Source: Promethearchaeota archaeon
GTDB lineage: Archaea; Asgardarchaeota; Lokiarchaeia; Sigyniarchaeales; SOKP01
NCBI GenBank assembly: GCA_048938025.1
Contig: JBHLMP010000018.1
Coordinates: forward strand, 28,014-58,056
DNA length: 30,043 bases
Direction of reading: 5' to 3'
In this document: one piece after another, positions 1 through 30,043 of the stretch
How the letters are laid out: the number at the start of each line of letters is the position of its first letter
How positions within the stretch are numbered: position 1 is the stretch's first letter
Made by a program: the position numbers and the translations under genes
The notes under the pieces: model-generated
What the model was told of the DNA's origin: nothing
Databases searched by the model: none
The model's input: only the letters and a program-made list of their open reading frames with translations

Positions 1-133
1 ATAATTCTCGAAATTTTCATGAAAACTATGATGTAGGTAATATTCTATTTTTAAAATATTTGTATCTAAAATAAAATATAAAATTTACCCTAAAAAAAAG
101 ATTTTAATACATTATTGAAAAAAAGATTTGTTC

Positions 134-238
134 TGTTGTAAAGCACAAAAAGTTTTTTACAACAATAACATTTAAATACTAGAAAATCAAATATTATTAT
201 ATATTTGGACACAAAAAAATTTATAATTGTGTGCCAAA
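134..238. promoter_or_regulatory. Upstream region of tfb with two inverted repeats and TATA-like boxes
   Basis: TGTTGTAAA(134-142)-N13-TTTACAACA(156-164) is a perfect 9-bp inverted repeat. TTTGGACACAA...TTGTGTGCCAAA (204-238) is an imperfect inverted repeat flanking TTTATAA. TTTAAATA lies at 171-178. Function is inferred. Confidence 0.35.
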
Positions 239-347
239 AATTTCAGTCTCTAGAATTGTGTGTGTAGAAAATATTAATCTCGTAATAAAAAAGAATAACA
301 AATTTTTAATATATAAAATCTAATAATTAGGGTTAAGGTAAGAGTTT

Positions 348-1238
348 ATGGTTGTAGAGATAAAACCTCAGGCGTCCTTTTGTCCAGAGTGTGGGGGTGG
401 CACGATCTCAGTCCATCAGAGAGGGGAGATAGTATGTCAGCAATGTGGCTTGGTTATAGCAGAAAAAGAAGTAGATATTTCCCATAGCGGAATAAGGGCG
501 TATTCTAAACAAGAAAAAGATAAAAAAGAAAGAACAGGATGTCCAATTTCGATTTTGATGCCAGACATTGGGTTAAGTACGATTATCGATCGATCAAAAA
601 TTAAGAATCCAGATTTAAGGAGAGCAGCGAAGTGGAATACGCACTTATCATGGGAAAAGCGGAATATGCTTATTGCGATAACTGAGTTAAAAAGAATTGG
701 TGGGAATTTAAATTTTCCAGAGCGTGTAAAGAAAGCAGCTGTTCGGTTATATAAGGAAGTTTTTAAAAGGAATTTATTACGTGGAAGATCTATTAATGGC
801 ATGATTGCGGCATGTGCATATTTTGTGTGTAAGCAAGAAAAGGTTCCGATAACTCTTCAAGAAATTTTAGATGAGGCATCTATAAACGATAATATTGTGA
901 AGAAATGCTATAAAATTTTAGTAAGAGAATTGAACTTAAAATCTCCACATGTTGATCCCGTTTCACTTATTCCAAGGTATTGTGCCGACTTAGGGTTAGA
1001 TATCAATATAGAAAAGGAAGCAATTAAAATATTGAAAGACTTTATTGAGAGGACATCGATTTGCGGTAAAGATCCGAAAGGTTTATGTGCTGGAGCGATA
1101 TATCTGGTTGCCAAACTTAAAAATCATAAGGTTAGTCAGAAAGATATTTCAAAAATTATCGGTGTTACAGAAGTAACATTACGTTCAAGATATAAAGAGC
1201 TTTTAAGAAATGTTAGTTTTACTTTTCAGGCATCCTAA
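348..1238 (+). CDS. tfb: Transcription initiation factor IIB (TFB)
   Basis: N-terminal Zn ribbon CPECG...CQQCG; two cyclin-fold repeats (LLRGRSI...AACAY, GKDPKGLCAGAIY); C-terminal HTH GVTEVTLRSRYKEL. Confidence 0.95.
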   Translation: MVVEIKPQASFCPECGGGTISVHQRGEIVCQQCGLVIAEKEVDISHSGIRAYSKQEKDKKERTGCPISILMPDIGLSTIIDRSKIKNPDLRRAAKWNTHLSWEKRNMLIAITELKRIGGNLNFPERVKKAAVRLYKEVFKRNLLRGRSINGMIAACAYFVCKQEKVPITLQEILDEASINDNIVKKCYKILVRELNLKSPHVDPVSLIPRYCADLGLDINIEKEAIKILKDFIERTSICGKDPKGLCAGAIYLVAKLKNHKVSQKDISKIIGVTEVTLRSRYKELLRNVSFTFQAS

Positions 1239-1257
1239 TTTATTAATTTTTTCCAAG

Positions 1258-2352
1258 TTAGATTTCTTTAGAATGCTCTAAAAACCAATTATTTGAATGT
1301 TGATAAAATATTTTATAAGCTTCACAAAAATAGGTTTTTCCAGGGTGAGGATTATCTGGAAAGATTCTATCCTTAATGCATCCTCCATAGCATAATTCCA
1401 GCCAGTTACAACTAAGACAATCTTTGTCTAGTTTTGCTTTAAGTTTTTTGAATGAGTTATCTCTCTTATTTTTTAGATTGCTTAAGTTCTCTTCGAGTAT
1501 GTTTCCGAGTTTACATGTTTGTTGCACGAAGAAATCACAGGGATAAACATCTCCATTCCATTCAATTAAGAGGTAATCCGCGCATTCTTTTTCAATAGTA
1601 CAGCACCCTTTAGGATAACCGTGATAATATGCGGATATACCATTGAAGGTTCTTATTGATGTTTGATTAGGATTTTTTTTCCATTCATCAAAGAGTTGGC
1701 ATAGGAATTTTCCATATTGAGTTGGGTTTATTGAAAATGACGCCTTTTTTTCATTATCACCTACTTCAAGAGCTGGGATAAATTGTAAGTAACTAAAATT
1801 ATTATCGAGAAAAAATTTATAAACCTCTTTTACCCGATTTACATTAGCTTTACTAATCACACAAAGAATATTGAATTCAACCTTATTTCGCTTTAAACAT
1901 TCAGCAGCGTTCATTACTTTTTGCCAGACAGATTTACCACCAATACTCTTTCTATAGCGATCATGAATATCTTTAGAACCATCAAGACTTAACCCTATTA
2001 AAAAACGAAATTTATGGAAAAATTTTCCCCATTCATTGTTGATAAGGATTCCGTTAGTTTGAAATGCATTTCCAATAATTTGCCCTGTTTTTCCATATTT
2101 TTGTTGAAGAGATACTACTTTTTTAAAAAATTCAAGTCCTGCTAATGTTGGTTCACCACCTTGCCATCCAAATATTGATTCATTAAAACGGAATTGTAAA
2201 AATTGAGCTATTATATATTCCAATACATCATTGCTCATTCGAGGATGAGTAATTTTGGGGTATTCATCTGCCACCCTTAAATAGAAGCAATAATTACATC
2301 TTAAATTACAAACAAAGGATACAGGTTTTATGAGTAATTGAAAAGGCTTCAC
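1258..2352 (-). CDS. Anaerobic sulfatase-maturating radical SAM/SPASM enzyme (anSME, AslB/ChuR family)
   Basis: IKPVSFVCNLRCNYCFY (CxxxCxxC), WQGGEPTL, QTNG, SLDG, and SPASM cysteines (GDVYPCDFFV, CLSCNWLELCYGGC, YFCEAYK); GTG start. Confidence 0.9.
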   Translation of the reverse strand: MKPFQLLIKPVSFVCNLRCNYCFYLRVADEYPKITHPRMSNDVLEYIIAQFLQFRFNESIFGWQGGEPTLAGLEFFKKVVSLQQKYGKTGQIIGNAFQTNGILINNEWGKFFHKFRFLIGLSLDGSKDIHDRYRKSIGGKSVWQKVMNAAECLKRNKVEFNILCVISKANVNRVKEVYKFFLDNNFSYLQFIPALEVGDNEKKASFSINPTQYGKFLCQLFDEWKKNPNQTSIRTFNGISAYYHGYPKGCCTIEKECADYLLIEWNGDVYPCDFFVQQTCKLGNILEENLSNLKNKRDNSFKKLKAKLDKDCLSCNWLELCYGGCIKDRIFPDNPHPGKTYFCEAYKIFYQHSNNWFLEHSKEI

Positions 2353-2428
2353 TTTGATATAAGAAATTTACAGGATAAAAATAATTTAACTTTTTATAAA
2401 GAAGTATTAAATAATCAGAATAAAAAGG

Positions 2429-3157
2429 TTAATTTTGATGACCTGTTCTTCGAGCAGCTATTTGTCCAACTTTCCTACCCGGAGGGGTGTTTCTGCTCGT
2501 TGTTGTAGGCTTGTGAGGAGATTGTTTAGCCCCACCACCATATGGATGTGACGCCGCAACCATGGCAACCCCTCTAACCACAGGCCATTTCTTAGCCTTA
2601 GACTTTTTGTAGTGAAACTTATTTCCTGCTTTGAGGAAGGGTTTATCTGTTCTTCCACCTCCAGCGACTACACCGACGGTGGCTAAGCAGGACTCATTAA
2701 TCCATTTGGTCTTCTTTGAACGAAAAAGCACTTCTACTTTATTACCAGATTTGTTCCTTACTATCGCCCCAACACCAGAAGCTCTAGCGAATTTTCCACC
2801 GTCTTGGGGTGTTGATTCAATATTAAATACAAGAGTACCTAAGGGCATTTTTTTAAGAGGTAAAATATTTCCAACACTTACAGTTTGACCATATCCGGTT
2901 TTAGATTGAATGAATTCTTCTCCTTCAAATACTCCTTCTGGAGGAAGCCATAGTCTCTTTTCACCATCATCATACTGGATTCGGGCTACTGGAGCACCTC
3001 TTCCCGGAGAATGAATAAGTTCTATTACTTTAAATTGGAAAGATTTCTCCTTTTGTTTGAATGGACGGTATTTAACTTCTCCTACATGCCTATGGCTCGG
3101 AGATCGTGCCCATAGATTTCCGTGACCTTTTCTTTGTGCTAATATTCGTTTTCCCAT
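2429..3157 (-). CDS. rpl2: 50S ribosomal protein uL2 (archaeal type)
   Basis: MGKRILAQRKG, HSPGRGAP, GGKFARASG, WPVVRGVAM...HPYGGG, PPGRKVGQIAARRTG. Confidence 0.97.
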   Translation of the reverse strand: MGKRILAQRKGHGNLWARSPSHRHVGEVKYRPFKQKEKSFQFKVIELIHSPGRGAPVARIQYDDGEKRLWLPPEGVFEGEEFIQSKTGYGQTVSVGNILPLKKMPLGTLVFNIESTPQDGGKFARASGVGAIVRNKSGNKVEVLFRSKKTKWINESCLATVGVVAGGGRTDKPFLKAGNKFHYKKSKAKKWPVVRGVAMVAASHPYGGGAKQSPHKPTTTSRNTPPGRKVGQIAARRTGHQN

Positions 3158-3290
3158 TTATTTCACGCAATGTTCTAGATACTTTTTTTAATTAATTAAA
3201 CTATAAATTTTTTATTATTTTCTTTAGCAATTTAATGAATTATAAAATGATTAAATCTTATATGGAATTACGCCTACTAAATTTACATTT

Positions 3291-4649
3291 TTACAGCTTC
3301 TTATCTTTTAGTAATTCATCTATATTATAATTAAAAGCAATAGGTAATTCTCGTTCTATGAATTCACCAGCTATATTTGTTAACAATAGTTTTTTAATTT
3401 CTTCAGGGTTGCTTGTTTGCCCTAATACCCAACCGAGTTTAACATATCCAACTTCTGGTAGTAAGTTTCTTCCAGGTATGACACCCATTTTTTGTAATTC
3501 TCTTCCAGTTGAATACACATTCATCCCTACAAATCCATGTAGAGTTTGTGTTGTCATAAGTAGAGTAATACCTTCTTGAATCGCTCTTTTTATTGAATCA
3601 TAAATAATTGTACCTACGTGGCCAAGTCCTGTACCGGCGAGCACAATTCCTTTATATCCTTTATCTATATAGAATTCTATTTGTTCGTTTTCTATTCCTG
3701 GATAAGAATAGATTAAGGCAACTTTTTTCTCAAAATTAATAAGAGCTTTTGTTTCAGATTGACTTCTTTTTTTGTAATTATCTTTAAACATTCTAATTTT
3801 CCTATTTTTAACTATTCCTAAAGGGATATCATCTATTGTTCGAAATGTATTTCTATAAGAAGAATGCATTTTTCTAACAAGTGTTCCTCTATGGATCAGT
3901 CCATAATCATGAGAAGTAGAACCTAGCATTGAAACAACAACTTCAGCAATATCAGAACTTGCAACAACTGCAGCATTTATAAGATTCAAAGCAGCATCCG
4001 AAGAGGGTCTATCTGAGCTTCTTTGGCTTCCGACTAACACTACAGGGATGGATAAATCTTTTAGCATAAAAGATAGAGCTGCTGAAGTAAAACTCATTGT
4101 ATCAGTTCCATGTCCAATCATAATGCCATCTATACCTGAATTAGCGACATCTTTAACTTTTTCTGCTAACATTTGCCAATATTCCGCTTTCATATTCTCT
4201 GATAGAATCTCGAACACTAATTCACATTCAAGATTACAAATTTCTGCTAATTCTGGGACAGCACTAAATAACTCACCAGGTGTAAAAGAAGGGATAACAG
4301 CACCAGTTGTGTAATCTAAACGTGAAGCAACAGTTCCCCCCGTTCCAAATAATTTCAAATTTGGTAAATCTTTATTTATTGGAAACTTTCTTTCTGGGAT
4401 TTTATATTTTGCTTCTCTTTTTCCGATTTTTTTGATGTCTTGAATATCAGAAATGTTAATCCCGACATTATAATTATTTTCCAACTTGATTTCAATATAT
4501 TCGGGAGAAGTATATTCGTATCGTGGCATTAATATTCCTTGTAAAGTTGTCTTATCAGTTTTTAGCTGAATAATATCCCAAATTTCAATTTTGAATTTTT
4601 TTAATAGTTGTCTTGCCTTCTCTTTATAACCTCTTAACTTATCTTCCAT
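3291..4649 (-). CDS. gatD: Glutamyl-tRNA(Gln) amidotransferase subunit D
   Basis: N-terminal GatD domain (KLENNYNVG); asparaginase motifs GTGGTVASRLDY, HGTDTM, GSQRSSDRPSSD; adjacent to gatE. Confidence 0.96.
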   Translation of the reverse strand: MEDKLRGYKEKARQLLKKFKIEIWDIIQLKTDKTTLQGILMPRYEYTSPEYIEIKLENNYNVGINISDIQDIKKIGKREAKYKIPERKFPINKDLPNLKLFGTGGTVASRLDYTTGAVIPSFTPGELFSAVPELAEICNLECELVFEILSENMKAEYWQMLAEKVKDVANSGIDGIMIGHGTDTMSFTSAALSFMLKDLSIPVVLVGSQRSSDRPSSDAALNLINAAVVASSDIAEVVVSMLGSTSHDYGLIHRGTLVRKMHSSYRNTFRTIDDIPLGIVKNRKIRMFKDNYKKRSQSETKALINFEKKVALIYSYPGIENEQIEFYIDKGYKGIVLAGTGLGHVGTIIYDSIKRAIQEGITLLMTTQTLHGFVGMNVYSTGRELQKMGVIPGRNLLPEVGYVKLGWVLGQTSNPEEIKKLLLTNIAGEFIERELPIAFNYNIDELLKDKKL

Positions 4650-4652
4650 TTA

Positions 4653-6569
4653 TTATATCTCCTCTAATTTTTTTGTTAAAGAATTTTTTAATTCCTTAGA
4701 AACTATTGCTCCATCTATTTTACCCCTCACTTCTTTCATAACTTCTCCCATTAAAGGTCCCATTGCTCTCATTTCCCTTTTTTTTATTATTTCTATATTT
4801 TTATTCACAATTTTTTCAATAATTTTCCTCAAATTATTTATAGAAATACTTTCAATGCTTAATTTTTCTTTAACCTGTTCAATAGTAAGATCTGGAAAAT
4901 CTGCCTTTATAATCATTATGTCTTCAATTGCTTCTTTTCCAACTCGTTTATTTTTTAGAGCTTTAAAAATTTCTTTATAATCTACATCAGTGATATTTTC
5001 TACTTTTTTACCATCTCGTCTAAGTGCCGTTGTTGTTTCTAATAATGTTGTTAAGATTATTAACGGATTATCAGGAAATATTTCAATCAATTCATTGAAA
5101 AGAGATAGTTTCCCATTAAAGATTAGATCTTTTATCATGCGATCTTCTACTTCATATTTTTTTGAATATTCTTTAATAGTTTCCCATGGATACTTCGGAA
5201 GATTTTTTCTAATTTTATCGATTTCTTTTTCTGTATTTATTATAGCTGGTGAATCTGTGTCAGGATATAACCGTGCTCCACCATGTAATTCCCTTAAGAA
5301 TTCTGTATTTCCATTTTCAAGAGCTCTTCGTGTCTCAGGGGGCACTCCTTTAAAGGCATATTTTACTCGATTTATTATAACATCCATAGCTTTCTCAATT
5401 TCTTGTTTAGATCCTAATAAAAGTACAAAACAATCATTTTCTTCAATTTTCAACCTTTTTTTAATATATTTGATACTCTCTTCAGAGAATTTATAATTTT
5501 TCAAATCTTCATCTGAATGAATTAGTCCTTTTAAGCCTGCTATAGATTTTACCTTACTACTTACTTCTGTTCCAAATCTATAATCTTCCATTAACTCTTT
5601 TCCAAAAATTCCCTTAAATCCTTTAAATGTAATACCGAACAGTTTCTTCCCAGATTTTATTCCCTTAACTATAAAATTCGATTTCGAATCTGCCATCATT
5701 TTAGTTAAATCAACAAGCTTTTCAGATACATCTTTTTCAGTTAAATTTCTAGTTGCTAATTCTTCTTTTATTTCTAATAACTTAATTTGACGTGAGATTT
5801 CATGATTAATCAAGGGAGGGATCCAACCTAATTTTTGTACTCCTTTTATTTCAGTCCGGGTTCCTGCTTTAATACTTACATTGATATCTTGTCTAATAGA
5901 GCCAAGTACTTTTTTCACATTAGTTGACCATAATAATAATCCAATTCGTTCAGCACATTCTCTACATTCATAAGGATTGTTTATATCTGGTTTAGTTGTA
6001 ACTTCTACCAGCGGAATTCCTAAACGATCTAGCCTAAAATAGTTATTTTTATTTTCAGTTTTTATTTTTCTTGCTGCCTCTTCTTCCAAACTTAAGATAT
6101 CTATTCTAATTTTTTTACCATTTTCAAGAGGTATAAATCCATCAGTCCCAAGTATCATAGTACGTTGAAAACCACACGGAACACTTCCATCTAAATAATT
6201 TTTTCGGCATACGTGCATCTCTTCAATAATATTCGCATTAAGAAGTAAGGCAAGTTGTAATGCAATGCTTTTTGCTTCTTCATTACAAAAAAATGGTGGA
6301 GTTTCATCAAGCTCATAAGTACAAATAACATCATTATACCCTTCATACACAATTCCCATACCTTTTTCGTATTCAGTTAGCATTGCCTTGTCATAAACTC
6401 CCATTTCCCCCAATACGGGACGCTGTGTTCGTGTTATAGTAAAATCTGGTTCACGGGTTCCCTGTAATTCAGCAGGACACCGACAGAATAGTTTTGTTTT
6501 TGTATCTAATTGCTGATGGATCTCAAGACCACAGATAAGCCCTAATTTTTCATAATTGAATTCTTCCAT
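4653..6569 (-). CDS. gatE: Glutamyl-tRNA(Gln) amidotransferase subunit E
   Basis: GLEIHQQLDT-KLFC, DGSVPCGFQRT, LEEEAARK, RLDRLGIPLVEV, GSIRQDINVSI, GLIHSDE insertion domain, GARLYPDTD, C-terminal Yqey-like GPLMGEVMKEVRGK. Confidence 0.96.
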   Translation of the reverse strand: MEEFNYEKLGLICGLEIHQQLDTKTKLFCRCPAELQGTREPDFTITRTQRPVLGEMGVYDKAMLTEYEKGMGIVYEGYNDVICTYELDETPPFFCNEEAKSIALQLALLLNANIIEEMHVCRKNYLDGSVPCGFQRTMILGTDGFIPLENGKKIRIDILSLEEEAARKIKTENKNNYFRLDRLGIPLVEVTTKPDINNPYECRECAERIGLLLWSTNVKKVLGSIRQDINVSIKAGTRTEIKGVQKLGWIPPLINHEISRQIKLLEIKEELATRNLTEKDVSEKLVDLTKMMADSKSNFIVKGIKSGKKLFGITFKGFKGIFGKELMEDYRFGTEVSSKVKSIAGLKGLIHSDEDLKNYKFSEESIKYIKKRLKIEENDCFVLLLGSKQEIEKAMDVIINRVKYAFKGVPPETRRALENGNTEFLRELHGGARLYPDTDSPAIINTEKEIDKIRKNLPKYPWETIKEYSKKYEVEDRMIKDLIFNGKLSLFNELIEIFPDNPLIILTTLLETTTALRRDGKKVENITDVDYKEIFKALKNKRVGKEAIEDIMIIKADFPDLTIEQVKEKLSIESISINNLRKIIEKIVNKNIEIIKKREMRAMGPLMGEVMKEVRGKIDGAIVSKELKNSLTKKLEEI

Positions 6570-6738
6570 ATTAATTCAAATTTTCTTTATTAAAATTATT
6601 GCTATAAGGAAATTATTTCATTACAGAATTTTAATGTAATGTATTGCAAATACAATATCTATTCAATTAATAAGATTTAAATTTATTTTCAATATTAAAT
6701 TAAATCTTAAGGTTCATGATTTATAAAGAAGTCTTTAA

Positions 6739-7824
6739 TTATAAAGTGAATTTCTCTAAATATAATCTGCCATTATCTTGAGAAATTTTTGAGTGTTTAG
6801 AGAGGAAATCTAACATTAATGTTCTTTCAGATACATTCTGAGTTTCTGATAATCTAATTTGAAATTCAAGGTTTTTTTCATTTTCAATGGAAATCCAATG
6901 CAATTTTTCAAAAAATCGTAAAATACATAAAAGAAACTCTTTTTGAGTACCAAACTTGTTAATTTCATTTTGTATTAAATTTATCCATTTTTCTCCTATA
7001 TTTCTATTACTAAAGTTTATGATTATATCTTTTTCTTCAGCCATTTTCATCCATAAATAATAAATCTTGTCATTAAGAATTCTATAATAATTTGTAATGA
7101 AAGAGAGGTTTTGTTCAATAAGTTCAAATCTTTCTTTTTTAGCAAAATCTTTTTTGAAAAGTAAATCTGTTTCTTTTAAATCAAATCTACAATATAATTC
7201 CGTATCTGAAAATGTAACGTCTGTGATTTTTGCGCCTAATATACCAAACACAGCGGCATTTAATTTACAATTTTCGAAAAATAGATTCTTGTAAATCCCA
7301 ATAAATTCGAAAATACCAGTAGCATAGTGAGAGTTTCTAGTTGTGAAAATATCTAATTTCATTTCTTTTGTTAAGTTGTTAGCTAAAAAAAATGTTTTTA
7401 TCATATTAAATCTATTTTTTAGTTCCTCATAATCCTGAGGCCTCACACCTCCTATAAACATCCTTCTTATCGCAAATAAAAAACGAGGTGTTTCTTTAAA
7501 TCTGAATGTTGTGTATCTATTTGATCTTACAGCCATCTCATAAAATGGAATAATACCTCTAAACGTGAATTGATCGAAGAAGTTCATTGTTTGACTATCG
7601 ACAAATCTTTCAAAATCGTCGAGAGTCTTTCCTTTCTCAAAACATTCCATTGATTTTTCCATAATATAATTATAAAATGATGAAATACTATTAAATCTCT
7701 TATCTTCAGGATCTTTACGATGGTTTACATTGACATATCTCTCAACCCAGTCTTTAAGAGCAGGAGATATTGATATTGTTTGTTGCGCTGTCTTTTTATT
7801 CGATAAATATTTTCTCGAAGTCAT
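6739..7824 (-). CDS. Hypothetical protein with possible N-terminal ribbon-helix-helix DNA-binding module
   Basis: 361-aa ATG ORF. The N-terminus QQTISISPALKDWVERYV...SISSFYNYIMEK has a strand-helix-helix pattern; the remainder is unrecognised. Confidence 0.6.
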   Translation of the reverse strand: MTSRKYLSNKKTAQQTISISPALKDWVERYVNVNHRKDPEDKRFNSISSFYNYIMEKSMECFEKGKTLDDFERFVDSQTMNFFDQFTFRGIIPFYEMAVRSNRYTTFRFKETPRFLFAIRRMFIGGVRPQDYEELKNRFNMIKTFFLANNLTKEMKLDIFTTRNSHYATGIFEFIGIYKNLFFENCKLNAAVFGILGAKITDVTFSDTELYCRFDLKETDLLFKKDFAKKERFELIEQNLSFITNYYRILNDKIYYLWMKMAEEKDIIINFSNRNIGEKWINLIQNEINKFGTQKEFLLCILRFFEKLHWISIENEKNLEFQIRLSETQNVSERTLMLDFLSKHSKISQDNGRLYLEKFTL

Positions 7825-8194
7825 GATTTATCATAATATGATTTTTTCAAAAATAGAATTATATAATTAATATATATTTAGTTATAATAAGTAAGAGTCT
7901 TTTAAATTTACGTAAAAAATACTAACAGATTTTTCTTTTTAAAAGTACAATTTTATTAGGGATATATTTTTATGCAAATTATTTTTATAATTATTAAATA
8001 TAATTAAGTTTTTATTGTTTTGAACCCAATTTTTCCTAATTGTATACTTTAAATATGATATGGTTCTACTTATTATTGTTTAAAATTCTACACTTAAATA
8101 AATGCTCCTGTCAAGAAGACCATTTTTTGAATAAAATCGGGGAGTAGGGTAATTCCAGGGATAAAGATGAAATCTAAAAGAAAAAATAACTAAC

Positions 8195-9826
8195 TTAATT
8201 TAATCGTTTTGAAACATAAGGCCCGTCAAGTTTATATCCTATTTCATAAAACCAATCCCTTGCTCCGATACCACTTATAACAGCTAATTTTTTTGTATCA
8301 AATTCTTGAAAAGCTATTTTTTCAGCATTTTTCATTAATAACTTTCCAAATCCTCGATGTTGAATTTGAGAATATCGATTTGGTTTCAAATCCTTTGGAA
8401 CAAGTTCTCCAACTACTTTGATTTCTCTTACTATCATTGTTTTTCCATCATTCAATTCCGGTCTATGAGCAAATTCGGAAGGCTTTCTCAATCGAAGATA
8501 ACCTACTAAAAAATTTTCCCGTTGGTTCTCGTATGATAGAAAAATCTCTTGTCCTTTGGATGCTTCATAATCTAGACGATATAGTTCAATTTCATCAAAA
8601 GTTGAATTTTTTTTAACTTTCTGAAGAAGAAACTGCCCATATTCCCTACATCGTATGCATTTGCAAACTTCATCCATTTCCTTTAATCTATCCTGAACTA
8701 ACTGTCTTAAATTACTATTTTTGCATCCTGCTTCGATTAAAGTAGCAGGAATATCTCTCATAATTCTTTGAATTCTTACATAAGGAGGAAGATTTATTTT
8801 GGCCATTGCGATTAAATTTATTAATTGATTATCTGAATAAGGAGAATATTTGCCTTCTTTCCACCAATTATACAATACAGTACCATTTATTACTAGGGTA
8901 GGGTAAATTTTTAACATATCTGGACGATAATTGGAATTTGAAAATAATTCATCAAATAATTCACCGTCCTGAGAATAATTGGAACCAGGTAGGTTGGGCA
9001 TTATATGGGCATTAATTTTTAAGCCAGCATCTTTGGCAATCCTTATTGCCTCAATGCTGTCATCAGTAGTGTGTCCTCTTCTAACTAAATCGTAAATTTC
9101 ATTATATACTGTCTGAATTCCGATCTCCACGCGAGTTGTTCCATAATTAAGCATTCTATCAACTTCGATTTCTTTACAATAATCAGGTCTGGTCTCAATC
9201 GTTATTCCTATTACTCTTCTCTTAGATTTTTCCGCAAGTTCTTTTGCTTTTTCAAGAGATGTAGTTTTTGAACCAATTATCCCCTCTAAAGCACCTTTAA
9301 CAAACTTTTCTTGATAACTGATATCAGAAGACAAGAAAGTTCCTCCCATAATAATCAATTCTATCTTGTCTATTTTATGACCTATAGCTTCTAAATCTCT
9401 TATCCTACTCTGAACTTGAAGGTAAGGGTCATAATTATTATGAATAGAACGCATGGCTGCTGGTTCTTGACCGGTGTATGATTGAGCAACTTTTTCTCCC
9501 GGTTGAGAGTCTTGCCCGGGACAATATATACAAGTACCAGGACAAGGAAGTGGTTTAGTCATAATGGCTATTACAGACACTCCTGATAAAGTCCTAGTTC
9601 GCCTTCTTTTAAGAATTTGAGTTATAATTTCTTGTTCTTCAGGAGTTGCATAATGGAGTATGGTTGCATTTTTTATTACTTTTTTATAATGATATTTCTT
9701 ACCTATTCTTCCTTTAATGTTTGTGATTTTTTCACGAGACACTTGAGGATTTTCCATTAAATATTCAATAATTTCTCTTGAAACTTTCCTAACTATTTCA
9801 ACGCTCTTAATTTCTGATGGAAGCAT
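8195..9826 (-). CDS. elp3: Elp3 tRNA uridine(34) acetyltransferase (radical SAM plus GNAT/KAT)
   Basis: RTLSGVSVIAIMTKP, CPGTCIYCPG, QSYTGQEPAAMR, GITIETRPD, LKIYPTLV, RIQRIMRD, CIRCRE, QHRGFGK, ISGIGAR. Start taken as the ATG at 9826; the ORF track uses a TTG at 9880. Confidence 0.95.
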   Translation of the reverse strand: MLPSEIKSVEIVRKVSREIIEYLMENPQVSREKITNIKGRIGKKYHYKKVIKNATILHYATPEEQEIITQILKRRRTRTLSGVSVIAIMTKPLPCPGTCIYCPGQDSQPGEKVAQSYTGQEPAAMRSIHNNYDPYLQVQSRIRDLEAIGHKIDKIELIIMGGTFLSSDISYQEKFVKGALEGIIGSKTTSLEKAKELAEKSKRRVIGITIETRPDYCKEIEVDRMLNYGTTRVEIGIQTVYNEIYDLVRRGHTTDDSIEAIRIAKDAGLKINAHIMPNLPGSNYSQDGELFDELFSNSNYRPDMLKIYPTLVINGTVLYNWWKEGKYSPYSDNQLINLIAMAKINLPPYVRIQRIMRDIPATLIEAGCKNSNLRQLVQDRLKEMDEVCKCIRCREYGQFLLQKVKKNSTFDEIELYRLDYEASKGQEIFLSYENQRENFLVGYLRLRKPSEFAHRPELNDGKTMIVREIKVVGELVPKDLKPNRYSQIQHRGFGKLLMKNAEKIAFQEFDTKKLAVISGIGARDWFYEIGYKLDGPYVSKRLN

Positions 9827-9975
9827 CTTAATTAAATTTAAAGTAGAGTTTACCGATTTTAAAAATTTAATATATCTCAAGTAATATATTAAGTCGTGAA
9901 GTTAATATTTTACGATATACCTATTATCTTAATAAAATCTTGAACTATTTTTTATATTTAATGTAAATATAGATC

Positions 9976-10827
9976 TTATTCTAAATCAATTTTCTTTCCT
10001 GTAAAATCTCTTTGATGTTTGCCAAAATCTTTTATTTTCTTTAAAGTTTCTAGACTAAAAATTGGTCCGTCTTTACATACCAATAAACCTAATGGATCTA
10101 ATGTGCATAATCCGCATAAACCACAACCACACCTCATAATTCGTTCAAGACTGGCATAGAATTCAATAGAATACTTCTCACATATTTGAAATAATCTGTA
10201 TAACATAATTTCCGGACCACATGAATACACAATTAGATTTGATAGCTCTTCTTTAGTATAGTTTTTTATCAAATCCTCAAAAACATCAGAAGCAATTCCT
10301 TTTACTCCATAACTACCATCATCTGTACAAAAATGAAATTCTGAAAAATCTTGATTATATAATTGGAAATTATCAATAAAAATCAGTTCTTTATTAATTT
10401 TAGCTCCTTCAATGACAATAAAGTTATAGTTCATTCTTATTAATTCAGATGAGAGCCATTTTAAGGGTGCCATACCAATCCCCCCTCCAATTAAAAGTAA
10501 TTTTTTTGATTTATTAGTTGGGATTTGAAAATGATTACCTAAGGGTCCTCTTACGCCAATATAATCGCCTATATTTAAATTTTGTAATGCGTTTGTACAT
10601 TCTCCAACATCTTTTACTGTAATGGCACAATTACCATTATCATCACAGCCAGAAATTGACATAGGGATCTCATCTACTCCTGGAACCCAGACCATTACGA
10701 ATTGTCCTGGTTGTGGAGCAATATAATCTTTATTCTCCTTTTTCAGGTTAAAAAATAAGGTTTTAACACCATGACATTCATTAATAACTCTCTCAACTTT
10801 TACAGTTCTTATCATATTCTCAGTCAA
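9976..10827 (-). CDS. pyrK: Dihydroorotate dehydrogenase electron transfer subunit
   Basis: PGQFVMVW, RGPLGN, GGGIGMAP, CGPEIM, [2Fe-2S] motif MRCGCGLCGLC...VCKDGPIF; overlaps the pyrD stop. Start is TTG 10827 or ATG 10815. Confidence 0.93.
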   Translation of the reverse strand: MTENMIRTVKVERVINECHGVKTLFFNLKKENKDYIAPQPGQFVMVWVPGVDEIPMSISGCDDNGNCAITVKDVGECTNALQNLNIGDYIGVRGPLGNHFQIPTNKSKKLLLIGGGIGMAPLKWLSSELIRMNYNFIVIEGAKINKELIFIDNFQLYNQDFSEFHFCTDDGSYGVKGIASDVFEDLIKNYTKEELSNLIVYSCGPEIMLYRLFQICEKYSIEFYASLERIMRCGCGLCGLCTLDPLGLLVCKDGPIFSLETLKKIKDFGKHQRDFTGKKIDLE

Positions 10828-11746
10828 AATCTGGCACCTCTTGTATTTTGAACTTATGAGCTAAACCTTTTATGTCATTTATTGATTTATATTGGTGTTC
10901 CTTGAGGTATTGAATTATTCCTTTATTAATTTCCTTAATAATTTCAATTTCTCTATATAAAGCAGTACCTATTTGTACTGCTGAAGCTCCAGCTAAGAAA
11001 AATTCAATAACATCCTCCCATGAATCAATCCCTCCACAGCCAATTATAGGAATGTTTAAAATTTTATATAAATCATACACTTTTTTTATGGCTATTGGAT
11101 GTATTGCTTTCCCTGATAGTCCACCACTTCCGTGAGATAAGATAGGTCTTTTTGTATTCACATCTATTTTTAATGCTGTTAAAGTGTTTATTGCAACTAC
11201 TCCATCAGCACCTCCCTTTTCAGCAGCTAAAGCAATATCTCCTAAAAATGTTACATTAGGGTTTAATTTCACAAAAAGTGGTACTGATAAATGTTCTTTT
11301 AGATATTTCACTACTTTATAAGTTAAATCTTTATCAATTCCAATTGAGGCAACTTCTGCATGAGGGCAAGAAATATTAATTTCAATAGCATCAGCTCCGG
11401 CTTTTTCAGCTTTAGTTGCTACTTCAAGATAAACCTCTTTTGTATCTCCAAACACACTCACAATTAACGGAATATTATTTTTTTTTATCTCTTTAATCTC
11501 TAGTATAAATTCATCGATTCCAGGATTCCCCAGTCCAACACTATTCATAAAAGTTCCCGGATAGATCTCAATTATTGAGGGGTTTTTATATCCTTTTCTT
11601 GATTTTTGTCCTATAGATTTAGTAGTTACCGCACCAGCTCCAGCATTAATGACTCGTTTCATCGAAGAAAAAGATACTCCTAAAACTCCTGAAGCTAAAA
11701 TTATAGGAGATTTTAGTTTTAAACCGGATAGATTTATTTCTAGCAT
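10820..11746 (-). CDS. pyrD: Dihydroorotate dehydrogenase family 1B catalytic subunit
   Basis: ASG, TTKS, NSVGLGNPG, EINISCPH (catalytic Cys), INT, GGLSGKAIHP, IIGCGGI, GASAVQIGTA. Confidence 0.95.
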   Translation of the reverse strand: MLEINLSGLKLKSPIILASGVLGVSFSSMKRVINAGAGAVTTKSIGQKSRKGYKNPSIIEIYPGTFMNSVGLGNPGIDEFILEIKEIKKNNIPLIVSVFGDTKEVYLEVATKAEKAGADAIEINISCPHAEVASIGIDKDLTYKVVKYLKEHLSVPLFVKLNPNVTFLGDIALAAEKGGADGVVAINTLTALKIDVNTKRPILSHGSGGLSGKAIHPIAIKKVYDLYKILNIPIIGCGGIDSWEDVIEFFLAGASAVQIGTALYREIEIIKEINKGIIQYLKEHQYKSINDIKGLAHKFKIQEVPDFD

Positions 11747-11823
11747 TTTTTAAAAGAAAATAATGATTATAATTTTATAATAATTATTAATGAAGATAAA
11801 ACAAGATAGATTAAAAAAGAAAA

Positions 11824-13035
11824 ATGAAATCTTATATCGCAGATACATTAATAGGAATTTTTGCGGTTGATGAGACCGGAAATATTGTGAATTTTATTGA
11901 TTTTGATGGTGATAATGCAAAAATTATTGAATTTTATAATGCCATCGAAAAAAATGTGATTTTGAAAATATATGAAGATTTCCTACTCGAATTAACTAAT
12001 TCCGGTTTTAGTGAATTCATTTTCGATAATAAAAAGCTAGAAATATTAACTTCAACCAATTTAGGATACAATACAATATTTAAAAATTTGTCAATGGAGC
12101 TAAAGAATTTTCGTTTAACGTTGGAACACCAATTAAAAAAAGTAGGGATATATAAAACTCAAAATGAAATACTTAGACAATATAAAGAGATAAGTGAGCA
12201 ATTAACAAAAATAAAAGTAAGTCAAGCAGGAGGAAAAGCTGATATAATTATAATACAAATAATTACCACATTAGATATTATTAAGAAATCACTAAATTTG
12301 TTTTCTGCCCGGCTGAGGGAGTGGTATGGTCTACATTTTCCAGAATTAACAGATAAAATAATTGATGATGATATTATATTAGCAAGTTTAGTATCAACTT
12401 TAGGTTATAGAAATAAATTTACTGTAGAAAATTTAAAGGAGAATTTTGATCTTAAAGAAAGAACAATTGAAATGTTAACACAACAAGCTTCAGAATCTAT
12501 GGGTGCAGATATTGATCTTACAATTATACAAAATTATGCTCAACAAATTATTGCTTTAGATCGATATAGACAAGAATTAGAAATATATTTAGAAGACTTA
12601 GTTGAAAAAACAGCTCCAAATGTTAATGCCATTATAGGCTCTTTAATAGGAGCAAAATTAATCGCAAAAGCTGGTGGTTTAAGAAAGTTGGCTTTTATGC
12701 CAGCATCTAGAATTCAACTACTAGGAGCTGAAAAAGCGTTATATCGCTTCCTTAAAACAGGAGAAAAAAGACCTAAACATGGTTTGATTTTTCAGTGGTC
12801 TCAAATTAGGTCAGCAAAACCGTGGATTAGAGGTAAAATAGCTCGTCTTGTCGCTGGTAAAATTGGACTATCTGCAAAAGTTGACTTTTTCTCTGGCGAA
12901 TTTATTGGGGACATTTTATCTAAAGAGGTTCAGGAGAAAATAAAAGAAATTGAAGATAAATATCCTAATCCTCCTAAAAAAAATAAATCAGGTAAAATAA
13001 AACAAAAAACAAGAAGTAAAAAGAAAAAAAATTGA
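11824..13035 (+). CDS. nop5: Box C/D sRNP protein Nop5 (Nop56/58 family)
   Basis: RLREWYGLHFPEL, APN...IGAKLIAKAGGL, PASRIQLLGAEKALYR, PKHGLIFQ, RGKIAR; Lys-rich tail. Confidence 0.95.
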   Translation: MKSYIADTLIGIFAVDETGNIVNFIDFDGDNAKIIEFYNAIEKNVILKIYEDFLLELTNSGFSEFIFDNKKLEILTSTNLGYNTIFKNLSMELKNFRLTLEHQLKKVGIYKTQNEILRQYKEISEQLTKIKVSQAGGKADIIIIQIITTLDIIKKSLNLFSARLREWYGLHFPELTDKIIDDDIILASLVSTLGYRNKFTVENLKENFDLKERTIEMLTQQASESMGADIDLTIIQNYAQQIIALDRYRQELEIYLEDLVEKTAPNVNAIIGSLIGAKLIAKAGGLRKLAFMPASRIQLLGAEKALYRFLKTGEKRPKHGLIFQWSQIRSAKPWIRGKIARLVAGKIGLSAKVDFFSGEFIGDILSKEVQEKIKEIEDKYPNPPKKNKSGKIKQKTRSKKKKN

Positions 13036-13052
13036 GGGTTTTTATTTTAAAA

Positions 13053-13754
13053 ATGATAAATATTGAAATTCGAAATCATCCAAAATTTTATAATGTCTAT
13101 ATATCAGGACCTCAAGAAAACTTAAAACTCTATACTAAAAATTTAACTTTAGGGAATAGAGTGTATGGGGAGCGATTAATTAATTATAAGGGGATTGAAT
13201 ACCGAGAATGGGATCCCTTTAGGAGTAAGCTAGCAGCTATATTATTAGAAAATCCTATTATTAGCTTTTTAAATAGTAACTTAAAATGTTTGTATTTAGG
13301 ATCATCATCAGGAACAACAATTTCTCATCTTTCAGATATTGTTCATGACGGAATAATTTATGGTATAGAATTTGCGGAACGAAGTATGAGACAACTAATT
13401 CAAAATACGTCTAAAAGAGCAAATATTGTACCGATATTAGGAGATGCTCGGTATCCAGAAACCTACTCAAATTCAATTTTTACTGATATAGATTTAATTT
13501 ATCAAGATGTTTCTCAACCAAATCAAGCTGAGATTGCTATTCTTAATTCAAATTATTATTTAAATGATGAAGGCACAATCATAGTAGCTATAAAATCTCA
13601 ATCAATAGATAGTATTACTAAATCAGAAAAAATTTATAGACATGAGAGAGATATTTTTGAAAAATCTGGTTATAAGATAATAGAAAGTATAAATATTCAT
13701 AGATACGCTGCTAATCACATAGTTTTAATAGTAAAGAAACAGGAAATTAGTTAA
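13053..13754 (+). CDS. flpA: Fibrillarin-like rRNA/tRNA 2'-O-methyltransferase
   Basis: VYGE, EYREWDPFRSKLAA, LYLGSSSGTTISHLSDI, NIVPILGDAR, YQDVSQPNQAEI; directly follows nop5. ATG at 13053 preferred over TTG at 13032. Confidence 0.95.
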   Translation: MINIEIRNHPKFYNVYISGPQENLKLYTKNLTLGNRVYGERLINYKGIEYREWDPFRSKLAAILLENPIISFLNSNLKCLYLGSSSGTTISHLSDIVHDGIIYGIEFAERSMRQLIQNTSKRANIVPILGDARYPETYSNSIFTDIDLIYQDVSQPNQAEIAILNSNYYLNDEGTIIVAIKSQSIDSITKSEKIYRHERDIFEKSGYKIIESINIHRYAANHIVLIVKKQEIS

Positions 13755-14475
13755 AATATTCAGTAATTTTTCTATTCTTTACTTCTTCATTTAAGATTTT
13801 TTTTGTTGTATCCCAGGATTTCCTGGCAAATTGAGGGGGATTTTTATTTTTTTTAATCCATTCTCTGAGGAAATCTGTCGTTTTTATATCAGAAGGATAA
13901 CCCGAGCCAAAATCACCAAACTTTTCTTTCAATTCTTCTATTAATTTATCTCTTATATCTTTTGCAATTATTGAACTTGCCGAGACTATAGGATATGTAT
14001 CATCAGCTTTATGTTTAGAAATAATTTGCCTTGGCGTATATTCTAATAACTTTCTAATTGATTCTCCGAATCTTTCTTCAATGACATCCGCAGCATCGAT
14101 ATAGATACTATCTGGTTTTAAAACATTTATAATCTCAGCAATTTTTAATTCTTCAAGTCTGTTCATAGAAATATTTCTCTCTTTTCTCTGATCGATCTGC
14201 TTAGCATTAATTATGATAACTTTATAAGATTGACAATTATCTTTTATTGCTTTAGCTAATTCACTTCTTCTTTTAGTGGATAATTTTTTAGAATCCTTAA
14301 CACCTATTTTAGATAAAAAATCTAGTTTTGATCCTTTAAAACAAACACCACACAAAACCATTGGACCTAAGACGGGCCCTTTTCGCACATAATTCGAATT
14401 GAACTATATTCTACCAGCCTCGTCTATACCACAAACTATGTCTAATTCTTTATTATGATTCTTGGACGAGTTCAA
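13747..14475 (-). CDS. rnhB: Ribonuclease HII, interrupted by a 30-nt putative intron (exon 1 14475-14411, exon 2 14380-13747; 232 aa after splicing)
   Basis: Exon 1 encodes ...ELDIVCGIDEAGR. Exon 2 encodes GPVLGPMV...GVKDSKKLS...YIDAAD...KHKADDTYPIVSASSIIAKDIRD...GSGYPSD and a PIP-box-like C-terminus (RKITEYF). Start is TTG 14475 (preceded by GAGGA) or ATG 14493. The ORF-track start (GTG 14388) lies inside the insertion. Confidence 0.9.
14381..14410 (-). other. Putative bulge-helix-bulge (BHB) pre-mRNA intron, 30 nt
   Basis: mRNA sense A AUAUAGUUC AAUUC GAAUUAUGU GCGA AA. It contains an in-frame UAG and a 9-bp internal hairpin, and has 3-nt bulges AGA and AAA flanking a 4-nt central helix. 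Removal restores DEAGRGP. Confidence 0.85.
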
Positions 14476-15457
14476 TGAATTCCTCTTCGTCATCAATTTC
14501 TTCTAAATTTTTAATTCTAACAATAGGAATTTTATTTTTCAAGAAAGTATCTGGGATTTTAATATTGTTATTTACTATAAAGAGTGCAATTTTATGAAAT
14601 AAGTCAGTAAACATTTTTAAGCATATAGGATTTAACTGTTTAATCTTGTTTTGATCTTCGCTAATTCCTGAAAAGAGAGGATAAAAACCTTCTATTTTAG
14701 ACCTGTCAGTTTTGGAATATAAGGATAATTTAAACGGGATAGAGCCTTTTTTATACCAATATGAAGAAATTCCAATATCTTTGAATATTGATTGAACATG
14801 AGATTCAAAATCACTTAATTCGCTCTCCTCCATAAAAGCAAATTGATCTATTTCATATTTGAATTTCCAGTCAAAAACATTGATTTTTTTAAAAATTTCA
14901 CTATCTTCTAAAATGCTTTTAATATTTTCAGCTACTTTTTCAGAAGGATGCATACTTTCATTTTCATACGCACATACAGTTCTTTTTGTGACTCCAAGTT
15001 TTTCTGATAATTCTTTTCTCGATATTGATTGCTTTTCTCGCAGGGTTTTCATCAAATTACCATTTACAAATACAATCCCTCCCCCTCTCTTAGCAAGCAT
15101 ATAAGGGTATATATTTTCCTCTAATATCTTTTTTAAAGTATTAAAAGTTATAAATGGCAATCCATTTCTAATATAAATAGTGTCATCTTCTAATTTTTGA
15201 TATCGATTCCGAATTCCAATTAATAGTGGCTTCGATTTTAGTATTAAGGATAAAGATTTAATATCATTAATTGTATCGGGATTTATATTATCAATATTCG
15301 GGACAATTTTTAAGCTAAAAATTAAATTATTCTTTTTAACTAATATATCAAAACAGAATTTGTTTCTTTTTGAGGAAAAATTGTCTAAAGCAAATGTTTC
15401 GAAATTTGCCTTCCTTAATAAAATATTAATTTTCTGAAGAATCTGATCAATCATCAA
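14453..15457 (-). CDS. Archaeal HTH (Cro/C1-type) transcriptional regulator, COG1395-like
   Basis: CFDILVKK, KIVPNIDNI, LEDDTIYIRNGLP, KRGG, HTH LREKQSISRKELSEKLGVTKRTVCAYE. Confidence 0.85.
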   Translation of the reverse strand: MMIDQILQKINILLRKANFETFALDNFSSKRNKFCFDILVKKNNLIFSLKIVPNIDNINPDTINDIKSLSLILKSKPLLIGIRNRYQKLEDDTIYIRNGLPFITFNTLKKILEENIYPYMLAKRGGGIVFVNGNLMKTLREKQSISRKELSEKLGVTKRTVCAYENESMHPSEKVAENIKSILEDSEIFKKINVFDWKFKYEIDQFAFMEESELSDFESHVQSIFKDIGISSYWYKKGSIPFKLSLYSKTDRSKIEGFYPLFSGISEDQNKIKQLNPICLKMFTDLFHKIALFIVNNNIKIPDTFLKNKIPIVRIKNLEEIDDEEEFIELVQES

Positions 15458-15555
15458 TTCTATTTACTCTAAAGGCTGAATACTATTAAAAAATTATTCT
15501 TTTATATAATAAATATTAAATTATCAATAAATACTTTCTATTTAATATTATTTTA

Positions 15556-16125
15556 TTATTTATTGGTTATTTTAAGTAAATCTGAATCTGTAATAATTCC
15601 TATAAATCTATGATTAATATCTTTTACTAATACTGCAGGGTACTTAACAAGTAAATTCGAGATATCTTTAATATTCCATTTTTTATCAACTTCTGGAAAA
15701 GGAAGCTCTTTTATAATAGATATATCTGTATTTATAAGTTGTGAATTATCAGTAAGGGTTTTTTGTATTTTTTTAGATGTTAAACTACCCATATTTTGTC
15801 CATTTTCTATTATAGGGAGTTGAGAAATTTCATTGTTATTCATTAGATCTACTGCTTCTCTTATAGTCGAACTAGATTTGATGGATATAATATTTTTTGT
15901 CATAATATCCTCAGCATGCTTTTTTAATTTTTCTCTCTCTGCTCGTTTTTTCTCTAAATGCTCAAATATCAATTCAACTTTAGAATATGGCGGATCTATA
16001 GTATTATTTTCAATTCTAGAAATTGTAGATTGTGGAATACTACAAAGAACTCCTAGTTCTTTTTGAGTTATATTTAATTTCTTTCTTAAAGGCTTAATTT
16101 CACTCAAAGAAGGTAATTTTTTCAT
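15556..16125 (-). CDS. XRE-type HTH plus CBS-pair transcriptional regulator
   Basis: LRKKLNITQKELG...QSTISRIENNTIDP HTH; CBS motifs AEDIMTKNII, ISQLPII, GIITDSDLL. Confidence 0.9.
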   Translation of the reverse strand: MKKLPSLSEIKPLRKKLNITQKELGVLCSIPQSTISRIENNTIDPPYSKVELIFEHLEKKRAEREKLKKHAEDIMTKNIISIKSSSTIREAVDLMNNNEISQLPIIENGQNMGSLTSKKIQKTLTDNSQLINTDISIIKELPFPEVDKKWNIKDISNLLVKYPAVLVKDINHRFIGIITDSDLLKITNK

Positions 16126-16315
16126 ATTTTCTAGAAATTAACATTATGCTTTTTATGCATAATATAATTACAAAATATTTATAAAAATTATTAATTATAA
16201 ATTTATATAAAATGAATTTATTCCTTTTTTCGTTTAATAATGATTTTAACTGATAATTAATTTAAAAACATACTTAAACCAAATATTTATTTAATTAAGA
16301 AGATGGTTAAATGAA

Positions 16316-17563
16316 ATGTTAAAAATTGAACATTTAGACTCAAAGTTCGCTGTTGAACGTTCTGAATTTCCAGAGCTCGTTGAAAGAAAAGGAGTCGGAC
16401 ATCCTGATACTGTTTGTGATGCTGTAGCCGATGCATGCTCTAGATCGCTATGTGGTTACTATTTGGAGAATTTCAACCGTGTATATCATCATAATGTAGA
16501 TAAAGCAGCACTGGTAGGCGGAGTCGCCAAACCAGAGTTTGGCGGAGGATTAATTATCCAACCACAATATTTTCTGATTGTTGGAAGGGCTATTAATCAA
16601 ATATTAATAGAATGTGCTCCAGGAGAACATAAATTAGAATATATCCCCATTGCAACGATTTGCCTTGAAACTTCCCGTCAAGTTATGGGAAATATATTCC
16701 GCAATCTTGATTTAAATAAAGATATACAATTTGATACAGCTATTCGACCAGGTTCTACTGATTTAACTGGTTTATTTGATGAATCTCATCATTCCGAAGA
16801 AGTTCCCTTAGCAAATGATACTAGTTTTGGAGTAGGATATGCCCCTTATTCAGATGTAGAGCGAGTAACTCTTGAAACTGAAAGATTAATTAATTCAGAT
16901 AAATTTAAGGATAAATGTAAAGCTTCTGGTGAAGATATAAAAGTCATGACTGAAAGGGTTGGAAATAACATAGGTATTACAATAGCAGCAGCTATGATTA
17001 GTAAATATATTAATGACCTTGGTGAATATGTTAATTATACTAATCAGATTAAGGATGCTGTCTTAGATTTAGCAGCAGATATAATTCCAGAACGAGAAGT
17101 TACTTGTCAGGTAAATGTTGCTGATATTTTAGAGAAGAACCTAATTTACTTAACAATAACTGGCACTAGTGCTGAATCAGGTGATGATGGAGAGGTAGGA
17201 CGAGGAAATAGAAGTAATGGTTTAATAACCCCCTGTAGACCGATGAGTTTAGAAGCAGTATGCGGCAAGAATCCGATTAATCATGTTGGAAAGATTTATA
17301 ATATCCTTAGTACTAATATGGCAAGAGAAATTCATAAAAGAGGGCAAGGAGATATCATTGAAGTCCATGTAAAATTACTCTCTCAAATTGGAAGACCAAT
17401 TACAGATCCATGGATTAATTCTATCAATTTAATCCCTGCAGAGAATGTTAATTTTAGCAGCATTGAAAAAATTGCTAAAGAAGTTTCGGAAGAGATGCTG
17501 AGCAAAGAAAAATTAATAGTATTAAGAAAGCGTCTGATAGAAGGTAAGGAACAAGTATATTAA
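16316..17563 (+). CDS. mat: S-adenosylmethionine synthetase, archaeal type
   Basis: [79 protein letters not shown]. Confidence 0.96.
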
Positions 17564-17583
17564 AATAAATTTTTCATTAGAGC

Positions 17584-17607
17584 TTTTTTATTTTTTTTAT
17601 ATTTTTA
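17584..17607 (+). terminator. Oligo-T tracts downstream of mat (possible archaeal intrinsic terminator)
   Basis: TTTTTTATTTTTTTTATATTTTT about 20 nt after the stop; the AT-rich background weakens the signal. Confidence 0.35.
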
Positions 17608-17720
17608 TTAGTTAATATATTATGAGTTCAGAATAAAGATATATTCAAAATTAATAAAAAAAATATATTAATAGAATTAATTCGAATTTAAAAATAAGAT
17701 AGAGTTAATGTGATAAAAAT

Positions 17721-18014
17721 TTGGGTTTAGATAAATGGCTTAAACCAGAGGAAGAGGTTAAGACGCTTAAAAGGAGAGAAAAAGAAGATAAAGATAAATC
17801 GTTACAGAAGGATTCTAAGCCCAAAAAAGAAAAGAACGAGACAAATGCACGGAAATCAGTTGAAAGAACAATAAAAAAGCTATCCAAATTTGAACTCATT
17901 TGTGCAAATAGAAAATGTAAATATCAAAAAACAATTATGAAAAAACTACTCACAGAAAAGGATAAAACGTGTCCGAGATGTAGTGGTGTGATGAAAGTTA
18001 AAAAACTGAATTGA
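17721..18014 (+). CDS. Small charged protein with C-terminal zinc ribbon
   Basis: TTG start; CANRKC...CPRC; Lys/Glu-rich linker; N-terminal GLDKWL. Confidence 0.65.
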   Translation: MGLDKWLKPEEEVKTLKRREKEDKDKSLQKDSKPKKEKNETNARKSVERTIKKLSKFELICANRKCKYQKTIMKKLLTEKDKTCPRCSGVMKVKKLN

Positions 18015-18028
18015 AAAAAAGTTTTCTT

Positions 18029-18253
18029 CTAATTTACAGGAAGGCTTTTGAGATCAAAAACTGATTCGCAATTGGGACATGTGTTTGGCTTCTTGCTGTA
18101 TTTTAAGATAAAGTAAATTATAAAACCCAAACCTAAGGTTAGGATGACGAGGAAGCATAAAACTTCATGGTAAATATGTTGAAAATTTGGTCGCCTTAAT
18201 ACGACTTCTCTCTCGCATGTTGGACAATAAACAGTTTTTTTCCCCGTATTCAT
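18029..18253 (-). CDS. LITAF-like zinc-ribbon membrane protein
   Basis: CPTC, then hydrophobic VLCFLVILTLGLGFIIYFIL, then CPNC; ATG at 18253. Confidence 0.7.
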   Translation of the reverse strand: MNTGKKTVYCPTCEREVVLRRPNFQHIYHEVLCFLVILTLGLGFIIYFILKYSKKPNTCPNCESVFDLKSLPVN

Positions 18254-18300
18254 CAACTACTGTAATTGAGTTCTTAATATTAAATTATATTTATCAAAAT

Positions 18301-19095
18301 TTAATTATTTTTGTCGAGATTGAAATCATAGTCAATCTTTTTCTTTTTTTTTGCTGGCCTTCCAATGTGTATAAATTTTGGCTCAAGATATTGATTAACT
18401 TGTGTATAGCTTCCCATTCCTAGGATAGCTCCTTCTCCTACTATAGTTCCTGGAGAGATAACACTAAATGCACCAATTGTACAACCATCTTTTAGAATGA
18501 CCTTTTTTAGAAGAAGAAAATCACCAAAAATCATTGAGCTCATAATGATAGAACCTTCCCCTAAAATAGTATTCTCACCAATTTCTACGAAATCTGAATC
18601 AATATAACTATCTAATAAACCTGAATTATACGATACTTTTATGTTGCAGATTTTAAGAGCAAATATTTTTACCCAAGGTAATGGAAAGTAGTTATAAGTC
18701 TTTAAGACAAATTTTTTTATCGTTTTTCTTAAAATAAAGAATAAATAGTCTTTATCCCTAAGGTTTCTTTTGAAAATTCCCTCTCTTGGACGGTGGATTA
18801 AATTTATAAGAATTAAGAGTAATTTGGAATAAAAAAGAAGAAATACTAAGAAAAGTCCAAAATAAAGAATAATTAATATGGGTAAGAAGCATATTACTCC
18901 TATTGGAGTGAGCCAAATTGAAAATAAATTAAAAAAAAATTGAAATAATAAAATCGTAGGAAAAACTGAAAGCCATATTAAAATAATATAGATCCAAGAA
19001 AACCAATTCTCATTTAAAGAATTGTTTGTTACAATAATACTCCTAATTCCTGTATCATAATCTGTATTTTCCATTAAATTTTTATTTGGTTTCAT
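18301..19095 (-). CDS. Membrane protein with left-handed beta-helix (hexapeptide repeat) domain, one module
   Basis: Two TM helices, HRPREGIF, then hexapeptide repeats IGENTILGEGSII, LKDGCTIGAFSVISPGTIVGEGAILG, ending GRPAK; overlaps the upstream stop by 4 bp. Confidence 0.8.
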   Translation of the reverse strand: MKPNKNLMENTDYDTGIRSIIVTNNSLNENWFSWIYIILIWLSVFPTILLFQFFFNLFSIWLTPIGVICFLPILIILYFGLFLVFLLFYSKLLLILINLIHRPREGIFKRNLRDKDYLFFILRKTIKKFVLKTYNYFPLPWVKIFALKICNIKVSYNSGLLDSYIDSDFVEIGENTILGEGSIIMSSMIFGDFLLLKKVILKDGCTIGAFSVISPGTIVGEGAILGMGSYTQVNQYLEPKFIHIGRPAKKKKKIDYDFNLDKNN

Positions 19096-20666
19096 TTTAA
19101 TTTTATTTTATCTATATTGAAATTCATTATTTTAATTAGTTCAAATTTAGAAATTTTATTTAGTGGAGCCCCAGAATATAGAGATTTTGAATTTAATTTA
19201 GCATTTTTGGCTGTAACTGATAATGGAAGCAAGAATGCATTATTTTCAATTTCAGATCCTGGAGCAATACAGCAACAATCTGATATGACCACATTATCTT
19301 TTATATTTATACTTTTTATGGTTAAAAATTTATCCCATAGATGGTTTTCAATTAAACATCTTCCAAGATATGTATTTTTACCTATATGTAATAATTCTTT
19401 TGCAATATATGAGTCTTCTATTACTGTATTTTTTCCAAAATTACAATTACCGATGAAATTAAAACCTGATATTAATAGCCAAGGAAAAGGACTTCTTTGT
19501 AATTTCCATTTAACATAACGTAACAAAAATGAACGAATAAAATAATTATTATACTCTTTATTTTTGTTATTCCAATGATAAACACCTTCTTTGATTAGGG
19601 TTTTACGCTGAATTAAATTATAGATAATTTTTGAAAATAATATTATAATTGATAAGTTAATTATATATAGAGCAATAAATATTAAAGGGGTGATTAGAAG
19701 AATAAGTAATGAGGGGAAGGAGCTAAAGATATGAATAAAATTAGGTGTTTGCAGGATATATGGAATAAAAAATTGAAGATTATAATAAATAATTCCGAAA
19801 GTGGGAATAAAATAAGAAATAAAATAAATAAAGGCAATGATCAGTAAGTTATAATGAAAATTTTTTACAAATTTTCCTCCTTGAGTAGCTATATTTTTAA
19901 CATTATTAGTATGGGCATCATTTGGATTGTTATTTTTATTAAAAACTGAGTTTCTTAATTTTTGATATAAGTTTTTTGATTTATTATCTAATTTTTCATT
20001 AGTATTGTCTATATAGAAAGAATTTGGTCCTAATTTTTGATTATATTTTGTTATAGACATCGCTTCTATAATTGTATTCTTATCTATTTGAGTTCCTGGA
20101 GTAATAAATGAATTTGAACCAACTATTACATTATCTTTAATTTCTACTCTCTTAATGATTAAATAGTTTCCTAAAATTATACTGGCTTTAATGGAACACC
20201 CTTTACCAATAAAAATCTTTTTCCCTAATTCGATGAATTCAGAGTCATTATCGAACCACTTGTAATTAAGCTTTTCCACAAATGGTAAAGGAATGAATCT
20301 TGAGACCCATATAGGCCATTTTTTTACCACGGCCCTTAAACTCCAAAAGTAATAATCTTTATTTCTTTTGTTTCTTTCAAAGATACCTTCCTTAGGTTTA
20401 TGAATGAGATTTATTATAACTAAAAAGATTTTTGCCAATATAATGGAGCTCAAAACTAAAATTATGTAGTCTAAATAAATCTGAATTGGAAGCAGTATAA
20501 GTAATAGAGAATAGCTCTTCTCAACTAATTTCCAAAAAAAATAAAACTCTAATATTGAAGGTATTATTGAGCCCCAAATAATTAAAATGTAGATAATTAA
20601 AAATTTCTTAGAAGTTAAAGTATTCGTGGTGAATGGCCCATGGTGAATTGAGACAGGAATGGACAA
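19092..20666 (-). CDS. Membrane protein with two TM-hairpin plus left-handed beta-helix modules
   Basis: Duplicated architecture: TM-TM-HKPKEGIF...IKDNVIVGSNSFITPGTQI and TM-TM-IKEGVY...IKDNVVISDCCCIAPGSEI...YSGAP. Start uncertain: TTG 20666, with the frame open about 20 codons further upstream. Confidence 0.8.
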   Translation of the reverse strand: MSIPVSIHHGPFTTNTLTSKKFLIIYILIIWGSIIPSILEFYFFWKLVEKSYSLLLILLPIQIYLDYIILVLSSIILAKIFLVIINLIHKPKEGIFERNKRNKDYYFWSLRAVVKKWPIWVSRFIPLPFVEKLNYKWFDNDSEFIELGKKIFIGKGCSIKASIILGNYLIIKRVEIKDNVIVGSNSFITPGTQIDKNTIIEAMSITKYNQKLGPNSFYIDNTNEKLDNKSKNLYQKLRNSVFNKNNNPNDAHTNNVKNIATQGGKFVKNFHYNLLIIAFIYFISYFIPTFGIIYYNLQFFIPYILQTPNFIHIFSSFPSLLILLITPLIFIALYIINLSIIILFSKIIYNLIQRKTLIKEGVYHWNNKNKEYNNYFIRSFLLRYVKWKLQRSPFPWLLISGFNFIGNCNFGKNTVIEDSYIAKELLHIGKNTYLGRCLIENHLWDKFLTIKSINIKDNVVISDCCCIAPGSEIENNAFLLPLSVTAKNAKLNSKSLYSGAPLNKISKFELIKIMNFNIDKIKLK

Positions 20667-20754
20667 TATTTTATTATATTGCGATTCAAATTTAATTGTA
20701 AAATTAGTATATTCTTTAACAATTAAAGTTTATTCATAGATCACTTAAAGGAAA

Positions 20755-20910
20755 TTATTTAAATTCTCGAAACTCAGGTTTTTCTTTCGATTCTTTCTTT
20801 TTCTTTTCCCCGGATGTTAAGATATACCATGTACTATTTACGCCTAATTCTTTTAATTTTTTACGTTCTTCTTCTAAATCTTCATCTGGTTCTATTTCTT
20901 CTTCACTCAT
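20755..20910 (-). CDS. Small 51-aa charged hypothetical protein (not in the ORF track)
   Basis: Read by hand: ATG at 20910, MSEEEIEPDEDLEEERKKLKELGVNSTWYILTSGEKKKKESKEKPEFREFK, TAA at 20757-20755; purine-rich coding-like composition. Confidence 0.55.
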   Translation of the reverse strand: MSEEEIEPDEDLEEERKKLKELGVNSTWYILTSGEKKKKESKEKPEFREFK

Positions 20911-21107
20911 TATTGGCACTCAAATAATATATAAATTATTCATCTTATTAATTTATTTTTTAAAGCTTTATATTTATTCGTTTTGAAAAATAAAGCTAAA
21001 AATAAAATCATTGATGGAAGATTCTAAATAAAATTTTATATCATTACTTTTTTTATTTTATAAATTATTAAATATTTGAAAAGTGTTTATTTTGAGAGGT
21101 TTAATTA

Positions 21108-22082
21108 ATGCCTAATTGTTATCATTGCGGAGAGGAAATCCTTGAAAGGGAAGTTTTCCAATGCAGCGAATGTGGTCAAAATTATTGTTCTTTGCATAGA
21201 GATCCTATAAATCATGAATGTAATATTGTAAAAGAGAATTTAAATTTACAAAGATTTCAACCACCAACTCCATCTTATGTTGACAGTTCTCAAATATCAA
21301 CAACTCCACAAGAAAGTATATATCAGCAACAAATTACTCAAGGAGAAATGCGTGGAACAACAGATGGGACATATACTTGGTATCGTCAAGAAAGTCTTGT
21401 TCCTGAAAATGCTTTTGCTCCAGATTCAGGTATTAAATTCAAGGGAATTCTACTTCCTCATAAATCAGAATTCCTACATTTATTAATTGGGGCTACACTT
21501 ATTTTCATCATAGGTCTACTCACTTTTTACAACAGAGATTTGATTGATAATAATCTAACATGGGCGATATTCATGTTAGCTAGTTTTTATATGACTGCCT
21601 TTCTTTTTCATGAATTTGGTCATCGTCAAGTAGCCGTACATTTTGGCCTTCAAACAAAATTTAGATTATTAACTTTTGGAATGTTAATAACATTATTTGG
21701 TCTAGTCTCTAGCATAATGTCATTTATAAGTGGAGTGATAGGTCTACCAGCATTAGCACTTCCTGGAGCTGTTGTAGTTCTGGGATTAGATAAAATAGAT
21801 AGAACAACAGGTCTATGTAAAGCAGCAGGTCCTATTGTTAATCTTGTATATGGTTCTATACTTTTAGTAATATCTTTTATAATTCCAAGAGATCTATATC
21901 CATTGAATATTCTAATTGGTGTTGCAGCATATTTGAATTTCTGGTTAGGTTTATTTAACATGATTCCGATCGGAATTTTAGATGGACAAAATATATGGAA
22001 ATGGAATAAGAAGATATTTTTGATCCTATTTACATCTTTGTTAACACTGCTAATAGTAACACATATATATGTTTATGCATAA
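21108..22082 (+). CDS. AN1 zinc finger plus M50 (site-2 protease family) intramembrane metalloprotease
   Basis: CYHC...CSEC....CSLH.....HEC (AN1), low-complexity linker, HEFGH zinc motif, AAGP, FNMIPIGILDG; GAGG upstream of the ATG. Confidence 0.9.
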   Translation: MPNCYHCGEEILEREVFQCSECGQNYCSLHRDPINHECNIVKENLNLQRFQPPTPSYVDSSQISTTPQESIYQQQITQGEMRGTTDGTYTWYRQESLVPENAFAPDSGIKFKGILLPHKSEFLHLLIGATLIFIIGLLTFYNRDLIDNNLTWAIFMLASFYMTAFLFHEFGHRQVAVHFGLQTKFRLLTFGMLITLFGLVSSIMSFISGVIGLPALALPGAVVVLGLDKIDRTTGLCKAAGPIVNLVYGSILLVISFIIPRDLYPLNILIGVAAYLNFWLGLFNMIPIGILDGQNIWKWNKKIFLILFTSLLTLLIVTHIYVYA

Positions 22083-22312
22083 TTTTCTAGTAGCCCTTCT
22101 GTTCCATAGGAATGTAATGTTAGTATAAAAGCTTTAAAAATCTTATTTATTTATACTTTTGAACATATAAAATTAATAAAAACAGCTAAAACAAAATTTG
22201 AAAACAAAAAATTATGAATGATAAAAATTTTAAATAAGTATACTTTGAAAAATTTTATCATTTTAATCAAAAATTTCGAATAAAACCTTTTGAATGATTA
22301 TAGGGAAGAAAA

Positions 22313-23257
22313 GTGACGTATTGTGAATTTTGTGGGGAGCAGATTAGTTATCTACCATTTACTTGCAAATTTTGTAGGGGAACTTTTTGTAAAAAACATC
22401 GTTTACCAGAGAATCATCAATGCACTTTTGAATTAAAACATATTCCAGTTGTGCCAACCACTCCAAGAGAACGACAGAAACGTTATCTAGATGTTGCTGT
22501 AAAAAAGCCTGCTACTCAAGAATATTTAACTAAAGGGCCTAGAGTATTAAAGAAATACTTAAAAAGGCAAGAAAAACAAAGAAGGCAAACAATGAGAAGT
22601 TATAGAGAATCGTATAGAGGAGCTCCTCAATATAATTACACTAAAATATTGTTTGCGATGATTATACTTTTTTCGATTATCAGTTTAGTTTTTTTTTATA
22701 GTGGAATACCACAATATATGTTTTTTAGTTTACCAGGGCTTATCTATAATTATACATATTATACTTTTTTTACAGCGCTTTTCGTAAGTTCTGGAGATTT
22801 TTTTGGGCTGTTTTTTTTATTCATAATGCTAATTTTTTTATACTTTATGGCTAGAGGCATTGAATTAAATCATGGTTGGAAGTTTTTAATAAAACTTTAT
22901 GTTGTATGTTGTTTATTTTCAGCATTATTTTTTGTTTTATTAAGATTGGCATTAATATATGAACCTTTAGACTTTTATAATGGATGGGAATATTTTGGAT
23001 TTGCATGGGGAGGAATATATGGTTTAATTTCCTATTCAATTTTTCCAATTATGAATCGCCAAATTACAGCATTAATGACGTTTATTCCACTTAGAATGAG
23101 AGGAAGATCTTTTTTATTAGTGATAATTTTAATAAGACTAATACCTGGATTATTATTTGCTCTAGCCTCCCCCATATACTTGTTGTTTTATTTACCTGAA
23201 TTAGGGGGAATTTTAGGAGCTTATATTATATATAAATATCAATTTGGACGGATATAA
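22313..23257 (+). CDS. AN1 zinc finger plus rhomboid-fold membrane protein, catalytically inactive
   Basis: CEFC...CKFC....CKKH.....HQC (AN1); 6-7 TM segments in a rhomboid-like pattern. GFAWGGIYG sits where GxSG is expected and PELGG where AHLGG is expected. GTG start. Confidence 0.75.
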   Translation: MTYCEFCGEQISYLPFTCKFCRGTFCKKHRLPENHQCTFELKHIPVVPTTPRERQKRYLDVAVKKPATQEYLTKGPRVLKKYLKRQEKQRRQTMRSYRESYRGAPQYNYTKILFAMIILFSIISLVFFYSGIPQYMFFSLPGLIYNYTYYTFFTALFVSSGDFFGLFFLFIMLIFLYFMARGIELNHGWKFLIKLYVVCCLFSALFFVLLRLALIYEPLDFYNGWEYFGFAWGGIYGLISYSIFPIMNRQITALMTFIPLRMRGRSFLLVIILIRLIPGLLFALASPIYLLFYLPELGGILGAYIIYKYQFGRI

Positions 23258-23355
23258 AATTATAACTCAGTCGATAATTAAAATCCATAAAAATTATCAA
23301 GGAATCTACTTTATTTTTAATAATCTTTTTTAACAAAATATTTCAAATTCTTAAA

Positions 23356-24012
23356 ATGTCTAAAGAGCACAATTCTAAAATTATTGAGTTAAATGAGGAT
23401 TTAATTGAAAATAATGACAGGTTAGCTGCACAAAATAGTAAATTATTAAGAAAGAAAAATATAAGAGCGTTTGACTTTGTGGGTGCTATCGGAGCAGGCA
23501 AAACAGCAATTATAGAATCTATTGTAGAAAGAATCTCAAATGAGTATAAAGTTTTAGTTATAAATGGTGATGTTACTACAAGAATAGATGCCGACAGGAT
23601 TGAACAGCATGGTGTAAAAACGATCCAAATTAATACTGGTAGAGAATGTGCCTTAAATTCATATCATATCTCTCAAGTAATAAATCACTATGATTTAAGT
23701 GAAATTGACATTTTATTTATTGAGAATGTTGGAAATTTGATCTGTCCATCTGATTTTATTTTAGGAGCAGAAAAAAGAATTGTTATCGTTTCAATAACAG
23801 AGGGTCCTTGGGTTGTTCGCAAACATCCAATGTTATTTAAGTTTTCTGATATAGCAGTCATAAATAAAATTGATTTAATAGATGTAATGGACGTAAATGT
23901 TGAAGAGATGCTAGAGGATGGATTAAAAATTAACCCAAATCTCAAAATTTTTACTACAAGTGCTAGAACTGGTGAGAACATTTCTGAACTTATAAATGTA
24001 ATTTTAGATTAA
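23356..24012 (+). CDS. hypB: Hydrogenase nickel incorporation GTPase HypB
   Basis: GAIGAGKT, GDVTTRIDA, QINTGREC, IENVGNLICP, SITEG...KHP, INKIDL, TSARTGE. Confidence 0.93.
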   Translation: MSKEHNSKIIELNEDLIENNDRLAAQNSKLLRKKNIRAFDFVGAIGAGKTAIIESIVERISNEYKVLVINGDVTTRIDADRIEQHGVKTIQINTGRECALNSYHISQVINHYDLSEIDILFIENVGNLICPSDFILGAEKRIVIVSITEGPWVVRKHPMLFKFSDIAVINKIDLIDVMDVNVEEMLEDGLKINPNLKIFTTSARTGENISELINVILD

Positions 24013-24078
24013 TAGAATTAAGAATAAAAACAAAAGAAAATAATAATATTATTAAAGAAAAAAAAGTTCTGATGTAAA

Positions 24079-24507
24079 ATGGCAATTAGACAATATAATA
24101 CAGAATTAGGATCATTAATAGATAAGATTGTAAAAGTATATCTTGATAAAGAAAAATTCTTTGTCGGTCAATTAAAAGGAATTTCTGAAGATTCAAACCT
24201 TATCCTTATCAATGCCAAAAATGAAAAAAATAAACCCTTTCCAAAGATATTTATAAGAAATTTTTTTTATAATTTTGTAAGTTTAGAAGAAGAACCTTTC
24301 CCTATGAAAGCATTGGCAGATAGAATTGCTACAATTTTTTCAAAAGGGCATGTGAATTATATTGGAGATCAGAACATAATTTCAATTCTAAATGGAAAGA
24401 TAATCGTTGATGAAAATGAAGTAAGAGGGACTGGCCCTTCGGCAGAGAGAGTTAAAAAAATTTTCGAGCAATTTAAAATGGATCTGGAAAGTCCTAATGA
24501 GGAATAA
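24079..24507 (+). CDS. Sm-like archaeal protein with C-terminal domain (SmAP3 type)
   Basis: Sm fold (LIDKIVKVYLD..FVGQLKGIS..NLILINA..KIFIR) plus an approximately 70-aa C-terminal domain ending VRGTGPSAERVKKIFEQF, as in SmAP3. Confidence 0.8.
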   Translation: MAIRQYNTELGSLIDKIVKVYLDKEKFFVGQLKGISEDSNLILINAKNEKNKPFPKIFIRNFFYNFVSLEEEPFPMKALADRIATIFSKGHVNYIGDQNIISILNGKIIVDENEVRGTGPSAERVKKIFEQFKMDLESPNEE

Positions 24508-24543
24508 CTTTTTTTTTAATTTTTAACTCCATAATAATTTATA

Positions 24544-25035
24544 TTACTCAAAAATTCTTAAGAGACTCTTTAAATGTAGATCTTGGACAATGTTCTTCAG
24601 TAAAGCTTTTCCTAACGGTGTTACTTTAATGATGCCTAAATTCTCAAATTCTCTTATATAATCATTATCAATTAAAAATTTTATATCTGAATTCCAGACG
24701 TTGCCAAAAATTTCTTTTAAATCATTTAGTTTAATATTCTCATCAACTTCTTTGCTAAGAGCAAGAATTAGCGCTAAGGTACCATATTGAGAAGGCGTTA
24801 TATTATCATCTTTCCCATAAGATGTTAATATATAATAATTTTGATCTAAAAATTTGGACGTAATTAACTCAAATCCTACATTTTTTAAATTCAAATAAAC
24901 TTTACTAATAATATTATTAAATTCAAAATTCTTACATAAATTCCTTAAATCTTCCTCTCGAATCATTTTTTGGGGATTGGTTAAAATAATTCTTGTAATA
25001 TTTCGTACTACCTCTTCAATGTTTGTTCCTTCCAT
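24544..25035 (-). CDS. Tandem winged-helix protein, KITE (Nse1/Nse3-MAGE/ScpB)-like
   Basis: Pattern IIL..KMIREEDL...FNNIISKVYLNLKNVGFELI...YYILTS, linker, ITPSQYGTLALIL..., FLIDNDYI...KVTPLGK. Recognised by eye only. Confidence 0.55.
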   Translation of the reverse strand: MEGTNIEEVVRNITRIILTNPQKMIREEDLRNLCKNFEFNNIISKVYLNLKNVGFELITSKFLDQNYYILTSYGKDDNITPSQYGTLALILALSKEVDENIKLNDLKEIFGNVWNSDIKFLIDNDYIREFENLGIIKVTPLGKALLKNIVQDLHLKSLLRIFE

Positions 25036-25046
25036 AATTTAATTTA

Positions 25047-26681
25047 TCAACTCTCTTCGATATTTATAATTCTTAAATTTTCAATTTTTTTTTTCATTTC
25101 TAAATTCGAAATAATAAATACCAAATTATTTGTTGTTAGATTTACCTCACTTTCAAATACAGGCAATATTTTTCTAATTGTTCTATAGATTGAAAGCTTG
25201 TTATATTGACTTGGTAAAAATAAATTTGAGAAGACAATCGTTTCAATTTTTAGAAGGATTTTAATTGAGATATGTAAAATTATAACAAAAAATATTTTTT
25301 CAGGAGTGGTTAATTTCTCAAATTTTATATGTTCTTCATTATTACGTACAAAATTTAGTTGAACAAAAAAAAATTTATTTTCATCATTGATCGTTATTTG
25401 TAATTGAGATTCTATATTGATTTTCGCTAAAAATTTATTGAGTAGTTCTTGAAGTTCATTAAGTAGGGTTTCAAATTTTCTAAATCTTTCAAAGATCTCT
25501 AACACTTCATTTTGATCATATTTAATAATGAGTTCTTTTCTTTCTAATTTTAAAAGCTCTTCAAATTCTAGTAATTTTTTAATAATTAAAGAAAAATTCT
25601 CTGGATTCTCTGGATCTATTTGAGTATTTAAATTTAAGATTTCATTTAATTCAGCGTTTAGATTTTCAATTTCTTCTTCGATTTCATTAGTTAATCTTAT
25701 AGATTGCACATTTTTGATGTTAAGATCTTCATCTGAAATATCTTCATATTCTTTTATTTTTTCTTTATATTCATCTTTTAGTTTATTTATTTTATAGTGA
25801 TCATTTTCAATTATATCTAAAAGATTTTGGTAGTCTTTTTCAAATATTTCATACCGGGGATATAATTCTTCAAATTTTAAACTAGTTTCATGTAATTTTG
25901 TTTTAATTTCATTAATCTCATATTGAATCTTTTTAGCTTTTGTCTGAAGGGCTTGGATTTTTTCTGCATTTGTTAAATTTTCATCGAATTCTATTGTTAA
26001 TTTTAAATCATCTTTCTTTTCCTTTTTTACTCCTTCCATTTGTCTTGTTATCCTATTAATCTGATTAAAACATTCTTTCTTTTGTTTATTTAAATTCTGG
26101 ATTTTTAAATTATAATCATCTAATGTTTTCTTAACTTGATCAATTTGATTTTTACGTTGTAGAAAGTCTTCTTCCAAATATTTTAATTTATTCTTGTTAT
26201 TTATTAGTGATTCATTTAGTTTTTCTATTAAATTTGAAATAGCAGTTAATTCACTTGATCGTTTACTAGCTTCTGATAATTTTAATTCTTTTAATAATAT
26301 CTTCTTTTTTTTAAGAAGTAGATTAAATTCAAAAGTATGAATTATAGACTGAATCAGTTTATTATATTGAGAAAAAATTTCAATATTATTGTTAATTGTT
26401 CTAAGAAATTCTCCCAAGTAGTCTAATAGTTTTGGGGCTTCACTTAATTTAGAAAAATTTTTCGTTTGATTTTGAAAAATTTCAATAAATTCATCAATCG
26501 GAATTAAATCATAATTTTTGGTGTCTGTCAAATAACTTTCATCTTGAAACTGAGCTAATAAATTTTTTTTGAATTTTCCAAGGATTAAAGTAAATCTATC
26601 AGTAATCACAATTTCTTTTTTGCCAATGGAAATTTTCAAATTATTTAATTGAATTGGAGATTCAGCTCTATTTTTTTTCAA
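25047..26681 (-). CDS. SMC/Rad50-like coiled-coil protein with degenerate ABC ATPase head
   Basis: N-terminal head strands IQLNNLKI...FTLILGKFKKNLL (P-loop truncated), long heptad coiled coil, C-terminal EKLTTPEK (signature position) and TIVFSN (Walker B position without DE). Confidence 0.6.
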   Translation of the reverse strand: MKKNRAESPIQLNNLKISIGKKEIVITDRFTLILGKFKKNLLAQFQDESYLTDTKNYDLIPIDEFIEIFQNQTKNFSKLSEAPKLLDYLGEFLRTINNNIEIFSQYNKLIQSIIHTFEFNLLLKKKKILLKELKLSEASKRSSELTAISNLIEKLNESLINNKNKLKYLEEDFLQRKNQIDQVKKTLDDYNLKIQNLNKQKKECFNQINRITRQMEGVKKEKKDDLKLTIEFDENLTNAEKIQALQTKAKKIQYEINEIKTKLHETSLKFEELYPRYEIFEKDYQNLLDIIENDHYKINKLKDEYKEKIKEYEDISDEDLNIKNVQSIRLTNEIEEEIENLNAELNEILNLNTQIDPENPENFSLIIKKLLEFEELLKLERKELIIKYDQNEVLEIFERFRKFETLLNELQELLNKFLAKINIESQLQITINDENKFFFVQLNFVRNNEEHIKFEKLTTPEKIFFVIILHISIKILLKIETIVFSNLFLPSQYNKLSIYRTIRKILPVFESEVNLTTNNLVFIISNLEMKKKIENLRIINIEES

Positions 26682-27708
26682 AATGGTCTTTAAATTTTTT
26701 ATATTCTTTTTGTTTTCTTTTTTTTCTTTCTCTTATTAAATCGAGTGGATCTTGTTTATCATCTTTTGGAATCATATAGTCATCTTTGAATCTCTTTTCA
26801 AACTTAGACTTAAATTTATTAATTTTTTCAGATATTTCATCACTAATTTCTAAAGGTTTTTTTTCTTCAACTTCTAGAGCAATATCAGATAATTTATCTC
26901 TTTTTTTTTTACGTCTTCTTCTTTCGAATTCCGTGTCAGAATATTTAAAGTATTCCTCATACGTTTCTCTTTGCTCTTCTTGCTTCTTTTTTAATTTTTC
27001 TAATTCTTCTTTTTCTCTAGCTTTTATTATAATTTCTTCCTTTGCTATTAATTCTTGTTTGGTTAATTGGGTTTCGGTTTCTTTTAAGAATTCTTTGAAA
27101 TTTAAATTAGGGTTTTCCATAAAAACTCTTTCGTACTCTTTTACTAATAATGTGTCTGTATCATTAGGAATTTTACTTAATTCTATTTTAAGTTTCTTTT
27201 GAATTAAATCATTATAAAATGAATTAACTTTATTTATTACGTTTAAGAACAAAGAATTTTGTTTCAAAGAATCTATTAATTCTAACCATTGGCTTAATTC
27301 AACAGAACGGATGAAAGAAGGTTCATCAATGACTCTACTAATTGTTTTATTTTCTATAAGAAATAAACCAATTTTCTTAGTATTATCTTGATTTATTTTT
27401 AATTTCCTTAAGTTTTCTTTAAAAAGATCTTTATACTTTTTAATTAAGTTATCTTGAAATTCTAAAAATTTTTTAATGTTATTATTTGAAATCTCAATTA
27501 ATTTAATATTTAAATTATTCAATAAATTAGTTATACCTTCTATTTGTTCAAGAATTACTTCATTAGAAAATTGTTTAATTAGAAATTGTTTGTTTTGTAT
27601 AACTGTTTTTGAAATTTCATTTAAGTGATTAATCTCACTTTGAAGTTCTTCTATTGGAGAAGTTAATTCCTTAATTTTTTCAAGGTTAAATATTTGGTTT
27701 TTTATCAT
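26668..27708 (-). CDS. Hypothetical highly charged coiled-coil/helical protein
   Basis: 346-aa ATG ORF rich in Lys/Glu; overlaps the SMC-like gene by 14 bp. Confidence 0.7.
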   Translation of the reverse strand: MIKNQIFNLEKIKELTSPIEELQSEINHLNEISKTVIQNKQFLIKQFSNEVILEQIEGITNLLNNLNIKLIEISNNNIKKFLEFQDNLIKKYKDLFKENLRKLKINQDNTKKIGLFLIENKTISRVIDEPSFIRSVELSQWLELIDSLKQNSLFLNVINKVNSFYNDLIQKKLKIELSKIPNDTDTLLVKEYERVFMENPNLNFKEFLKETETQLTKQELIAKEEIIIKAREKEELEKLKKKQEEQRETYEEYFKYSDTEFERRRRKKKRDKLSDIALEVEEKKPLEISDEISEKINKFKSKFEKRFKDDYMIPKDDKQDPLDLIRERKKRKQKEYKKFKDHFEKK

Positions 27709-27734
27709 TTTTATAGAAAAATATTATTAGCATT

Positions 27735-28844
27735 TTAAATCTCTGGTGGACTTGGTAAATCTCTTTTTTTTTCCTCATATTTTTCTGATCTTTTATAAAA
27801 TCTTTTTGAATTACTTAATATATCCTGCCTTTCAACATGAATTGCAGTGCCTCCGACTAACTTTAAAGAATCATAAAAAAGATCATAAGTTAAGAGCTCT
27901 GTATTTATTGCCTTTAATATCGCAACTCTTGTACCCCGTTCAATATCAGATCCCGAATATCCATATGTTAATTCTAATAGCCCATCAAGCTTTCCTTTTT
28001 TATTTATAGCATCCCATAATATATTATTATCAAATTCAGAAATTTTATGACCTAATTTGACTTCCAAATCTTTAGATATTGCTTGAATTTTTTTGAACTC
28101 ATTGTTTAAATTTGTGAAAATAATGTCATCAATGCCTATTTTTGCTTGTTTTAATTTATTAAGAAATGATTCAATAATTTGTTTTCTTAAATAATAATCA
28201 GGGAAATCAAATTTAAAATGAAATGTAAAACGCCGCCAAATTGCTGAATCTAATTGATGCTGATGATTAGTTGCTCCAAATATTGCTAATGGGACTCCCT
28301 CATAATTTATTTTATCAATAACTTGTAAGAAAGAAATAACAGCACGTTTTATTTCTCCTACTTCATGAATATTAGATCTTTCAGAACCAATTGCATCAAT
28401 TTCATCAAAAAATAATATGAAAGCACCTCTTTCTTTTGAAATATCAGCTGCTAACTCAACAACCCCTCGGATATTTTTAATAGTATCTCCTAATAATGGT
28501 GATACTAATCTGTCAGATTCAACTACACAAATAGGTATATTGTATTTCTTAGCAAATCCTCTTGTTAATGATGTTTTTCCCGTGCCTGGTGGGCCATATA
28601 AAAGAACTGTTAAATTAGGATTTAGTTTTGTATTTTTTAGTTGTTCTGTAAATTCATTATATTTTTTAAGGGCTTTAAAAAAATCATCTAAAATTTCTTT
28701 TTTAACTTCATTTCCCTTAATATCATCAATAAACTCCTTTATATCTGAAGGAAAATAGACAGCACCATATTTACCAATCCGTTCTTTAATAACATCGTCA
28801 GTATAAATTTCTTTTTTTTCTGATTCATCTTTTTTCTTACTAAT
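27735..28844 (-). CDS. AAA+ ATPase, classical clade, single module, 369 aa; probable ATT start
   Basis: Frame read by hand is open from 28847 to the stop at 27735: Walker A YGPPGTGKT, Walker B FILFFDEID, sensor-1 GATN, SRH LDSAIWRRF, lid GYSGSDI. No in-frame ATG, GTG or TTG before 28067. Confidence 0.85.
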   Translation of the reverse strand: MSKKKDESEKKEIYTDDVIKERIGKYGAVYFPSDIKEFIDDIKGNEVKKEILDDFFKALKKYNEFTEQLKNTKLNPNLTVLLYGPPGTGKTSLTRGFAKKYNIPICVVESDRLVSPLLGDTIKNIRGVVELAADISKERGAFILFFDEIDAIGSERSNIHEVGEIKRAVISFLQVIDKINYEGVPLAIFGATNHQHQLDSAIWRRFTFHFKFDFPDYYLRKQIIESFLNKLKQAKIGIDDIIFTNLNNEFKKIQAISKDLEVKLGHKISEFDNNILWDAINKKGKLDGLLELTYGYSGSDIERGTRVAILKAINTELLTYDLFYDSLKLVGGTAIHVERQDILSNSKRFYKRSEKYEEKKRDLPSPPEI

Positions 28845-28873
28845 TTTTCATCATCTCAAATATTTGTATATTA

Positions 28874-30043
28874 TTAATTTTTTCTTTCATTATCAAATTT
28901 TTCACAATAATTAGCAATTTCATTAATAAAATCTTTAAGATTATCAATTTGAGATCCAATAAAATTAAAGATTTCTTTTCTATACTGAGGAGAATCTCTG
29001 ATTTTCATCTTATCCAAACTTAAATAATTAGGGAAGCAGATAAGTTTCATTAAATACGGAAGAACTTTCTCATTAGTTTGTAAATCTTTAAAAATGGTAT
29101 AAAATATGTTTTCATCAGATAATTTCCACTTTAAAATACCCATATATATTAAAAATGCAAAATTCATTGAAATCCAATTTATTAACTCTTTTGATAAAAA
29201 ACCTCGTCTTTGTGAAGCAAAAGCTAAATAATATATAATCAAAGTTTCATTGCTAAATTGGGGATTTAATCTTATTGATCCATCAGATTGCTTAGTTTCA
29301 CGTAAGAATTTATTATTTAATAAGATTTGCACAAAATCTTCTTGAGGGGCTAAGAATATTCCATCGATCTCACGTAAACCTATACGTTCAGCAACTTTTT
29401 CTAGAGCTTCTTCTTCTGGATTCGCAATTGAATCGATATATGGCAAAAATACATTAATCTTTAAAATCATTGGAAGTTCATAATTTTTTCTTTCTGGAAA
29501 TTCTCCAAAATTTGGATCCAAATTATATAATGATGTAATATTGTTAATTATTTGATAAATTTTTGGAGACATTCCTGGAATCTCAAAAAAATCAGTACTA
29601 ACTAATTTTTCTCGATAATATGTATGAGGTTGAAGTAAATGACGTTGACATTCATAAAATGTTGGAGCATATTCCAATAATGTCTCATAAATGATTTTTA
29701 TATTAGTACCTCTTGGAAATAGTCGTTTTTCTATAAATTTCACTAAAAGATAAAGATATGTATTCTCAATATTAATTTCGTCTGGATTAGTAATATATCG
29801 TAATATATTTAAGGCATCAACCGATTCTTGAAGAAATTCAACAATATAATCTTTAATATCTATAATGGGAATATTTTCTCTATATTTAACAATAAAATCC
29901 TTTATTATTTCATAAATATTTGATCTATACATTGCAGAGAATTCAGAGAGTGCTCTAACTTTGCGAATATTTCTTTTTTCTTCTTCTTGTCGAATCTTAT
30001 CTAAAATTTCTGTATCTAGTAAAAGATCTGCATCTAAATCAAT
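28874..30043 (-). CDS. Hypothetical protein, 5'-truncated by the window edge
   Basis: The frame of the 28874-29932 ORF stays open to 30043 (IDLDADLLLDTEILDKIRQEEEKRNIRKVRALSEFSA-MYRS...), giving more than 389 aa; no family recognised. Confidence 0.7.
   Translation of the reverse strand: MDLDADLLLDTEILDKIRQEEEKRNIRKVRALSEFSAMYRSNIYEIIKDFIVKYRENIPIIDIKDYIVEFLQESVDALNILRYITNPDEINIENTYLYLLVKFIEKRLFPRGTNIKIIYETLLEYAPTFYECQRHLLQPHTYYREKLVSTDFFEIPGMSPKIYQIINNITSLYNLDPNFGEFPERKNYELPMILKINVFLPYIDSIANPEEEALEKVAERIGLREIDGIFLAPQEDFVQILLNNKFLRETKQSDGSIRLNPQFSNETLIIYYLAFASQRRGFLSKELINWISMNFAFLIYMGILKWKLSDENIFYTIFKDLQTNEKVLPYLMKLICFPNYLSLDKMKIRDSPQYRKEIFNFIGSQIDNLKDFINEIANYCEKFDNERKN

What the first reader, a model, noticed from the sequence alone, without database searches (positions are those of the whole stretch)
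14381..14410. Probable bulge-helix-bulge pre-mRNA intron inside the catalytic DEAGRGP motif of RNase HII
Seen in sequence: the minus strand reads GAC GAG GCU GGU AGA AUA UAG UUC AAU UCG AAU UAU GUG CGA AAA GGG CCC GUC, i.e. D E A G R [I * F N S N Y V R K] G P V. A 30-nt insertion with an in-frame stop separates the catalytic Asp/Glu from the rest of an otherwise intact rnhB. Its core is a 9-bp hairpin AUAUAGUUC/GAAUUAUGU (two G-U pairs, 5-nt loop). The spacing on both sides matches BHB: the 5' strand has UGGU then bulge AGA, and the 3' strand has GCGA then bulge AAA (central helix U-A, G.G mismatch, G-C, U-G). The exons can pair with each other (AGACG-A-GGC with GCC-CGUCU). Established knowledge: archaeal splicing endonuclease (EndA) cuts after the second nucleotide of each 3-nt bulge. 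Applying that rule (AG^A and AA^A) removes exactly these 30 nt and gives GGU AGA GGG CCC = G R G P. The well-established archaeal mRNA example is the crenarchaeal cbf5 intron, which also falls in a catalytic motif. Inference: this is an EndA/RtcB-spliced mRNA intron in a probable Asgard archaeon, in a gene where I do not know of one being described. It would make RNase HII expression depend on the tRNA-splicing machinery, comparable to non-spliceosomal HAC1/XBP1 splicing in eukaryotes. The motif is relaxed (one mismatch, irregular exon helix), so it would need a broad-specificity endonuclease.
Basis: partly seen in the sequence, partly recalled or inferred. Interest (0 to 1): 0.95.

Follow-up and report, generated by a model that had tools for sequence, protein, structure and literature searches.

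The report
Spliced mini-intron inside archaeal RNase HII
A 30-base insert that breaks the catalytic motif of the RNase HII gene in an Asgard archaeon has the conserved, co-varying fold of a tRNA-type (bulge-helix-bulge) intron, so the messenger RNA almost certainly has to be cut and rejoined by the tRNA-splicing enzymes before the enzyme can be made.

Summary
Window 14381-14410 (minus strand) is a 30-nt insert carrying an in-frame TAG between DEAGR and GPV of the genome's only rnhB.

It is not an artefact or a pseudogene.
- The same insert sits at the same codon in 81 species-level genomes of one Promethearchaeota (Asgard) family.
- It is cleanly absent from other members of that family and from the other families I examined.
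- Exon 2 is under purifying selection (median dN/dS 0.14).

The RNA fold (exon-exon helix, 4-bp helix between two 3-nt bulges, intron hairpin) shows strong covariation. Insert lengths of 28, 29 and 31 nt occur, with the indels confined to the hairpin. In three genomes the DNA reads AGT where Arg is required. AGA is restored only by cutting after the second nucleotide of each bulge, which is the canonical EndA rule.

The genome encodes two EndA paralogs, RtcB and archease.

No RNA data were available, so splicing itself is inferred. This is a new member of a known kind; the only described coding-region precedent I found is crenarchaeal cbf5. Public annotations call the gene as a truncated protein lacking its catalytic Asp and Glu.

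The parts
14411..14493 (-). rnhB exon 1: ATG at 14493, then 27 codons (M...CGIDEAG) plus the first two bases (AG) of the Arg codon.
   Evidence: Residues 3-28 are 22/26 identical to residues 2-27 of an uninterrupted 237-aa homolog. That is the same 85% identity as exon 2 shows to that protein.
14381..14410 (-). 30-nt bulge-helix-bulge mini-intron with an in-frame TAG.
   Evidence: The insert sits at the same site in 81 genomes.
13747..14380 (-). rnhB exon 2: third base (A) of the Arg codon, 210 codons (GPVLGP...) and the stop codon.
   Evidence: dN/dS is 0.08-0.25 among 33 same-genus genes.
14413..14416 (-). Central 4-bp helix, 5' (exon) strand, UGGU.
   Evidence: Pairs with 14383-14386. Across 77 distinct alleles this helix is 93.5% paired, and its inner pair occurs as UG 39, CG 14, GC 13, UA 10, other 1. 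RNAalifold predicts the helix without guidance.
14410..14412 (-). 5' three-nucleotide bulge AGA. The predicted cut lies between 14411 and 14410.
   Evidence: The bulge is AGA in 76, AGT in 3, AGG in 1 and AAA in 1 of 81 alleles. The AGT alleles fix the cut position.
14387..14409 (-). Intron hairpin: 9 bp and a 5-nt loop.
   Evidence: 8 of its 9 pairs show changes on both sides across alleles. All length variation (28-31 nt) falls inside it.
14383..14386 (-). Central helix, 3' (intron) strand, GCGA. In this species it forms U-A, G.G mismatch, G-C and U.G.
14380..14382 (-). 3' three-nucleotide bulge AAA. The predicted cut lies between 14381 and 14380.
   Evidence: The bulge is AAA in 56, ACA in 11, ATA in 10 and other in 4 of 81 alleles. 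Its third base is A in 78 and G in 3, which gives AGA or AGG after joining, or AAA (Lys) in the one allele whose 5' bulge is AAA.
14417..14425 (-). Outer exon-exon helix, 5' strand (codons GAC GAG GC).
   Evidence: MFE. The C-G closing pair is present in 77 of 77 distinct alleles. The Glu codon is GAG in 80 of 81 intron-bearing alleles against 9 of 14 intronless alleles.
14370..14379 (-). Outer exon-exon helix, 3' strand (GGGCCCGUCU).

Best explanation
The 30 nt are a bulge-helix-bulge (BHB) intron in the rnhB pre-mRNA.

How it would work. The transcript folds so that exon 1 (GAC GAG GC) pairs with exon 2 (GG..CCGUC). The last exon bases UGGU pair with the last four intron bases before an AAA bulge. 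The rest of the intron forms a hairpin. The heteromeric splicing endonuclease EndA cuts after the second nucleotide of each 3-nt bulge (AG^A and AA^A). RtcB, with archease, joins the exons. This recreates AGA-GGG, that is DEAGR-GPV, and a 238-aa RNase HII. Unspliced mRNA ends at the intron's stop codon after 29 residues.

Shown here:
- the structure and its covariation;
- the exact site conservation, and frame restoration in all 81 alleles;
- selection on both exons;
- presence of the enzymes.

Inferred: that cutting and ligation actually happen, and that EndA and RtcB are the enzymes responsible.

History (inference). The intron was probably gained once in the ancestor of this family and has since been lost precisely in some lineages.
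For: 1. Distribution.
- The insert was verified at the same codon in 81 genomes of family f1: genus g1 50, g28 14, g21 5, g22 4, g29 4, g27 2, g19 1, g23 1.
- It is precisely absent (AGA-GGN contiguous) in 14 fetched f1 genomes (tallied) and in 10 fetched genomes of other families.
- In some searches, every match with internal stops belonged to f1.

2. Structure, on 77 distinct alleles.
- 86.6% of cells are paired, against 28-44% when the partners are slid by 1-3 columns.
- Covariation score is 0.328, against 0.201 +/- 0.007 in shuffles (0 of 500 reach it).
- 86 cells changed on both sides, against 21 expected.
- The central helix is 93.5% paired. Its pair 21-49 occurs as UG/CG/GC/UA with 1 failure; pair 18-52 as UA/UG/AU/CG/GU.
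- RNAalifold predicts the outer helix, central helix and hairpin core unaided.
- A competing extension of the hairpin fits worse: its three extra pairs are paired in 58, 41 and 77 of 77.

3. Length. The intron is 30 nt in 77 alleles, 29 nt in 2, 28 nt in 1 and 31 nt in 1. All indels fall in the hairpin, and the frame is restored in 81 of 81 only by excision.

4. Cut position. Three genomes (plus metagenome contigs L201, L204, L205 and locus L060, which encodes the same protein as L204/L205) read GGG-AGT in DNA. Arg (AGA) arises only by cutting AG^U and AA^A. This is the EndA position between the 2nd and 3rd bulge nucleotides (PMC12397907, passages).

5. The gene is live.
- It is the single rnhB in a 96.7%-complete genome.
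- Exon 2 is intact at 209-210 codons in 33 of 33 genes tested, with median dN/dS 0.14.
- Exon 1 is 85% identical to an uninterrupted homolog, like exon 2.
- All 81 introns carry a stop in the exon-1 frame. 31 of 81 offer no in-frame ATG, GTG or TTG for exon 2.

6. Synonymous sites that pair are frozen only where the intron is present. GAG is used in 80 of 81 intron-bearing alleles against 9 of 14 intronless ones. GGA (Gly) is used in 0 of 81 against 8 of 14.

7. Machinery.
- There are two EndA paralogs. One resembles an A. pernix EndA chain (E 2.4e-35). The other is divergent and, by my eye, lacks the catalytic His.
- RtcB is intact and archease lies next to it.
- Asgard EndA is reported as (alpha-beta)2 with the L1 loop that gives broad specificity (PMC5829648, passages).
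Against: - There is no RNA evidence of any kind.
- Single-sequence thermodynamics do not favour the 4-bp central helix. It is absent from the MFE of the window's own sequence, and only 13 of 80 alleles have at least 3 of its pairs in their MFE.
- In this species the helix has a G.G mismatch.
- The outer exon helix is irregular. It has an A.C mismatch in 77 of 77 alleles. The invariant GG after the 3' bulge allows either a canonical 3-nt bulge closed by one C-G pair and followed by a bulged G, or a 4-nt bulge.
- One hairpin pair is unpaired in 32 of 77 alleles.
- The sequences are related, so the shuffle statistics overstate independence.
- No second mRNA intron was found: cbf5 is uninterrupted, and my genome-wide scans could not discriminate real introns from noise.
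Confidence: 0.88

Rival explanations
1. No splicing occurs. The real gene starts at the GTG or ATG inside the insert and makes a 213-aa RNase HII-like protein without the catalytic Asp and Glu. Alternatively, the exon-1 peptide complements it in trans.
For: An in-frame GTG (14388) opens a 213-aa ORF. 50 of 81 alleles have an in-frame ATG, GTG or TTG in the insert. Public gene calls use this start: 212-213-aa 'ribonuclease HII' entries.
Against: - 31 of 81 alleles have no such start codon, and the third base of that codon co-varies with an exon base as an RNA pair.
- CGIDEAGR upstream is kept at the protein level in 81 of 81 alleles while its synonymous sites vary, for example GGT 24, GGC 4, GGG 29, GGA 24.
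- Exon 1 and exon 2 diverge equally from an uninterrupted homolog.
- The product would lack two catalytic residues (identification of those residues is recalled knowledge of RNase HII).
Confidence: 0.04
2. Translational bypass. Ribosomes take off at the Arg codon, skip the hairpin and land 30 nt downstream, as in phage T4 gene 60 or the yeast mitochondrial 'byp' elements (both recalled, not looked up).
For: A stop codon closely follows the take-off site, a hairpin follows that, and the insert is short.
Against: - There is no matching landing codon in the right frame.
- In the AGT alleles no contiguous Arg codon exists at all, so no hop can encode Arg.
- The covariation between exon bases and the 3' end of the insert, and the conserved 3-nt bulges, are not expected for bypassing.
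Confidence: 0.03
3. The insert is removed at the RNA level, but by something other than EndA and RtcB (another nuclease and ligase, or self-cleavage).
For: Nothing here identifies the enzyme directly. The central helix is weak in many alleles.
Against: The geometry is exactly 3-4-3. The cut positions implied by the AGT alleles are the EndA ones. 30 nt is too small for a known self-splicing intron (recalled).
Confidence: 0.04
4. Pseudogene, or an assembly or sequencing artefact.
For: There is an in-frame stop inside an essential motif.
Against: The same insert is found in 81 independently assembled genomes and in further metagenome contigs. dN/dS is 0.14 with every exon-2 frame intact. There is no second rnhB.
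Confidence: 0.01

Closest known systems
BHB intron in the cbf5 pre-mRNA of Crenarchaeota (PMC2738675: abstract start and passages; Watanabe 2002 seen only as a citation)
   Same: - A short EndA-type intron inside a protein-coding sequence.
- It splits the codon of a residue in the catalytic motif.
- Some of the introns keep the reading frame but still have to be removed.
- Distribution among relatives is patchy, implying gain and loss.
- It is linked to a hetero-oligomeric, broad-specificity endonuclease.
   Different: - The gene is different: RNase HII, not a pseudouridine synthase.
- The phylum is different: Promethearchaeota (Asgard), not Thermoproteota.
- Length is very uniform (28-31 nt).
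- cbf5 itself is uninterrupted in this genome.
- cbf5 splicing was shown experimentally. This one is not.
Archaeal tRNA and rRNA BHB introns
   Same: The same 3-4-3 motif, the same cut positions and the same enzymes. The genome has many tRNA introns: ARAGORN calls an intron in 18 of 32 tRNAs.
   Different: The host is an mRNA, so precision to the base is required by the reading frame. The exon strands of the motif are also constrained by codons.
BHB intron in the 5' UTR of Haloferax volcanii HVO_1309 (PMC7714728, passages)
   Same: An mRNA substrate of the splicing endonuclease.
   Different: That intron lies in the untranslated leader, not in the coding sequence, and the enzyme there is a homodimeric type.
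HAC1/XBP1 unconventional splicing in eukaryotes (recalled; named in PMC13149111, passages)
   Same: Non-spliceosomal removal of a short intron from an mRNA, with ligation by RtcB in animals. The reading frame depends on the removal.
   Different: The nuclease is IRE1, not the tRNA endonuclease. It recognises paired stem-loops, not a BHB. It is a regulated stress switch, and no regulation is shown here.

Membership tests
Archaeal BHB (EndA-type) intron | Two 3-nt bulges on opposite strands, separated by a 4-bp helix. | tested here: met
   The spacing is exact in 81 of 81 alleles. The helix is 93.5% paired with compensatory changes. In the window's own copy 3 of 4 pairs form, because of a G.G mismatch. 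The MFE does not predict the helix in 67 of 80 alleles.
Archaeal BHB (EndA-type) intron | Flanking helices on both sides (hBHBh'). | tested here: met
   The intron-side helix is a 9-bp hairpin, 88% paired, with 8 of 9 pairs co-varying. The exon-side helix is present but irregular (82% paired, one constant A.C mismatch, ambiguous closing G), so the motif is relaxed.
Archaeal BHB (EndA-type) intron | Cleavage between the 2nd and 3rd nucleotide of each bulge gives the functional product. | tested here: met
   Applying the rule restores the frame and an Arg codon (AGA or AGG) in 80 of 81 alleles and AAA (Lys) in 1, including the introns of 28, 29 and 31 nt and the 3 AGT alleles. Lys at this position also occurs in an intronless homolog. 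The rule itself is taken from PMC12397907. This is a test on sequence, not on RNA.
Archaeal BHB (EndA-type) intron | The organism has the splicing endonuclease and an RtcB-type ligase. | tested here: met
   Two EndA paralogs, RtcB and archease are present.
Archaeal BHB (EndA-type) intron | Spliced RNA, released or circular intron, or in vitro cleavage is demonstrated. | not testable with these tools
   No RNA run was listed, so read laying had nothing to lay.
Translational bypass element (gene 60 or byp type) | Matching take-off and landing codons flank the skipped stretch. | tested here: not met
   There is no in-frame matching codon. The AGT alleles have no intact Arg codon.
Mobile repeat or MITE-like insertion | Multiple copies in the genome. 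| tested here: not met
   It is a single copy. blastn-short and nhmmer found nothing else significant.

The most novel reading that the evidence does not exclude
The intron is not a neutral passenger but a checkpoint. RNase HII, the enzyme that removes ribonucleotides and primer RNA from DNA, would be made only when the tRNA-splicing endonuclease and ligase have spare capacity. Under this reading this Asgard family uses tRNA-type splicing as a post-transcriptional switch on an mRNA, an archaeal counterpart of HAC1/XBP1.

In favour: the intron is retained in at least 81 species, and a stop codon lies in the exon-1 frame in 81 of 81 alleles.

Against: the intron has been lost precisely in some lineages, so it is dispensable, and no regulation has been observed.
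Probability: 0.12. Interest if true: 0.9.

Novelty: new member of a known kind. Interest (0 to 1): 0.8.

Why it matters
- Precedent. In the papers I could search, the only described BHB intron inside an archaeal coding sequence is cbf5 of Crenarchaeota. PMC7714728 (2020) says so explicitly. Six searches found no report for rnhB or for Asgard mRNAs. This would be a second gene, and the first in the archaeal lineage closest to eukaryotes.
- A natural experiment. With 81 natural alleles, it shows what a broad-specificity EndA accepts in a non-tRNA context. The alleles include four lengths and fully compensated helix variants.
- Annotation. Databases list 212-213-aa 'ribonuclease HII' proteins that begin inside the intron and lack the catalytic Asp and Glu. 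Completeness and metabolic inferences for these genomes, and any expression construct made from those entries, would be wrong.
- Intron dynamics. The precise intron losses, followed by release of frozen synonymous sites, give a clean case for studying intron gain and loss in prokaryotes.

Tried and rejected
RNA evidence.
- The look-up of sequencing runs (kind rna, window 11800-15500) listed no RNA holder.

Scan of metagenome contigs for relatives (read).
- The three closest contigs (90-95% protein identity) all carry the intron.
- Intronless contigs are only 69-72% identical.
- No spliced copy of an intron-bearing species was seen.

The search for homologous proteins.
- Uninterrupted 237-238-aa relatives at 85% identity come from run assemblies of unknown molecule type.
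- They may be intronless species or transcripts. I could not tell which.

Genome-wide search for further mRNA introns.
- I combined a BHB geometry filter with an ORF-restoration filter.
- The first scan gave 3005 hits against about 2393 expected at random positions.
- A stricter version gave 3548 hits against 2807 expected.
- In this 27-30% G+C genome the filter cannot separate real introns from noise. I draw no conclusion from it.

Intron as a repeated element: rejected.

Rfam at gathering threshold on the whole window: 0 matches.

Alternative pairing that extends the hairpin with exon UAG and intron UUA, as the MFE prefers in some alleles: it fits the alignment worse than the central helix.

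Low RNase HII scores in another Asgard genus (g57): checked as possible second intron sites. In the 5 genomes tested they are divergent genes in single open frames of 262-282 aa with no stops.

Gain-and-loss tree.
- It used 61 distinct exon-2 proteins, after 9 identical duplicates were dropped.
- It used only loci holding a full-length gene, so most family members fetched as 401-nt slices were left out.
- It needs 6 changes of intron state, but well-supported branches force only 1. 'Several independent losses' is therefore likely, not proven.

Phylum-wide search.
- Only 150 of 383 match rows were printed.
- Among those, stops occur only in family f1. The 233 unprinted rows were not seen.

Supplementary files of papers were not opened (closed). 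The supplements of the 2026 preprint on Asgard tRNA introns might list non-tRNA insertions. I saw only its abstract start and one passage.
Full report
WHAT IS THERE

On the minus strand the window reads GAC GAG GCT GGT AGA, then 30 nt, then GGG CCC GTC. The read-through translation is ...CGIDEAGR / I-stop-FNSNYVRK / GPVLGPMV... (with TAG shown as X). Pfam RNase_HII matches this product over profile positions 1-199 of 199 (E 7.9e-46).

The best solved relative is a 220-aa archaeal RNase HII, 1uax. It aligns only from the GRGPV motif onward, that is, after the insert.

The 70-nt region folds better than its shuffles (z -3.09). The MFE contains an exon-exon helix and a 9-bp intron hairpin. The 4-bp helix between them is left open as a 6 x 8 internal loop.

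THE GENE IS UNIQUE AND LIVE

- The genome (3.52 Mb, 88 contigs, 96.7% complete) has one RNase HII match, and it is this one.
- One type-1 RNase H-like ORF also exists.
- Among 33 same-genus genes, exon 2 is intact at 209-210 codons in all 33. Two loci were left out: one is N-masked and one is cut by a contig end.
- Pairwise dN/dS has a median of 0.14 (range 0.08-0.25) over 319 pairs with dS between 0.05 and 1.5.
- Exon 1, read from the ATG at 14493, is 22/26 identical to the N-terminus of an uninterrupted 237-aa homolog. Exon 2 is 85% identical to the same protein.
- Both pieces therefore evolve as one protein.

DISTRIBUTION

Record titles of the closest loci (91-93% identical in protein) read Promethearchaeota, so the organism is an Asgard archaeon.

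In the first draw of 60 relatives, every same-genus match had 1-2 internal stops or began after the insert or was cut, and the full-length ones were 627-630 nt long. No match from another family had a stop; the full-length ones were mostly 603-618 nt.

A search of the whole family (135 genomes, 127 with a match) showed a patchy picture. I fetched the 5' ends and read them:

| Genus | With the insert | Notes |
|---|---|---|
| g1 | 50 verified | One more (G109) inferred from a 630-nt match with a TAA; one genome (G106) lacks it |
| g28 | 14 | 2 fetched genomes verified without it; 23 more have uninterrupted 597-600-nt matches |
| g21 | 5 of 5 | |
| g22 | 4 of 4 | |
| g29 | 4 of 7 | |
| g27 | 2 | 2 fetched genomes verified without it; 3 more have uninterrupted 600-nt matches; 1 match is partial |
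| g23 | 1 of 2 | |
| g19 | 1 of 1 | |
| g18, g20, g24, g25, g26 | none | |

That makes 81 alleles in all. Where the insert is absent, the absence is exact: AGA or AGG, CGT or AAA directly followed by GGN.

In the phylum-wide draw (301 genomes), the 150 rows printed show stops only in this family; 233 rows were not printed. Ten genomes of other families were read directly and are contiguous.

STRUCTURE

On the MAFFT alignment of the 81 alleles (77 distinct), I counted the model 'outer helix, 4-bp helix, 3-nt bulges, hairpin'.

- 86.6% of cells are paired, against 27.7-44.2% when the partners are slid by 1-3 columns.
- The covariation score is 0.328, against 0.201 +/- 0.007 in shuffles (0 of 500 reach it).
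- 86 cells changed on both sides, against 21.4 +/- 4.1 expected.
- The central helix is 93.5% paired.
- Its inner pair joins the third base of the Gly codon to the first base after the hairpin. It occurs as UG 39, CG 14, GC 13, UA 10, and unpaired once.
- Its outer pair occurs as UA 56, UG 5, AU 4, CG 3, GU 1, other 8.
- Eight of the nine hairpin pairs show changes on both sides.

RNAalifold was given only the alignment. It returned the outer helix, all four central pairs and the inner four hairpin pairs. A competing fold that extends the hairpin with exon UAG fits less well.

These statistics are inflated by relatedness. However, the compensated variants lie in different genera.

Against the model: single-sequence MFE contains at least 3 central pairs in only 13 of 80 alleles. 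The exon-side helix is also irregular.

THE TWO DECISIVE OBSERVATIONS

First, length. The insert is 30 nt in 77 alleles, 29 nt in 2 (one in g1, one in g19), 28 nt in 1 and 31 nt in 1. The indels all lie in the hairpin arms or loop. A translated or tolerated insertion could not survive a frameshift. An excised one can.

Second, the cut position.
- In most alleles the splice position can slide by one base, because both bulges end in A.
- In three genomes (two of g29, one of g22) and in several further contigs, the 5' bulge is AGU.
- The DNA then encodes Ser-Tyr... or Ser-stop, and no Arg codon exists.
- Cutting after the second nucleotide of each bulge gives AG + A = AGA.
- That is the position at which the endonuclease cuts: the 2'-OH of the central bulge nucleotide attacks the phosphate of the third (PMC12397907, passages).
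- With this rule 80 of 81 alleles give AGA or AGG, and 1 gives AAA (Lys). Lys also occurs at this position in an intronless homolog.

CONSTRAINT ON CODONS

Where the intron is present, the paired synonymous sites are frozen.

- The Glu codon is GAG in 80 of 81 alleles.
- The Gly codon before Arg is never GGA (0 of 81).
- In 14 intronless family members GAG is used in 9 of 14 and GGA in 8 of 14.
- The intronless g1 genome G106 has a protein 81% identical to the window's. It reads GAT GAA GCA GGA CGT.

MACHINERY

- There are two EndA paralogs, of 201 and 200 aa.
- The first matches an Aeropyrum pernix EndA chain end to end (E 2.4e-35).
- The second is divergent. By my own reading of its sequence it lacks the catalytic His. 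The identity of the catalytic residues is recalled, not tested.
- RtcB has an open frame of 496 aa with no stop, and archease lies beside it.
- Asgard archaea are reported to have the (alpha-beta)2 enzyme with the L1 loop that confers broad specificity (PMC5829648, passages).
- ARAGORN calls an intron in 18 of 32 tRNAs. Its intron calls are approximate.

RIVALS

- Internal start. 31 of 81 alleles have no in-frame start codon in the insert. The base that would complete the ATG co-varies as an RNA pair.
- Translational bypass. It cannot produce Arg in the AGU alleles.
- Mobile repeat. The insert is a single copy.
- Pseudogene or artefact. Excluded by the conservation and selection described above.

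HISTORY

A tree of 61 distinct exon-2 proteins places the 6 intronless family sequences scattered among 45 intron-bearing ones. G106 is sister to the window's clade with SH-aLRT 82. Six changes of state are the minimum on that tree, but strongly supported branches force only one. The likely history is one gain and several precise losses; this is not proven.

LITERATURE

PMC7714728 (passages) states that, apart from its own 5'-UTR case, only cbf5 was known as an mRNA BHB intron.

PMC2738675 (passages) describes the cbf5 intron as splitting the codon of the catalytic Asp, being gained and lost, and being linked to the heteromeric endonuclease. The present case is a close parallel.

Searches found no report of an rnhB intron or of an Asgard mRNA BHB intron. 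The library lacks most subscription journals.

VERDICT

What is missing is the RNA itself.

Noticed in passing
window 13747-14388 (-); proteins P0002, P0003, P0007, P0023: Public gene calls for intron-bearing rnhB are 212-213-aa 'ribonuclease HII' proteins that start at an ATG or GTG inside the intron (MRKGPV..., MLKGSV...). They therefore lack the DEAGR catalytic segment. Uninterrupted relatives are 224-238 aa.
   Followed up: partly
L169 (G106, genus g1): A close relative (protein 81% identical to the window's) lacks the intron precisely. It has changed 4 of the 5 codons that pair in intron-bearing alleles (GAT GAA GCA GGA CGT). This looks like release of an RNA-level constraint after intron loss.
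   Followed up: partly
window 14453-14493: rnhB exon 1 overlaps the 3' end of the upstream 334-aa helix-turn-helix (HTH_3) gene by 41 nt in another frame. In some relatives a stop lies only 5-6 codons before CGIDEAGR, so their exon 1 may encode about 10 residues.
   Followed up: no
G000 contig C68: 32674-33093 (+) and 33115-34422 (-): Archease and RtcB are adjacent, on opposite strands.
   Followed up: no
G003:C18:144667-145191, G018:C9:18861-19388, G146:C1:1537-2061 and others: Some family members carry a second, partial RNase_HII match (profile positions 1-165) inside much longer open frames of 277-587 aa. The window's genome has none.
   Followed up: no
L272-L277 (genus g57, another Asgard family): RNase HII here scores low (E 1e-16 to 1e-26). 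The cause is protein-level insertions within a single open frame of 262-282 aa, not stops.
   Followed up: yes
G000 contig C68: 18733-19074 (-): cbf5 (TruB_N), the classical host of an archaeal mRNA intron, is a single 337-aa open frame without interruption in this genome.
   Followed up: yes
whole genome G000: ARAGORN finds only 32 tRNAs and calls an intron in 18 of them, several at non-canonical positions. The set is probably incomplete and some calls are approximate.
   Followed up: no
window 11824-13754 (+): Nop5 (Nop56/58) and fibrillarin genes overlap by 4 nt and converge on the 3' end of rnhB. The fibrillarin and rnhB ORFs overlap by 8 nt at their ends.
   Followed up: no
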